DNA from: Candidatus Bathyarchaeota archaeon
Lineage (GTDB): Archaea > Thermoproteota > Bathyarchaeia > Bathyarchaeales > Bathycorpusculaceae
Assembly: GCA_963780185.1 (NCBI GenBank)
Contig: CAWABA010000001.1
Coordinates: 160,001 to 224,000 of the forward strand
Direction: 5' to 3'
DNA length: 64,000 bases
In this document: in pieces, positions 1-64,000 of the stretch
How the letters are laid out: each line of letters begins with the position of its first letter
How positions within the stretch are numbered: the first letter of the stretch is position 1
Position numbers and translations under genes: made by a program
Notes under the pieces: model-generated
Told to the model about the DNA's origin: nothing
Databases searched by the model: none
What the model saw: only the letters and a program-made list of their open reading frames with translations

Positions 1-7
1 CCTTCTA

Positions 8-250
8 ATGGACTGCGCCAAAATATGCAGCACAAACGCAGATTTCATCCTTAGAAACTCAACCTATTACCCGCAGACATGCGGCATAACAGCCGACATC
101 TGCGATGAATGCGGCGATACATGCGACAGGTTCGATGACGATTTCATGAAGGAATGCGCCAACGTATGCAGGCGCTGTTCAGAATCCTGCCGAGAACTGG
201 CTGAGATAATCGAGCCCTCTTCTTTCGCTTACATTTTTATGCAGTTTTAG
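8..250 (+). CDS. Cys-rich four-helix bundle copper/metal-binding protein (DUF326/Csp-like), 5'-truncated by the window edge
   Basis: Repeated CxxxC/CxxC helical pattern: CAKIC, CGITADICDECGDTC, ECANVCRRCSESC. Confidence 0.8.
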   Translation: MDCAKICSTNADFILRNSTYYPQTCGITADICDECGDTCDRFDDDFMKECANVCRRCSESCRELAEIIEPSSFAYIFMQF

Positions 251-259
251 GTGGTGATT

Positions 260-410
260 TTGCCTTCAAGAGGCGTGGAAAACGACAAGCGAAAAAGACA
301 ATATGAACACTCAAGGAGTCCGAGTTAAAGCGGGAGCGTCTGAAGAGGATGCGGAACGATCGCTGCGTCAACAACTAACAGGACCAGAAAAGGCGAGACA
401 GAAAAGCTGA
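260..410 (+). pseudogene. Small basic protein (KRKRQYEH..KESE..AERIAASTTN type), broken by several indels
   Basis: Manual translation across frames gives MPSRGVENDKRKRQYEH/KESELKR/ASEEDAE/IAASTTNRTRKGETE; GGTGA SD-like sequence upstream. Indels may be read errors near the contig end. Confidence 0.45.
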
Positions 411-492
411 GGAAAGCATTTCCGCGTCGTTTTCGAGCAAATGCGAATTCTGAAAATAGCCGTTAATCGGGTAGATATGTGTTGTTTGTTGA

Positions 493-512
493 GAAAAATT
501 TATATTTAAATA
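493..512 (+). promoter_or_regulatory. BRE/TATA promoter of the thermosome gene
   Basis: GAAAAATTTATATTTAAATA about 45-60 nt upstream of the start. Confidence 0.55.
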
Positions 513-554
513 CCTGATTGTTGAACTCCGTTTATATTAAAACAATAAAAACTG

Positions 555-2229
555 GTGAAAATTATGTCTCAAGGTGGAACAGTTCCAATTCTAGTCCTTA
601 AAGAAGGAACAGGCCGAACAACAGGCCGCGAAGCGCAGAAAAACAACATCATGGCTGCAAAAATAGTGGCTGAAGCAGTGAAAAGCACGCTTGGTCCCTG
701 TGGCATGGATAAAATGCTTGTTAACAGCATGGGTGACGTCGCGATAACTAATGACGGCGCAACCATAATGAAGGAGCTTGATATTCAGCATCCCGCAGCA
801 AAAATGCTGGTTGAAGTTGCCAAAGCACAAGACAACGAGGTAGGCGACGGAACAACAACCGCGGTGATTTTAGCTGGAGAGTTACTTTCAAAGGCTGAAG
901 GCTTGCTTGACAAAAACGTGCATCCGACAGTTATAATTGAAGGTTACAAGAAGGCGAGTGAGAAAGCTCAGGAAATTCTGGATTCAATAGCTATTCCAAT
1001 CTCGATAGATGATGACAAAACTCTTAGGGATATCGCAATCACGTCTTTGGCCAGCAAAGGCATCAACGTTGCTGAAGATCACTTTGCAAAAATTATCGTC
1101 GAATCAGTTAAACAGGTTTCTGAAAAAATCGAAGGCAAATACAAAGCCGACATTGACCTCATAAAAGTCGTCAAGAAACACGGTAAAAGCCTAGACGAAA
1201 CAGAACTTGTCAAAGGAATAGTCCTCGACAAGGAAGTCGCAAGCTCACAGATGCCCAAAGTAATCGACGGCGCCAAAATCGCCCTACTCGACACAAAGAT
1301 GGAGATCGAAAAAACAGAGTTCGACGCTAAAATTAACATTGAAAGTCCGAACCAAATGCAGGCTTTCCTCGACGAAGAAGAACGCATGCTCAAAGAAATG
1401 GTTACGTCAGTTACGAAATCTGGCGCAAACGTTGTTTTCTGCGAAAAAGGCATCGACGACATGGCGCTGCATTTCCTCGGCAAAGCTGGCGTCTTGGCAG
1501 TTAAAAGCGTAAGCAGCAGCGACGTAGAAAAACTAGTCCAAAGCAACAGGTGCAACAATAGTTGCAAACGTAAAAGACCTAGGTGCTGATACACTCGGTA
1601 AAGCAAAGCGTGTCGAAGAGGTCAAAATCGGCGATGACAAACTTATCTACATACGCGAATGCAAGAACCCCAAAGCAGTAACCATCGTTATCCGAGGCGC
1701 ATCCAACCACGTTATCGACGAAGCAGAACGTTCACTGCACGACGGCTTATGTGTTGTCCGCAACGCGATTGAAGACGGAAAAATCGTTGCAGGCGGAGGC
1801 GCACCCGAAGCAGAACTAGCCAAGGGTCTACGTGCATACGCAGTTAAGGTCGGCGGGCGGGAACAGCTTGCGGTTGAAGCTTACGCAGACGCGGTTGAAG
1901 CAATTCCGCTTACGTTGGCAGAGAACGCAGGGTTAGACCCCATAGACATCATGGTTGCACTGCGGGCGCAGCATGAGAAGCCAGACAGCAAATACTTCGG
2001 CATCGAAGTCTCAACAGGCAAAATCAAAAACATGCTAACCCTACTCGTCATCGAGCCACTACGCGTAAAGCAGCAAGTCATAAAATCAGCAACCGAAGCC
2101 ACAAACATGATACTCAAAATCGACGACCTAATCAGCATAAAAGGCGGCGGAAAAATGCCTCCGATGCCTCCAGGCGGAATGGGCGGCGGCATGGGTGGCA
2201 TGGCTGGCATGGGCGGAATGCCCTACTAA
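555..2229 (+). CDS. ths: Thermosome (group II chaperonin) subunit, one apparent frameshift near 1538
   Basis: [20 protein letters not shown] and GDGTTT motifs; reading continues in a shifted frame to ORF 1915..2229 with a GGM-rich tail. Confidence 0.95.
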
Positions 2230-2361
2230 GGAGCCCAACCTTCTTCTTTCTTTAATTTTTAAGACAATTTTTCCAATGAGTTTCGATCTTTTTCCTTTCT
2301 TAAACTGTAAACTTATATTCAAAACGGCTAGACATTATTCCTTATCTCGGAGACTCGCACA

Positions 2362-3087
2362 TTGAAGCACGTTAAGATTACAGCATTCGATTGTCCCGAT
2401 GCATGGTTCAAAGCCTTAACCAGCATTTGGACTGAGGGTGACGATTTTCAAGTTGGCTACGGCTCAGAAGAAACCCTCACGAAGAAACTTAATTTGACTT
2501 TGGAAATCACCCATCCTGAGAACCGCCCTCTGGTCAGCGACAAAGCACCGTGCGACATGAAGTATGTGCAGTGGTACGCTTTGAGGTACTTGTGGTGCGG
2601 CGAAGGCAAAGAGGATGAAACATACACGTACGGCAGCAGGCTTCGGGATCCCGTTGACCAAGTTGAAGAAGCCATCAACCGGTACGCCAAAGAGCAACGG
2701 GACAGGCAAATAACGATGGTTGTGAGGTTACCTGAAGACATCAGACTTTTCCGTCCCGGCACAACCGAACGCCACGAACCCCCATGCCTAAGCCTAATCG
2801 ACACAGAAATCCTTGAGGGAAAAATGCATTTGACATGTTACTTCCGCAGCTGGGATGCCTACGGCGGATTGCCCGCAAACATCGCTGGAATCCAGCTGTT
2901 CAACGAGGCTTTCGTGGAGGAAATCAACGAGCGCGGCAATCTTTCTCTGAAAACGGGAAAACTGATTTTCCACTCCAAAAACTGCCACATCTACAAACGC
3001 CAGTTCAACCTTGTCCAGGAACTGTTGGAGCCTAAAGACAAGCTTAGCCGAATGGCAAAAGCAATGGTTAAGGAAAAAGAGGAATAA
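2362..3087 (+). CDS. thyA: Thymidylate synthase, archaeal ThyA type
   Basis: YTYGSRL, catalytic PPCL, FRSWD..GLPAN and HIY motifs. Confidence 0.85.
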   Translation: MKHVKITAFDCPDAWFKALTSIWTEGDDFQVGYGSEETLTKKLNLTLEITHPENRPLVSDKAPCDMKYVQWYALRYLWCGEGKEDETYTYGSRLRDPVDQVEEAINRYAKEQRDRQITMVVRLPEDIRLFRPGTTERHEPPCLSLIDTEILEGKMHLTCYFRSWDAYGGLPANIAGIQLFNEAFVEEINERGNLSLKTGKLIFHSKNCHIYKRQFNLVQELLEPKDKLSRMAKAMVKEKEE

Positions 3088-3103
3088 ATTGGCGCAAGCA
3101 GGT

Positions 3104-3200
3104 TTAACCTTTCTTGATCGGGCAGCCAAGGTTTGTCCACGCAGTCATCCTGTCTAGGACATTGCTGACGTTTTTGAAGCCTCTACTGCTGCCAGTCCAG
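3104..3200 (-). pseudogene. C-terminal remnant of a rhodanese-domain gene
   Basis: Minus strand reads GFKNVSNVLDRMTAWTNLGCPIKKG*, matching the rhodanese C-terminal signature GFxxVxxLxGGMxAW..GxP; an in-frame stop lies just upstream. Confidence 0.55.
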
Positions 3201-3337
3201 CAGGCGCTTTTCGCCCTGAAGCTTCTGGATGTCAGATAAAGAAATCATTTTAGGGATTTATCTATTTCCGACATCAAAAATTCAAAATTAGTTAACGGAT
3301 AAAATAATCCGTCACAGAATGGATGTGTTAAGCTTAG

Positions 3338-4186
3338 TTATCGGCTATTTAGTTTTTTGTCCCACCATATCAGCGCATGTTTGGCTGGCTTTTCGTTTTT
3401 GAAGCTGAAAGTACCTTTTTTAGATTCTTTGAGTGTTTCCTCCAGGTATTTCCGTAATTTGGTTTTTTCTTCTTCGTTGAGTTCTTCGTTCATGCCCCTT
3501 CTTTCGAACCGTTTGCTTAGTTCAGTTAATGCTTCGTCAACACTCTTGTAGGGTATTGCGTTTGCTTCGGTTTCGAAGATTTCTATGTTTGCCCGAATTC
3601 CCATCTGGTAGAGCAGATTGTAGATAACTATGTACGTGCGTGTTTCGCCGTATGGTCTACCTATAGCCTTGTACATGTCTATGTCAAACGTTCTATCGTT
3701 TGCTCCCCACACCACGTACGCTCGTTTCTTGGCAGCTTCATCCATATTTTTTAGAAACTTCTCCAAGTTGTATTCCCACCCCATTGAGCGGGAAGCAACA
3801 ACGATGTCATGCTTCTTCACGTCCTTTCCAATGACCGCTTTCTCAAAAGGCATGTTTATGCATGAAATGTTGTGAACCTTCTTTAGTTCAGCATTTTGTT
3901 TCAGGTACCTGAGCATCTCGCTTGAAACGTCGAGCCCGGTGAGGTGTTTGCATTTTTTCGCCATCGGTATTGCTAATAAACCTGGTCCGCAGCCGACATC
4001 TAAAATTGTATAGTTCGGCTTGATTTTGATTCTTTTGACGACTTGTTTACCGTAGTCGCCTGCGTTCTCTTTGTTCCATCGAGGGGCTGCGCGGTTCCAA
4101 CTTGTTGCTTTGTCTGCTCGTCCAGCGAAAAAGATTATGCCGTCACGCCAAATTGCGCTCCAATCGGTTTGATTTATTTCCGTCAT
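3338..4186 (-). CDS. Class I SAM-dependent methyltransferase
   Basis: ILDVGCGPG motif I, GLDVSSEML. Confidence 0.9.
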   Translation of the reverse strand: MTEINQTDWSAIWRDGIIFFAGRADKATSWNRAAPRWNKENAGDYGKQVVKRIKIKPNYTILDVGCGPGLLAIPMAKKCKHLTGLDVSSEMLRYLKQNAELKKVHNISCINMPFEKAVIGKDVKKHDIVVASRSMGWEYNLEKFLKNMDEAAKKRAYVVWGANDRTFDIDMYKAIGRPYGETRTYIVIYNLLYQMGIRANIEIFETEANAIPYKSVDEALTELSKRFERRGMNEELNEEEKTKLRKYLEETLKESKKGTFSFKNEKPAKHALIWWDKKLNSR

Positions 4187-4328
4187 TGTTTTCCTTCCTG
4201 TGCTCGCCGAATTCTGGTGTAGTTTTTCGCTTTGTTTTTTGGCATCCTTTGTGATGTTTTCATTCTCGAGTTCGCTGGCGCAAGCTTTTTAAATATGCGA
4301 TATGCATGTCCGAACATAACGGAGATTA

Positions 4329-5798
4329 GTGCAATTGAAAAATAAAAATGTTTACTTGACAATCGGAATAATCGTAATCCTAGTAGTTTCAATAGTAGCT
4401 TACATTCATCTCTCAAACACAACTAACAACGTAGCATCACCTTCTGCAACTCTTACACCTTCACCAAAGCCGACCACAACCGCAACCGCCACACCTACTT
4501 CAACTGCTTCACCCAGCTCAACTCAAACATCGGCAACAACAACTCCGACATCAACAGCGGCATCTGATGTTTCCGTCACTTTCACGGCGTCGGGTTTGGA
4601 TAGCTCAGCAACCAGCACGGTAGTAATAACCCCTCAGGGCAATGTAACTTATTCTCAGTTGCCTTTCACAATGTCGGTTGCTTCTGGAACAGACGTTTCT
4701 TTCTCCTTCCAGTCCAACGTGACCACCACGGTTGCAGACTGCTTATTCACGTTATCTAACAGTCCAAGCTTCAGTTCCACCGTCGTGACTGCTCCAACAA
4801 CACTAAGCGCCACCTATGGAAGAGCAATTATAGATTACAGCGGGACCATTGTGCAATTGCCTGCAGCATCGCAAATCAACCGAATAGCAGACTCATGGGC
4901 AGCCCACAACACCATCTTGGTCATGTGCGGAGCAGGAAACAAAATTGTAGCCACCACCCCAACGGACACCACAATTACCATGTTCAACTATATTCTACCC
5001 GGCATGTCAACGATGTCAGCTCCCTTCGACAGTTCAGGCAACCCCAATATTGAACAACTTCTTGCAGACAACCCCAACATAGTCTTCATGTCCTACAGTG
5101 CCAGTTCCACCGCGGCGTACCAATCCATGGTAAGCGCTGGCTTGTGTGTGGTCAGATTGTACTTCGCGACTTTCCCAAATATGCTCACTACAGTTCAGCA
5201 AACCGGGTGGATTCTAGGCCCCACTGCGCTGGTCAAAGCAAATGCTTACATATCGTACTTCAACGGTGTCCTCAGTAACACCACCGCGGTTACGTCTCAA
5301 ATTCCACAGAGCCAAAAAGTCACAGTGATGCATATCAGCGGCACAAGTCCACTCTACGTCGACGGAGCCAACAGCCTCATTGATACATGGATAACCACGT
5401 GCGGAGGAATCAACGCTGCATCGTCAGTCAGCGGTAACATGCAACAGGTAACCCTTGAACAAGAGCTTTCATGGAATCCACAAGTAATCTTGATCGGATC
5501 AGCCGCTGCCACTACGATACAAAGCCAAATTTTGGGTAATTCACAATATAGCCAAGTGAGCGCTGTGGTTAACGGGAAAGTCAGCGTTAATCCGATGGGC
5601 GTTTTTGATTGGAGCCGCTACAGCGTAGAAGAAGCACTTAACCTTCAATGGGTCGCCAAGACACTGTACCCTAACCTGTTCACCAACATCGACATAGCAG
5701 CGCAAACCAAATACTTCTACCAGACATTCTACGGATACACACTTTCCGACGCCCAAGTAACCGCGATCTTGAACAACACAACTCCACCCCCAACATAA
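4329..5798 (+). CDS. ABC transporter substrate-binding protein (FecB/BtuF class) with N-terminal TM anchor, Ser/Thr/Pro linker and extra beta-rich domain
   Basis: N-terminal hydrophobic helix; TPSPKPTTTATATP linker; PNIEQLLADNPNIVF and LEQELSWNPQVI helical-backbone metal receptor motifs; upstream of a FecCD permease. Confidence 0.85.
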   Translation: MQLKNKNVYLTIGIIVILVVSIVAYIHLSNTTNNVASPSATLTPSPKPTTTATATPTSTASPSSTQTSATTTPTSTAASDVSVTFTASGLDSSATSTVVITPQGNVTYSQLPFTMSVASGTDVSFSFQSNVTTTVADCLFTLSNSPSFSSTVVTAPTTLSATYGRAIIDYSGTIVQLPAASQINRIADSWAAHNTILVMCGAGNKIVATTPTDTTITMFNYILPGMSTMSAPFDSSGNPNIEQLLADNPNIVFMSYSASSTAAYQSMVSAGLCVVRLYFATFPNMLTTVQQTGWILGPTALVKANAYISYFNGVLSNTTAVTSQIPQSQKVTVMHISGTSPLYVDGANSLIDTWITTCGGINAASSVSGNMQQVTLEQELSWNPQVILIGSAAATTIQSQILGNSQYSQVSAVVNGKVSVNPMGVFDWSRYSVEEALNLQWVAKTLYPNLFTNIDIAAQTKYFYQTFYGYTLSDAQVTAILNNTTPPPT

Positions 5799-5832
5799 AC
5801 AACCTTGGCTAAAGAAAAAAGGCTGAAACCCC

Positions 5833-6888
5833 ATGACCGAGGCAAATGACAAGAAACGCAGAATACTTTCAAGCGATAAATTCAAAGGCGCTCTCTTGCT
5901 CATTTGCACGGTACTTGTTTTTATAATATCCTTAGGCTTAGGAAGATACAACGTTCCAGTACCTGACTTAATTAAAATCTTGTTTTCAACATTCTTGAAA
6001 ATCCATCAAGATTGGTCATCCACAATGACAACTGTCGTATTAAACGTTAGACTGCCACGTTTGATAATGGTTGCTTTGGTGGGGGCCGCTCTGGCAATTT
6101 CAGGAGCTTCTTTCCAAGCCGTCCTGAAGAATCCGCTGGTTTCCTCCGACATACTGGGCGTATCGGCTGGGGCTGGTTTTGGTGCGGCAGTCGGTATTTA
6201 CTTTAATCTGAACATAATTTCGGTGCAGGTTCTTGCGATAACCGTAGGAATGGGCGCGGTCGGAATGGCTTATGCCATTTACACTTTAACGAAAAAGTCA
6301 TCCACCCTAATTCTCGTTCTATCCGGCATAATCATCGCCTCGTTTTTTTCCGCATTGGTTTCTCTGATGAAGTTTCTCGCAAATCAAAGCGCTGCCAACA
6401 ACGCCTCTTTCACGGCTATCGTCTTCTGGCTCTTAGGAAGTTTTTCGAACGCTGGCACATACGCAAACGTCATCCAGTTTGTACCGCCAATCATAATCGG
6501 CATAGCTGTCCTTTTGCTGCTGAGATGGCGGATTAACGTTCTTTCGCTAGAAGACACTGAAGCCAAGGCCTTAGGGGTCAACGTCAAAAGAGATCAAGGC
6601 ATCGTCATATTTTTTGCCACTCTTATAACAGCCTCGGCAGTGAGCGTGGCTGGTCTAGTGGGTTGGGTCGGATTGTTTGTGCCGCATATAGCAAGAATGT
6701 TGGTTGGATCCAACAACAGCAAAGTCTTACCTGTCTCAATATTGATAGGCATATCTTTTATGATAGCAATAGACGACATCGCCCGAACCCTCACACCCTA
6801 CGAAATCCCCATCGGTATTCTCACAGCGATAATTGGGCTTCCAATATTCGCCTACTTACTAGTACGTCAAAAGGTGGGCTGGTCATGA
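5833..6888 (+). CDS. Iron/cobalamin ABC transporter permease (FecCD/BtuC)
   Basis: VRLPRL, QAVLKNPLVSSDILGVSAGA, VGWVGLFVPHIAR. Confidence 0.95.
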   Translation: MTEANDKKRRILSSDKFKGALLLICTVLVFIISLGLGRYNVPVPDLIKILFSTFLKIHQDWSSTMTTVVLNVRLPRLIMVALVGAALAISGASFQAVLKNPLVSSDILGVSAGAGFGAAVGIYFNLNIISVQVLAITVGMGAVGMAYAIYTLTKKSSTLILVLSGIIIASFFSALVSLMKFLANQSAANNASFTAIVFWLLGSFSNAGTYANVIQFVPPIIIGIAVLLLLRWRINVLSLEDTEAKALGVNVKRDQGIVIFFATLITASAVSVAGLVGWVGLFVPHIARMLVGSNNSKVLPVSILIGISFMIAIDDIARTLTPYEIPIGILTAIIGLPIFAYLLVRQKVGWS

Positions 6889-7739
6889 AACTTGAAGTTA
6901 AAAACGCAACTTTTTCCTACAAAAAAGGCCACCCCATTTTCAAAGACATATCATTCACTCTGAAACAAGGCGAAATCTTTTGTCTTCTAGGCCCAAACGG
7001 CGCTGGCAAATCAACACTGCTAAACTGCCTCGGAAATCTGTTCGATTTGGAAGCTGGCACGATAAGTTTCGACGGCAAAGAAATTTCATCTATGAGCCGA
7101 GTGGAAATTGCAAAAAGGATTGGTTACATCCCTCAGTTTCATAATCCGGTTTTTCCTTACTTGGTTTTTGATTTTGTTTTAATGGGTCGAACTCCGTATA
7201 TCGGTGTGTTTTCTTCTCCCAAAGAGGCAGACTTGACTTTAACAAAAAAAGCTATCGAAGCGGTGGGGATTTCTCACCTGTCTCAAAAACATTATAACGA
7301 AATAAGCGGAGGAGAAAGACAGCTTGTCATGTTTGCGAAGGTGCTCGCGCAAGAACCAGACATCATCCTTCTTGACGAGCCGACTTCACATCTGGACTTT
7401 GCAAACCAGATGAAGATTCTTAGCCTGGTCGAAAACTTGGCGAAAAGTGGGTTTTCAATCATAATGACTTCCCACTTTCCTGATAATGCCTTTTTGATTT
7501 CGACTAAAGTGGGTCTCTTGAAAGGGCAATCATTTATCGACATGGGTCCAGCCAACCAAACTATCACTGAAGAAAATATGAAACGAGCGTTCGGCATGGA
7601 TGTAAAGATTGTATTCATAGAACAAGCAAATCGAAGCATATGCATCCCGCTCAAGAATCCTTCCGCCACCACAACCTTTGGGTTCTCCAAGCAGAATGAC
7701 CCTAATTCCATTGACTCTTCAAACATAAAAAACTCATAG
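6885..7739 (+). CDS. Iron/cobalamin ABC transporter ATP-binding protein
   Basis: GPNGAGKST Walker A, ISGGE signature, LLDEPTSHLD; ATG 6885 overlaps the permease stop (ATGA). Confidence 0.95.
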   Translation: MKLEVKNATFSYKKGHPIFKDISFTLKQGEIFCLLGPNGAGKSTLLNCLGNLFDLEAGTISFDGKEISSMSRVEIAKRIGYIPQFHNPVFPYLVFDFVLMGRTPYIGVFSSPKEADLTLTKKAIEAVGISHLSQKHYNEISGGERQLVMFAKVLAQEPDIILLDEPTSHLDFANQMKILSLVENLAKSGFSIIMTSHFPDNAFLISTKVGLLKGQSFIDMGPANQTITEENMKRAFGMDVKIVFIEQANRSICIPLKNPSATTTFGFSKQNDPNSIDSSNIKNS

Positions 7740-7850
7740 AAAAAAGCACGAGGCAACAACCTTTCTGTTTAAGATCATAAACTGTAAGCTTACCTGAAGG
7801 ATAATAACATTTTATAGTTTCAGGTTAACAATACAATTTAGGGAAAAATT

Positions 7851-8375
7851 ATGGGCTACGTCTCCAGATGGAAGATTCTAGAGGATTTGATGCTGGGGCT
7901 TCACAAGAAAGGCTTCGCGACTCCTCCGAACGTCATTAACGATTTAAGAAGCGCAAAATTGATGATTAAAATCGCTGAGGCAGGCGAAAGCCAAGGTGAT
8001 GCAGCTTTGAAGCTGGAAGAGATTCTTGGCAGCGTCGAATCAGAGCTTATCAACGGAGCACAAACCATCCTGAGCCCGCAAGAAGTTGACGAGTGGCTCA
8101 AACGCCTAGACGAAGCCAGCTTGCCAACCTGCGAAATAAAAAGCGAAACTGAAACCACCCTGATAACGGGCGTTCCCAGAGACCAGAAGTGGATAAGAGT
8201 CGAACCCATACCGAACCTGCCTGCAGAAAAACTCACAGTCATCGCCAAAGAAAACAGCCTTTCAGTCAAGCAGCAAAAAGACGGACGCCTCGTGGTTTAC
8301 GGTCAACAGGACAGCATCAAGGCGTTTTTGAAGAAAATGGCGGAAGCGGCACAGCCAAAAAAACAAACCCCATAG
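7851..8375 (+). CDS. DUF2096-family archaeal protein
   Basis: W..L.DL...L..KG...P..V..DLRSAK N-terminal pattern. Confidence 0.7.
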   Translation: MGYVSRWKILEDLMLGLHKKGFATPPNVINDLRSAKLMIKIAEAGESQGDAALKLEEILGSVESELINGAQTILSPQEVDEWLKRLDEASLPTCEIKSETETTLITGVPRDQKWIRVEPIPNLPAEKLTVIAKENSLSVKQQKDGRLVVYGQQDSIKAFLKKMAEAAQPKKQTP

Positions 8376-8446
8376 CTAATCAGCCCTTAATTGGCGGTTT
8401 TTGTTTCGATATGTTTTTTACGTAAAGTCCGCTACTGTGGATACGC

Positions 8447-9694
8447 GTGATTGTTGTGGTGAAGCTTAAGGGGTTCCAAAAATTAACGTTAACAGACAAA
8501 GCCCTGCAAACATGGCTTGAAACGCTGCAGATTGGCAAGCCTCATGCCGAAGGGGTGTCTTTGCAGGATGCGTTAGGACGCGTTTTAGCCGAAGACTTTG
8601 TTGCCGAAGAGAGTTTGCCGCGGTTTGACAAGTCAGCCATGGACGGGTACGCGTTGAAGTCAGCGGATTCTGCAGGTGCTTCACAGTCTAAACCCGCAGT
8701 TTTCCAGCTCACCGACAGCCAAGAGATAGGCGCCAAACAAGCCAAGCAGATTTGGACAGGAAACCCAATTCCCAAAGGCGCCGACGCCGTCGTCATGCTT
8801 GAAAACACCGAGAAAAAAGAAGCCAAACTCGAGGTTTGGAGCCGACTTGTGCCAGGAGAAAACGTCGCCAAAGTAGGTGAAGACCTCAAAAAAGGCACCC
8901 TCATCGCTAAGGCGGGCGCCCGCTTGAACCCCTACCACATCGGGTTAGCCGCTGCGTTAGGTTTCAGCCAGCTGAAAGTCGCCGCGAAACCGAAAATAGG
9001 CGTGGTCGCGACGGGAAACGAGCTTGCAGAGGCTGGAGGGAAGCTGAGCGGCAGCTTGATTTTTGATTCGAACAAAGTCATGATTTCAGGCGTGTGCAGG
9101 GAACTTGGCGCTGAAACAACTGACTTTGGCATCGCAAAAGACGACGTGGACGAAATCGCCGAAAAAATCCGTTTGGCGCTCAAAACGCAGGATGCGGTGG
9201 TTACAACTGGCGGCACAAGTGTCGGCGGCTTAGATTTGGTGCCTGACGCAGTTAACAAGCTGGGAAAGCCAGGCGTGGTAGTTCACGGCGTCGCGCTAAG
9301 ACCTGCAATGCCCACAGCTCTCGCCATGCTGGAAGGCAAACCCGTCTTGATTTTGTCAGGTAACCCAGTTGCGGCAATCGTTGGGTTTGAGGTGTTCGGG
9401 CGACCGATGGTTTGCAGGTTGCTTGGCATGAAGGAAACGGAGCCGAGACCCATGCTGAAGGCTGTTTTGGCGAGGCGGGTTGCGAGTGCGCTGGGAAGAA
9501 AAACCTACGTTCGGGTCCGCGTAACCTTGAAAGAGGGCGAGTTTTATGCTGAACCAGTCAGCGCGAAGGGTTCAGGTTCAATATCCACGATGACGCAGAG
9601 CAACGGGTTCCTTGTGGTTCCTGAAAACCGTGAAGGCGTAAGCGAAGGCGAAACAGTCGCCGTGCACATGTTCGGCACCGTGGAGGCTGCCTAA
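8447..9694 (+). CDS. moeA: Molybdopterin molybdotransferase MoeA (copy 1)
   Basis: SAMDGYA, TGNPIPKGADAVVMLE, TTGGTSVG, LSGNPVA. Confidence 0.95.
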   Translation: MIVVVKLKGFQKLTLTDKALQTWLETLQIGKPHAEGVSLQDALGRVLAEDFVAEESLPRFDKSAMDGYALKSADSAGASQSKPAVFQLTDSQEIGAKQAKQIWTGNPIPKGADAVVMLENTEKKEAKLEVWSRLVPGENVAKVGEDLKKGTLIAKAGARLNPYHIGLAAALGFSQLKVAAKPKIGVVATGNELAEAGGKLSGSLIFDSNKVMISGVCRELGAETTDFGIAKDDVDEIAEKIRLALKTQDAVVTTGGTSVGGLDLVPDAVNKLGKPGVVVHGVALRPAMPTALAMLEGKPVLILSGNPVAAIVGFEVFGRPMVCRLLGMKETEPRPMLKAVLARRVASALGRKTYVRVRVTLKEGEFYAEPVSAKGSGSISTMTQSNGFLVVPENREGVSEGETVAVHMFGTVEAA

Positions 9695-10946
9695 GTGTTT
9701 AGGAAGCTTATGACGTTTGAGGAAGCCCAAAGAGCCATCGCATCCCACTTTAAGCCTGCTGCTTTAGGCGAGGAAGAGGCGGTGCTGCTTGAAGCTTACA
9801 ACCGCGTCCTAGCCGAAGACGTGGTTTCAACGCTGGATATTCCGTCGTTTAGCCGCTCCACCATGGATGGGTACGCAGTTAAAGCCGAGGACACTTTCGG
9901 AGCAGACGAAAACCAGCCTGCCACCCTCAAAGTCACAGGCGTAGTGAACATCGGCGAGCAGCCGCAGGTCAAGGTCGGCAAGGGCGAAGCGGTTGAAATC
10001 GTCACTGGAGCGCCGATTCCCGAAGGCGCCGACGCAGTCGTCATGGTTGAGGACACCGAACGGGAAGACACCGACCTACACGTTTTCAGCCCCGTCACCC
10101 CCAACGAGAACGTTATGAAACGCGGCTCAGACATCAAAACGGGCGAAGTGGCCCTCAAAAAAGGGCAGCTTTTGGGTTCATCAGAAATCGGCGTTTTAGC
10201 GGCTTTGGGTTTAACAAAGGTTAAGGTTTCAAGAATTCCCATGATTGCCGTTTTATCAACAGGCGGCGAAGTAACTGAGCCCGGCAAGCCTTTGCCGCCG
10301 GGAAAAATCTACGACATCAACGCTTACAGCATCAGCACCGCGGTTACGGAAAGCGGCGGCAAACCCGTTTACTTCGGCGTGGTAGCCGACGATAAAGAAG
10401 CGTTGTCTAAGGCTTTGCATGCGGCTTTGGCTTCAGCTGACATGGTTATAACCTCAGGCGGCGTCTCGGTGGGTCCACGCGATTACACTCCGCAAATCGT
10501 AGATTCGCTGGGCAAACCCGGCATCGTAGTCTACGGCATCGCAGTTAAACCAGGCAAACCAACCACAGTCGGGTTCGTCGGGGACAAACCTGTTTTTTCC
10601 CTGCCAGGCAACCCCACGTCGGCTTTGCTGATTTTCTATTTGCTGGCTAGACCCCTGATTCAGCAGTTAGCCGGCAGACCCGTCGGCGCCATGAAAACGC
10701 TTCAGAGCCTTCGCAGGTCAACGCATGTTCAGCGCCAAGGGCAGACGAACGTTTGTTATGGTTCGTTTGATGTTTGATGAAAAATGCCGTTTAATTGCTG
10801 AACCCGTTGAATCAGGCGCTTCAGGCGCAATTACCACATTGGCGAAGGCTGACGGGTTCGTGGAGATTCCTGAAAACGAGCAGTTTGTAGATGCAGACCA
10901 AGAGGTGCTGGTTTTTCTTTTCCGCAGCGTGCCCGGCAAAGCTTAG
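9695..10946 (+). CDS. moeA: Molybdopterin molybdotransferase MoeA (copy 2), apparent frameshift near 10705
   Basis: STMDGYA, TGAPIPEGADAVVMVE, SGGVSVG, KPGKP, LPGNP; C-terminus in ORF 10725..10946 (SGAITTLAKADG). Confidence 0.92.
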
Positions 10947-10965
10947 CAACGATAAAAGCATTTTT

Positions 10966-11133
10966 TTATAGAATGCCGTGTTTGTCGAGGACTGCTTTCA
11001 CGGTCTTAGAAATCTTTGCTTCTTCTATTTGCTCATGCAGATAGGCCCTCGCTTGCTCCAGCACGTTGGCTTTTTGAGAATCGGTCAGGTCCAGCCAATT
11101 AATTTTTTGTGTTTCCGTGTTCTCTACCCGCAT
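10966..11133 (-). CDS. Small hypothetical protein, 55 aa (not in ORF track)
   Basis: Manual translation MRVENTETQKINWLDLTDSQKANVLEQARAYLHEQIEEAKISKTVKAVLDKHGIL*; fills the gap between genes. Confidence 0.55.
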   Translation of the reverse strand: MRVENTETQKINWLDLTDSQKANVLEQARAYLHEQIEEAKISKTVKAVLDKHGIL

Positions 11134-11300
11134 CTGAATGTCTGTTTTCTTAATAAATCACTTGTTCTTGACATGTAATATATCCAAAATGGGTATATCC
11201 CCAAGGCACGCGCTTTAAATCTGCCTGAAAATGAAAATTCAAATAAAAATTAGCCCTTGTGGCTAGAGCCAACGAAAACGGCGGGCTCAAAAAATTGGGT

Positions 11301-11658
11301 TTAGGGTTTTCTTCTTATCAGCAGCAGGTAAATTGCGAAGACCCAAGTCAACACAAAGTAGACAAGCAAGGTTAAAGCGACCAGTGCGTTGCTGAATCCT
11401 GCCACAACCAGCGTGTAGAGCGTGAAGGTTGAAGCAGCTACGAACAGGATGAATATTAGCCATGGAGCCCAACCGCGTTTTGTGAAGACGCCGTAGCCCA
11501 CAATTAGGCTTAAAATTCCAAGTAGCCCAAGCTGGGGTGCGTAGCCTGCGAACGGCAAGAGAAACTAGAAGGATAAGTCCGCTGAGCGCGTAGAAGGCTA
11601 ACGATATGAGTTCGATGCGGTTGAAGTTTTTCAGTCTAGACGCTAAAGCTAAAGTCAC
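11301..11658 (-). CDS. Small multi-pass membrane protein, apparent frameshift near 11560
   Basis: ORFs 11287..11658 and 11301..11558 join into a protein with about 4 hydrophobic helices. Confidence 0.7.
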
Positions 11659-11695
11659 TTTTTTCTCGCCTTTACCTAATGCATTAAACCTATAA

Positions 11696-12686
11696 CTAAT
11701 AAGTTTTTGCGGTAAAGAACAAGGAGCTAACGGGCTTTTTCCCTCTGCAAATGACGCCTCTCCGCCTAATCACGAAGACACTTCCCAGTCCAGCGGCAGC
11801 AACAATGGGCAAAACGACGAAGAGGCCAAATCTGAAGTTCGAGTCCGATGACGTTTGGGAAGGCGGTGTTGCAGGCGCTTTGGTCTCTACAGGCGCAGGC
11901 ATTCCGCTTGGGAAGATGCTGAAAGCCAGAGGGTTCACGAGTGGGTGGTTATCTTGGATTAAACTCTCGTAGCTGGAGTTGTAGCTGTAAGGCGTATCCC
12001 ATACTCCTGTTGAACCCAACTGCGACGCGTGCGGGTACCTTGCTGTGTATTCTGCCCAGTAGTTGCCGTCGACTGTTTCGTCGCCGCCTATCTCCAAGCT
12101 TACGCCGCCTGCCAAGTTGTTGTGTGTTATCGTGTTGCGGCTGCTGCAGAAGTGCATGTAGACTGCTGGGTCTCCGCTGATGGTGCAGTATGAGACGTTG
12201 TTGCCTCCGCATGCCCAGAAGAAGACCCCGCCTTGTAAGCCGCTTATCGGTGTTTGCGATGTAGTCGTTGCAGATTGTGTCGTTGCCGCCTCCGCTGGTG
12301 TTTATGCTGAAGTCGAAGTTTATTATTGCCAGATTCTTGATGGTGACGTTCCAGATGTTGTCTGGTCCCGGTATGCATGTCACGTTGTTTGAGAGGTCGA
12401 TTCCTGCGCTTCTCAGGATGCCGTCCCCGTTTAAGGCGTAACCTGCGCCGTCGATGATTATGTTGCTCCTGTGCACCAGGATGCCTCCTGAAAAGTTGCC
12501 TGTGAAAGTGTACACGTCGCCGTTTCGGGTCAGGGGCGCATCTGACGGTTGAAGGGTTCCGTCGGCGTTTATGCTGATGACGTTTGCGTTAGGCTGGGTT
12601 TGGATAGAATGTCCACATGGAAAAAACGCCAAGCTCAAAACGGCAAGAAACACAAAGGCGAAGACGGGTCTTTTCATGTCGGTCAC
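11696..12686 (-). CDS. Secreted right-handed beta-helix (NosD/CASH-like) surface protein with C-terminal TM anchor, apparent frameshift near 12240
   Basis: Signal peptide; INADG..P, NIIIDGAGYALNG, GNYW, DNHPL motifs; C-terminal TM plus RRR. Confidence 0.8.
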
Positions 12687-12827
12687 TGGCTTGATAGTTT
12701 GGGCGGCGTCTTATTACTCTCCCCGAGGAACGAAGATGTTCTGCCAAAAGAACACCCGCGTGACCTGCAAGCGAAAAAGCTTAGAACCCGTCTTGATGCA
12801 ATACACTCAGAAGAGGATTGAAATTTC

Positions 12828-13730
12828 ATGAGTTACCTCGAGTTGTTCGCTTCTCAAACAAACGTTTTCAGCGGTGTCCAGAAACCGTTTGAAAAGGCAA
12901 AATACGTGGTTTTCGGAGTACCCTTCGACTCAACCAGCACCTATCGCAACGGCGCAAGGTTCGCTCCCGCAAGCCATCAGGCAAGCATCCCAGAACATTG
13001 AAACGCTACAGTTTCCGCAGCGGAGTCGACGTTGAAGATTTGGCGTTGCATGACGCAGGCGACTTGGCTGCCTCTGATGGAAGCGGCGAAAACCGTTGAC
13101 ATGACCCGCCTTGTGGTCGACGAGCTTTTGGCGGCTGGCAAGGTTCCTGTGGCTTTAGGTGGGGAACACACGGTTACGCTTGGGGCTGCGAAAGGTTTAG
13201 GCGCCAGAGCGGAGAAAACGGCGATTGTAAGTTTTGATGCCCATCTGGATTTGCGCTGCGAATTTCTGGGTTCAAGCCTGTCTCATACGACGTTTATGCA
13301 GTTGATTTGCGAGGAAGTTAAGCCTGCGAAGATTGTTGAGGTTGGCACGCGGAGCGCCTGCAAGGAAGAGTTGGCTTACGCGAAGAAGGCAGGCGTCGAT
13401 TTTTTCACTTCCCAAGAAATCCTAAAGCAAGGCTCGCTGCTCATCGGGGAACAACTCAAAGAGAAGCTTCTGCCCTACGAGAACCTGTATTTGACAGTGG
13501 ATATGGATGTGCTTGACCCAGCGTATGCGCCAGCGGTGCAGAACCCTGAGCCTGAAGGAATCAGCACAACCCAGCTTATCGACCTTGTCTGCAGCCTATG
13601 CGACAAACGAGTCCTCGGGTTCGACGTAGTGGAGGTTGTGCCCATTTACGATCAGGGAATCTCAGCGATTGCAGCTGCAAAAGTAATATGCGAAATGCTG
13701 TGCCAACTGGAGAAATCAAGAAAAAAATAA
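12828..13730 (+). CDS. speB: Agmatinase (ureohydrolase family), apparent frameshifts near 12975 and 13070
   Basis: GVPFDSTSTYRNGARF at the 5' end, GGEH, DAHLD, DMDVLDP motifs. Confidence 0.9.
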
Positions 13731-13776
13731 TCGATTCCTGATTGCAGCATCAGGATCAACCAAAATTTTCAGGGCA

Positions 13777-14331
13777 TCAGATTTTTTTGGCTAGTTCTTC
13801 TGCCCATGCTTGAATGGCGTTGTGGTCTCTTGTGTCGTAGATTCCCGGTTCTGTTTCCTTGTAGGCAGCCGCTACCCTGGGTCTATCCATCGCCATGGCT
13901 TTTTTGGCGTACCACGGCACATTGTTGTAGTTGTAGACGCCGCCGAACAAGCCTAAAGCGATCGGGTGAAGGTTGTATTTGGCTGCTTTTTCATCGAGGT
14001 ATTTGCATTTGGCTTTTTCAGCTGCGTCGGGTTTTTGTTTGTCGGTTGCTGAGCCGCAACAGACGAAAAGCGCCAGCTTCTTGTTTGCGAGTTCTTTTTG
14101 GTGTTTCTTGAGGAAGTCTTCTGGCTCGCTTGTCCACCGATGCATCTGGATGCCGCTGCCAACGATAACAAGGTCATATGGGGCTATTTCCTTGATTTTT
14201 TGTTCTTTAGCGTTCACTACGTCGGTTTCTATGTTTTTTTGGCGCAAGATTTTAGCGATTTCCTCAGCTGTGCTGGCTGTGGCGCCATAACGGGTTCCGT
14301 ACACAATTAATGCTTTACCCAAGTTTAACAC
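13777..14331 (-). CDS. Flavodoxin-domain protein (HemG-like)
   Basis: IVYGTRYGAT FMN-binding loop, YDLVIVGSGI. Confidence 0.85.
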   Translation of the reverse strand: MLNLGKALIVYGTRYGATASTAEEIAKILRQKNIETDVVNAKEQKIKEIAPYDLVIVGSGIQMHRWTSEPEDFLKKHQKELANKKLALFVCCGSATDKQKPDAAEKAKCKYLDEKAAKYNLHPIALGLFGGVYNYNNVPWYAKKAMAMDRPRVAAAYKETEPGIYDTRDHNAIQAWAEELAKKI

Positions 14332-14446
14332 GGCATATGCTGTGTTGTTGGGTTTAGTTTAAAGAGCTTTACCTTTTTGCCGTGGCAGTAGCGCGTTGGA
14401 TTCTTATATTCTGAACAGCATAATTAGACGCTGAAGGCCTGCGGGT

Positions 14447-15025
14447 TTGGCTAAAGAATCAGAAATATCCGTCTTCACGATTGGGCATTCAACCCGAACG
14501 CTTGACGAGTTCATCGGTTTGCTCAAAACCTACTGCGTGACCTTAGTCGTTGACGTTCGCACGGTTCCCCGCAGCCGACACAACCCCCAATTCAACAAGG
14601 AAACCCTGCCTGCCAGCCTCAAACCCAGCGGCATACGCTACATTCACATGCCTGAAATCGGCGGCCTACGCCATCCAAAACGCGACAGCATCAACCTCGC
14701 ATGGAAAAACATGGGGTTTCGAGGCTACGCCGACTACATGCAAACCAAAGAATTCACCGACAACCTCCTAAAAATCGTCGCCCTCGTACGGGAAAACACC
14801 TTGGCGTTGATGTGTGCGGAAGCTTTGCCTTGGCGGTGCCACAGAAGCCTCATCAGCGACGCCCTCGTGGTACGCCACATAAAAGTGAAGCACATCATAA
14901 GCGCAACCAGCCTCATCAGCCACCAGCTATGCGAGATGGCGCAGGTAGAAGGCACAAAAATAACCTATCCTTTGTTCAGCAGAGAAATGCCGCAGAGGAC
15001 GCTGGGCGACTTTGGTTCAGGATAA
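14447..15025 (+). CDS. DUF488-family protein
   Basis: FTIGHS, DVRTVPRSR, LMCAE..WRCHR motifs. Confidence 0.9.
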   Translation: MAKESEISVFTIGHSTRTLDEFIGLLKTYCVTLVVDVRTVPRSRHNPQFNKETLPASLKPSGIRYIHMPEIGGLRHPKRDSINLAWKNMGFRGYADYMQTKEFTDNLLKIVALVRENTLALMCAEALPWRCHRSLISDALVVRHIKVKHIISATSLISHQLCEMAQVEGTKITYPLFSREMPQRTLGDFGSG

Positions 15026-15113
15026 ATTGTGCACTTTCTATGTTGTATTTTGTGTACTTTTTGCAACACAAGCCTTTTAAGTTTATTCGCCCCACTCATC
15101 AATGGGGTTGGTT

Positions 15114-15335
15114 ATGTCCACAACAATTACCATCCGCATTCCCAAAGACCTTAAAGAGAAAATGGATAAAACGCCTGCGGAATGGAGCCAAGAAGTCCGA
15201 ACCTTCATAGAAGCAAGAGTTAAACAGGCTGAAATGCTCCAAACCCTTGAAGAAATCGAGAAACGCGCAGACAAGAGAAAAACAAAGGTTGACTCAACCG
15301 TCCTAATACGGGAGGACAGAGAACGCCAAACCTAA
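15114..15335 (+). CDS. Antitoxin (RHH/CopG-like VapB)
   Basis: MSTTITIRIPKDLKEKM..WSQEVR RHH pattern; C-terminal STVLIREDRE typical of archaeal VapB. Confidence 0.8.
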   Translation: MSTTITIRIPKDLKEKMDKTPAEWSQEVRTFIEARVKQAEMLQTLEEIEKRADKRKTKVDSTVLIREDRERQT

Positions 15336-15772
15336 TCCTAGATTCAAACATCATCTCAAAACTAATCATCAGCGAACCCGGCTCAAAAGAAGCCCGAATC
15401 ACCATCGCCGCCTCCCTGAAAAAAGGGGTTGCCCTCTACACAGTTGACCTTGCCTTAATCGAGGGCTTAAACGTCATCTGGAAGCATGCCATGCTGCTTA
15501 AGGACCTAAAGATAGAAGAGATAAACTCCACGATAGAAGACCTAACCCGCGTATACGACGGCTTAAATGTTATCCCCGCCCGCGAACTAACCGTCGAATC
15601 AATGCAGGTAGCATTAAAACACAAGGTAAGCATATACGACGCCCTCTACATTGCCGCCGCAGAAAAAATAAACGGCACACTATACACTGCAGACCAAAAA
15701 CTCTTCAGCAGCGCGAAAGAGGTCACCAGCACAAAAATCCTCAAAGCCAGCCCAGACCTCGCGAACCTTTGA
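15323..15772 (+). CDS. vapC: PIN-domain toxin VapC (start codon unclear)
   Basis: Frame of ORF 15491 extends upstream to LILDSNII; SIYDALYIAAA and LYTAD PIN motifs. Confidence 0.85.
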   Translation, partial: TPNLILDSNIISKLIISEPGSKEARITIAASLKKGVALYTVDLALIEGLNVIWKHAMLLKDLKIEEINSTIEDLTRVYDGLNVIPARELTVESMQVALKHKVSIYDALYIAAAEKINGTLYTADQKLFSSAKEVTSTKILKASPDLANL

Positions 15773-15981
15773 AAGCCCAATAATTTGGTAACTTAATAGG
15801 GCTCAAGTAGGCTAGCTTAAGGAAGCCGAGTTCCGTCCAGCGAAATTTCACGTGGAAGGACCAAAAATAACCTTCGCACTTTACCTCAAAGGAACGCCAC
15901 AAAGAACTTTAAGCGATTTCGGGCAAAAATAACTTGGCTTTACTTGCCAAAACTTTTATGCTCATTTGCAGACTAAAGAGC

Positions 15982-16362
15982 ATGTCTACGCCTAAAGAAC
16001 GCGGCACGTTGATCGCGGTCTGGCTGCTTCTCTTGCTTGTGGTAAACTTGTTTGTTCTTCTTTTTTATTTGGCGTTAGCGATTTACCCATCTACTTTCAG
16101 CCTGCTAACCGCGATTATGCCCTTGTGGACACTTTATTTATTTGCCGCTCTCGCTGCATTTAACGTTGTTTGTGTTTGTTTTCTGTTCCTCTGGAAAAAG
16201 TGGGCTTTCTTCGGACTCTGCGGAAGCACGGCAGCAGCACTAGCAGCTAATTTGTATATTGGCGCAGGGCCCTACGCCGTTTCGGGAGTATTCGGAGTAG
16301 TCATTACATATTTGGTGATTCACGACAAATGGAACCTTTTCGATGATTTCTATCTAATCTGA
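15982..16362 (+). CDS. Hypothetical 4-TM membrane protein
   Basis: KERG.LI.VWL start, LFLWKKWAF, four hydrophobic segments. Confidence 0.7.
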   Translation: MSTPKERGTLIAVWLLLLLVVNLFVLLFYLALAIYPSTFSLLTAIMPLWTLYLFAALAAFNVVCVCFLFLWKKWAFFGLCGSTAAALAANLYIGAGPYAVSGVFGVVITYLVIHDKWNLFDDFYLI

Positions 16363-16396
16363 AGAAAGTGCTGAATTCAAGAATTTATTGAGCATG

Positions 16397-16469
16397 ATGG
16401 CGCAGGTTGAAGAAAAAAAATAACTACTTTATCAGCAAAGAAACACTACAAAGAACACTAGGCGACTTT
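16397..16469 (+). repeat. Degenerate copy of the DUF488 gene 3' end (14936-15013)
   Basis: atggcgcaggttgaa..aaaataac..cagcaaagaaa..ggcgacttt versus atggcgcaggtagaa..aaaataac..cagcagagaaa..ggcgacttt. Confidence 0.75.
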
Positions 16470-16583
16470 ACCGCAACTTGATTGCTTTAACTGATAAATA
16501 ATATTCTCAAGCCTTTATTTCATTTAGTAAAGCTAAAAAGCATTTGCTATAATTACGTTATAGAACAAAAAGGATGGTGCGCT

Positions 16584-17484
16584 ATGTTGGCTAATTATAC
16601 TCCAGCGGATTTTCGAATAAAACGAGGTATGCTACCAGCAGATGCATTCGCATATGGACCTAAAATCAATTATCTGCCAACTGATTTGATCGATGTAGAT
16701 ACATGGAATAGCATGACCAGTCTGCCTGATGATGTAAGTCTTCGTACATCCGGTGATTATGGTTCCACTTTAAAGCTTTATTGGAAAGCATGGGATGACT
16801 GGATTTGTTTAGCTATAGCTTTACAGGATATTGCCAATAAAGCATTCGACTCGCCAATTGCCAATTGTGCTACCGTAGGTATAGATGAGATTCAGGGGTC
16901 CATTTACAACGCACTCGTTGGTTTTTATCGCTTATCGTTTTCCGCATTAAGAAATATGGTTGAGCAGATTACGATAGGTCTTGCTCTTGAATTATCAGGG
17001 AACAATAAAATTTTTATGGAGTGGCTTAAGGGCGATACGGACCTTAAATTTGGTTGGGCTTCAGACCTCTTACTTCAGAATCAATCAATTCATAACCTGG
17101 AGGAAATGCTACTGCAAAGCATAGGTGACAGTCTTTTCCGACAAAAGACGAACTGATAACAAAGGCGGTTTTGCTCGCCGCTTATTTAGCGAATTGAGTC
17201 AGTTTACACATGGTAACCCAGAGTTTTCTAATGCAGATTTATGGGAAGGTAGTAACGGTCCAATTTTCGTGCCAAAATCTTTCAAAAGGTGGTCAATTAC
17301 ATTTTCTAAAGTATTTGCTCTCTGTGTTATCGAGGCTAAGCTTGCTAAACCTACCATCACAGTTTTAGGTGCTGGTTCAAAGCAAACTATTGACAATCTT
17401 TACAGTTTGTTACTTGGCAAAATTCCAGCAAAAGAAGATGGCTCTGCGATCTTTAAAGCGTTGATAGACTTGAAGATAATTTAA
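16584..17484 (+). CDS. AT-rich hypothetical protein, HEPN-like (DUF5677-like), apparent frameshift near 17150
   Basis: SALRNMVE and LFSELSQFTHG motifs; ORFs 16584..17156 and 17125..17484 overlap. Confidence 0.5.
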
Positions 17485-17534
17485 ACTTCAATTAGTTTAG
17501 CAGGAAGCTCAAGAAAAGAGAATTGAAAAAAAGG

Positions 17535-18881
17535 CTATTGTTTTTGTAGTTTTGCTATGAAGAATCCGTTGCATTGATGAACGTTCGGGTAAAGCCGCTG
17601 GCACTGGCTAAGTCCACGCAGCCCCGGCAGCCCCAGTTCAGGCTTGATTTCTGCCAAGCTAAATTCCGGGTGGTCTTTGAGGAACCGCTCGATGATTATT
17701 TCGTTTTCTTCAATCGTTATGCTGCATGTTGAGTAGATCATGACGCCGCCAGCCGCCACCATTTCCGCGCAGTTGTTAATCATGCTCCATTGGATGTCTG
17801 CCATTTTGCTGATTGATTTTTGGGTGATTCGCCATTTGGATGAGGGCTGCTTGGCGAAGATGCCCGTTCCCGTGCATGGCGGATCCAGAACTATCAGGTT
17901 TGCTTCGCCTGAAAACGGCAGGCTGACACATGCGCTGGCGATGATCGGCTCCGCGATTTTGGTTCCCATGCGACTGGTTTCCAGCTTCCACGTCTGCATC
18001 CTGCGCGCCGAAAAATCAACCGAGTAAATCGCGCCGTTGTTTCCCATTTGCTGGGCTAAGTAGGTTGTTTTGGCGCCTGGAGCCGCGCAAACATCGAAGA
18101 CGACGCTGCCTTCTTTGGGGTCGGCGACTTCTGTGGCAAAGCAGCTTGCCTTGTCTTGAACGTAGAATAATCCTTCTTTGTAGCTGGGTAGACTGTTCAG
18201 CGGCTGTTTGGTTTCGCACAATTTGTAGGTGAATTTTAGTGGCGACGCTTTTTCCAGTTTGACGCCTTCCGCATCAAGCTTTTGCACGATGGTTTCTTCG
18301 GTTGCGGCTAAAGTGTTGACTCGTAGGTAAGTGGGCGGCGGGTTCATGCTTCCCTGCAGAAAAGCTATGGCTTCGCTGCGTCCCATAAGGTTGAAGCAGT
18401 AGCGGACAAACCAAACAGGGTGGAAAGTGTCAAGGCTGGTCCGTTCCTCGTCGTCTGCTGCTTCCAGTATGGGTTCCAGTTGGCGTGTAAGCAGAAAACC
18501 AAGGTACTGCTCGACTTCGTGCAGGGTTTCCCAGCCGAGGATGGCTCTTCCCATGCTGGCGATTTGCTGGGCTTCTTGAAGGTTGACTTTTCCCCAGTTC
18601 TTCGCGACGCGGGTTTGGTAAACGTAAAGCCGAAGGAACGCTTGGATGCCGAGGTTGTAGTCGCTGATTTTTTTGGGTGCCACGACGGTGTTGACGAGTT
18701 TGTCGATGAGGTTTCGGCGTCTGGTGACTTCGACGACGAGTCCGTAGGCGTAGCGTATGGCGTTTGGGTCTTTTACGGCGAGTTGGTTTATGGTTTTGGT
18801 GAGGGCTAAGTGTTCGCTGAGTTTCTGCATTTCCATCCAGCTTAGGGTTTCAATGGCGACTGTCCAAGCATCCTTCAACAA
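17535..18881 (-). CDS. RsmB/NOP2/Sun-family RNA m5C methyltransferase with NusB-like N-terminus
   Basis: DVCAAPGAKT, LDPPCTGTG, YSTCS motifs. Confidence 0.92.
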   Translation of the reverse strand: MLKDAWTVAIETLSWMEMQKLSEHLALTKTINQLAVKDPNAIRYAYGLVVEVTRRRNLIDKLVNTVVAPKKISDYNLGIQAFLRLYVYQTRVAKNWGKVNLQEAQQIASMGRAILGWETLHEVEQYLGFLLTRQLEPILEAADDEERTSLDTFHPVWFVRYCFNLMGRSEAIAFLQGSMNPPPTYLRVNTLAATEETIVQKLDAEGVKLEKASPLKFTYKLCETKQPLNSLPSYKEGLFYVQDKASCFATEVADPKEGSVVFDVCAAPGAKTTYLAQQMGNNGAIYSVDFSARRMQTWKLETSRMGTKIAEPIIASACVSLPFSGEANLIVLDPPCTGTGIFAKQPSSKWRITQKSISKMADIQWSMINNCAEMVAAGGVMIYSTCSITIEENEIIIERFLKDHPEFSLAEIKPELGLPGLRGLSQCQRLYPNVHQCNGFFIAKLQKQ

Positions 18882-19436
18882 GTATATTCACGGATAGAAC
18901 AAGATACAGGAGCCTCTAAATAAGAATGCAACCACGATTTCCCGAATTCTTCCGCAATTTCCCTCTAAATTCGCTGGCAAGCCTAGAGGTTTTTCACCTT
19001 CGGCGTTTTCCATGTCTATGGTCTTTTTGGTGTCTTTACGCCTGAATCTAAGCCAGATTTAAGCCCTAAACAGAAAAATCAAATCAAATAAGCCGCAAAT
19101 AGAAGCGTTTTCCCAGTGTTTTATCGCCAAGCGGTTAGTCCCACAGACTTTTGATATATTACAAAACTTTCAAAGTTGAAACCGTCTTTTCCCTGCCGCC
19201 CTCAGCTCGAACCTGAAAAAGAACCAAACCCCAAACCAAAAAAGCAACCCGAAACAAGCCCCAAGCAAAAGCCGCCTACCGCGGGGAGGGGTCTACTATT
19301 TACATCGAAAAACCAAAGTAAATATGGGTTCAAGAAGATGACGAAAAAGCTGGGTGGATGAGTGTGTAACTTGGATTCTGCACACAGTGGTTTATGGCAC
19401 TTTCGTCTATTTGGTAGTTAAGCCAGAGTTGAGCGG

Positions 19437-19589
19437 ATGAGTCAAATACGCAGAATCACCCCGAAAACAAGAGCAGGTCAATACATGTGCCCAGAATGCG
19501 GCAAAATCTTCGAAAACAAAAAATCAGTCGACAGCCACATCTACAGCAAACATGAGCCCAGTTTGAAAAGCGCATGGAAACTTGCGTAG
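19437..19589 (+). CDS. Small C2H2 zinc-finger protein, 50 aa (not in ORF track)
   Basis: MSQIRRITPKTRAGQYMCPECGKIFENKKSVDSHIYSKHEPSLKSAWKLA*: C-x2-C-x3-F-x8-H-x4-H. Confidence 0.8.
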   Translation: MSQIRRITPKTRAGQYMCPECGKIFENKKSVDSHIYSKHEPSLKSAWKLA

Positions 19590-19703
19590 CTGCAAACCAT
19601 TTTTCCTGCGTTTTTCATCTGCGGCTTTAAGCTGCAATCTGCTGTTTTTTAGTCACTAAGGTTTTTAGTCTCAACTGCACCATAGAGGGGTAGGTCAAAT
19701 GGG

Positions 19704-22439
19704 ATGGCGCGTACACTCTTAGACTACTGGATCAGCGAACCAGCTAAACCTCTCCCTAAACAAGAGGCTAAAGTGCAAGCCGCGCCCCCGCCTGAAGCAT
19801 CCAGCATTCAGCAAGTCAAGAAGGAAAAGAAACCCCGCAGCTTCCCCCCAGTTGCACCCATGAATCTTCCAGCATCCTACTTTGTCTCCGCCAGCTACGA
19901 CGGACGCCTAAAGAAAGCAGTCATCAAGCTTTACGAGCCTGAGTCAGAGCAACTTTACTTTTGGTACGACAACACGGGACACAAACCCTACTGCCTAACC
20001 AACCTGACGCCGCATGAGCTGGCGAAAATCGACAGGCTGGTTAAGCATGAAGGTTTTGAACGCATGGAAGTTGTCGAAAGATTTGACCCTTTGCTCAACC
20101 AGAAAGTCACAGTCACGAAGGTTATCGCAGGCGACCCCTTAGCCATCGGGGGCAGACCTGAAGGCACAATACGCGACATTATCCCTCAGGATTATCCAAG
20201 GATTGCAGAGGAGGGCGTCGCCAAGGAAGACATCAAGGTCTGGGAGTCAAAAATAAAATATTATCAATCCTACATTTACGACCGCCAACTTCTTCCAGGC
20301 ATGATATACGAGGTCAAAGACGGCAACCTCGTAGCTAAAGAAATTGAAGAAGCCAACGAAAACCTCAACAAAATAAAATCCCTCTTCGTCGACTGCACCG
20401 AAGAAGAACGCAGCTACGCTGAAATCTGGGCAAAACTGCTCGAGTACCCAGCGCCAAAATTCCGCAGAGCAGCCATAGACATCGAAGTTTACTCGCTCCT
20501 GTCAACCCGAATGCCTGATTCGCGGGAAGCAGCCAGCCCAGTCATAGCCGTTTCAGTTTACGGCTCCGACGGCGAGAAAAAAGTGCTGGTTCTGCGACGC
20601 GAAGGCATGCGGGAAGGCAACAAGCATCTGGAAGCGGACATAACAGTGGATTACTGCGAAACCGAGGAAGAGTTGCTTCGCAAAACCTTCGATGTTCTGA
20701 ATGATTACCCCTTCATTTTAACTTTCAACGGCGACGACTTCGACCTCCGCTACCTCTGCCACCGAGCCATGAACCTTGGATTTCACCGAAGCGATGTTCC
20801 CATCGACATAGGCAAACGCGTATGCCTCCTCAAATACGGTGTCCACATCGACCTGTACAAGTTCTTCTTCAACCGCTCCGTGCAGATCTACGCCTACGGC
20901 AACCGCTACCGCGACGTAACCTTAGGCGACGTCGGCAACGCACTCATAGGCGTAGAAAAAATACATTTGGACAAAACCTTCGGGGAATTAACGTACTCTG
21001 AACTTGCCGACTACTGCCTGCGAGACTCAGAAATCACCTACAAACTAACCAGTTTCGAAAACGATTCAGCTATGAAACTGATTCTTGTCTTGGCACGGAT
21101 AGCCAGCATGCCCATGGAAGATGTAAGCCGCCAAGGCGTAAGCCGTTGGATACGCAACTTCATGCATAGGGAACATCGAAGAATGAACATGCTGATCCCA
21201 AATGCCGAGGATATTCTAACCAAGAAAGGCCAAACTTCGTCTACAGCCACGATAAAAGGGAAAAAATACAAAGGCGCCATAGTTGTCGAACCAACACCAG
21301 GCGTCCACTTTAACGTGGCGGTCATGGACTTTCCAAGCCTGTACCCCTCCATAATCAAGGTTTGGAACCTGGGCTACCAGTCAATTGATTGCCAACATAA
21401 CGACTGCAAACACCGCATGATACCTGACACTCCCCATTGGGTTTGCAGCGAGAAGCGGGCTCTGGAAAGCCTGCTCATCGGGTCACTGCGCGATTTGCGT
21501 GTGAAGTGGTATAAGCAGCGTTCAAAAGACAAATCCCTGCCGCCCGAGCTCAGAAGCTGGTACAACATCACTCAAGGCGCGCTAAAAGTCATCTTAAACG
21601 CCAGCTACGGCGTCTTCGGAGCCGAAAGCTTTGACCTCTACTGCCCGCCTGTAGCAGAAGCCACAGCAGCCATAGGCAGATACTCCATCACCCAAATACT
21701 CAAACACGCCGAATCTGTAGGCATCAAGGTTCTCTACGGCGACACAGACAGTCTCTTCCTCAAAAACCCGACTAAAGAACAGATTGAAGATGTTGTCAGC
21801 TTCACAGAACATGAACTGCACATGGGCATAGACGTTGACAAAGTCTACCGATACGCCGTCTTCAGCGAACGCAAGAAAAATTATCTGGGGGTCTTGGAGG
21901 ACGGCACAGTTGATGTCAAAGGCTTAACAGGCAAGAAAAAACACATCCCCATCTTCATCAAAGACGCATTCAACAAAATGAAGGAAAAACTTGCAAAAGT
22001 CAAAAACCCCGAGGACTTCGAAAAAGCCAAAAAAGAAATAGCGGAAATAATCCGTGAGCGTTACCAACGTCTTAAACGAAGAGAATGGGCTGACATGAAT
22101 GAACTTGCATTCCACATGGTTTTGGGTGATGAACTGTCTAGTTATACGAAAACTACCCCCCAGCACGTTAAAGCCGCGCGGATCCTGCAGAAAAGCGGCA
22201 AGGAAATAAGGGCAGGCGACCAGATTAGTTTTGTTAAGGTGCTTAAGTCGTCTTCACGCGGCTCCTTAGATGATGTCAACTCTGGCGTAAAACCAGTGGA
22301 GTTAACTTCCAAGAACGAGGTAGATGTTGACAAGTACATTGCCTATCTGCAGTCTACCTTTGACCAGGTTCTTGACGCGTTGGGCTTAAGTTTTGATGAA
22401 ATCATCGGGTTAACGAAGCTTGAAAGCTTCCTTGCCTAA
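19704..22439 (+). CDS. polB: Family B DNA polymerase (PolB1-type)
   Basis: ExoI DIE, ExoII FNGDDFD, DFPSLYPS, K..LNASYG, YGDTDS, KKNY. Confidence 0.97.
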   Translation: MARTLLDYWISEPAKPLPKQEAKVQAAPPPEASSIQQVKKEKKPRSFPPVAPMNLPASYFVSASYDGRLKKAVIKLYEPESEQLYFWYDNTGHKPYCLTNLTPHELAKIDRLVKHEGFERMEVVERFDPLLNQKVTVTKVIAGDPLAIGGRPEGTIRDIIPQDYPRIAEEGVAKEDIKVWESKIKYYQSYIYDRQLLPGMIYEVKDGNLVAKEIEEANENLNKIKSLFVDCTEEERSYAEIWAKLLEYPAPKFRRAAIDIEVYSLLSTRMPDSREAASPVIAVSVYGSDGEKKVLVLRREGMREGNKHLEADITVDYCETEEELLRKTFDVLNDYPFILTFNGDDFDLRYLCHRAMNLGFHRSDVPIDIGKRVCLLKYGVHIDLYKFFFNRSVQIYAYGNRYRDVTLGDVGNALIGVEKIHLDKTFGELTYSELADYCLRDSEITYKLTSFENDSAMKLILVLARIASMPMEDVSRQGVSRWIRNFMHREHRRMNMLIPNAEDILTKKGQTSSTATIKGKKYKGAIVVEPTPGVHFNVAVMDFPSLYPSIIKVWNLGYQSIDCQHNDCKHRMIPDTPHWVCSEKRALESLLIGSLRDLRVKWYKQRSKDKSLPPELRSWYNITQGALKVILNASYGVFGAESFDLYCPPVAEATAAIGRYSITQILKHAESVGIKVLYGDTDSLFLKNPTKEQIEDVVSFTEHELHMGIDVDKVYRYAVFSERKKNYLGVLEDGTVDVKGLTGKKKHIPIFIKDAFNKMKEKLAKVKNPEDFEKAKKEIAEIIRERYQRLKRREWADMNELAFHMVLGDELSSYTKTTPQHVKAARILQKSGKEIRAGDQISFVKVLKSSSRGSLDDVNSGVKPVELTSKNEVDVDKYIAYLQSTFDQVLDALGLSFDEIIGLTKLESFLA

Positions 22440-23312
22440 TCAATACAGTTGGCTTGCGACGGCTAGCACGGTGAAAACTGCGACGATTACGGCTATTATT
22501 ATGACGACTTTTTTCTCAGACATGGGACGATGATAAGTTATCAGCGTGATTAGGCTTCTTCTGTGTTCAGAGCAAAGTTTGGTTCCGTCGAAGGTAACTT
22601 TGGCTTTTTGCCGCGTGAAGAAAATCGAGAGCAGTATTAGTGTTGAATTGAAGATGTAAGGCAGCATCGAGATGAGTAAGCTTAGTTTTAGGTCTGAGAT
22701 TACGGCGAACGAAGCTATGGTCATTCCTATAGCGAAAGAGCCCGAGTTTCCCACGAAGATTTTTCCTCGAAAATTAAAGTATGCGAGCACCAGCCAGAAC
22801 AGTAAGGGTCCAACCATGAGGATGTAGGAGGACGAGAGAGCCATCAACCCGACTATGACTATGGCTGGGCATATTGTTTCTAAACCGTTTAACCCGCCAA
22901 GCATGTTCACGGCGTTGGTGACTATCATCACGATGACTGGAATGATAATGTAGAAGTAAACTGCGCCCAAATGAAATGAAGCAATGTACGGCAGTAACAG
23001 GGTTGTTCTCGCGCCTATCGCTTGAGCGTAGTATATGAGAGGTAGCGCGGCGATTAACGGCATGAATGCTTTGTAACGCCATTTGAGGTCAATCCAGTCG
23101 TCAAGCAGCCCCATGAAGCCGCCGAAAAGGATGCATGACGCCAAAATCAAGGGCGCTGATATGGGCGCTGAAACGCCTGCGGGGGTCTTTATTGCTCCTG
23201 AGAAGTAGAGAAGAAAAAGGTATACGGTGGCGAATAGGACGTAAAATACGCCAAAGCCGTTTGCTACAAGGGGGTGTCCGGGTTTGTGTTGGTCGGGGAC
23301 CTTTGGGAACAC
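22440..23312 (-). CDS. aglH: UDP-GlcNAc:dolichyl-phosphate GlcNAc-1-P transferase (AglH/Alg7/MraY family)
   Basis: DQHKPG, GLLDD, NAVNMLGGLNGLE, FVGNSG. Confidence 0.8.
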   Translation of the reverse strand: MFPKVPDQHKPGHPLVANGFGVFYVLFATVYLFLLYFSGAIKTPAGVSAPISAPLILASCILFGGFMGLLDDWIDLKWRYKAFMPLIAALPLIYYAQAIGARTTLLLPYIASFHLGAVYFYIIIPVIVMIVTNAVNMLGGLNGLETICPAIVIVGLMALSSSYILMVGPLLFWLVLAYFNFRGKIFVGNSGSFAIGMTIASFAVISDLKLSLLISMLPYIFNSTLILLSIFFTRQKAKVTFDGTKLCSEHRRSLITLITYHRPMSEKKVVIIIAVIVAVFTVLAVASQLY

Positions 23313-23340
23313 AGCGCCGCTTCCTTGTTGGTAGGCTTAT

Positions 23341-25671
23341 TTAGCCTACTTTTGTGACGCCTGTGCCGGTTTGTCCTGTTGCTGCGTAGTATGCACCGTA
23401 GTTTACTTGGTAGATTGCGACTAATGGCACTAATCCGCCGTATTGGAATGGTGAGGTGCTTAAGCCTGCGATTTCTACTGGTACGAAGTAACTTGGCGTT
23501 GTTGCTTTCCAACTTGTTGAGACGCTAAATCCAGCTTGAGTTAAAGCTCAGACGTACTGTGACGCGGCACCGTACATTAGCTCGTTTATGGTGCAGTTGT
23601 CTCCCTGCTGGTTCCATTGCCATGATCCGCTTGAGCTGTAGTTGCCGAAAGATGTTTCATCTTTCCACTGTGTTAATCCGTTTTTTGTGCCCATGTAGCC
23701 ATCGTTTATGTACATTTGCTCGTAGGTTCCTGAGATCCTTGCCATCCACACGAATTTGCCTTCGTCTCCGTAGCCTGCGGGGGAAGCTACGTAGGTTGTG
23801 CTGCCGCCGTTTGACTGCTGAATCGCCAGCACCATGAATACGACGACGTAGTTTACGCGTCCGGGGTTATCGTAGTTTTCGTAGTGGTTAAGCATCATCA
23901 ATGATTGGTTTTCGTTGCCCATCATCGTGAGGCCTACGTTGGCGATTTGTGTGGCGTTGTACGTGGTGTTATCGCAAAGCGTAGTAACGTTCCCAACATC
24001 ACTTAGCCAGTCGCCGTAATCCCACCAAGAGACTACAACACTATTTGCAGGCGCATTACCCTTAAACCAACTCAACGCTTGACTCCAAGCTCCTACAGCC
24101 TGCGTTAGACTTGTGCCGCCTATCGGGAGGCTTGATGCGCTAAGAGCTGTCGGAACGAAAGACTGACTGATGGATCTTGGGACTCCTCCTGTGGTTTGCG
24201 GTGAGAACGCAACTTCGGTTACGAGGATTATGAATATGAGGAAGATTGCGACTCCGCTGTATTCTTTGCTGACGCGTGCAAGTTTTCGCTTTGTCTTTGC
24301 AAGGCTTCGAGGCGACTCCTTAAGCAGGGTATAGAATGGTTTAAGTATGCTTAAGATGCCGACTGCGGCTATGATGGCGAAGGCTGGAGCAAATATTGCG
24401 AGCAGACGAATCATTGATGATGCGAAGAAAAGTGCTGTTACCGCGAAGATTATGAAGAAGACGTTTTTGGTCGTGGGGTTCCGCAGAATGAAGTACAATC
24501 CGATGAGGAAGAATAGTATGCCGACGCCTAATTCAAGGTAAACGTTTCCCCATGCAGTAATTTGCTGTTCCGCTACTGAGTTAATGATGGGTGAAGACGC
24601 CCTGATGAAGGGGTTCAGAACCGTTTCGAATTTCCCTGTGATTCCGCTGCCGTTGATTAGCCCAGTTACAGATAACCCGGCGAAGCCTCCAACTATTACG
24701 ACTAAAGCGCCGATTGCAACGGTTAGTTTGGTTCTCAGGGTTATGTTGTAATGCAGAAGTTCTGCTATGAGCAGCACTATGAATCCGGCGGCGACGGGGA
24801 GAACTGCTCCTGAACTCAGGTAGCCCAGCCCCATATACGGCACCTTGGTTGCAATCATCAACGCTAACCCGAAGGTTATGCTGTAGCTGACGAGCAGCCG
24901 TTGGCTGTAGCGTCTGAGCAGAAGCATAACGAACGTGAACAAGACTGTGGCGTCAATCATGTAGTATGCGCCTCCCCAACCTGCAATGAAGTAGGCTAAG
25001 GTTGCGGCTGCACCTATCGAGTACATGATGGATGCGCGCAGGGATTTGTTGTTGTCAATTGACCGAAGGAACAGGAAGACGAACAGAATCAAACCGATTG
25101 TGCCTGGAACCTGCGTGTCGAAAAATCCAAGCGAAGTTCTCTCGATAATTGAGGGTTCCAAAGCGATGAAAAGTGCAGAAAACAAGCCTACTGCTCTTCC
25201 GCCTATGTCTTTGCCAAGCAAATACATTACGTAGACTGAAGCTACGCCGATTACGGGAGGAATTAACGCGCACAGCGTCATCATGTTAACGTTTGCGCCC
25301 AAAGCATGGATAACATCGTAGACTACTGCTCCCGTTATGGGTATCGAAGGCAGAGCTGTTGCCATGTTAAGTCCGAAGGGATACCACAGTTGAGTGTTTA
25401 CCCAGTGTGAAGGCCAATAAGGTGAAAGTAAACCGTGGTTAACCATGAACTGTGTCACGGTGAACTGGTAGTAGGGGTCAAACTCGTTGAGTGTTGTCGT
25501 TCCCGCTGAAAGGTTCTCCCAGCGCAACGGCATAATTCGGATGATAAACGAAACAAACAATATTAGCGCTAGCGCAGAATAGGCAATTATCGTGCCGTGA
25601 CTTACTTCAATACGTAGTTTTCCAAAAGGTGCTAGCCTTTTACTAAGCCGGTCTTTAATTCCTTCCCCCAC
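23341..25671 (-). CDS. aglB: Oligosaccharyltransferase AglB/STT3; in-frame TGA at 23548-23550 followed by 68 more codons
   Basis: EFDPY, SVAE and WWDYG motifs with multi-TM N-terminus; same frame continues ALTQAG...GGLVPLVAIYQVNY...VG* to 23341. Confidence 0.92.
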
Positions 25672-25976
25672 TTTAAGCCATCCTTGTCAATGCGATTAAT
25701 TCTTCGTTTGTTAATTCTTTACTTATACACATTGAGCGTTTATTTATGGCTTTCCAAAATGTACCCGCATGGGTCAGCGAACCCTGCGGCTTATAGGAAT
25801 CTGTAATTTAAACAAATGAGTAGGTTTTACTCAGGTTTCCTAACCATTCCAAGGCAAGCTGTCTCTAAAAGAGGCGGAAAATTTGCGGTGACAACTAAAG
25901 AGCAACTGGCGGTAACCGTTTTTTCGCCTGGTAGAAACCCTGTTTTACGCAGGCTTGGCAGCCTGAATTTTGGTTG

Positions 25977-26147
25977 TCAGCGTCTGGGTATGGGTTTAAC
26001 TTCGACATCAATTGGTAACAGTGAAAGTTTCCGACTGCACTTCGGGCATTTTCCGCCGTATTGAGAAATAATCTCGTCAGGCGGTTTCAGTTCAAACCCT
26101 TCATACAAAACTTGATTGCAACCATGGCAAATAACACGTTGCGGCAT
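25977..26147 (-). CDS. Small zinc-ribbon protein, 56 aa (not in ORF track)
   Basis: MPQRVICHGCNQVLYEGFELKPPDEIISQYGGKCPKCSRKLSLLPIDVEVKPIPRR*: two CxxC pairs. Confidence 0.8.
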   Translation of the reverse strand: MPQRVICHGCNQVLYEGFELKPPDEIISQYGGKCPKCSRKLSLLPIDVEVKPIPRR

Positions 26148-26291
26148 CCAATTCCCCAGTTAATACACAGGTATGGATTATTTATTGGTTGCTTAATGGA
26201 AAGGCTGGTTGGGGCTTTGATGTTTGGACTGCAAACCTTTATTTCAAGAACGGCTATTTTTGTGACGCAGCAGTCTGTGGGTTAATCTGTC

Positions 26292-28370
26292 TTGGGAAAG
26301 TACACGTTGATTATTACTGAGAAGCCTGATGCCGCCAACAGGATAGCCGCGGCTTTGGATGTTGATGGAAAAGGGGAAAAAAACGTTGACTGCGGCGTTC
26401 CATACTATCGGGCTTATTGTGGCGGCGATTTGGTTGTTGTTCCTGCTCTGGGGCATTTGTACACGGTGGCGGGCAAGAAGAAGCCTCACCGTGATTTTCC
26501 TGTTTTCGACTATGAATGGGTCCCGAGGTACCTTGCCGAAAAGGGAGCGTCAAGAATTCGTGTTTGGCTGAAGGTTATTTCCAAGTTGGCGGAGAACGCT
26601 GAAGGGTTTGTTGACGCTTGTGACTTTGACATTGAAGGCAGCATCATAGGTTACTGCATACTCAAGTATGCCTGCGGCGGCAAAGAGCAAACTGCAAAAC
26701 GCATGAAGTACTCCACGCTTACGCGGGAAGAGCTGCAGGAATCCTACGGTCACCTTTTGCCGCATTTGGATTTCGCTCTGGTTCAGGCGGGTTTGGCGCG
26801 GCATGAAGTGGATTGGCTTTACGGCATTAATCTTTCAAGAGCCTTAACGTCAGCTGTGAAAAAAACCAGTGGGCAATACGCTGTTCTGAGCACTGGAAGA
26901 GTGCAGGGGCCGACGCTGAAGTTTGTTGAAGAACGGGAGAAAACCATTGGCTGCTTTGTACCCACGCCATACTGGACCCTGACCGCGAAAATAATGATTG
27001 GCGAATTTGCATGCGAAGCTGAGTACGAAAAAGTTCTTGAGAGCAAGCAGGAAGCGGTGCGGATTGCTGCGGAATGCAAAGCTGGGAAGGGCGAAGTGGA
27101 ATCGGTTGCAGTGGACGAGTTTGCTGTAAACCCGCCTTTTCCTTTTGACTTAGGCGCGCTGCAGAGTGAAGCTTACCGCGTTTTCCGCTACACGCCGATG
27201 CGCACTTCAAGTATTGCTCAAACCCTGTATTTAGACGCGTTAATCTCTTACCCCCGGACAAGCAGTCAAAAGCTTCCGCCAACAATAGGCTACAAAACCA
27301 TAATCGGCAAACTGGCTAAAATGCCGCTTTACACCAAACACGCCTCCGAGTTGCTTTCCAAACCCTCTTTGAAGCCGACTGAAGGTCCAAGGTTCGATTC
27401 TGCGCATCCAGCCATCTACCCAACTGGAAACTTTCTTGAAAAACCTCTCGGGGCACCTGAAAGAAACGTTTTCGACCTTATCATACGCAGGTTTATGGCT
27501 GCTTTCGGTGAACCAGCGATTCGGCAAAGTGTAAAGGTTACCGTTGGCGTTAACGGGAACAAGTTTCATTTGAGCGGTGTGCGTACGCTGAAGGCTGGTT
27601 GGATTCGACTCTACGAGCCCTATGCGCAACTAAAAGAGGTGGTTTTGCCGCCGCTGAGTCAGGGACAAACAGTAGCAATCAAACGGGTGACTCAAAAGAA
27701 CGAATTTACTAAACCGCCACCTCGGTATAATCCCCGCAGTTTGCTCTTGAAAATGGAGAAAGAAAACATCGGCACCAAAGCCACACGCGCAGCAACTATT
27801 CAAACGCTGCAGGACCGCAAATACGTGTGCGGAACAGGCAACTTTGCCGTTTCGGAGCTTGGTTTCGAAGTCGCCGAGGTGCTGTCAAGCTATTGCCCAA
27901 CGATTGTTTCGCCCGAGTTAACCAGAAGCCTAGAACAGGAAATGGACGACATTCAGGAGGGCAAAGAAACCAAAGAAGCCGTGCTGGAAAATGCAAAGTC
28001 CATTCTAAAGCCCGTTATGTTTGAGCTTAAAGCAAAAGAGTCTGAGATTGGTCAACGGCTAAGTGGAACAATAAAGACGTCTCGGCTTGCAGAAAGAACC
28101 GTTGGAGCCTGCCCAAAATGCGCTGACGGGAAACTCGTCATTTTGCGTTCCCAAAAAACAGGTAAACGTTTCGTCGGCTGCACCAACTACTTCCAAAAAG
28201 GCAAATGCAACGTCACCTATCCGCTGCCTCAGAGAGGCGCAATAAAGCCTCTTAGCAGCACCTGCAAAAGCTGCGGGTCGCCGATGATAAATGTGTGGCT
28301 AAGGGGAAGGAGTTCTTGGAAGCTGTGCTTAAACCCCATCTGCCCAACGAAAGGAGAGGCTAAACCGTGA
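26292..28370 (+). CDS. topA: Type IA DNA topoisomerase with C-terminal Zn ribbons
   Basis: IITEKP, DFDIEG toprim, STGRVQ, ISYPRT catalytic Tyr, AHPAIYPT, IGTKATR. Confidence 0.95.
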   Translation: MGKYTLIITEKPDAANRIAAALDVDGKGEKNVDCGVPYYRAYCGGDLVVVPALGHLYTVAGKKKPHRDFPVFDYEWVPRYLAEKGASRIRVWLKVISKLAENAEGFVDACDFDIEGSIIGYCILKYACGGKEQTAKRMKYSTLTREELQESYGHLLPHLDFALVQAGLARHEVDWLYGINLSRALTSAVKKTSGQYAVLSTGRVQGPTLKFVEEREKTIGCFVPTPYWTLTAKIMIGEFACEAEYEKVLESKQEAVRIAAECKAGKGEVESVAVDEFAVNPPFPFDLGALQSEAYRVFRYTPMRTSSIAQTLYLDALISYPRTSSQKLPPTIGYKTIIGKLAKMPLYTKHASELLSKPSLKPTEGPRFDSAHPAIYPTGNFLEKPLGAPERNVFDLIIRRFMAAFGEPAIRQSVKVTVGVNGNKFHLSGVRTLKAGWIRLYEPYAQLKEVVLPPLSQGQTVAIKRVTQKNEFTKPPPRYNPRSLLLKMEKENIGTKATRAATIQTLQDRKYVCGTGNFAVSELGFEVAEVLSSYCPTIVSPELTRSLEQEMDDIQEGKETKEAVLENAKSILKPVMFELKAKESEIGQRLSGTIKTSRLAERTVGACPKCADGKLVILRSQKTGKRFVGCTNYFQKGKCNVTYPLPQRGAIKPLSSTCKSCGSPMINVWLRGRSSWKLCLNPICPTKGEAKP

Positions 28371-28591
28371 AATGCAGGATTTGCAGCAGGGATGCGGAAG
28401 AGGATGGTTTTTGCGTGTTGCATTTGAAGGCTTATCGGAACGTTTTGGAGAAATTTGATGTTTGGCGTAAAGCGTCAGGGCTTGTTTGGATGGAGTATCT
28501 GGGGCAGATTCAGAAAAATTCATTAACTGGATGCTGGGCTAAAGAGGTGGTAGAGCAATTAATTAAGGATGAGAATGGCAATGTCAAATAA
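28367..28591 (+). CDS. Small Zn-binding protein (CxxC..CxxH)
   Basis: MKCRICSR...FCVLH; GTGA overlap with topA. Confidence 0.7.
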   Translation: MKCRICSRDAEEDGFCVLHLKAYRNVLEKFDVWRKASGLVWMEYLGQIQKNSLTGCWAKEVVEQLIKDENGNVK

Positions 28592-29003
28592 ACTAAAGAA
28601 GCGGTCATCAGACGTATCCTTTTCGCTGAGTCGCTGGTTCCAAAGAATCTCAACAACAACTCCGTCGGCGCTAATCTTAACCATCATAGGGGTCGGTTAC
28701 GCAATTTTCCTTTTCGGCGGCGGCTTATACACTCTTACTCAACACCCCGCTCCAGCCTATGTAAGCAGCACGGTAATCTATTTCCTGTACCCGGGCGTCA
28801 GCCAACAATTCATTTCTGACACTATCGTTTCATGTATACTGTACGCTTTCGGCTTCGTCGGTCTCTTCGCAATTTACCAAAGCACCAAAAGCGCCTACAA
28901 GCCAAGGCAAGCCTACATGCTGCTAATCGTAGGCGTAACATTCTTGGCTCTGTCATACATATTCCTCGAAGGCGCAATTCGCTTCAAAATCAACGGAGCT
29001 TAA
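28569..29003 (+). CDS. 3-TM protein resembling OSTC/DC2 (OST3/OST6 family) oligosaccharyltransferase subunit
   Basis: GGGLY....P, F.Y.....QF..D.....LY..G..G and C-terminal R.K..G, similar to the eukaryotic DC2 sequence as recalled. Confidence 0.65.
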   Translation: MRMAMSNKLKKRSSDVSFSLSRWFQRISTTTPSALILTIIGVGYAIFLFGGGLYTLTQHPAPAYVSSTVIYFLYPGVSQQFISDTIVSCILYAFGFVGLFAIYQSTKSAYKPRQAYMLLIVGVTFLALSYIFLEGAIRFKINGA

Positions 29004-29100
29004 TCTCCCTCTCAATCTTTTCATTGAGAATTTTTCGCTTCAAAAATTGCTTCTGAAAAGACTGGATTTTTCCCTGTGAACCCGTGTGGTTAAGGTTTCT

Positions 29101-29610
29101 TTACCAAGGGTTCTTTTTCAGCTTCAGCTTGTAGGCTAAGAAATTCGTGAACAGATGAATAGGCGGGGTGATGAGCAGAACTGTAACAGCCAGTTGCCAG
29201 CTTACGATGGCTAAGGGAATCGAAAACACGATTGCCCCTACAACGAAGTCGATTTGGTCAACAATCGGCAGCAAACCGCCAGGTGCAATTCCTACCCGTC
29301 TTTTGATGAAAGCGCCTGTTAAGTCTCCCAAGAGGGCTCCTAACGGAATTAGGATGGCGAATGAAATTGGGAAATGGAAAGCCACAACTTCCATGGCGCC
29401 GACCAGTATGCCGATGGCGAGGCCGAAGAAGAAGCCTCTGAAGGTTTTGTTGTTGCCGAAAACTCGTTTGCCGTCGTAGAAGTTTTTGCCGAAATCCATC
29501 TTTGTTCCGCCGCCTGCAAGCACTGGGGTGGCGTTTGCGCAGTAGGCTGGGAAAATAAATTTCAATGCATCAACGACTAGCAAGGCTATGCTCATGTGGT
29601 CAACCGTCAA
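29101..29610 (-). CDS. carS: CDP-archaeol synthase (DUF46)
   Basis: PAYCANATP, DGKRVFGNNKTFRG, GDLTGAFIKRR, DQIDF, KKNPW. Confidence 0.92.
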   Translation of the reverse strand: MTVDHMSIALLVVDALKFIFPAYCANATPVLAGGGTKMDFGKNFYDGKRVFGNNKTFRGFFFGLAIGILVGAMEVVAFHFPISFAILIPLGALLGDLTGAFIKRRVGIAPGGLLPIVDQIDFVVGAIVFSIPLAIVSWQLAVTVLLITPPIHLFTNFLAYKLKLKKNPW

Positions 29611-29612
29611 TA

Positions 29613-30320
29613 TTATCGGAATTCAGTATCTTGTATTCCAGACTCAAGTATTTGTACATAGCAGCTGGTTTCTTGGGAGATTGCGGGTGATTTTTCAACT
29701 AAGGCTTTCAGGGTTTGGGGGTACTCGGTGGGTTTGAGGAAGATTATGGTGTCTGCCCAGAATTTTAGAACCCTGTTGGCGACTGGTCTTACGCTGACGT
29801 TTTCGTTGTCAAGAATGCTTCGAACCTGACTTGTCACGACTACGGGGATTTTTCGGATTTTTGTCGTCTGCGCCAAAATCGCCAGTTGCCTGTTTAACTC
29901 GCGGTTTACGCTGAAGGCTTTGCCTGAACGCTCAGCAACTTCTGCACCGTACAGCGAGGTTAGGGTGTCAATTATTATTAATCCAAAATTTTTCTCCGTG
30001 TAGTCTTGAATGTGGTCAACGACGGCTGTTTGCTCATGGAAATCTTTGGGTTTAATCAAAATGACTTGTTCAGCAACTTGGTCAAATCGGTTTTTTGCGA
30101 TCTGCGACATTCTTTTGGTTGAGAAGGTGTTGTCGCAGTCGATGTAGAGGGTTTTGAGGTTTTGCAGGGCGCAGTTGACGGCGCATTGAATGGCGAGGGT
30201 TGTCTTTCCAGTTTCGGGTTCACCATAGATTAAAACTACGTTTTCAGGCAGGATTCCTCCGCCGATGTTGCTGTCGATGCATTTGCAGCCCGTGCTTATG
30301 GTAGCCATTTCTATACCCAA
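29613..30320 (-). CDS. radB: RadB-like RecA-family protein
   Basis: ISTGC..ID..IGGG, GEPETGKT, IIIDT; lacks the RadA N-terminal domain. Confidence 0.8.
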   Translation of the reverse strand: MGIEMATISTGCKCIDSNIGGGILPENVVLIYGEPETGKTTLAIQCAVNCALQNLKTLYIDCDNTFSTKRMSQIAKNRFDQVAEQVILIKPKDFHEQTAVVDHIQDYTEKNFGLIIIDTLTSLYGAEVAERSGKAFSVNRELNRQLAILAQTTKIRKIPVVVTSQVRSILDNENVSVRPVANRVLKFWADTIIFLKPTEYPQTLKALVEKSPAISQETSCYVQILESGIQDTEFR

Positions 30321-30384
30321 GTTTTATTAAACTAAAAACTAGTATTGTTTTTTGCACTTAAACGTATACTATCAGGTTGATTAG

Positions 30385-31032
30385 GTGAAGGAAAAAGTTG
30401 CGGTTGCAACGGTAAAGGGAAAAGCTTACTTTCTCATCGTTAAGCAGCTGCAAGAGCATGATATCCCTTTTGTGAATTTGGTTCCAGGCGAATCTGTGCC
30501 GTCAGAAGTTAAAGTTGTATTAACTACAGAAAAGGAAAAGAGCCTGATTAACCACGGAAAAATTCTAATCTTGCCCGATGGGGAAGAAATGGATTCTTTG
30601 GTTGATGAGGTAAAGCGGATTCTTGAAGGCAAAGAAGCGTACGAAAAAATTGTGGTGGGCGTTGACCCAGGCGGAGCCATCGGGCTTGCGGCAATCGCTG
30701 ACGGCAAGGTAATTGCGGAAAACAACTGTTTCAGCATCCGCGAATTAATCGAAGGCATACTTAAGATAGTTAAGAACGTTAATTTTTCTTTGACAAAAAT
30801 AATCGTTAAAATCGGCAACGGAGTACCCATCTACCAAGAAATAGTTAACGGTTTAGATGAAGCGTTGCCGCCTCAGGTTAGGCTTGAAGTTGTAAACGAA
30901 CGAGGAACCAACCAACCAATAAAAAAAGTCGGGCGCAGCCGAAAAATTAGACATATTTCTTCAGCCATACGAATATCAGCAAGAACAGGCTACATTGTTC
31001 CAAGAGGAAAGCCAATTGCAACAGACAGTTGA
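30385..31032 (+). CDS. Protein with RNase H-fold (YqgF/RuvC-like) domain
   Basis: VVGVDPGG.IGLA strand pattern, IGNG, VNERGT. Confidence 0.6.
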   Translation: MKEKVAVATVKGKAYFLIVKQLQEHDIPFVNLVPGESVPSEVKVVLTTEKEKSLINHGKILILPDGEEMDSLVDEVKRILEGKEAYEKIVVGVDPGGAIGLAAIADGKVIAENNCFSIRELIEGILKIVKNVNFSLTKIIVKIGNGVPIYQEIVNGLDEALPPQVRLEVVNERGTNQPIKKVGRSRKIRHISSAIRISARTGYIVPRGKPIATDS

Positions 31033-32101
31033 ATCCAGCAGGACTCTGCTAATAGATGGTCCCGCATCCGTAAAGGTTGTTTCAGGAAAAGCTGAAGTCT
31101 TCGGCTGCCCAGTTAAGCCATCTCAAAGGATCGTGGTGCGCGAAGGAAAGCGGCTGCCATTTCTTGTGCTTGAAAAAACAGAGTTTGACATATCGTTAGG
31201 CCCCAACGCAGCCGTAACAGAGACCGCTGGCAGCACAATCCCCACTTCATGGAGTAAACCCCTCGAATCGATTTTGGCGGTGCAGAAAAAACCAGCTGTT
31301 GTTTTGGTTGTTGGAAAAATTGACTCTGGGAAAAGCAGCTACTGCACTTACTTGGTGAACAGGTTGGTTGAGGGCAAATTCAGGGTTGCGGTTTTAGACG
31401 GCGATTTGGGACAATCAGACATAGGCTCCTCAGGCACCGTTAGCTACGCCATTGCCTCCAAGCCCGTTGTGGAACTGTATGATTTGAAGCTTGAGAACGC
31501 TTTTTTCGTCGGGGTTACGTCGCCGATGGTGGCGACTGTCACTACAATCGAAGGTTTAGCTGCTTTAAAGGCTGAAATTTTGCAGAAACCCGTTGATTTT
31601 GTTGTAATTAACACGGATGGTTGGGTTGAGGGTGACATTGCGGTGCAGTACAAGGCGGCTTTAGTTAAAGAGCTAAAACCTGACGTTATCGTGGGCGTTC
31701 AAGCAGGCGACGAACTCCGGGAGTTGATAGCCAACGTGGGGCAGCCCGTGTCTACGGTTGAGCTTTCTGCCTCTCTTATCCAACGAACCACGGAGAAACG
31801 CAAGAGCCTCCGGGAAATGACCTACGCAAGATACCTCAAAGACGCAAAACTTCAAAACTACCCACTGAGCCAAGTGACTATTGAACCCCAGTGGTCTCTT
31901 CCCAAAAGTCAGGTTCCAGAGAAAGGTGTGCTTCTCGGGCTGTATGGTTCAGGAAGCAAGTTTTTAGGAATCGGCGTTCTGCGGGAAATTAACCATTTGA
32001 GACGAGCGCTAAAGGTGCAGACGTCGGTTTCAGATAAGCCGCTGAGAATTGTTGTTGGGAAGGTTTGTTTGGATGAGAAGCTGAGGGAAATTCAAGACTG
32101 A
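30995..32101 (+). CDS. Clp1/Grc3/Nol9-family polynucleotide 5'-OH kinase
   Basis: GKIDSGKS Walker A, DGDLGQ, INTDGW, R...R lid; N-terminal GPASVKVVSGKAEVFG. Confidence 0.88.
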   Translation: MFQEESQLQQTVESSRTLLIDGPASVKVVSGKAEVFGCPVKPSQRIVVREGKRLPFLVLEKTEFDISLGPNAAVTETAGSTIPTSWSKPLESILAVQKKPAVVLVVGKIDSGKSSYCTYLVNRLVEGKFRVAVLDGDLGQSDIGSSGTVSYAIASKPVVELYDLKLENAFFVGVTSPMVATVTTIEGLAALKAEILQKPVDFVVINTDGWVEGDIAVQYKAALVKELKPDVIVGVQAGDELRELIANVGQPVSTVELSASLIQRTTEKRKSLREMTYARYLKDAKLQNYPLSQVTIEPQWSLPKSQVPEKGVLLGLYGSGSKFLGIGVLREINHLRRALKVQTSVSDKPLRIVVGKVCLDEKLREIQD

Positions 32102-32147
32102 GTCTTGAAAAACCGCTTATTTGCCAAGTTTCAATTGGAAGCCCGAC

Positions 32148-34079
32148 TTAGGATTGGTTTTTGAAGAAATTGCTGACTTCAGCAGCTAAGACGCCTTTTT
32201 TGTCAGGTAACGTTTTCATTCCGTCAGTTATCCACGATGGGAGAAAGCCGCGGCAGTAACTCGTGGAGAAACGGTAATCCAAAAATATGATGGCTCCCCT
32301 ATCCTCCAACGTTCTTATTGGTCTTCCTGCGGCTTGCGACGCTTTCTTCATGGCTGGCAAAATGTACCCGTATTCGCGACCAAACCCTGGAAAACGCCTC
32401 TCATAATAATCAATCTGCGCTTTCACCCTGGGCGTCGGCTCAGCGTACGGGACGCCGACAACCGCCACCGAATTCATTTGGTTGCCTGGAAAATCCACGC
32501 CTTCCGAAGTTCTTCCACCTTGTACGCCGAGGAAAACTGCGCCGCCTTTGCCGCCGCATGCCTTAAAATCCTGAACCATTTTCTCGTTGGCTTTCGAAGT
32601 CATATCTCTTCGCTCATGAAAAAGCGGTTTCTGCAACTCGTTCTCTAAGCCTGCTTCAACCAGCGAATTCAGTACTCCGAACGAGGCGGCGAAGACTCCT
32701 GTGTTAGTCGGAGTGTTCTCAGCCACTTCAACTATCCGATCAATCATCGTTTGGTACATGGCTGGGGTTCTTTTCTCCAAAGACGTGCTTACGCCGCAGC
32801 AGACCGCAGAGTAAACATGCTCCTTAGGAAACGGCGACGGCACCACGCATTCAACAGTGTTCTGCGGCAGCTTCGTTATTCTTTCAAAAGCCTTCAGCGG
32901 CTGAAGCGTACCTGACATTATCACGTTGGCATAGGTTGATGAGAAAACGGGTTCCGTGATTTTCGCTGGATCCAACGCAACTATCTGCAGCTTCGCCGTC
33001 CTGTTTCTCTCCTTGTTCATGTAGCAGCTTGCAACGGTGATGTAGGAGTCGTCTCCCACGGTGTCGACGCATTTAAGCAGGAACTCACTCATCGCATGAA
33101 TGTAGGAACGCGGATTTTTTCCTTCAGCCAACAAGGTTTTCCTGATTGCTGCGCCTGCGTCGTGGAGCTGCTCAAAAAACTCGCGTGGATTTTTGATGCC
33201 TTGTTTTTCGATGATTTTTATGATGTCTTGGGGCGGGATGATTTCTTCTCGGCTAACATGCTCAATTAGCTTCTCAACTTCTTCCCTGAAGAAAAGCGCA
33301 AAGGATTCAGCGTCTTTGTTGTGGAACCTGTTTGCCTCCAGCTCCGCTTGCTTCATCACAAAAAGCGATAGGCTGACGCTTGAGATGTCAATGGCTGTTT
33401 CAGGCAGGTTGTGTGCTTCATCGACGATTAAAATGATTTTGCCAAGTTCAGTTTCAAGGTTTTTTAGGAAAGCGTTTCGGATTTGTGGGTCGAAAACATA
33501 GAGGTAGCTTAGGGCAATTACTTTGGCTTCTGATAGGGCAGATTTGATTAGTTCGTAGGGGCAGACTTGTTTTTTCTTGCATACCGCTATGATTTCTGAT
33601 GCCATGTATGGCTTGGTTGAAACTTGCTGCTGAAGCGTGAGGTAATCGTAGGTTCTTTCGTCTACGCTGGTGTAGTATGGGCATCTGCCTTTGGCTTTAA
33701 GTAACTCGCAGACTTCCATGAGCGATTTTGAGTCAAACGCGCCTCGCTGCGCAAAAACGTTGAGGCACATTTCGTTGCGTCCGCGGATTGAAACCCCAGT
33801 GACATGTTGCTTGTTGTAGATGGCTCGTAGCTCCTCTATGACCCTGTCGTGTTGCCGATGAGTCCTCGCCACGTAAAGTATCTTCAAATTCTTCTCGACG
33901 GCTACGGGCACGCAGGCGGAAAGGGCTGAAATGGTTTTGCCTAACCCGTTGCTGCCTTCAATCAGGATCGAACGCCTATCACGCACCGCGTTGTAAACCG
34001 TGCTCACGAACTCGTCCTGATGCGGACGCACGCTGGAGTAGGGAAAAAACGCGGAAACCTGCGCGGGCAACTTAATCAT
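32148..34079 (-). CDS. xpd: XPD/Rad3-like Fe-S DNA helicase
   Basis: FPY..RPHQ Q motif, GSNGLGKT, Fe-S cysteines, DEAHN, SGTL, SEGVDF, QAAGRPIR. Confidence 0.93.
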   Translation of the reverse strand: MIKLPAQVSAFFPYSSVRPHQDEFVSTVYNAVRDRRSILIEGSNGLGKTISALSACVPVAVEKNLKILYVARTHRQHDRVIEELRAIYNKQHVTGVSIRGRNEMCLNVFAQRGAFDSKSLMEVCELLKAKGRCPYYTSVDERTYDYLTLQQQVSTKPYMASEIIAVCKKKQVCPYELIKSALSEAKVIALSYLYVFDPQIRNAFLKNLETELGKIILIVDEAHNLPETAIDISSVSLSLFVMKQAELEANRFHNKDAESFALFFREEVEKLIEHVSREEIIPPQDIIKIIEKQGIKNPREFFEQLHDAGAAIRKTLLAEGKNPRSYIHAMSEFLLKCVDTVGDDSYITVASCYMNKERNRTAKLQIVALDPAKITEPVFSSTYANVIMSGTLQPLKAFERITKLPQNTVECVVPSPFPKEHVYSAVCCGVSTSLEKRTPAMYQTMIDRIVEVAENTPTNTGVFAASFGVLNSLVEAGLENELQKPLFHERRDMTSKANEKMVQDFKACGGKGGAVFLGVQGGRTSEGVDFPGNQMNSVAVVGVPYAEPTPRVKAQIDYYERRFPGFGREYGYILPAMKKASQAAGRPIRTLEDRGAIIFLDYRFSTSYCRGFLPSWITDGMKTLPDKKGVLAAEVSNFFKNQS

Positions 34080-34746
34080 GCATATCCCCCAAAGCCTTTG
34101 ATGGACAGTAATTGTAGACTGGACACTGATGGCACAGTGGGCGCCCTGCCTTGCAGTATTTTCTGCCGTGAGCAATCAACAACAAATGAACCGTCAGGTA
34201 ATCCTTCGGGTCAAAAATTGACATGAGGCTTGTGCGTACGGCTTCGTAGTCGCCGTTTGCGGGTGCTAAACCAAGCCGCTTCGACACGCGGTAAACATGG
34301 GTGTCCACGGGGACGGTGGGTTGGTTAGCTGAGAAAAGCAAGACAACATCCGCCGTTTTCGGACCAACACCAGGCAACTCCATAAGCGTTGCTCTCGCCT
34401 CATCCAGTGGCAAGCACAGAACGGGGGCAAGGGCTCCGTTGAATTTTTCAATAATGATTTTGGAGACTGCTTTTATTGCGTTTGCTTTGTTGCGGTATAA
34501 GCCTGCAACGTGAAGGCAAGCTTCAATTTCGCTTACTCCAGCGTTAGCCAGCGCTTGAGGGGTTATTTCGAAGTGCTTCGACAGGGCTTCGAAGGCTCGC
34601 TCAGTGTTGGTGTCAGCCGTGTTCTGTGAAATAATCGTTATAACTAAGGTTTCGAATGGGTCGTTTTTCGGTTTAACCAACTTAGGCACGGCTACTGTGT
34701 CCTGCAGTATCTGCAAGATTGTTCCCGCGTGAGTGTCAGCCATCAT
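34072..34746 (-). CDS. nth: Endonuclease III (HhH-GPD, [4Fe-4S])
   Basis: LPGVGPKTA HhH, VDTHV, C-x6-C-x2-C-x5-C. Confidence 0.95.
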   Translation of the reverse strand: MMADTHAGTILQILQDTVAVPKLVKPKNDPFETLVITIISQNTADTNTERAFEALSKHFEITPQALANAGVSEIEACLHVAGLYRNKANAIKAVSKIIIEKFNGALAPVLCLPLDEARATLMELPGVGPKTADVVLLFSANQPTVPVDTHVYRVSKRLGLAPANGDYEAVRTSLMSIFDPKDYLTVHLLLIAHGRKYCKAGRPLCHQCPVYNYCPSKALGDMHD

Positions 34747-34788
34747 CGTGCCTTCATAGGTCTCGAAAATATTAACCTCCAACTATTG

Positions 34789-34886
34789 ATTTGCCAAGTT
34801 ATAAATATCCTTTCAATTGATAATTAGGTCTTACTGAGTACATCTTAAGACCTTATAATGTACTCTTGAAACTTGGCTAAATACTA
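34789..34886. repeat. Nested/interleaved inverted-repeat element; related copies at 35459-35555 and 32118-32135
   Basis: atttgccaagtt (34789-34800) / aacttggctaaat (34870-34882); aggtctta (34826-33) / taagacct (34846-53); gagtacat (34836-43) / atgtactc (34858-65). Confidence 0.7.
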
Positions 34887-34908
34887 CAGGTTAAAGTCTT
34901 AAATTCAA

Positions 34909-35100
34909 TCATGGTTCGCCTAACAAATGTAACGCATCCTTTACAGCATGCCTTCCATCATATACCGCTTTTCTTGCATCGTCTATGTTGCCATCAGTTA
35001 GAAATTTCTCCGCTTCACCTAATCGTCTATACCCCCATTGCAATTCTTTGCTGGCTTCTTTATAGTTCGGTTGTAAATCTTCAATTTCTTTTTTAGGCAT
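34909..35100 (-). CDS. Small helical protein resembling the N-terminal half of a HEPN domain
   Basis: RLGEAEKFLTDGNIDDARKAVY...HAVK.AL pattern; own promoter block upstream. Confidence 0.5.
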   Translation of the reverse strand: MPKKEIEDLQPNYKEASKELQWGYRRLGEAEKFLTDGNIDDARKAVYDGRHAVKDALHLLGEP

Positions 35101-35555
35101 TTAAACACACAGCAATGCCAATTGCAATCAATTTAGTTTTAAGTTTTTGCGTACTCAAAAAACGGGCTATTTTTCGTTTAAGCAACCAGATGCTTCGGTT
35201 AAAAAAACTAGCTCAAAAATTCATCCTTCGTTGAAGAGAGTACCATGACGCCAAGCACAGTTGCCATTAAACTAATAGAATTATACAATAAATTCTGGTT
35301 AAAACCATTCCAGACCTTCCTTGTTGCACACTTTAACGCTTTCCTTTTCAAGCTAAGAAGCACATAAAGCCATATTCAAAATTTTTTAGGGGGTCATCTT
35401 TTTAAATTCACTAAAAGACAGTGCGCCGTAGGCGCTAAAAGGGTATCCAACCGTTTTTAGAAACTTAGCTAAATACTGAGTTCCTCTTAACCCTTGAATG
35501 TACTCGGTAATAGCCCCTAACCGTTTAATGTTCTTTGGTAACTTAGTTAATTCTG

Positions 35556-36035
35556 TTATTTGACAAAATAATTCCTTAAGGATATAGGTCCAATCTCAAT
35601 CTTAATACAAGCCATCTTCGTCTCAAACCCGTACTTTTTCGCTAAAACGAGAAATGCCTTCTGCTTCTTGGGCATTTCAAACTTGTTTACTTTAACTTCT
35701 AAAAATGTAAGTTCTGGCATTCTTGTAAGAAAGTCTGGACGTCTATACTTTATCCCTCGAAGCTCATCAAATAACGAAAGAACCCTTTCTTTTTCTTCTG
35801 ATGTCAGAAAATCTTCCCAATCATCATACAGAGGGAGATATGAAGCCCAACCATGATAGCCGAAGTGAATGGACGAATAATTGCTTGATGTAAGCCAATC
35901 TACAACAACCTTCTCTCCTATCATTCCCAACTCGTTTGAAATGTTAGTGGATAAGTTTTTTGGCTGTTTACGAATCTCAGCTATAATCTTCGCTATCCTA
36001 TCTTGTTTATTGTTGTTACTCATCGTTTTTTCCAT
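35556..36035 (-). CDS. PD-(D/E)XK nuclease (VRR-NUC-like)
   Basis: G.IGE helix, RPDFL...FLEVK, P..Q..F. Confidence 0.7.
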   Translation of the reverse strand: MEKTMSNNNKQDRIAKIIAEIRKQPKNLSTNISNELGMIGEKVVVDWLTSSNYSSIHFGYHGWASYLPLYDDWEDFLTSEEKERVLSLFDELRGIKYRRPDFLTRMPELTFLEVKVNKFEMPKKQKAFLVLAKKYGFETKMACIKIEIGPISLRNYFVK

Positions 36036-36047
36036 ACTTAGGCTATT

Positions 36048-36075
36048 TCACCGCTATGCAGTTTTAAGTTTTTGC
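36048..36075 (-). promoter_or_regulatory. Repeated BRE/TATA block (other copies about 35135-35150, 36318-36345, 36576-36602)
   Basis: Minus strand gcaaaaacttaaaactgcatagcg; copies gcaaaatcgttaaatctgcatagcg, ctcaaatcttaaatctgcacagcg, gcaaaaacttaaaact. Confidence 0.75.
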
Positions 36076-36096
36076 ATCACTAAAAAATTAAAAGGG

Positions 36097-36285
36097 CTAT
36101 TTTTTCAGGAATAGTCCAAATATGAGTGTTATGAACGCAATGAACCAAAGTGCTATTCCGAGCCAATAAAATGTATTCATTTGATTGCTTATTGAACCTG
36201 ATATGACTCTTGTCCAACAGCCATAATATATCTCGGTCAGTATCGCCCCGAGCATGATTATTATTAAGCTGATTTTTAGCAACAT
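36097..36285 (-). CDS. Small 2-TM membrane protein
   Basis: Two hydrophobic helices; GAGGTGA SD and the repeated promoter block upstream. Confidence 0.6.
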   Translation of the reverse strand: MLLKISLIIIMLGAILTEIYYGCWTRVISGSISNQMNTFYWLGIALWFIAFITLIFGLFLKK

Positions 36286-36345
36286 TTTATTCGTGTTTTT
36301 TCACCTCAATTCGTTATCTACGCTATGCAGATTTAACGATTTTGC

Positions 36346-36552
36346 TTAGCCAAAGGTAGAATCCAACGACTTAAAATATTTGGCGATAGCTGATTTAGCT
36401 TTTTCCAGTTCTAAGTTGTGCTTTGTTGGAGCTATAAGATGGTTCATCAAGGCACCTTCCCATTGCTTTAGAGTTTTGGGTTTTCCCTTTTTTATTCTAA
36501 ATTCATCACTGCACAGAGGACAGCGAATTTCAGAAAATTTTTTCGTTTCCAT
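36346..36552 (-). CDS. Small putative Zn-finger protein (CxxC...H..H)
   Basis: CPLC...NHLIAPTKH; GAGGTGA SD and the repeated promoter block upstream. Confidence 0.6.
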   Translation of the reverse strand: METKKFSEIRCPLCSDEFRIKKGKPKTLKQWEGALMNHLIAPTKHNLELEKAKSAIAKYFKSLDSTFG

Positions 36553-36775
36553 ATTTTCACCTCAGTTCTTCTATTCTACGCTGTGCAGATTTAAGATTTG
36601 AGTTTGTTGTCTTGCGGGTGGCTGAATTGTAGGTGTCCGTTTTTGCCGTAGGTTAATTGTTGTTTTATTGGCGGTTTAACACATCTGTAGCACAGCGGAA
36701 TGCGAGGCAACCTGAACTTTTTGTTTCTGGAATTTGAGACGAGTTGAAAAGAAAAAAACTAAATAGACAAAAGTT

Positions 36776-38140
36776 TTAACCTGTTGAATTCTTCACAAGT
36801 TGGTTAGCACTAAACATTAAGGCATCTTTATCGGTGAGGACGTCGAATCCTAATTTTGAGAAAAGCACAAACTTGACAGGTTTCTTGGTCACTGCAACCG
36901 CTTGGGCAGACTCTTTTAACCAGTTTAGTTCTCGCTGTCCCACTTTCTGCTGGGTCCACTTGCACTCACCAACGTAGATGGCTTTGTCAGTTTCTATGAC
37001 CAGATCAATCTCGCGTTGCTCAGAGCGCCCATTAACTTTCACTGCACCCCACCACTTACCAGCTGCTAGCAGCCTCTCGCCTCGCGCAATCAAGAATTCA
37101 CACAGAAACTGCCGACACAACATCTCAAAACGCTTACCAATAAACGAACTTAACTCTTCTGTACGTGGTGCAGATAGCTTTCCATAGACCTCCGAAAACC
37201 AAAAGGCAAGCGTGTTATCCACAATAAAATACAGTCCCTTCTTGCTTCTGGCAGGTTTTTCTCCGAAAGGAACAATGCGCTCAACAATTTTGAAGTCATG
37301 TATAAGAGCACTCAAATACTTAGTCAAAGTCGTCGAGCGAACGCCAACTTTCTGCGATATTTCATTCAAAGAAACGTAACCTGCGCTAATTGCCTCTAAA
37401 ACGGCATAATACTTCGCGTAAGCGTTTCCAAACTCCTGCCTTAGGACATTTTCGCCTTCTTCCTTAAGCTGTGCACCGACATCAAAGAACAGAGAATTCA
37501 CTGCGCTTTCAAAAGAACGGTTCTCAAGCTTTTCCAAAAGGACATAGTAAAAGGGGACACCGCCAAAAACACAGTAAAAACTCACCTGCTCAGAAGGCAG
37601 CAAAACACCAAAATCACTCAAAATATCCGCAACAGTCCCAAACGAAAGCTGCCCAAGATTTATCGCCGATGTAGCACGATTAAAAAGAGGCGCTTTCTTA
37701 GCGGCAAAAAGACGATTCATCATCCCTGCATAAGACCCAGAAACAACAAGCATAACATCCTTGGAATCCTTGTACTTATCCCATAACCTTTGCAACTCAT
37801 AAGGAACCGCTTCATTCACAACGAGAACATTAGAAAACTCGTCCAAACATAAAAGACCGACATTTTGCTCAAAAAGATACTCGAAAGCATCCTTCAAAGA
37901 AGCAAAAGATGGAGAGTACCCCAACTTAAGCCGAATCTCTGCTTCAACGTCGCCAGCAACCTGCTTCTCCTCTTTAGGAACTATAAGCACGCTTATTGCC
38001 TTTTTATCCTTGACAAACTCGTCGATAAGGCGGCTTTTCCCTATTCGCCGCCTGCCGCTGACAACAATAAAGTCGGAGCCTGACCTCAAATAAGCCTTCT
38101 CTAAAGCCTCAAGCTCTATTTCCCTATCATAGAACCTCAT
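36776..38140 (-). CDS. Archaeal AAA+ ATPase (ATPase_2) with wHTH and C-terminal DUF234 PD-(D/E)XK domain
   Basis: FYDRE.EL, GRRRIGKS, LDEF, GGVP.Y, D....FWF, EIDLV...GECKW. Confidence 0.9.
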   Translation of the reverse strand: MRFYDREIELEALEKAYLRSGSDFIVVSGRRRIGKSRLIDEFVKDKKAISVLIVPKEEKQVAGDVEAEIRLKLGYSPSFASLKDAFEYLFEQNVGLLCLDEFSNVLVVNEAVPYELQRLWDKYKDSKDVMLVVSGSYAGMMNRLFAAKKAPLFNRATSAINLGQLSFGTVADILSDFGVLLPSEQVSFYCVFGGVPFYYVLLEKLENRSFESAVNSLFFDVGAQLKEEGENVLRQEFGNAYAKYYAVLEAISAGYVSLNEISQKVGVRSTTLTKYLSALIHDFKIVERIVPFGEKPARSKKGLYFIVDNTLAFWFSEVYGKLSAPRTEELSSFIGKRFEMLCRQFLCEFLIARGERLLAAGKWWGAVKVNGRSEQREIDLVIETDKAIYVGECKWTQQKVGQRELNWLKESAQAVAVTKKPVKFVLFSKLGFDVLTDKDALMFSANQLVKNSTG

Positions 38141-38448
38141 GCAACCAACCAGCTTTATCCAATTTCAGGATAATCCTATAACTGGATAAAACCCTAATAA
38201 ACCATTCCCCATCTTTAACAGCGGTCAAGGCAAATTTCATGACCAAAAGTTGCTAAAAAAGAGCGGGAGCGAAAAAGCTTGGTTTTATTTGAATGAGGAA
38301 GCATGGCGACGCTTGCGCCTGAAGAACCCGCCAGCCCCTCAGACAAATAGCCATCACAAGCGGCAAACCAAGAAAGCTGCAACCCAAAAAGCCTTCAAAC
38401 CCCAAAATGGAAAACCAGAACCCAAGCAAAACCGAAGCTGCCGCCGAG

Positions 38449-38630
38449 AAAGTCGCAGCGCCCATACGCGACAATGCCGCCTATGTTGAGTCAACATACA
38501 AAGTCGCAATCCGCCCATCCCAAAGTCGCAATGTTCAAGCAGAAGCCAAGCCTAAACCAAAAAAGCAACCCAAAACACAAAGACCCAAGGCGGAAAGTCG
38601 CAACTTTCACCAAAACAAAAGTCGCAACTT
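38449..38630 (+). repeat. Five copies of AAAGTCGCA plus a palindrome and a dif-like site
   Basis: Copies at 38449, 38500, 38522, 38594, 38618; tatgttgagtcaacata palindrome at 38482-38498. Confidence 0.8.
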
Positions 38631-38753
38631 AAAAATTTAAACCAAAACCGCACCCAAAAAGCTGCAGCGGAATGGATTCTGGCTAGGAAAGGTTTTTAGT
38701 GTGGTTATTATATGAGATGTTGAAAAGTATATTGTGTAAGTGAGGTTAACATT

Positions 38754-39483
38754 ATGTCAGTCTTTGCAGCACCAGGAGCATATGACCGTGCAATAACCGT
38801 TTTCTCGCCTGACGGACGACTCTTCCAAGTCGAATACGCAATGGAACTAGTAAACCGCGGAGCCACAATCATCGGCATCCAATGCCAAGAAGGTTTAGTT
38901 CTCGGCTCAGAAGAAAACATCGAAGTCCTTGAAGAAGCAGGGTACAGCTGGAAAATCTTCAGGGTAGATGATCATATTGGCGCGGCGATAGTCGGTTTAA
39001 GTTCAGACGCCAGAATACTCATCGATCAAGCGCGGATTTACGCTCAAAGTAACAAACTAACCTACGACGAACCCATAGATATAGAAGTCGTCACAAAACG
39101 CATATGCGACATCCAGCAGATGTACACGCAACACGCGGGTGTACGACCCTTCGGAGTTTCAATAATCTTCGGCGGCGTCGACAAAACAGGCACACGCGTC
39201 TTTGGCACACACCCAAGCGGAACATACCGAGGATACAAAGCCACAGCCTTAGGCGCAGGAAGAGAAACAGTTTTAGCAATACTCAAAGAAGAATACAAAG
39301 AAGACCTGTCACTTGAACAAGGCATCAAACTAACCGTAAAATGCCTAATCAAAGCCCTCGAAGCACGCCAACTGCCACCCAGAATAAAAATCTCGGTCAT
39401 CCCACTATCAACCAAAAAGATGGAAATGCTAGGCAGACGACAAAGTAGAAGGCTACATCAAAGAGCTAAGTTCAAGCAAGTGA
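38754..39483 (+). CDS. psmA: Proteasome alpha subunit, apparent +1 indel near 39432 affecting the last codons
   Basis: YDRAITVFSPDGRLFQVEYA, GVRPFGVS. Confidence 0.97.
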
Positions 39484-39490
39484 AAACCTG

Positions 39491-40180
39491 ATGAGTGAAA
39501 AGTTCACCGTTGCACGCCTAACAAAAGAAAACGAACATTTTGAAATCCTAGTCAAACCACAAAAAGCACTAGATTACCGCAACGGGAAAATCTCAGGAAT
39601 AACCGAAGCCTTAGCAGCTGAAATGATTTTTTCTGATGCAAACAAAGGAACCAAAGTTTCCGAGGAAGCAATGCGCAAAGCCTTCGGAACCGTCGACGCA
39701 CTGCAAATCGCCGACATCATACTCAAGAAAGGCACGCTTCAGCTCACAACAGAGCAAAGACGCAAAATGGTCGAAGACAAAAGACGGCAAATAATCGATT
39801 TCATCTCGCGACAAGCAGTCGACCCCAAAACAAACCTGCCGCATCCTCCAATGCGCATCGAGAATGCGATGGAGCAAATACGTTACCCGATTGACCCATA
39901 CAAGCCAATTGAGGAACAAGCAAAAGACATCGTTAAACTGCTACGTCCGATTTTGCCCCTAAAAATCGAGCAAGTCATAGTCGCAGTGAAGGTGCCTGCA
40001 CAGTACTCCGCAAGAGCTTACGGGTCAGTAAAAACTTTAGGTACCATAAAACGGGAAGAATGGCGTGGAGACGGCTCATGGTACGGCGAACTAGAATTGC
40101 CCGCTGGATCCTACGCCTCGTTGCTAACTAAACTTGGCGACGTAACCAAAGGAAGTGGAGAAGCAAAAATAATCTCGTAA
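39491..40180 (+). CDS. Ribosome maturation protein SBDS/Sdo1
   Basis: HFEILV, IFSDA.KG, QLTTEQRR, PHPP.RIE; canonical exosome superoperon position. Confidence 0.95.
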   Translation: MSEKFTVARLTKENEHFEILVKPQKALDYRNGKISGITEALAAEMIFSDANKGTKVSEEAMRKAFGTVDALQIADIILKKGTLQLTTEQRRKMVEDKRRQIIDFISRQAVDPKTNLPHPPMRIENAMEQIRYPIDPYKPIEEQAKDIVKLLRPILPLKIEQVIVAVKVPAQYSARAYGSVKTLGTIKREEWRGDGSWYGELELPAGSYASLLTKLGDVTKGSGEAKIIS

Positions 40181-40201
40181 AAAATGGATGGTGAAGAATT
40201 T

Positions 40202-40924
40202 ATGCCAATATTCTTTGAAAAAAAACAGCTTGTGACGCCGGGAGAAATGCTTGCTGAAGGCGACTATTTACCTGGCGAAAACACATACATGGAACAAAAC
40301 AAGATTTTCGCCTCAAGAATCGGGCTAGTGGATACCGATAACAAAAAAGTAAACGTGGTCGCACTAAGGGCGTTTTATGTGCCCAAGATGGGAGACATCG
40401 TGATAGGTGCAGTCCTCGAAGTTGGATTCAACGGCTGGACAATCGATATTAAAGCACCCTACACAGCCATGCTACGTGCCTCAGACGTTTTAGCCAGGCC
40501 CTTTAAGCCTCAAAACGACGAGTTATCCGCAGTCCTCAACGCAGGCGACTTGATTGTTGCAAAAATCGCCTCATACGACCGAGCCCACGACCCACAACTC
40601 ACAGTTGGAGAACCCGGACTTGGAAAGATAACTCGAGGACAAATTCTGCAAGTGACACCGACAAAGATTCCTCGGGTAATCGGCAGAAAAGGCTCAATGA
40701 TTTCCATGATAAAACAGGAAACGGGCTGCCAAATCATTCTGGGACTAAACGGTGTCATCTTAGTCACCGGCAAAAACCCCGAGGATGAAGAACTCGCGAT
40801 AGAGGTCATCAGAAAAATCGAGCAAGAATCCCACACAAGTGGCCTCACAGATCGCATAACACAGTTGCTTAAAGAACGTAAAGGTAAAGTTGAAGAAAAA
40901 GTGGAGGAAAATAAGAATGAATGA
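40202..40924 (+). CDS. rrp4: Exosome RNA-binding subunit Rrp4
   Basis: VTPGE, YVPK.GD S1 domain, [12 protein letters not shown] domain. Confidence 0.95.
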
Positions 40925-41654
40925 AAAACCCGAAAAACTGATTGATAAAAAAGGCATCAGGTCGGATGGTAGAAAAGCAGACGAGCTTCGACCCTTAAAA
41001 CTTCAAGTAGGAGTATTATCAAACGCTGACGGATCAGCCTACATTGAACACGGCAAAAACAAGATTTTAGCCGCTGCATTTGGCCCAAGAGAGATGCATC
41101 CTAAACACTTAGCTCAGCCAGACCGCATGGTTCTGCGGTGCCGCTATCACATGGCTCCCTTCTCAGTACAAGAACGAAAATCACCCGCACCTTCAAGAAG
41201 AGAAGTAGAACTCTCAAAAGTCATAAGAGAAGCTCTAGAACCAGCATTGTTCCTGGAGCTTTATCCGCGGACAGGCGTTGATGTGTTCGTTGAAGTCTTG
41301 CAAGCTGACGGAGGAACCCGTTGCGCAGCCATCACCGCCGCTGCCCTAGCAATAGCCGACGCAGGCGTTCCAATGCGCGACTTAGTTGTTGGCTGTGCAG
41401 CTGGAAAGGTCGACGACACAGTTGTCTTAGACCTTTATGATGCTGAAGACAAACTTGGAATGGCAGATGTTCCAGTTGCTTACATGCCGAGTCTAAACGC
41501 GATTACGCTGCTTCAAATGGATGGTCTACTTGCACCGGAAGAATTTGAGAAAGCCATAAGCATGGCGATGGAAGGATGCAAGAAAATCTATGAAATGCAG
41601 AAGGAAGCGTTAAAGACCAAGTACATGGTTGTTAAGGAGGCTGGAGAAGAGTAA
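40917..41654 (+). CDS. rrp41: Exosome exonuclease Rrp41
   Basis: RSDGR..ELRP, ADGSAY, QADGGTR. Confidence 0.97.
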
Positions 41655-42445
41655 TGTCATCCCAAATAACTAAAGTTAGACTAAAGCAAATTGAAGGGCT
41701 TCTTGAAAAAGGAAAACGCCTAGACGAACGAGGCTTACGCGACACCCGAGAAATCAAAATCGAGCAAGGTTTAATTGAACGCGCTGAAGGCTCCGCAAGA
41801 TGCCTACTCGGCAGATCTGAGGTTTTGGCAGGCGTAAAAGTTGAACTTGGCGAACCGTTCCCAGATACACCTAACGACGGAGTAATGACCGTTAACGCTG
41901 AACTTGTTCCGTTGGCTTCACCGAACTTTGAGCCTGGACCACCAGATGAAAACTCGATTGAGCTTGCAAGAGTTGTTGACCGAGGCATCAGAGAATCACA
42001 TGCAATCGACACTGAGAAACTATGCATCGAACCAGGCAAGAAAGTGTTCGTTGTTTTCGTTGACGTTTACGTGCTAAACCACGATGGAAACCTGATTGAC
42101 TGTGCCGCTTTGGCTGCAATGTCTGCGTTAATGAACACAAAGATGCCGAATTACGAAGTCAAAGACGGCGAAGTAAAGATGAAGCAAGGCTACACCCCGC
42201 TACCTATGAAAAGCCACCCCATAACCGTCACTATCGGCAAGATAAACAACGTTTTGATTGTTGACCCATGGCTTGAAGAAGAAAAGGTAATGGATTCCCG
42301 AATCACAATTGCAATCAACGACGAAGGTCAAATATGCGCATGCCAGAAGGGAGGCTCAGGATACTTTTCACCGCAACAGATTTTAGAAGCATCAAAGATT
42401 GCTCAGGAGAAAGCAGTCGAATTACGCAAGAAGCTTGATTGGTGA
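41654..42445 (+). CDS. rrp42: Exosome subunit Rrp42
   Basis: RLDER, AEGSA, FEPGPPDE, ELARVVDRGIRES, DGNL.D. Confidence 0.97.
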   Translation: MSSQITKVRLKQIEGLLEKGKRLDERGLRDTREIKIEQGLIERAEGSARCLLGRSEVLAGVKVELGEPFPDTPNDGVMTVNAELVPLASPNFEPGPPDENSIELARVVDRGIRESHAIDTEKLCIEPGKKVFVVFVDVYVLNHDGNLIDCAALAAMSALMNTKMPNYEVKDGEVKMKQGYTPLPMKSHPITVTIGKINNVLIVDPWLEEEKVMDSRITIAINDEGQICACQKGGSGYFSPQQILEASKIAQEKAVELRKKLDW

Positions 42446-42786
42446 AAAAAGTGCCAAAAACAAAGAAAGTCGGTCCAACAAGAGGTTTAGGACCACGTTA
42501 CGGTGCCACAGTTAGGAAACGCTATATCAAAGTCGTCACTGAACTCAAAAAACCCCACAAATGCCCAAACTGCGGCTTCGTACGGGTACACCGCGAAAGC
42601 GTCGGCATATGGAAATGCGGCAAATGCGAATACACTTACTCAGGCGGAGCATACACTCCACTAACAAAGCTGGGTGTCGTAGCGAGACGTGCAGCTAAAG
42701 GTTTACCAGTAGAGCAAGTAACCAAAGAAGCAGAGAAAGCCTCAACAGCAGCCGCCGAACCAGCAACCGAAGAAAAAACCGACTAA
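42442..42786 (+). CDS. rpl37ae: 50S ribosomal protein L37Ae with acidic/Ala-rich C-terminal extension
   Basis: KKVG...G.RYG..VRKR, CPNC, GIWKCGKC, GGAY. Confidence 0.93.
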   Translation: MKKVPKTKKVGPTRGLGPRYGATVRKRYIKVVTELKKPHKCPNCGFVRVHRESVGIWKCGKCEYTYSGGAYTPLTKLGVVARRAAKGLPVEQVTKEAEKASTAAAEPATEEKTD

Positions 42787-42971
42787 AACCTTCTTCAATT
42801 TTAGTTTTTCTTTAAAACAATCTTTTTATTTCATCTACCGTTTTAAGAAATAACCCTTTTCGTTAATCGATTCTTTTTTTGCTTGACGCAAGTAAGATGC
42901 GCTCTTGAAAACATATATTGGCAAACCGACAAAGGACTATGGTACAAGTCTATTTGACGGAGAACCCAAAT

Positions 42972-43549
42972 ATGTCGCATAAAGGAGAAGCGTATTCAGC
43001 GTCAGGAGCCATCTTTTTAGACAATCCGATCAGGCGGTGGCTTCAACCCCCCTCTGAACTTATCGAAATGCTTGCCATCAACCCAAGCGATGCCGTGATG
43101 GATTTTGGCTGCGGACCAGGATTTTTCACGGTTGCCAGCTAGCACAGAGAGCCAAAAGCGTGGTGGCAGTTGACCTTTCACCCGAGATGTTAAAGAAAGC
43201 CCAAAACAAGGCAGCTAAGGCAGGCGTGAAAAATATTGAGTTTTTGCAAAGCGATGGTACAAAAATTGAGCTTGAGGATGGCTTAGTTGACTTGATTCTT
43301 CTTGTAACGGTTTTTCATGAGGTTGGGGAAAGCCAAAAGGTTTTAGCGGAGTTCCGCAGGATTCTAAAGCCCGCGGGTAAACTTGCCATCGTGGAAGTTG
43401 TAAAGAAAGGCATCTTTCCGGTCGCTCCAGTCCAAAACCCGGAGGCTTTGAAAGCTGAAGTTGAAGCAGGCGACTTCAAACTGAAGCAGATGAACCGTTA
43501 CAAAAGCTACGGCGTTTTTTTCTTTACCAAAAACATCACTCCTTCATAA
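42972..43549 (+). CDS. Class I SAM methyltransferase (UbiE-like), apparent frameshift near 43138
   Basis: DFGCGPG, AVDLSPEML, RILKPAG across two ORFs. Confidence 0.85.
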
Positions 43550-43620
43550 AAGAGCAAGCTTAGATAGCATTAGCTAATCCTGGGCAATTAGTCGAGTAAA
43601 AGAAATAGAATGGGCGTGCT

Positions 43621-44692
43621 TTAGATGCCGAGGCTGTTGATTACTCTGCCCGAGTTGGCGTCGATGACGAGCACGATTTTGTTGCCTTTGTGGTCGAACT
43701 TTGAGAACCATACGGGCGCGTGAAGCAACTCTACGTCGCCGACGTCTGAGTCAGTGTGTATTGATTGAATCATGTGGTATTTTGCGTGTGCCTTCTGTGA
43801 CTGAAGCTGGTCAACAAGGGTTTTCGCTTGGGATTTGGCTACGTCTTCGCTGATGTCGCCGTTCAAGATTTTAACGTCTTTGGGGAGCTTGGAAATATCA
43901 AACAGTTCTCTGCCTTCTAGGTTGAATTGGTATTCGCGGGGCTGATAATCCGTGAGAGCTTTAAGCGCAATAACTGGGAAATTGTAGTTCATATCCATCT
44001 GCTCGGACTTCCTCATTCCGCCGCCGTAACCCATCCCCATCCCATGCCCCAAAGCCATAATTCTTATTCGCTTAAGTCCAAGGATGCCGGCAAACGGGTT
44101 GCCCATTGATTGGCCTGGATACGCGCGTCTTCCTCCCATTCCGCCTCCTCGTCTTCCTCCGCCTCCTCCGAAACCTCCGCCCATGCCGCCGAAAATTACA
44201 CCCATCAACGCTGCGGTTGTGGCTGTCTGTGCAATCTGTGCGGTTTCATCTGCTGCGACGATGCTTGTTCTGGCTGAAACGCTTACAATCCAGTAAGGCA
44301 CAAACGTTAGGCTCATTTCCTCTTGCGTGGAGTCTTCATGAAGGTGCCTGTGTAGCAGACCCTTATTCATCATAGGCGTGATTATCGAATTCACTTGGTC
44401 AACCGTGGCAACCTTCAAGCGCAAGCATGGTTGATTTTTGAATGTTGGTCCACCCTTGGCTTCCCAAAGTGACTCCGGTGCCGCAGTACTCGCAGGTGAT
44501 AACCATCTCTCCAAATTTGGGCGCGATTGGCGCTCCGCAACTGGGGCATTTCAGGGATTCGACTCCTGAAGGTGCAATAACGGGTCCAGCTGACGCCGTT
44601 GGCTTAACAGTATTTAATCCTGTGCTTGTTCCACATTTAACGCAGAATGCGGCGTCATCTGGAAGTTGAGTACCACAATTATGACAATACAC
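43621..44692 (-). CDS. Multi zinc-ribbon protein with Gly-rich insertion, apparent frameshift near 44410
   Basis: CHNC..CVKC, CPSC..CEYC in ORF 44399..44692; FVPYW and HAPVW in ORF 43621..44514. Confidence 0.75.
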
Positions 44693-44857
44693 TCTTTTTC
44701 CACCGACTCTCTAAATAAATCTCCTTTCTCTTAAATTTACCTCAAAAAACTTCCTTTATTAAGCTGTTTATCAAGTTTTTCTGCGAAGAAGAATAATTTC
44801 GTTTGCACACTGCTTTTTGGGAAAAAACTAAATACCTGACCATAATACTCATGTTCC

Positions 44858-45562
44858 ATGGCTTTCAAAAAGAAGGGTGTAAATAAAAAGATAGTTTTCG
44901 CGGTTATTCTGCTGGCTGTGATAGCGGTTGGGGTTGTTGCAGCTGTGGTTTATTCAAATCCAAAGCATACTGGCGGCATCGGCGGAGTAACAGTAGGGGT
45001 TCATGTTGGTGACACGTTCACATACACATGACTGGGCAGTTGTTCAGGTCACTGTTCCAAACTCAATTAATCCAGGTTTCTATCAACTTAACGAAACACA
45101 ATCCTACAAAGTAACTATCGAAGCTATTCACGGCGACTCAGTCACGCTTGAAACAGACTGGGTACTCCAAAACGGAACCGACGTCTCTAAGCAGCAAACA
45201 GTCAATTTATCTGACGGATACAAGTCCGATGAATACGGGTTTTTCTTTTCTTTACCCTTCTGACATCAAAGTAGATGACACGATTTATCCCCACATGGAG
45301 CAGTCAATTCCTGTTAATGCAACAATCACTCAGTACATATGGTACCAGCAGTAGGGAAAGCGCCAATTACCAAGTAAGTACTACCCAAGAGCTCTACACA
45401 AGACCCGACACAAAGCACAGAATGTTACTCGTTCGACCAAATTGGTTTGACAGGCAAACAGGAATGCTCACTACCTTTAGCGAAATACAACAGTACAACA
45501 ATCCAGAGCTAGAAGTTGAAGTCATTTACAATCTTATAAGCTCAACAGCTTGGAACGTTTAA
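44858..45562 (+). CDS. Membrane-anchored/secreted hypothetical protein, several apparent frameshifts
   Basis: MAFKKKGVNKKIVFAVILLAVIAVGVVAAVV TM, VGVHVGDTFTY, WFDRQTGML. Confidence 0.6.
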
Positions 45563-45829
45563 ACACCTTACCCAAACTTATTTTCTCTGCTTTTTACCCA
45601 AGTTGCCAGTTCTCCGACTGCTTTAACATGGTTCTTCGTTCCCCGCCCACAAAGAAAGTCTTGTTGAGCTCTCAGATGGTAAAAATGGCTGTCGTCGCGC
45701 TATCCATGCTCCCCTGTTGACGAGGGTTCCGCGTGCTCGGACAAGAGAAAAACAATGCCATATTTAGCTACCTGCCAGCATTCGTTCCAATTATTTGTGT
45801 TTGCTTGTGCAGCTTATTTCCTGGATTCA

Positions 45830-45875
45830 ATAGATGATTCCAAATAATCCTGTGGATGAGCCAATTATACTGAGG
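45830..45875 (+). ncRNA. Possible box C/D guide sRNA
   Basis: AGATGA-12 nt-CTGT-GGATGA-10 nt-CTGA in an intergenic region. Confidence 0.35.
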
Positions 45876-46028
45876 TGGCGGGCGACATACCATCGTTCAG
45901 CGGCGAGTTTTTTGGTTGATTCAGATTTAATTAAGCAAAAGATTTGAGTCTGCAGCAACCAAAATGGGTAAGAAAGCGAAAAAATGAAATAGCTAACGCT
46001 CAAACAAGATACTGCAGAGGCGAGTGTA

Positions 46029-46796
46029 TTGTCTTTCAGCGTAAAAATGCAGGAAGCAGCCAAAAGCAAAGGTTCACGAATCGTTTTAGCTTTAGATTTT
46101 CCCTTTGAATCTCCGGATAACCGAGACAAAATTTTGGCTAAAGCTCAAAGCATCCTCAAAGCAGTTCACCCCTACATTTGCGCAGTCAAGATAAATCATC
46201 ACCTTGTTCTTCCACTCGGCACTTTCGACGGCGTGCAGCAGCTTGTGGAGAGAATCCGTGGGCAAGGATTGATGACGATTATGGATGCGAAAGTCAACGA
46301 TATAGGCGCCACTAACCAGACCATCGCGCAATACTATTTTGCAGCGGGTTTTGATGCGTTGATTGCGAATCCCTTCATAGGTTGGGAAGAAGGCTTAAAA
46401 CCGCTCTTTGATGTTTCCCAGAGGCTTAACCGCGGAATGATACTTCTTTGCTACATGAGCCACAGAGGCGCAGGCGAAGGCTACGGGCAAACCATAATCG
46501 ACCCTGAAACAGGCGAGAAAATCTTGCAGTACCTTTCCTTTGCAAGAAAAGCCGTAAAGTACGGTGCGGACGGGGTTGTGGTCGGCGCAACTTACCCGCA
46601 AAGAATAACTGAGGTCAAACAGGTTGTAGGCGAAAAAGTAGCCATTTATTCCCCAGGCGTAGGTGCTCAGGGCGGCTCTGCGGAAACCGCTCTTAAATCA
46701 GGTGCAAACTACCTTATCGTCGGAAGAGAAATTACTCTTGCGGTTGACCCTGCTAAAGCGGCAAGCGAACTTTTGGATTCAATAAACGGGGTTTAG
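46029..46796 (+). CDS. pyrF: Orotidine 5'-phosphate decarboxylase
   Basis: LALD, DAKVNDIGAT, MSH, VVGAT, SPGVGAQGG, IVGR. Confidence 0.95.
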   Translation: MSFSVKMQEAAKSKGSRIVLALDFPFESPDNRDKILAKAQSILKAVHPYICAVKINHHLVLPLGTFDGVQQLVERIRGQGLMTIMDAKVNDIGATNQTIAQYYFAAGFDALIANPFIGWEEGLKPLFDVSQRLNRGMILLCYMSHRGAGEGYGQTIIDPETGEKILQYLSFARKAVKYGADGVVVGATYPQRITEVKQVVGEKVAIYSPGVGAQGGSAETALKSGANYLIVGREITLAVDPAKAASELLDSINGV

Positions 46797-46802
46797 GCGG
46801 CT

Positions 46803-46958
46803 TTATCTTCCGCGTTTGTTCTCCCAAAGCTCTTTCTTGAGTAGGTCACGCACTGATGACCTTATGACGCTGCTTCTGCTCGGGTACATGTTCGCTCGGA
46901 CTAGTTCATCTAAGCCTTCCAGATATGCTTCTGGCAACAGGACTGTTACAAGTTTCAC
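46803..46958 (-). CDS. Ribbon-helix-helix (CopG/CdrS-like) regulator, 51 aa (not in ORF track)
   Basis: MKLVTVLLPEAYLEGLDELVRANMYPSRSSVIRSSVRDLLKKELWENKRGR*; GAGGGAGG SD upstream. Confidence 0.85.
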   Translation of the reverse strand: MKLVTVLLPEAYLEGLDELVRANMYPSRSSVIRSSVRDLLKKELWENKRGR

Positions 46959-47146
46959 TTTTTTTTCCTCCCTCAATATATTATGCTTATAACATGCTCC
47001 GCATATAAGAGCTTAACCAGCAACCCCTAACTGCTCCGCAACCCTTTGATGCAAAATGTATCCACGTTTATTGCTTTTCGACCTCGCTTCCGACTGTTTC
47101 TTTATGATTTGATTCCTTCCCAAAATAAGGCGACTCCTATGCGGCG

Positions 47147-47989
47147 TTAAAGTTTCCTAAGCTGGTTTAACGTTCCAAGATAGGTCCCGTCTAGGAGGTA
47201 AAGCTCAGAGTTATCTACGTCCACGGCTTCCGAACGCAACACGGGTCCAATCAAGGATTCGTTGCCGATTTCTTTTCGCGGTTTAGTTTCGTTCACTGGT
47301 CTGCCGCCCAAAAAATCGTTGAAGCTGGGCATTATGAAAATTTCTTTTGCCTTCAGCTTGACCCCATAGTGTTTGTGCAGGGTTTCGGCGACCGTGCCCT
47401 CGATTTTTACTTTGTGCTTTTGCAGAAGAATCTTTCCCAGCGCTTCTGTGTCGCACGTTGCCCGCATCCAGGCTTGCCTTGTAATTTTGAAGCCTGCTGG
47501 GTCACGGAAGACGACGACGGGGTGCAGGTGCCCCATAACTAAGGTTTTGCAGCCGAGCAGGGCGGGAGACGGCCATTTGTGCCCGTGAAAGATACCTACG
47601 TCGCCGATTGCGACTCCTGTAGCGGGTAGCAGCTTGATGTTTTCTGGCAGAAGAGGCTCGATGTTTGCGTCGTGGTTTCCGCGGACAACCGCTATGTCGC
47701 CGATGAGGCTTTGCAGTTTGGTGAAGAAGTCGGGTACGTCATGCCACTCGCCCAGTTGGCTTTTGACAACCGTGTACTTCACGTCGCCGACGATAACCAG
47801 CTGCTGCGGCTTATACTTGCAAAGGATGGCCGTGAGCTTGTTGAGGATTTTGGGTGTTTGGCTTGGAACATGGATGCCTTTTTCCTGAAGCTCCATCTCC
47901 CACCCAATGTGGGGGTCAGCGATTAGAAGAGTCTTGACGCTTCCCGTTTTCACCATTGCCGCGGGGCTGGGCCAAAGCAAACTTAACAT
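47147..47989 (-). CDS. Metallophosphoesterase (calcineurin-like)
   Basis: DPH, GD, GNHD, HGH, GHLHP, MPSFN. Confidence 0.9.
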   Translation of the reverse strand: MLSLLWPSPAAMVKTGSVKTLLIADPHIGWEMELQEKGIHVPSQTPKILNKLTAILCKYKPQQLVIVGDVKYTVVKSQLGEWHDVPDFFTKLQSLIGDIAVVRGNHDANIEPLLPENIKLLPATGVAIGDVGIFHGHKWPSPALLGCKTLVMGHLHPVVVFRDPAGFKITRQAWMRATCDTEALGKILLQKHKVKIEGTVAETLHKHYGVKLKAKEIFIMPSFNDFLGGRPVNETKPRKEIGNESLIGPVLRSEAVDVDNSELYLLDGTYLGTLNQLRKL

Positions 47990-48819
47990 GACGGTTTAAC
48001 CAAGCTTAAGATTTTTTTGTGAATTTGGAGGTTCCCAGAAGCGACAAAACTAAGTGTTCGCTTTGGATCCAATTCAACATTTACTTCTTTGTTCTCGGGC
48101 GACGTGATTGTTCCGTCTGCTTCCTTTATTATAAGAAAGCCCGCCGCGACGTCGGTTGTGCGCAGTTTCCCGCGCAGGTCAACAAACGCGTCTGTTGAAC
48201 CGTCAGCCACGTAGCAGAGCTCAAGGGCGTTGGCGCCGAAATGGCGGATATGCTTGGTTTTACCAATAAGCGCGGTTACTTTTGGGGCAACCTCTTTGAC
48301 TTTGTAAGTGTTCAAATCTAAACCGATCAACGCCTCATCCAGCGTGGTGGTTTTTGACGGCGTAATTTTCTTTCCGTCGCGAAATGCGCCTTTGCCCCTG
48401 AAAGCTGTGTACGTCACGTCGTGGAAGAGGTCGGCAACCATCCCTGCGTAAACCTCCGCAAGCCACGGCTTATCCGAAACCGCAACAGAGCAAGCGTAGA
48501 AGGGTAAGCCATGCATGAAATTGGTGCTTCCGTCAACCGGGTCAACCGTCACAAAACACTCCTCAGCCGACGACCCGAACTTTTTTACCCCCGACTCCTC
48601 GCTGATTAACGTAAACGAAACGCTGTGCTGGTTTAGGGTGTCGATGATTGCTTTTTCTGCGGCTAAATCCATCGGCTTCATCGCGTCGCCGCCCGCGCCT
48701 ACGCCCAGGTTAGGCTGCGTTTCTTTGGTGGTTTTGACGCATGGCGCTATGTTTTTCTGCACGTTTGTTTTGCATTCGAGAAGGATTTGTTGCCAGTCGT
48801 TCTGTTTTTGCGTTTTCAT
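47983..48819 (-). CDS. Inositol monophosphatase/FBPase family protein
   Basis: SEE, DPVDGSTN, RTTDVAAG. Confidence 0.9.
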   Translation of the reverse strand: MKTQKQNDWQQILLECKTNVQKNIAPCVKTTKETQPNLGVGAGGDAMKPMDLAAEKAIIDTLNQHSVSFTLISEESGVKKFGSSAEECFVTVDPVDGSTNFMHGLPFYACSVAVSDKPWLAEVYAGMVADLFHDVTYTAFRGKGAFRDGKKITPSKTTTLDEALIGLDLNTYKVKEVAPKVTALIGKTKHIRHFGANALELCYVADGSTDAFVDLRGKLRTTDVAAGFLIIKEADGTITSPENKEVNVELDPKRTLSFVASGNLQIHKKILSLVKPSC

Positions 48820-49109
48820 TGCGGTTCTTCCTGCTTGTTGTTATAGATTGGACAAGTTGATAAATGCTATACCCCGCTTTCGGCGGCTGAAAGGCGGTTA
48901 ACCTGCAGTCTAAATCCGAAACGCTTATATTTTCTGGTTTATGACTCATTGAGCAGGTTCGAAGCTTCAATGTCTAATCTCGCAAACAAAAAAGCAAACG
49001 TTGCATCATGGTTCCAGAGCTTCGACTACTTTTATTATAGTTATTTTCCTTAAGCCCAGAACTCAGAAAATTTTTTAGTGAAGTTCTGGGCAAAGCACGG
49101 GTGTAGCAA

Positions 49110-50357
49110 ATGGAAAAAACTGGCTCTAAAAAAACGATTGTTGTTAAATTCGGCGGTTCTAGCCTAGCCGATCACGAGAGACTCTTAAAAGCGGTGGTTG
49201 CCGTGGTTAACGAAGCCAAGAAGGGTACGCGGGTCGCCGTGGTTGTGTCGGCTATGGGTAAAACTACTGATGTCCTTATGACGACTGCGAAGAACGCTTC
49301 TAACGGGAAACTCGACAAGAAAGACCTTGACGACATCCTCTCGATGGGCGAGCGGACCAGCATCAGAATCTTCTCCACGGCTCTGCGAACCAACGGAGCA
49401 GAATCCTGCTACTTTGACCCAATCGACAGCAACTGGCCAATAATCACCGACTCAGCATTCCAAAACGCCAACCCCATCCTCAAAGACTGCGAAAAAAATA
49501 TTCGCGAATGCGTGCTGCCAATCATGGAAAAAGGCGTCATCCCTGTTGTGGCGGGTTTTTTGGGTAAAACCAAAGACGGCAAAATCACGACTTTGGGAAG
49601 AGGCGGAAGCGACACCACCGCGTTCGTCTTAGCTGAGGCGCTTGGAGCCGACGAAATCGTGTTGGTAACCGACGCCGACGGCATAATGTCCGCTGACCCG
49701 AAGCTTCTTTCTAACGTTTTGCGCCTCAAAGAAGTCGACGTTAACACGTTGGTGGGGCTTGCCGATTCAGGAGCCAAATTCATCCACAGCAAAGCGTTAA
49801 AGTACAAGCCTAAAAACATCAACGTCCGCGTCATCAACCACGCACACGGCGACCTCTCCGAGGAAGGCACCTTAGTCACAGGCGGATTAGCCACGGAGCT
49901 TGACGCTGAAATCGCACATCCGTTTCCCGTCGCCGAAATCACCGTGATAGGCAACGGCATATCAGCTAACCCACAAATCATCCAGGAAATGGCGGAGAAA
50001 ACCAAGCGACACTCGCAGCTTTTAGGCATGTCAATGAACTCGAACTCCGCTATTCTTTACGTGTCTCAAGAAAAGAATTTAGACGGCCTCTTCAACGACG
50101 TTCACAACATAGTAAAGAGCAACAAGGAAACGATTGCGATGGCAGTCAAAAAAGACCTTGTTTTCATACAAACAAGCGGTGTCGGCTTAGAGGAAACCCA
50201 CGGCATCATCGGAAAAATCAGCGAAGACCTGCGGGTCAGCGGCATAAACATTTCAGGCATACTAACCATAACCTCTAGCATCCTGCTCTTTATGGATTGG
50301 AGTGAACGGGAAAAAGCCCTAAAACTGATTAAAAACTCTTTAAGGAGCGCTAAGTAA
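49110..50357 (+). CDS. lysC: Aspartokinase
   Basis: VKFGGSS, VVSAMG, LGRGGSD, ACT domains. Confidence 0.92.
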   Translation: MEKTGSKKTIVVKFGGSSLADHERLLKAVVAVVNEAKKGTRVAVVVSAMGKTTDVLMTTAKNASNGKLDKKDLDDILSMGERTSIRIFSTALRTNGAESCYFDPIDSNWPIITDSAFQNANPILKDCEKNIRECVLPIMEKGVIPVVAGFLGKTKDGKITTLGRGGSDTTAFVLAEALGADEIVLVTDADGIMSADPKLLSNVLRLKEVDVNTLVGLADSGAKFIHSKALKYKPKNINVRVINHAHGDLSEEGTLVTGGLATELDAEIAHPFPVAEITVIGNGISANPQIIQEMAEKTKRHSQLLGMSMNSNSAILYVSQEKNLDGLFNDVHNIVKSNKETIAMAVKKDLVFIQTSGVGLEETHGIIGKISEDLRVSGINISGILTITSSILLFMDWSEREKALKLIKNSLRSAK

Positions 50358-50366
50358 GGTGAAAAT

Positions 50367-51159
50367 ATGAATCAAGGAAAAACTCGAAGACTAAGAAGAA
50401 TCCTGCAGCAAGACAACCGAACAGTAATTGTCCCCATGGACCACGGCGTAACCGTCGGACCCATCCAAGGCTTAGCTAACATGCAGCAGACAATCAACAT
50501 GCTCATCAAAGGTGGAGTCGACGCAGTTCTCGTCCACAAAGGCATCGCAAGGCACACTGACGCTGGAAACGCAGGGTTAATCGTTATGCTTTCAGGCATG
50601 TCAAACCTTGAGCCCGAACGTCAACGGCAAAGTCCAAGTCTGCAGCGTCCAAGAAGCCATACGGCTTGGGGCAGACGCTGTTTCAGTGCATGTTAACATC
50701 GGAGCGCAGGATGAGGATAAAATGCTTCAAAACCTCGGCAGCGTAGCCGACGAATGTGACGTTTACGGTATGCCGCTTCTTGCAATGATGTATCCTCGGG
50801 GACCCAAAATACAGAATGAACACGCAGCCGACGTTGTCGCTCATGCCGCACGCATCGGCGCTGAACTTGGCGCAGACATCATCAAAGCAAACTTTACAGG
50901 AAACACAGAAACATTCAGAACCGTAGTGGAAAGCTGCCCCGTACCCGTTGTGATTGCGGGGGGACCAAAATGCAAAACCTCCGAAGAGGTCCTCCAAACT
51001 ACATACGACGCCATTTCAGCTGGAGCAGCGGGTCTCTCAATCGGACGCAACGTCTTCCAACATGAAAACCCAACCCTAATCGTCAAGGCGCTGTCAGCAA
51101 TCGTTCACGGCGGCGTTAGCGTGCAGGAAGCGCTCAAGATTCTCGGTGAAAAAACGTGA
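50367..51159 (+). CDS. 2-amino-3,7-dideoxy-D-threo-hept-6-ulosonate synthase (AroA'), apparent frameshift near 50608
   Basis: [37 protein letters not shown]; upstream of DHQ synthase II. Confidence 0.88.
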
Positions 51160-52199
51160 AGGAACTTTGGGTAGAGATTGAGCAGGCGGCTTCACCGCAA
51201 GAAAAAGAAAACTTGCTTAGCTCCGCGCATGAAAACGCCGATGTGGTTCTCGAAGGAACCCAAGCCAGCACCCGCAGCGGCAAACTCGACATAGCCTTCC
51301 TCGCCGAGCTGTCCGAGAAAAAGATTTCTCAAGCTAAAAATGAAGGCAGAAAAACCGCCGTTAAAATCAGCATAAAAGGCAAGGAAGACGAGAACCAAGC
51401 TGCCAAAGCGGCTGAGCTGGGCGTGGATTACATTATTATTAACACGTTTGATTGGCGCGTTATCCCGCTGGAGAACTTGATTGCGAAGGCACACGGCGGC
51501 AAAAGCAAACTCATCGCCGAAGTTGCCACGGCGCAGGATGCCAAGGTGGTTCTTGAAGCCTTAGAGTTGGGAACAGACGGCGTTCTGCTTAAAACCTCAA
51601 ACCCCACTGAGCTTGCCAACACGGTTAAACTGGTTAAAGGGCAAATGCCAAAGGTCGCGTTGACAGTGGCGAAGGTTCTCTCAATCCAACCCATCGGCAC
51701 AGGCGCCAGAGTCTGCGTGGACACGGTTGATTTGATGGTTCCAGGCGAAGGAATGCTTGTCGGTTGCCAATCTGCAGGGTTCTTTTTGGTGGAAGCTGAA
51801 GTAAACGAGAACCCGTACGTGCAGTCTAGGCCTTTCCGAGTGAACGCTGGACCAGCCTCGCACTACACGTTAACGTCGCTTCAGAGCACCAGGTACCTGT
51901 CTGAACTTAAGGCTGGGGACGAAGTTTTAATCATCAACAGGGAAGGCAAAGTAAGAATAACCAACGTAGGTCGATCAAAAATCGAGTTCCGACCCCTCAT
52001 CCTAATTGAAGCGCAAGCGGACGACACAAAAATCAAAACGATATTGCAAAACGCGGAAACCATCCGCCTCGTCACGCCGAAAGCCTCTAAACCCGTCACG
52101 GAACTAAAAGTAAACGACGAGGTTTTGGTGCATTTGGCTGCGAAAGGGGGTAGACACTTCGGCGTTTCTGTGCCTGAAGAAACGGTGATTGAGAAGTGA
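51156..52199 (+). CDS. 3-dehydroquinate synthase II (AroB')
   Basis: [39 protein letters not shown]. Confidence 0.95.
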
Positions 52200-52879
52200 C
52201 CATGAGAATCTGCGTTTCAATTCTTCCAAAAAACATCGCTGAAGCGTTAAACCTCATCAAAAAGGCAGAAGAATCCGAAGCAGACCTAATCGAAGTCAGG
52301 CTAGACCGCCTCGAAAAAAATAGTAACCTAGGCGAACTTGCCAAAGCCACAAAGCTTCCCTTAATCGCGACAAACAAACTTGCAAGAGAAAAAGGTTTTT
52401 TTGCTGGTTCGGAAGCCGAGCGGCAACAAATCCTCTTGAGTGCCGCTGAAAACGGGTTCGAATACGTTGACGTTGACCTATCAAACCCAAACAACAAAGA
52501 AATAATCGATAAAATCAAAAAGTTGGGTTCAAAACCAATAGTTTCCTACCACAATTCTGAAGACGCCTTAAACGTTTCCGAAATGGAAAAAATCCTCCAC
52601 CAAGAGATTTCGTGCGGTGCCAGCGTCTGCAAAATCATAGTCACAGCCAAAACAACCGAAGATAACTTGACGGCGCTCAATTTCGTGGCTTCTCATTCTG
52701 GTGAGGCGAAGCTTGTTTGTTTCTGCATGAGCGAGGCGGGCAAGGTTTCGCGGCTTCTTTCTCCGATGTTCGGCGCGTTCTTCACGTTTGCGTCGCTGGA
52801 GCAGGGCGACGAAACGGCGAAGGGGCAGATGTCGATTGGCGAAATGAAAGTTGCATACGACCTTTTGGGGGCAACGTGA
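52196..52879 (+). CDS. aroD: Type I 3-dehydroquinate dehydratase
   Basis: EVRLD, SYH, CKI, FCM...SR, GQ. Confidence 0.9.
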   Translation: MTMRICVSILPKNIAEALNLIKKAEESEADLIEVRLDRLEKNSNLGELAKATKLPLIATNKLAREKGFFAGSEAERQQILLSAAENGFEYVDVDLSNPNNKEIIDKIKKLGSKPIVSYHNSEDALNVSEMEKILHQEISCGASVCKIIVTAKTTEDNLTALNFVASHSGEAKLVCFCMSEAGKVSRLLSPMFGAFFTFASLEQGDETAKGQMSIGEMKVAYDLLGAT

Positions 52880-53745
52880 TGGCGGTTTCAGGTAAAACCA
52901 AAGTTTTCGGAGTAATCGGCGACCCCATAGAGCACAGCCTAAGCCCAGTCATGCAGAACGCGGCGTTTGAAGCCTCCAAACTTGACTGCGCATTCTTGCC
53001 ATTTAAAGTCGAATCTTCACAGCTTGGCAAAGCCATAGACGGCATGCGAGCCTTAGATATCCAGGGATTAAACGTTACCATGCCCCACAAAACCGCAATC
53101 CTGAGTTTCCTAGACGAAGTTGACACGACCGCCAAGGTCCTAAAAGCAGTTAACACGGTGAAAAATGAGGACGGCAAACTGTTAGGCTTCAACACTGACG
53201 GCGCAGGCGCAATGTCGGCGCTAAGAGAAAACGGCGTGGATCTTAGAGGCAAAAAAGTGATGTTGCTAGGCGCAGGCGGAGCTGCTAGAGCCATAGGTTT
53301 CGCGGTTGCGGCGCAGGCGGATGAGCTTTCAATATTGAATCGGTCAATTCAACCAGCAGCCGAGTTAGCAGACATCGTACATCAAAAGTTCAACAGCAAA
53401 GTCTTTGCATATGCGCTTTCCCCATTGACAATTCGGGGAGTTCTAGTTGATGCTGACTTGCTAATTAACGCCACTTCAGTCGGGATGAAACCAAACGCCG
53501 CCAAAACCCTAGTGCCCTCTGAATGGCTCAAACCCGATTTGGCAGTAATGGACATCGTTTACGACCCGCTTGAAACCAAGCTGGCGAGAAACGCGAAGGC
53601 TGCAGGAGCCAAAGTGGTCAGCGGAGTTGAAATGCTGATTTATCAGGGGGCGGCGTCGTTTGAAATCTGGACTGGCAAAAAAGCGCCAGTTGAAGTTATG
53701 AGGAAGGCAGCGCTTAACCATTTGCAAAAGGTGCAGAAGAGATGA
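52876..53745 (+). CDS. aroE: Shikimate dehydrogenase
   Basis: HSLSP, NVTMPHK, NTDG, GAGGAA. Confidence 0.95.
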   Translation: MMAVSGKTKVFGVIGDPIEHSLSPVMQNAAFEASKLDCAFLPFKVESSQLGKAIDGMRALDIQGLNVTMPHKTAILSFLDEVDTTAKVLKAVNTVKNEDGKLLGFNTDGAGAMSALRENGVDLRGKKVMLLGAGGAARAIGFAVAAQADELSILNRSIQPAAELADIVHQKFNSKVFAYALSPLTIRGVLVDADLLINATSVGMKPNAAKTLVPSEWLKPDLAVMDIVYDPLETKLARNAKAAGAKVVSGVEMLIYQGAASFEIWTGKKAPVEVMRKAALNHLQKVQKR

Positions 53746-54611
53746 CTGGGCAAGCAACGGCTATAGCGCATGGAGCAGCAACGATTGTTAACGCTATGGC
53801 TCTTGGCAAAGGCGCCGCTTTCGGAGTTGACCTATACACGAAGGCTCAGGTAAAATTAACTGACGAACCCGAAGTCGTTAAGGCGGAGATTGCTTCTGAC
53901 CCCCAAGAAAGCACCGTTCTGATGGAGAAAACCGTCACGCGGGTTCTTAGCCATTTCAAAGTGGAAAAGAGGTTTGGCGCCAAAGTTAAAACTTGGTCCA
54001 CCATCCCCATCGCTAAAGGGCTCAAAAGCAGCAGTGCCGCGGCGAACGCGGTGGCGTTGGCGACCACGGCGGCGCTGGGAGAGATGGTGGATGATTTTAA
54101 AATCGTCAATTTAGGCGTAGACGCTGCTTTCGATGCGAAAGTCACGGTGACAGGAGCTTTTGACGATGCATGTGCTTCATATTTCGGCGGTGTAGTTGTC
54201 ACAGACAATTTGGAACGCAAAATCGTAATGCAAACGTCGTCACCTGATGATTTTGTGGTGCTTTTCCATGTTCCTCCGCAAAAAGCCTATTCAGGCGACT
54301 CGAACGTTGACAGGCTCAGAGTGGTGAAGCCGCTGGTTCAAGTTGCCTATGATGAAGCTTTAGCTGGCGATTTTTGGGGCGCTTTGACGCTTAACGGTTT
54401 AATTTACTCTTCCGCTTCGGGGTTCGACCCTTCGATTGCAATTGATGCGTTGGCGGCTGGAGCGGTTGGAGCTGGGCTCTGCGGCAAAGGACCCGCGGTC
54501 ACTGCAGTTGTGCCTGAAGATAAGGTTGATTCGGTGAGGGCGGCTTTTCAAAAATTCGGCGGTGAAGTCTTGCAAGCACGCCTTAACCATGAGAAAGCAA
54601 AGGTGATTTAG
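53742..54611 (+). CDS. aroK: Archaeal shikimate kinase (GHMP family)
   Basis: P..KGLKSSSA, TGAFDD, G.GP. Confidence 0.95.
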   Translation: MTGQATAIAHGAATIVNAMALGKGAAFGVDLYTKAQVKLTDEPEVVKAEIASDPQESTVLMEKTVTRVLSHFKVEKRFGAKVKTWSTIPIAKGLKSSSAAANAVALATTAALGEMVDDFKIVNLGVDAAFDAKVTVTGAFDDACASYFGGVVVTDNLERKIVMQTSSPDDFVVLFHVPPQKAYSGDSNVDRLRVVKPLVQVAYDEALAGDFWGALTLNGLIYSSASGFDPSIAIDALAAGAVGAGLCGKGPAVTAVVPEDKVDSVRAAFQKFGGEVLQARLNHEKAKVI

Positions 54612-54613
54612 CT

Positions 54614-55918
54614 ATGGTGGATGTAATCGTTAAAAAATCTGAAAAACTAAGCGGCGAAGTATGCGCTCCCCCATCAAAATCGTATACTCAGCGAATGCTT
54701 ATTGCGGCGGCTCTTTCCAATGGATCTGGAAAGGTGTCAAATCCCCTTCTTTCTGAAGACACAGAAGCAGCCCTGCGTGCCATAACGGCGTTAGGCGCTG
54801 AAACAAGCTTTGAAGAAAACTGCTGGGTCGTCAAAGGCGCGGCTTCAATTCAAAATGCGAAATCACCAATCGACTGCGGAGAATCTGGAGCTACCCTCCG
54901 TTTCATGGTGCCCGTCGCAGCCCTCGCTAGTGACCCCTCTACGCTGTTTTTCCGCGGCTCTCTTGATCGCAGACCAATTGAACCCTTAATCAAAAGTCTC
55001 GACGATTTGGGCGCAAAGGTTCATCTCAAAAAGTTCGGCGACAAAGACGCCGTGGTTGTTGAAGGCGGCGGAATCCTCGGAGGACAAACCTTAATTCGCG
55101 GCGACGTCAGTTCACAGTTCATCTCGGGGCTGATGTTTGCGTGTCCGATGGCGAAAGTTGACACCGAAATTATTTTAACGTCGCCGCTTGAGTCAACTAA
55201 CTACGCAAAAATGACTTGGGATGTACTTTCAAGACACGGCGTCAAAGTAGACGTTTACGGCAACTTCGAACGCATTGTAATCCCAGCCAACCAAGCCTTC
55301 AAGCCGGCTGATAGCCGAGTACCAGGCGACTTCTCATCAGCCGCATTTCTCCTCGCAGCCGCAGCCATCACCAACTCCAAAGTGCAGGTAAACGACCTTG
55401 ACCGCGAGAGCATTCAAGGCGACAAAGCCATTCTGGGCATTCTAAAGCAGATGGGTGTAGCGGGCAAAGTTTGTGACAACAGCGTTGAAATAGACGGCGT
55501 TGGCGGTCCGCTTGTTCCGCTTAATCTTGATGCAAAAAACATTCCTGACCTTGTCCCAGTATGCGCAGCTCTGGCATGCTTCGCTGAAGGCACATCAAAA
55601 ATAACTGGCGCGCAAAGGCTTAGGCTCAAAGAGTCCGACAGGCTGAAATCCCTTCATACTGAATTCAAAAAGATGGGCGGCAAAATAGAATTTGACTCGG
55701 ACAGCCTAACCATAACAGGCACTTCTAATCTGCACGGCGCTACAGTTAACTCCCATAATGACCATCGAATCGCGATGGCTTGCGCGGTTGCAGCTCTATG
55801 CGCTGAGAAACAAACTGTAATTCAAAACGCTCAGTGCGTCAGAAAGTCTTATCCGCAGTTCTTCCTTCATCTCAAACAGTTAGGAGCGGAAATTGTTGGC
55901 GGGAAATTCGACAGGTAA
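54614..55918 (+). CDS. aroA: EPSP synthase
   Basis: PSKS, ESGATLR, SSQF, KESDR, DHRIAM, KSYP. Confidence 0.97.
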   Translation: MVDVIVKKSEKLSGEVCAPPSKSYTQRMLIAAALSNGSGKVSNPLLSEDTEAALRAITALGAETSFEENCWVVKGAASIQNAKSPIDCGESGATLRFMVPVAALASDPSTLFFRGSLDRRPIEPLIKSLDDLGAKVHLKKFGDKDAVVVEGGGILGGQTLIRGDVSSQFISGLMFACPMAKVDTEIILTSPLESTNYAKMTWDVLSRHGVKVDVYGNFERIVIPANQAFKPADSRVPGDFSSAAFLLAAAAITNSKVQVNDLDRESIQGDKAILGILKQMGVAGKVCDNSVEIDGVGGPLVPLNLDAKNIPDLVPVCAALACFAEGTSKITGAQRLRLKESDRLKSLHTEFKKMGGKIEFDSDSLTITGTSNLHGATVNSHNDHRIAMACAVAALCAEKQTVIQNAQCVRKSYPQFFLHLKQLGAEIVGGKFDR

Positions 55919-57012
55919 AGAATTCGTATTCACCACTTTCGGCGAAAGCCACGGCAAAATCGTAGGCGTAGTTGTGGACGGTTGCCCAGCAGGCTTGCCC
56001 CTGTCTGAAGCAGACATCCAAGCCGAACTGGACAGACGCATCCCCGCAGACTCCAAAATCGTTTCTGCAAGAATCGAAAAAGACGTGCCCAAAATTTTGT
56101 CAGGCGTCTTCAACGGCTACACCACGGGTGCTCCCATAGCCGTGACGGTTGAGAACAGGGAGGTTGACTCGGCGGATTACGAAGCAATCAAGAATCTGCC
56201 AAGACCCGGACACGCAGACTACCCCGCAGGCGTCAAGTACGGCGGCTTTAACGATTATCGAGGCGGCGGACGGTTCAGCGGCAGGGTTACAGTGGCGATA
56301 ATAATGGCTGGCGCCATCGCCAAGAAGCTGCTAAGCCACTTCGACGTTGACGTTTTAGCTTACACAAGAGCCATAGGCAAAATCAGAAGCGACAAAAAAT
56401 TCAGCACCGAAGAAATCCAAAAGAACCGCTACGCGGCGGCGACTCGGTGCCCAGACCTGTCCTGCGCCGAAAAAATGGAGCAAGCCATCGTTGAAGCCCG
56501 AGAAGAAGGCGAAAGCGTCGGCGGCGTAGTTGAATGCATCGCCCTGAACGTTCCAGTAGGGGTTGGCGAGCCAATGTTTGATTCGCTTGACGCTGACTTA
56601 GCTAAGGCGCTGTTTAATGTTCCCGCTGTAAAAGCGGTTGAGTTCGGCTTAGGCTTCGCTGTTGCCGATTTAAAAGGCTCAGAAAGCAACGACGCCTACG
56701 TCATGCAAAACGGCAAAGTTACAAGCTTCAACAGATAACATGGGCGGAATCTTAGGCGGCATATCCAACGGCATGCCAATCCAAATTCGGGCAGCAATCA
56801 AACCAACGCCCTCCATCAGCCTGCCGCAGAAAACCGTTAACTTGTCCACTATGGAAAACGCTTCTGTAACCGTTAAGGGCAGGCATGACCCGTGTGTGGT
56901 TCCGAAAGCCGTTCCCGCAGTGGAAGCCGCCGTTGCAGTAACGTTAGCTGACCACATGATTCGTGCTGGTTTCATACCGAAAGTTTTGGAGAGAAAGAAA
57001 ATTGTTGGATGA
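55896..57012 (+). CDS. aroC: Chorismate synthase, apparent frameshift near 56733
   Basis: FGESHG, RPGHAD, GGILGGISNG, KPTPSI, GRHDPC. Confidence 0.95.
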
Positions 57013-57265
57013 ACTTGAACGCTACAGAAAACGGGTCGACGAAGTTGACGAATTGATTCTGAAGGCATTAACTGAAAGAGTCAAGATATGCATGGCTATT
57101 GGTTTGGTGAAGAAAAAACGGGGCATGGAAGTCAAGGATGCTTCCAGAGAAAAAGACGTTTACAAAAAAGTTAAAGAGAAATCTGCCGAATTATGCTTAG
57201 ATCCCCAGAAAGTTGAGGCAGTTTACCGCGAAATAGTTAATATGTGCAGTGCAGTTCAAGAATAA
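57005..57265 (+). CDS. Chorismate mutase (AroQ type II)
   Basis: L..YR..VD.VD..I...L.ER, K, D..RE. Confidence 0.88.
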   Translation: MDELERYRKRVDEVDELILKALTERVKICMAIGLVKKKRGMEVKDASREKDVYKKVKEKSAELCLDPQKVEAVYREIVNMCSAVQE

Positions 57266-57295
57266 GAAATAATCTGAAAAGGAAAGTTTACGGCA

Positions 57296-58375
57296 ATGCT
57301 CTACGAAATAAACGAGAAAGCCATAAGACTCGAAAACCAAGGAAAGAAAATTATCCGCTTAAACCTAGGTGACCCTGACCTGGCGACGCCAACGGAGATT
57401 GTGGAAGCCGCGTACGCTGCTATGAAGGCGGGGAAAACAAAGTATTCTTCAGCTTATGGCGAGGAAAAACTAAGGCAGAAACTCGCGAAGATTCATGGAG
57501 TTAAAGCAGAAAACGTGGTTATTACGCCTGGTTCCAAATGGGGCGTCTTCGCGACGCTTTATTTGACGATGAAGGCTGGAGGCAACATCATCATACCCAC
57601 GCCTTACTGGACAGCTTACGATTTGATGGCTAAAAGCATCGGTGCCCAAACAAGGCTGCTTCGAACCGAAATGGAAGACGGCTGGAAAGTTGATTTGGGC
57701 AAGCTTGAAGCCATGATTGACAAAGACACAAAGATGATAATTCTCAATAACCCGAATAATCCAACCAGCAAAGTCATGGATGCAAAAACCTTAGACGGCA
57801 TAGTGGAAATCGCCAACAAAAAAGGCGTAACCATCCTCTCAGACGAAGTTTACGGTCCAATCAGCTTCGTAAAAACAAAAAGCATCCTTGAATACGACGG
57901 CAACAACACTCACATCCTGTCAAACGGCTTCTCCAAAATGTTCACTATGACGGGCTGGCGAATCGGCTACATCATAGCCAACAAGCCGCTAATCGACAAC
58001 ATCACAAAACTAAACCAAATCACCATAAACAACGTGCCAGTCTTCATACAGGAAGCAGCTTTGAAAGGGCTTGAAATGCAGAAAAGCCTGACCAACAGCA
58101 TCGAGAAAGAATATCAAGAACGAGCAAAAATGGCGTGTGCAACCCTCACGAAAGCGGGGCTTTCCTTCACCGAGCCTGAAGCACCCTTCTACGTGTTCCC
58201 TAAACGTAAAGGCTTAGACTCCGAAAAATTCACTTTAGACCTGCTTGACAAAGGCGTCGCAGTTGCTCCAGGAACATCTTTCGGCGACTACAGAGAACAC
58301 TTCCGCATCTCCCTAACTGCCCCCCGAAACGAAATAAAGGTGGGGTTGGAAAAAATCAGCGAGGCGCTCGGATGA
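57296..58375 (+). CDS. Class I/II PLP aminotransferase (likely aromatic/prephenate)
   Basis: NNPNNPT, SDEVY, FSK.F.MTGWRIG. Confidence 0.9.
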   Translation: MLYEINEKAIRLENQGKKIIRLNLGDPDLATPTEIVEAAYAAMKAGKTKYSSAYGEEKLRQKLAKIHGVKAENVVITPGSKWGVFATLYLTMKAGGNIIIPTPYWTAYDLMAKSIGAQTRLLRTEMEDGWKVDLGKLEAMIDKDTKMIILNNPNNPTSKVMDAKTLDGIVEIANKKGVTILSDEVYGPISFVKTKSILEYDGNNTHILSNGFSKMFTMTGWRIGYIIANKPLIDNITKLNQITINNVPVFIQEAALKGLEMQKSLTNSIEKEYQERAKMACATLTKAGLSFTEPEAPFYVFPKRKGLDSEKFTLDLLDKGVAVAPGTSFGDYREHFRISLTAPRNEIKVGLEKISEALG

Positions 58376-59247
58376 AAACCGCGGTTCTCGGCGCGGGAAA
58401 AATGGGTGTTTGGTTCGCAAAGTTTTGCAAGGAGAAAGGCGACATCGTAATTCTGGCAGATCGAAAAGCGGATAAGCTGTCGAGGCTTGGCAAGGAGTTA
58501 GGCGTTGAAACCACAACTGACTTTGTGGAAGCGGTGAAGGCAGCTGACGAAATCGTGATTTGCGTTTCCATCAGCAGCTTCGAAGACGTCGTAAAAAAGA
58601 TAGGTCCTCACATTCATGATGGGCAGGCGGTTACGGACATATGCTCAATTAAAGAGTTTCCCGTCAAAGTGATGCATGAGCACATCAAGCACGGGTTGGT
58701 TTTGGGTACGCACCCCGTTTTTGGTCCCGGCAGCAAAGGCGTAAACCACAAAGCCTACATACTTACCCCGACAAACGCCGCCGAAGAAAAATACGCTGAA
58801 GACTTCAAGAAGTGGCTGGAGAAAGAAGAAGCACACGTCTTCATCATGACACCCCAAAAACACGACCAACTCATGTCAATCGTCCTCGGATTTCCCCACT
58901 TCCTCGGATTAGCCGCATGCGAAACCCTTCTTGAACAGCAGCTTTTCCCCGAAACCAAACAGGTGGCAGGAACAACTTACCGCATGCTCTTCACCTTGGC
59001 GGAAGCAACGGCTCTAGAAACCCCTGACCTGTACGCTAATTTGCAGATGAAGCTGCCTGAGATGCGAAAAATCGAAGAAGCCTACATCGAGAAGGCGCAG
59101 GAGTGGCTGGATTTGCTTAAGCAGAAGAACCCGCAGGCAATCGTTGACCGTATGGAGCAGCTTAAAACGAAACTGCAGAAGGTTGACCCAGACTTCGCCC
59201 AGTCATACGAAGTCATGTACAAAATGCTCGAAGCCACAGAAAAATAA
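58372..59247 (+). CDS. tyrA: Prephenate/arogenate dehydrogenase
   Basis: GAGKMG, DICSIK, HPVFGP, HD. Confidence 0.92.
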   Translation: MKTAVLGAGKMGVWFAKFCKEKGDIVILADRKADKLSRLGKELGVETTTDFVEAVKAADEIVICVSISSFEDVVKKIGPHIHDGQAVTDICSIKEFPVKVMHEHIKHGLVLGTHPVFGPGSKGVNHKAYILTPTNAAEEKYAEDFKKWLEKEEAHVFIMTPQKHDQLMSIVLGFPHFLGLAACETLLEQQLFPETKQVAGTTYRMLFTLAEATALETPDLYANLQMKLPEMRKIEEAYIEKAQEWLDLLKQKNPQAIVDRMEQLKTKLQKVDPDFAQSYEVMYKMLEATEK

Positions 59248-59392
59248 ACGACTGTTGCCGCAATCGCCTGTTTCAAATAAAGGACAAATATCAAACGGTT
59301 ATTGAGAGAATAGCAGCAATAAAAGCTAAATGCTAGCAAAGCTGTAACAAAAGTGAACGGGGAAGAAAACGGTAACAGGAGAGTAATAGAAG

Positions 59393-60007
59393 ATGAAGGT
59401 TCTAGTAGTAAACTGCTCCTTAAAGTCGAAGAGCGAAGCTTTGGTTGCTGCAGTAAACAAATTCAGCAATGTCTTGCTCGCCGACTTCAGCTTAATCGAT
59501 GATACACACCTCATTGGCAGCGACATCGACGCTGTAATCATAAGTGGTTCAGGCGCAAGAATCGTGCATCCAGCCGAGAGGCAGATGTTCAACGGCGTCG
59601 CCAACTTGATAAGAAACTGCAACTTGCCGCTTCTGGGAATCTGCTATGGCCAACAACTTCTCTGCCACACCTTAGGCGCAGACGTCGGAGCATTGCCAGA
59701 GGAAGTATTCCGCTTCGAAGATGTCCGCTTACTAGCCGACGACGAAGTGTTCTCTGGTTTTAGCAGGGGGCAGAAGGTGCCCCTTTGCGAATCCCACCAC
59801 GACTACGTCCTCAAAGATAGCCTCAAAAAGGCAGGGATGATTTTGCTTGCGGATTCACCGTCATGCGAAGTCGAAGCAGTTAAGCACAAGAGCAAGCCGT
59901 TCTACGGGTTCCAGTTCCACCCTGAAAGAATAACCATCGATAACGTGACCCATCCCGAGGGACATAAAGTCATAGAGAACTTCTGCCGAAAAATAGTCAA
60001 GAAATAA
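59393..60007 (+). CDS. Class I glutamine amidotransferase (GuaA-like, standalone)
   Basis: IISGS, LGICYG.Q, SH.D, QFHPE triad. Confidence 0.88.
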   Translation: MKVLVVNCSLKSKSEALVAAVNKFSNVLLADFSLIDDTHLIGSDIDAVIISGSGARIVHPAERQMFNGVANLIRNCNLPLLGICYGQQLLCHTLGADVGALPEEVFRFEDVRLLADDEVFSGFSRGQKVPLCESHHDYVLKDSLKKAGMILLADSPSCEVEAVKHKSKPFYGFQFHPERITIDNVTHPEGHKVIENFCRKIVKK

Positions 60008-60185
60008 AGCCCAAATGTCGGCTTACTTTTTCGATCCAGCGCGCTCAAGCAGCAAACGCTCATCTGTGAAGCCGAACTTGGTATATGCTTTCAACCCCTG
60101 TTTGCTGCAGTTGCAAACGTTGTTCTGTTTCAAATAAAAGCTTATTCAAGGTCAACTCTGCAGAAAGAGCCAAAGAAAAAGGTGT

Positions 60186-60997
60186 TCAGATGACTCTGGG
60201 GTAGGATCCCAGGATTTTCACGAACGTCGCGTATTTTTCCAGGGCTTCCAAGGCTTCTGCGCAGCGTTTTTCGGTTCGGTGCCCCTCAAAGTCGAGGTAA
60301 AAGTTGTATTGCCACGCAGTGGTTTTGGTGGGTCTGGATTCGATTTTGGTTAGGTTGATGTTTCTTGATGCGAACTCGCTGAGGGCGTGGTAGAGGGTTC
60401 CGGGGCGTGTTTGGCTGAGAATATGATTGAGGTTTTGTCGTCGCCTGTGGGGGCTGCATCTTCGTGGCCGAGGACAAGAAACCGAGTGTAGTTTGATGGG
60501 TTATCGGCGATGTCTCGGGCAAGAATCTTCATGCTGTAGAGGTCTGCGGCTTTTTCGCTTGCGATGGCGGCAGCGTTTGTGAGGTTTTTTTCTTTAATGA
60601 TTTTTACGGCTCCAGCGGTATCGTAAGCGGGGATGATTTCCCACTTGTGCCTTTCAAGGTATTTGCGGCATTGCGCTAACGCTTGGGGATGCGAGTAAAC
60701 TGTTTCGATGTCCTCGATTTTGGTGTCTGGGTTGCCGATTAGGACATGGGCAAGTTTTACTGCGACTTCACCGCAGACTTTGAGGTCATAAGTGAGGAAT
60801 AGGTCGTAGTTTTGGTTGACGCTGCCCTCGATAGAGTTCTCAATCGGAACCACGCCATGGGGAACAACACCTGTTTTTACGGATTCGAAGACATCGCGGA
60901 AATCTTTGCAGGGAACTGGCTCTACTTTGCTGCCGAAAAACTTGTAGACAGCCATTTCACTGTAAGCGCCAGTTTCACCCTGATATGCTACTTTCAC
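60186..60997 (-). CDS. pheA: Prephenate dehydratase, apparent frameshift near 60400
   Basis: YQG..GAYSE, PIENSIEG, SHPQALAQC, NYTRF; ACT domain (NLTKIESRP..LGSYP) in the shifted frame. Confidence 0.92.
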
Positions 60998-62505
60998 TGT
61001 TTGTTTCCCCGATTGTGACTCTTAAGCAAAAGCTTGTTTATACCGTTTATCATCGCTTCGACGCTTGCCATCACGATGTCTTCTCTTGCCGCCCTCGCCG
61101 AAACCAAATTGCCTTTCTCATCCTCCACTTTAATGATGACTTCTGCAACAGCGTTTGAGCCGCCCGTAATGGCTTCAAGACGGTACTCTCGGAGACGGAT
61201 GTTTTCTTGGCTGCTGATTAGCTTCTGAATTGCTTTTAGAACCGCGTCAACTGGACCTACACCTGTTTCTGCGGCAATGTATTCTTTCCCATCCAGAATC
61301 AGCCGCACTGAAGCCGTTGGGATAACTTTGATGCCGGTGACCACTGCCATGTCGCATAAGGAAACGATTTTCTGTTCCCGACTTCGCCTATAACCGCAGA
61401 GGTCAACGCCAGCAAGTCCGCGTCCGTGACCATTTTGCCTTTGTCGCCAAGTTCCTTGACGCGTTGGACGATTTCTTTGAGTTGCTCCTCCGTTGGGTGA
61501 ATGCCGACTTCTTCCAGCTCCGCTTTGATGCCGCGTGTCCCCGCCAGTTTCCCAGCTACAAGTTTTCTTGTGCGGCCAACCAACGCGGGGTCTATCGGTT
61601 CAAAGGTTAGGGGTTTCTCGGTTACTCCGCGGGTGTGGATGCCTGATTCATGTGCGAAAGCGTTTTCGCCGACCAGCGCCTTGTTAGCCTGCACGGCGAT
61701 GCCTGTTAACGTTGAAACCATGCGGGATGTGCTGTAGAGTAGTCGGCTGTTTACGCCTGTCTTGTACTTGTAAATTACCTGCAGCGCCATAACCACTTCT
61801 TCCAGCGAAGCGTTACCTGCCCGCTCGCCCAACCCGTTGACGGCAACATGCACTTGCACAGCGCCCGCTTCCACGGCAGCCAACGAGTTTGCGACTGCCA
61901 ACCCGAAGTCGTCGTGGCAGTGAATGCTAATCGGCGTCTTGACGACGGATTTGATTTCTTCAACGAATTTGATGGTTGATTTCGGAATCATGATGCCTAC
62001 GGTGTCAGGCAAGTTGAGGCTGTCCATTCCTGCTTTTTCTGCAGCTTGGCAAACCTGTTTTAGAAAAGGCATTTCGGAACGTGTGGCATCCATGGGTGAA
62101 AACTCGCATTTTACCCCATGCGCCTTCACGTACTCAATCGACTCAACCGCTGAAGCCAACACTTGCTCAGGTGTCAAGTTGACGGCGTACTTCATCTGCA
62201 CTGGCAGAGGTCGGGATGAAAACGTGGATTAAGTCAACGTCGCAGTCCAGCGCCGCGTCAATGTCGCCTTTTGTCGCTCGGGAAAGGGCGCAGATTTCAG
62301 AATTCAAGCCCAGCTTGGCAATTTCTTTAACGACTTTTTTTTCGCCGTCAGAGGAACTTGGAAAACCCGCTTCGATAACGTCAACGCCCAGTTTGCCTAG
62401 TTGGCGTGCGATCTCAATTTTGTCTTCAGGGGTTAAAGAAACCCCGGGGGTTTGTTCGCCGTCTCTTAGGGTGGTGTCTAAAATCCGTATGTATTTTCCC
62501 GTCAT
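60994..62505 (-). CDS. leuA: 2-isopropylmalate/citramalate synthase, apparent frameshifts near 62205 and 61375
   Basis: [36 protein letters not shown] regulatory domain. Confidence 0.9.
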
Positions 62506-62509
62506 TTTT

Positions 62510-63548
62510 TCAGCCAGTTTTCACTGTTAAGGCTGCAGCAATGGCTTCCGCCATTCCCACGGTCGTTGTGTTGCCGCCGCAGTCTGGAACAGTTTGACCG
62601 TTACGTAACGCGTAAATTACGCCGTTCTCGATTGCTGCGCCTGCCTGCATGCATTTTTTGTCGTTGTATTTTTCGCCAAGCCACTCCAGCATCATTTTCG
62701 CGCTAAGAACCATCGAAATCGGGTTTGCTGTGTGTTTTCCTTCCCTGTTTGGCGCTGAACCATGGATGGGTTCGAAGAGTGCGAAGTTGTCGCCTAAGTT
62801 TGCGCCTGGAGCCATGCCTAAGCCGCCGATTAGTTGGGCTGCTTCGTCTGAGAGGATGTCGCCGAACATGTTGCATGTGCAGAACACATCGAATATCTGC
62901 GGCTCCTTGATGAGCCGCATCGACGCTGCGTCAACGTACAGTTCGTTGAAGGCGATGTCTGGGTACTGCTTGGCTGTTTCGCGGCATACGCTGGCGAATA
63001 ACCCGTCGGTTACCCGCATAACGTTTGCTTTGTGGATTGCGGTGACTTTCTTTTTGCCGTTGCGTAGGCGCGCCATTTCGAAGGCTTTTTTGGCTATGCG
63101 TTCGCAGGCTTTGCGTGTTATGACCCTGATGCAGATGGTTGTGTTCGGGTCTAAGTGTGAATTCTAAGCCTTTGTAAACGTCCTCGGTGTTTTCCCTGAC
63201 CCACAGCATGTCAATGTCTGGTCTAGCAACTGGAACCGATGGGTAAGACTTGATCGGGCGCAGGTTCGCGTATAAATCGAACATCAACCTGAGTTTAACT
63301 ATGACGTCTGCTGCTGTTTCGCCGACTGGACCTTTCAGGCACGCGTGAGACGCCTTGATTATTTCTACGCTGTCCGCAGGAAGCGCCACGCCTCTTTTCG
63401 CTAAGGTGCCGTCGCCTGCTTCAGCCTCAATCATCTTCAGTTTTATGCCGAATTTTTTCTGCGCTGCCTCTAGAACTTTCAGGGTTGCTTCTGTTAGTTC
63501 TGGACCGATTCCGTCTCCTGGAATCAACGAAATTTTGTATTCAGTCAT
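62510..63548 (-). CDS. leuB: 3-isopropylmalate dehydrogenase family, apparent frameshift near 63150
   Basis: [34 protein letters not shown]. Confidence 0.9.
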
Positions 63549-64000
63549 TTCTTGTTCATTCTCCTACGCAAATTCTCGATTAATCCGCCGTCAACTAATA
63601 TCTCTAGGATAAATGGTGGCAGCTTCTCTACTTGAAACTTTTTGCCGTTGGAAACGTTTTCTATCTTGCCAGCTTCGAAATCCACCGCTAACTCGTCGCC
63701 TGTTTCAACCGCCGCCGATATGCCTTTGCATTCGATTACGGGCAAGCCGATGTTGATGGCGTTTCGGAAGAAGATCCGCGCGAAAGATTCAGCTAACACG
63801 CATTTTACGCCAGCGTACTTTAAGTGCTAGCGGTGCTTGTTCTCGGCTTGAGCCGCATCCGAAGTTTTTGCCGCCTACCACGATTACGCCTTTCTTTGGC
63901 TTTCTCGGGAAACTCTGGGTCTAAGCCTTCCAGTGCGTGTTTTGCCAGCTCATGAGGGTCAACCAGCATCAGGTATTGTCCAGGCAGGATGACGTCTGTG
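63545..64000 (-). CDS. leuD: 3-isopropylmalate dehydratase small subunit, 5'-truncated, apparent frameshift near 63825
   Basis: [32 protein letters not shown]. Confidence 0.9.

Follow-up and report, generated by a model that had tools for sequence, protein, structure and literature searches.

A DC2/OSTC-like membrane protein encoded near aglB in Bathyarchaeia is a likely accessory subunit of an STT3A-like archaeal oligosaccharyltransferase

A 140-aa membrane protein encoded close to aglB in a genome of the Bathyarchaeia is a true relative of human DC2/OSTC. The protein is a DC2-type member of the OST3/OST6/OSTC module and most likely serves as a non-catalytic accessory subunit of the oligosaccharyltransferase (OST) AglB. 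Textbooks present archaeal N-glycosylation as the work of AglB alone and regard helper subunits as something that eukaryotes (or Asgard archaea) invented. The window analyzed here comprises 64,000 nucleotides of a Candidatus Bathyarchaeota archaeon (contig CAWABA010000001.1), and the locus contains the following features, numbered from the first position of the window:

22440..23312, minus strand: GT4 phosphosugar transferase (AglH / Alg7-DPAGT1-like), directly downstream of aglB
23341..25671, minus strand: aglB (STT3A-like oligosaccharyltransferase); open frame 23548-25671, 707 aa
25977..26147, minus strand: zinc-ribbon gene (CxxC...CPxC), 56 aa; ORF with generic zinc-ribbon Pfam matches only
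26292..28370, plus strand: topA (type IA topoisomerase), PF01131 1.2e-114
28367..28591, plus strand: ORF of 74 aa, similar to the topoisomerase I C-terminus (NCBIfam PRK05776, 605-672 of 677, E 7.5e-12)
28581..29003, plus strand: OSTC/DC2-like three-TM protein, 140 aa; ORF, start assigned by comparison with relatives
29101..29610, minus strand: carS (CDP-archaeol synthase), PF01864 1.8e-43; NCBIfam NF003114 184 bits, above cut-off

The longest frame of the OSTC-like gene in the ORF list starts at position 28569 and encodes 144 aa. Because relatives begin at the methionine of an MSxK sequence, the likely start is at 28581. The motifs LFGGGLYTLTQHP, FLYPGVSQQFISDTIVSCILYAFGFVG and RFKING, which the original prediction had quoted from the product of 28569..29003, are all present; likewise, the OSTC strings it had cited do occur in human OSTC and align with those of the window protein (phmmer against PDB). 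The gene is under strong purifying selection, with a mean column identity of 70% across 37 homologues. Ten Lys/Arg residues are located in the N-terminal tail and the loop between TM2 and TM3, but only two in the other loop and the C-terminal tail. This bias indicates an inside N-terminus and an outside C-terminus, matching DC2, and the topology predicted from the sequence is thus compatible with that of DC2, whose C-tail is described as lumenal in PMC5674889.

Searched with the window protein, all chains of the PDB yielded two distinct sequences at E<=10 (phmmer), both of them OSTC; the best chain, 6s7o_H, was matched at E 0.0029 (residues 32-143 vs 28-145 of 149). The top Pfam match was OST3_OST6 (PF04756; E 0.0025), which aligned residues 31-140 with profile positions 178-288 of 294. 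Its score of 17.7 bits is below the cut-off of 27 bits, which counts against the accessory-subunit reading, and single-sequence scores as weak as these could also arise if a hydrophobic mini-protein resembled OSTC by chance, without homology. The likelihood of such a coincidence is practically negligible, as scores against OSTC improved with profile depth, from 5.2e-5 for close homologues (profile A1) to 3.2e-11 for Bathyarchaeia sequences only (A4) and 2e-16 for a broad profile (A2). Profile A4 detected no other solved protein at E<=1. Moreover, the OSTC match is full-length (A4 positions 31-141 vs residues 26-143 of 149), and the invariant columns, GG, Q and G, coincide between the two. Profile A2 additionally matched TM2-4 of MagT1 (residues 219-326; 8.1e-7). 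Among 73 relatives, 58 match PF04756 at E<=0.01, 26 of them above the cut-off and invariably on the C-terminal TM part; together with the window protein, these 58 cover solely profile positions ~151 to 294. PF04756 is also the precomputed annotation of many close homologues.

Chance is also countered by the fold, since a search independent of sequence placed OST subunits alone at the top. The predicted model (pLDDT 91.7, pTM 0.75) was compared with 48,161 chains, of which four reached Z>=8, namely MagT1 (12.9), OSTC (12.2), Ost6 (10.3) and Ost3 (8.7), while the best unrelated chain scored 7.6. The superposition on OSTC has an rmsd of 2.3 A over 106 residues. In Foldseek, the best 10 matches were all OSTC, Ost3, MagT1 or Ost6 chains with model-normalised TM scores of 0.49-0.68. 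The profiles resemble a solved member across the entire OST3/OST6/OSTC module, and the modelled three-helix TM bundle superposes on DC2 or on TM2-4 of Ost3/MagT1. Hence, sequence profiles and fold both bear out the predicted homology with OSTC/DC2 and with the membrane module of OST3/6.

Within this family, the protein falls on the OSTC/DC2 side, as it has no thioredoxin domain, a cytoplasmic N-terminus and an outside C-terminus. Yeast OST3/OST6 and mammalian TUSC3/MagT1, of which MagT1, Ost6 and Ost3 superpose on the model with their TM2-4, possess a lumenal CxxC thioredoxin domain followed by four TM helices. In contrast, the archaeal protein lacks both this domain, the Pfam search giving no Trx match, and the first TM helix. 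Without the CxxC thioredoxin domain it cannot perform the oxidoreductase function that defines OST3/6 proper. In the genome, the Trx-like part of PF04756 is matched only by a distinct 113-aa frame located on a different contig; this match is generic, because the same search also matches in 12/14 control genomes. OSTC/DC2 is the STT3A-specific subunit of human/metazoan OST-A (PDB 6S7O chain H; 8B6L, 8PN9, 9N9J). Both proteins are of similar length (140 vs 149 aa), consist of three TM helices without a thioredoxin domain, connect TM1 to TM2 by a short hairpin loop on the outside, align over their full length with GG-x-x-Y(D), Q and G-x-x-G positions in common, and belong, putatively in the archaeal case, with a catalytic partner that is STT3A or has STT3A as nearest solved relative. 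They differ in that identity is only ~20-25%, the host membrane of the archaeal protein is the plasma membrane, and KCP2 was not found in the genome.

An AglB/STT3 neighbour had been predicted about 3 kb away, and aglB is indeed located 2.9 kb from the OSTC-like gene. It is the single STT3 match in the whole genome (PF02516, 6.6e-31) and encodes the STT3 N-terminal TM domain as well as the WWDYG motif (W549-W550-D551-Y552-G553), which is invariant in 44 AglB sequences (alignment A3). The best PDB match is human STT3A (4.3e-65), whereas AglB chains solved from Euryarchaeota reach only 1e-5 to 1e-3, over the C-terminal domain alone. The enzyme shares its catalytic chemistry and WWDYG with the single-subunit AglB of Euryarchaeota and Sulfolobales. 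Of note, the aglB frame contains an in-frame TGA at 23548-23550, followed by 68 more conserved codons, and a 96%-identical relative has GGA at this site. The predicted AglH/Alg7 neighbour of aglB proved correct, too: the GT4 enzyme matches PF00953 (8.3e-23), its PDB matches are human DPAGT1 in 5/5 cases (best 6.7e-16), and its gene adjoins aglB in 67/80 related loci. AglB and the GT4 enzyme are thus eukaryote-like as well.

The OSTC-like gene is present in 170/201 Bathyarchaeia genomes, nearly always in one copy, in 108/121 high-quality Bathyarchaeia genomes and in 73/130 genomes elsewhere in the phylum, counts that overstate the case as kin are not independent. Families with the gene have an AglB that matches the Bathyarchaeia AglB profile at ~1e-88 to 1e-207, and families lacking it an AglB that matches at 1e-18 to 1e-66, family f33 excepted. 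In f33, AglB is fairly close (~1e-51 to 1e-100), yet 19/20 genomes are without the OSTC-like gene. In the distant-AglB families searched, it was present in 0/13 (f41), 0/6 (f47) and 0/5 (f34) genomes. Outside Bathyarchaeia, 53/73 aglB/OSTC-like pairs reside on the same contig; 45 of these 53 are divergent, 39 are at most 5 kb apart, and 18 lie within 1 kb, the latter being all divergent and stemming from seven families. The window shares this divergent layout. The synteny survey that had been suggested as a check therefore reveals a recurring linkage and shows that the OSTC-like gene has been linked to aglB anciently and throughout the phylum. Part of this linkage may be inherited gene order, as the block conserved across the phylum also contains carS, radB and a Clp1-like kinase gene. 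Even so, conserved head-to-head linkage and phylum-wide co-occurrence make a functional tie to AglB well supported by context.

Some families depart from this arrangement: the OSTC-like gene is 13 kb or more from aglB in f38 and far from it in f51, and f39 has one same-contig pair 710 kb apart and five on other contigs. Such distances would suit a membrane protein of the OST3/6 module family that stands alone and functions independently of AglB, for instance in cation (Mg2+) transport, which was once proposed for MagT1/TUSC3. The Pfam family name includes “transporter family”, and some cluster members bear the JGI label “divalent metal cation transporter”. We nevertheless consider an AglB-independent role improbable: all solved relatives are OST subunits seated on STT3, the gene stands head-to-head with aglB in seven families and tracks AglB type, the three helices provide no obvious pore, and no neighbour related to transport was recognised in loci surveyed with the proteins of the window. 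On its other side, the gene is followed by carS, as predicted, which is convergent and 98 bp downstream. As carS is the immediate convergent neighbour in 76/80 and 17/20 Bathyarchaeia loci and in 6/18 loci of other families, the protein could instead help on the lipid side, linked to carS or to the metabolism of polyprenyl carriers and not to the transferase itself. However, convergent genes share no promoter, radB replaces carS as the 3' neighbour in many families and no solved relative works in lipid synthesis, leaving this role highly improbable.

Homology, co-occurrence and head-to-head linkage to aglB argue for an accessory role at AglB. The OSTC-like protein would sit in the plasma membrane, attached to the TM domain of the STT3A-like AglB in the way that DC2 attaches to STT3A and Ost3/MagT1 to Stt3/STT3B, and it may stabilise or tune AglB near the lipid-linked oligosaccharide and the acceptor site. 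We infer physical binding to AglB and an effect on glycosylation. Against this accessory role speak the exception of f33, the distant genes in f38 and f39, and the gene order in this lineage, where the OSTC-like gene is 2.9 kb from aglB and is co-oriented and overlapping with the topA-side ORFs, not with aglB. A further point against it is that AglB of cultured archaea has been reported to act as a single subunit.

The original prediction had gone further and envisaged a multi-subunit OST neighbourhood. One OSTC-like subunit is indeed encoded here; other support comes from a weak OST1-like candidate elsewhere in the genome, the tail of which shows weak similarity to the ribosome-binding domain of Asgard OST1 (8whn_A, E 1.6e-4). 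KCP2, Ost4, Ost5, DAD1 and OST48 had no match in the genome, although for KCP2 (PF09775; none at E<=0.1 in a genome 93.5% complete) a blank proves little, as the protein is small. As a sub-case of the accessory role, the OSTC-like protein might also bridge AglB to SecYEG for co-translational glycosylation, the translocon coupling suggested in the original prediction. DC2 is described in PMC5674889 as required for STT3A-translocon contact. The closest solved relatives of the OSTC-like protein and AglB are OSTC and STT3A, respectively, and the possible OST1-like protein, with its match to a ribosome-binding domain, would fit such a bridge. However, the modules of MagT1 and Ost3, which represent translocon-independent OST forms, fit the model equally well, and the missing KCP2 match also speaks against it. 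Contact with SecYEG is speculative, an argument by analogy, and we rate the bridge as rather unlikely.

Proteins of the same family are known from Asgard archaea as “OST3/OST6”, e.g. the 183-aa Lokiarchaeota protein TXT65921.1 and DSAG12_01196 of Promethearchaeum syntrophicum. They are likewise small and lack the thioredoxin part, and Lokiarchaeota cluster P0215 and Promethearchaeota protein P0247 match the Bathyarchaeia profile. The Asgard proteins are described as OST subunit homologues in PMC10307638, PMC11284389 and PMC11417166, the first of which also describes further OST and TRAP subunits in Asgard genomes. In contrast, Bathyarchaeia are a TACK lineage, and further OST/TRAP subunits were not found in this genome. 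Carilo (2024) reported the family from TACK as well as Asgard archaea, and relatives from this archaeal group are thus already on record in databases and one paper; the present analysis adds the quantified linkage to aglB and a zinc-ribbon lead. The locus is good evidence that a non-Asgard lineage combines a DC2/Ost3 membrane module with both an STT3A-like AglB and an Alg7-like initiating enzyme, and a multi-subunit archaeal OST becomes directly testable.

The zinc-ribbon gene precedes aglB by 305 bp and shares its strand. In many lineages it separates aglB from the OSTC-like gene, and it is found beside the latter in 70/80 and 13/20 Bathyarchaeia loci. Outside Bathyarchaeia, it is positioned at most 350 bp upstream of aglB in 25/50 typed same-contig pairs. 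Tentatively, the ancestral Thermoproteota OST locus may have consisted of the OSTC-like gene head-to-head with a zinc-ribbon gene co-transcribed with aglB, the zinc-ribbon protein possibly being one more, hitherto undescribed, partner or regulator of AglB. If this doubtful three-gene reading were true, the TACK-type OST would be a distinct kind of multi-component machine, perhaps including the OST1-like protein. The zinc-ribbon protein is small and predicted to be cytoplasmic, and it belongs to no family of its own and lacks a counterpart in eukaryotic OST.

The intervening gene topA, on the same strand as the OSTC-like gene, separates it from the zinc-ribbon gene in 74/80 close loci vs 6/20 distant Bathyarchaeia loci. 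The 74-aa ORF overlaps the topA stop (GTGA) and, by 11 nt, the OSTC-like start; it is kept as a separate match in 74/80 loci. In the window copy of the OSTC-like protein, the conserved Q is followed by D-T, in place of the E-S or E-G found in OSTC and most relatives.

Judging from the names of its relatives, the window belongs to a Bathyarchaeia genome. The OSTC-like gene encodes a three-TM protein of 140 aa (28581–29003, plus strand; longest frame from 28569) and is embedded in the following neighbourhood:

within the 19.7–32.1 kb stretch, plus strand: polB
22440–23312, minus strand: GT4 phosphosugar transferase
23548–25671, minus strand: aglB/STT3
25977–26147, minus strand: zinc-ribbon ORF of 56 aa
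26292–28370, plus strand: topA
28367–28591, plus strand: ORF of 74 aa, similar to the C-terminal end of topoisomerase I
28569/28581–29003, plus strand: OSTC-like ORF
29101–29610, minus strand: carS
after carS, within the 19.7–32.1 kb stretch: radB, a DUF460 gene and a Clp1-like kinase gene

The stop codon of topA overlaps the start of the 74-aa ORF in the sequence GTGA, and the latter in turn shares its last 11 nt with the OSTC-like frame that starts at ATG 28581. By these overlaps, the OSTC-like gene is the end of a gene string on the topA side, which in this lineage points away from aglB. The 74-aa ORF resembles the C-terminal 70 residues of topoisomerase I (positions 605–672 of 677 in PRK05776) but is a frame of its own; 74 of the 80 related loci keep it as a separate match, and in one other family it is located on the opposite strand to topA.

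The original prediction relied on short strings in the protein that were thought to parallel eukaryotic OSTC/DC2. Indeed, all quoted strings are present in the ORF, and the OSTC strings cited as their counterparts really occur in human OSTC and align with them. When the protein was compared with every PDB chain by phmmer, OSTC accounted for both of the two distinct sequences matched at E≤10 (E 0.0029 and 0.015, both over almost the entire length). The best Pfam match was OST3_OST6, yet its score of 17.7 bits stayed below the cut-off of 27. The OSTC scores climbed with profile depth: a profile of 37 close homologues detected OSTC at 5.2e-5 and MagT1 at chance level (0.49), for a profile of 27 sequences taken exclusively from Bathyarchaeia genomes (identity down to 24%) OSTC (3.2e-11) was the only solved protein with E≤1, and a profile of 72 diverse relatives reached 2e-16 for OSTC and 8.1e-7 for residues 219–326 of MagT1. 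Inflation of the broadest profile by hidden eukaryotic OSTC sequences was considered as an explanation, but its member with the second-best Pfam score (P0248) matches human OSTC only at 1.7e-4, and the Bathyarchaeia-only profile stands without this alignment.

When 1.84 billion representatives were searched exhaustively with a profile, 230 relatives were retrieved at E≤0.001. Among 73 scanned relatives, 58 matched PF04756 at E≤0.01 and 26 passed the cut-off, always with the C-terminal membrane part and never with the thioredoxin part. A thioredoxin-like PF04756 match on contig 6 of the genome was dismissed: such matches also appeared in 12 of 14 control genomes, which makes the signal generic. 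In one metagenomic relative of 341 aa (P0236), an N-terminal zinc ribbon and HEAT repeats precede the OST3/6 membrane module (35.1 bits) in a single fusion protein, a combination not seen in eukaryotic OST subunits.

Structure prediction led to the same family. Restricting the input to close homologues yielded a poor model (pLDDT 62.5), which was discarded; the alignment-based model used here has a pLDDT of 91.7 and a pTM of 0.75. The top ten Foldseek matches of this model were OSTC, Ost3, MagT1 or Ost6 chains throughout. In a comparison with 48,161 representative chains, only four reached Z≥8, namely MagT1 (12.9), OSTC (12.2), Ost6 (10.3) and Ost3 (8.7), followed by an unrelated chain at 7.6. 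The N-tail and the loop between TMs 2 and 3 together contain 10 Lys/Arg residues and the hairpin loop and C-tail only 2, which places the former inside and the latter outside. This predicted topology agrees with that of DC2, whose C-tail is described as lumenal in a passage of PMC5674889. Possessing the three-helix module but lacking the thioredoxin domain, the protein is not an OST3/6 subunit in the strict sense; it is a DC2-type member of the OST3/OST6/OSTC family.

The identification as OSTC/DC2-like is therefore correct, and archaeal relatives of this kind are already known. Lombard (2016; PMC4973528) states in the relevant passage that no prokaryotic homologues of non-catalytic OST subunits were found. 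Homologues of Ost1 and Ost3 are attributed to Asgard archaea in a passage of Eme et al. (2023; PMC10307638), a single sentence in Carilo et al. (2024; PMC11417166) names OST1 and OST3/6 as present in eukaryotes, TACK and Asgard archaea, and Nakagawa et al. (2024; PMC11284389) list the Ost3/6 gene of P. syntrophicum. Since these passages already credit OST3/6 to TACK and Asgard archaea, the protein described here represents a further case of something known. In our literature search, no paper was found to identify OSTC/DC2 as the nearest relative of the TACK proteins, and no experiment on binding of an archaeal OST3/6/DC2-like protein to AglB came up.

The gene is widespread. Of the 201 Bathyarchaeia genomes sampled, 170 contain it, nearly always as a single copy. 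Within this class, it was detected in 108 of 121 high-quality genomes and in 80 of 87 genera. A sample covering the phylum Thermoproteota yielded 94 positive genomes out of 151, with 73 of 130 outside the class. Judging from a mean column identity of 70% among 37 homologues, the gene is under strong constraint. According to cluster names, Lokiarchaeota/Promethearchaeota are also among the members of the family, and one Bathyarchaeota member has been labelled 'OST3/OST6 family protein' by NCBI. Three records (L012, L062, L073) entitled Candidatus Limnocylindrales bacterium, Nitrososphaerota archaeon and Methanocella sp. carry the same Bathyarchaeia-type block with OSTC-like proteins of 57–78% identity, and for this reason their labels or bins are probably wrong.

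The neighbouring AglB and GT4 enzymes are likewise eukaryote-like by sequence comparison. The best PDB match of AglB is human STT3A (4.3e-65; residues 15–651 against 3–607 of 705), followed by STT3B (1.6e-51) and yeast Stt3 (3.3e-50), whereas matches to solved euryarchaeal AglB chains are confined to the C-terminal domain, with E-values of just 1e-5 to 1e-3. This aglB gene is the sole STT3 match in the genome, and the WWDYG motif is invariant in the AglB alignment. For the GT4 enzyme, the five PDB matches were without exception human DPAGT1/Alg7 (best 6.7e-16). The aglB frame ends at an in-frame TGA (23548–23550, minus strand); the corresponding codon is GGA in a relative with 96% identity. 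Conservation continues through the next 68 codons to the normal stop near 23341 (86% identity over an 85-residue C-terminal alignment). The TGA reflects either a recent nonsense mutation or an error of assembly, and only the C-terminal tail is lost through it.

Other OST subunits were searched for in the same genome, which is 93.5% complete. KCP2 (PF09775), Ost5 (PF05251), DAD (PF02109) and OST48_N (PF03345) gave no match at E≤0.1; the same outcome for Ost4 (PF10215) came from a powerless search, as this profile matched in no control genome. A 609-aa ORF on contig 7, outside the window (L003:406–2235, minus strand), is a candidate homologue of ribophorin I/OST1. It matched PF04597 weakly in the genome search (E 0.0275), and the family was absent from its hmmscan list. 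Its tail matched the cytoplasmic domain of Asgard OST1 (crystal structure 8whn_A) at 1.6e-4, and at 1e-3 with profile A5. PF04597 was matched by 6 of its 26 close homologues (best 1.4e-6), and 15 of the 120 homologues listed for it bear a precomputed ribophorin I label.

Next to these similarities, gene order bears on a tie between the OSTC-like protein and AglB. Among 80 loci of close relatives, the neighbourhood is frozen (carS in 76, radB in 75, topA in 74, the zinc-ribbon ORF in 70, aglB in 68 and the GT4 gene in 67) and by itself says little about such a link. In other families of Bathyarchaeia (20 loci), topA dropped to 6, while carS (17), radB (18), the zinc-ribbon ORF (13) and aglB (10) were retained more often. 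Outside the class, we combined the match coordinates of the OSTC-like protein and AglB for all 73 positive genomes. Both genes share one contig in 53 of them, at distances of up to 1 kb in 18 (all divergent, 7 families), 3.5 kb in 35, 5 kb in 39 and 10 kb in 41 cases. In this synteny survey, which had been proposed along with the original prediction, 45 of the 53 same-contig pairs were in divergent orientation. Exceptions are the coded families f38 (13 kb or more, or other contigs), f39 (710 kb or other contigs), f51 (332 kb) and f53 (8 kb on the same strand). The recurring order in mapped loci is aglB, the zinc-ribbon gene and the OSTC-like gene facing away, then carS and/or radB; as these 18 loci were picked with distances already known, the maps illustrate this order and give no count. 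In the window, aglB and the OSTC-like gene are likewise divergent, with topA and the 74-aa ORF lying between the zinc-ribbon gene and the OSTC-like gene. The block of aglB, zinc-ribbon gene, OSTC-like gene, carS, radB, DUF460 gene and Clp1-like kinase gene (window positions 22440–32101; L005–L122 among the compared loci) recurs across many families of the phylum, an order conserved unusually deeply for genes with unrelated functions.

Co-occurrence pointed in the same direction. With the Bathyarchaeia AglB profile, matches of ~1e-88 to 1e-207 were obtained in families possessing the OSTC-like gene and of 1e-18 to 1e-66 in those lacking it (f34, f41, f42, f46–f49, f55). The exception is f33, in which AglB scored ~1e-51 to 1e-100 and the OSTC-like gene gave a weak partial match in 1 of 20 genomes. 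Linkage and co-occurrence, counted among kin that are not independent and for a block that also holds unrelated housekeeping genes, are good contextual evidence that supports a tie to AglB, short of proof. By analogy with DC2, Ost3 and MagT1, the protein may bind AglB, affect glycosylation and contact SecYEG.

The zinc-ribbon ORF (25977–26147, minus strand) is located 305 bp upstream of aglB, and its 56-aa product has a CxxC...CPxC pattern with the consensus MPQKIIC..CG..LYEG.EL..P.EIIQ...G.CPKCG.KL. It has no dedicated family, generic zinc-ribbon matches only and inconsistent automatic names. One of these, RpoP (JGI), was rejected: PF03604 does not match the ORF and has its best, weak matches elsewhere in the genome. 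Of the 151 Thermoproteota genomes, 115 gave a match to it, although the weakest matches may be other zinc ribbons. Of 50 same-contig pairs outside the class with both positions listed, 45 have the gene on the aglB strand and upstream of aglB, at a distance of no more than 350 bp in 25 (6 families). This linkage was also seen in f41, which lacks the OSTC-like gene, and in f39, in which the latter is located elsewhere. No paper tying aglB to a zinc ribbon was found in our literature search, and the protein is possibly an undescribed AglB-linked factor.
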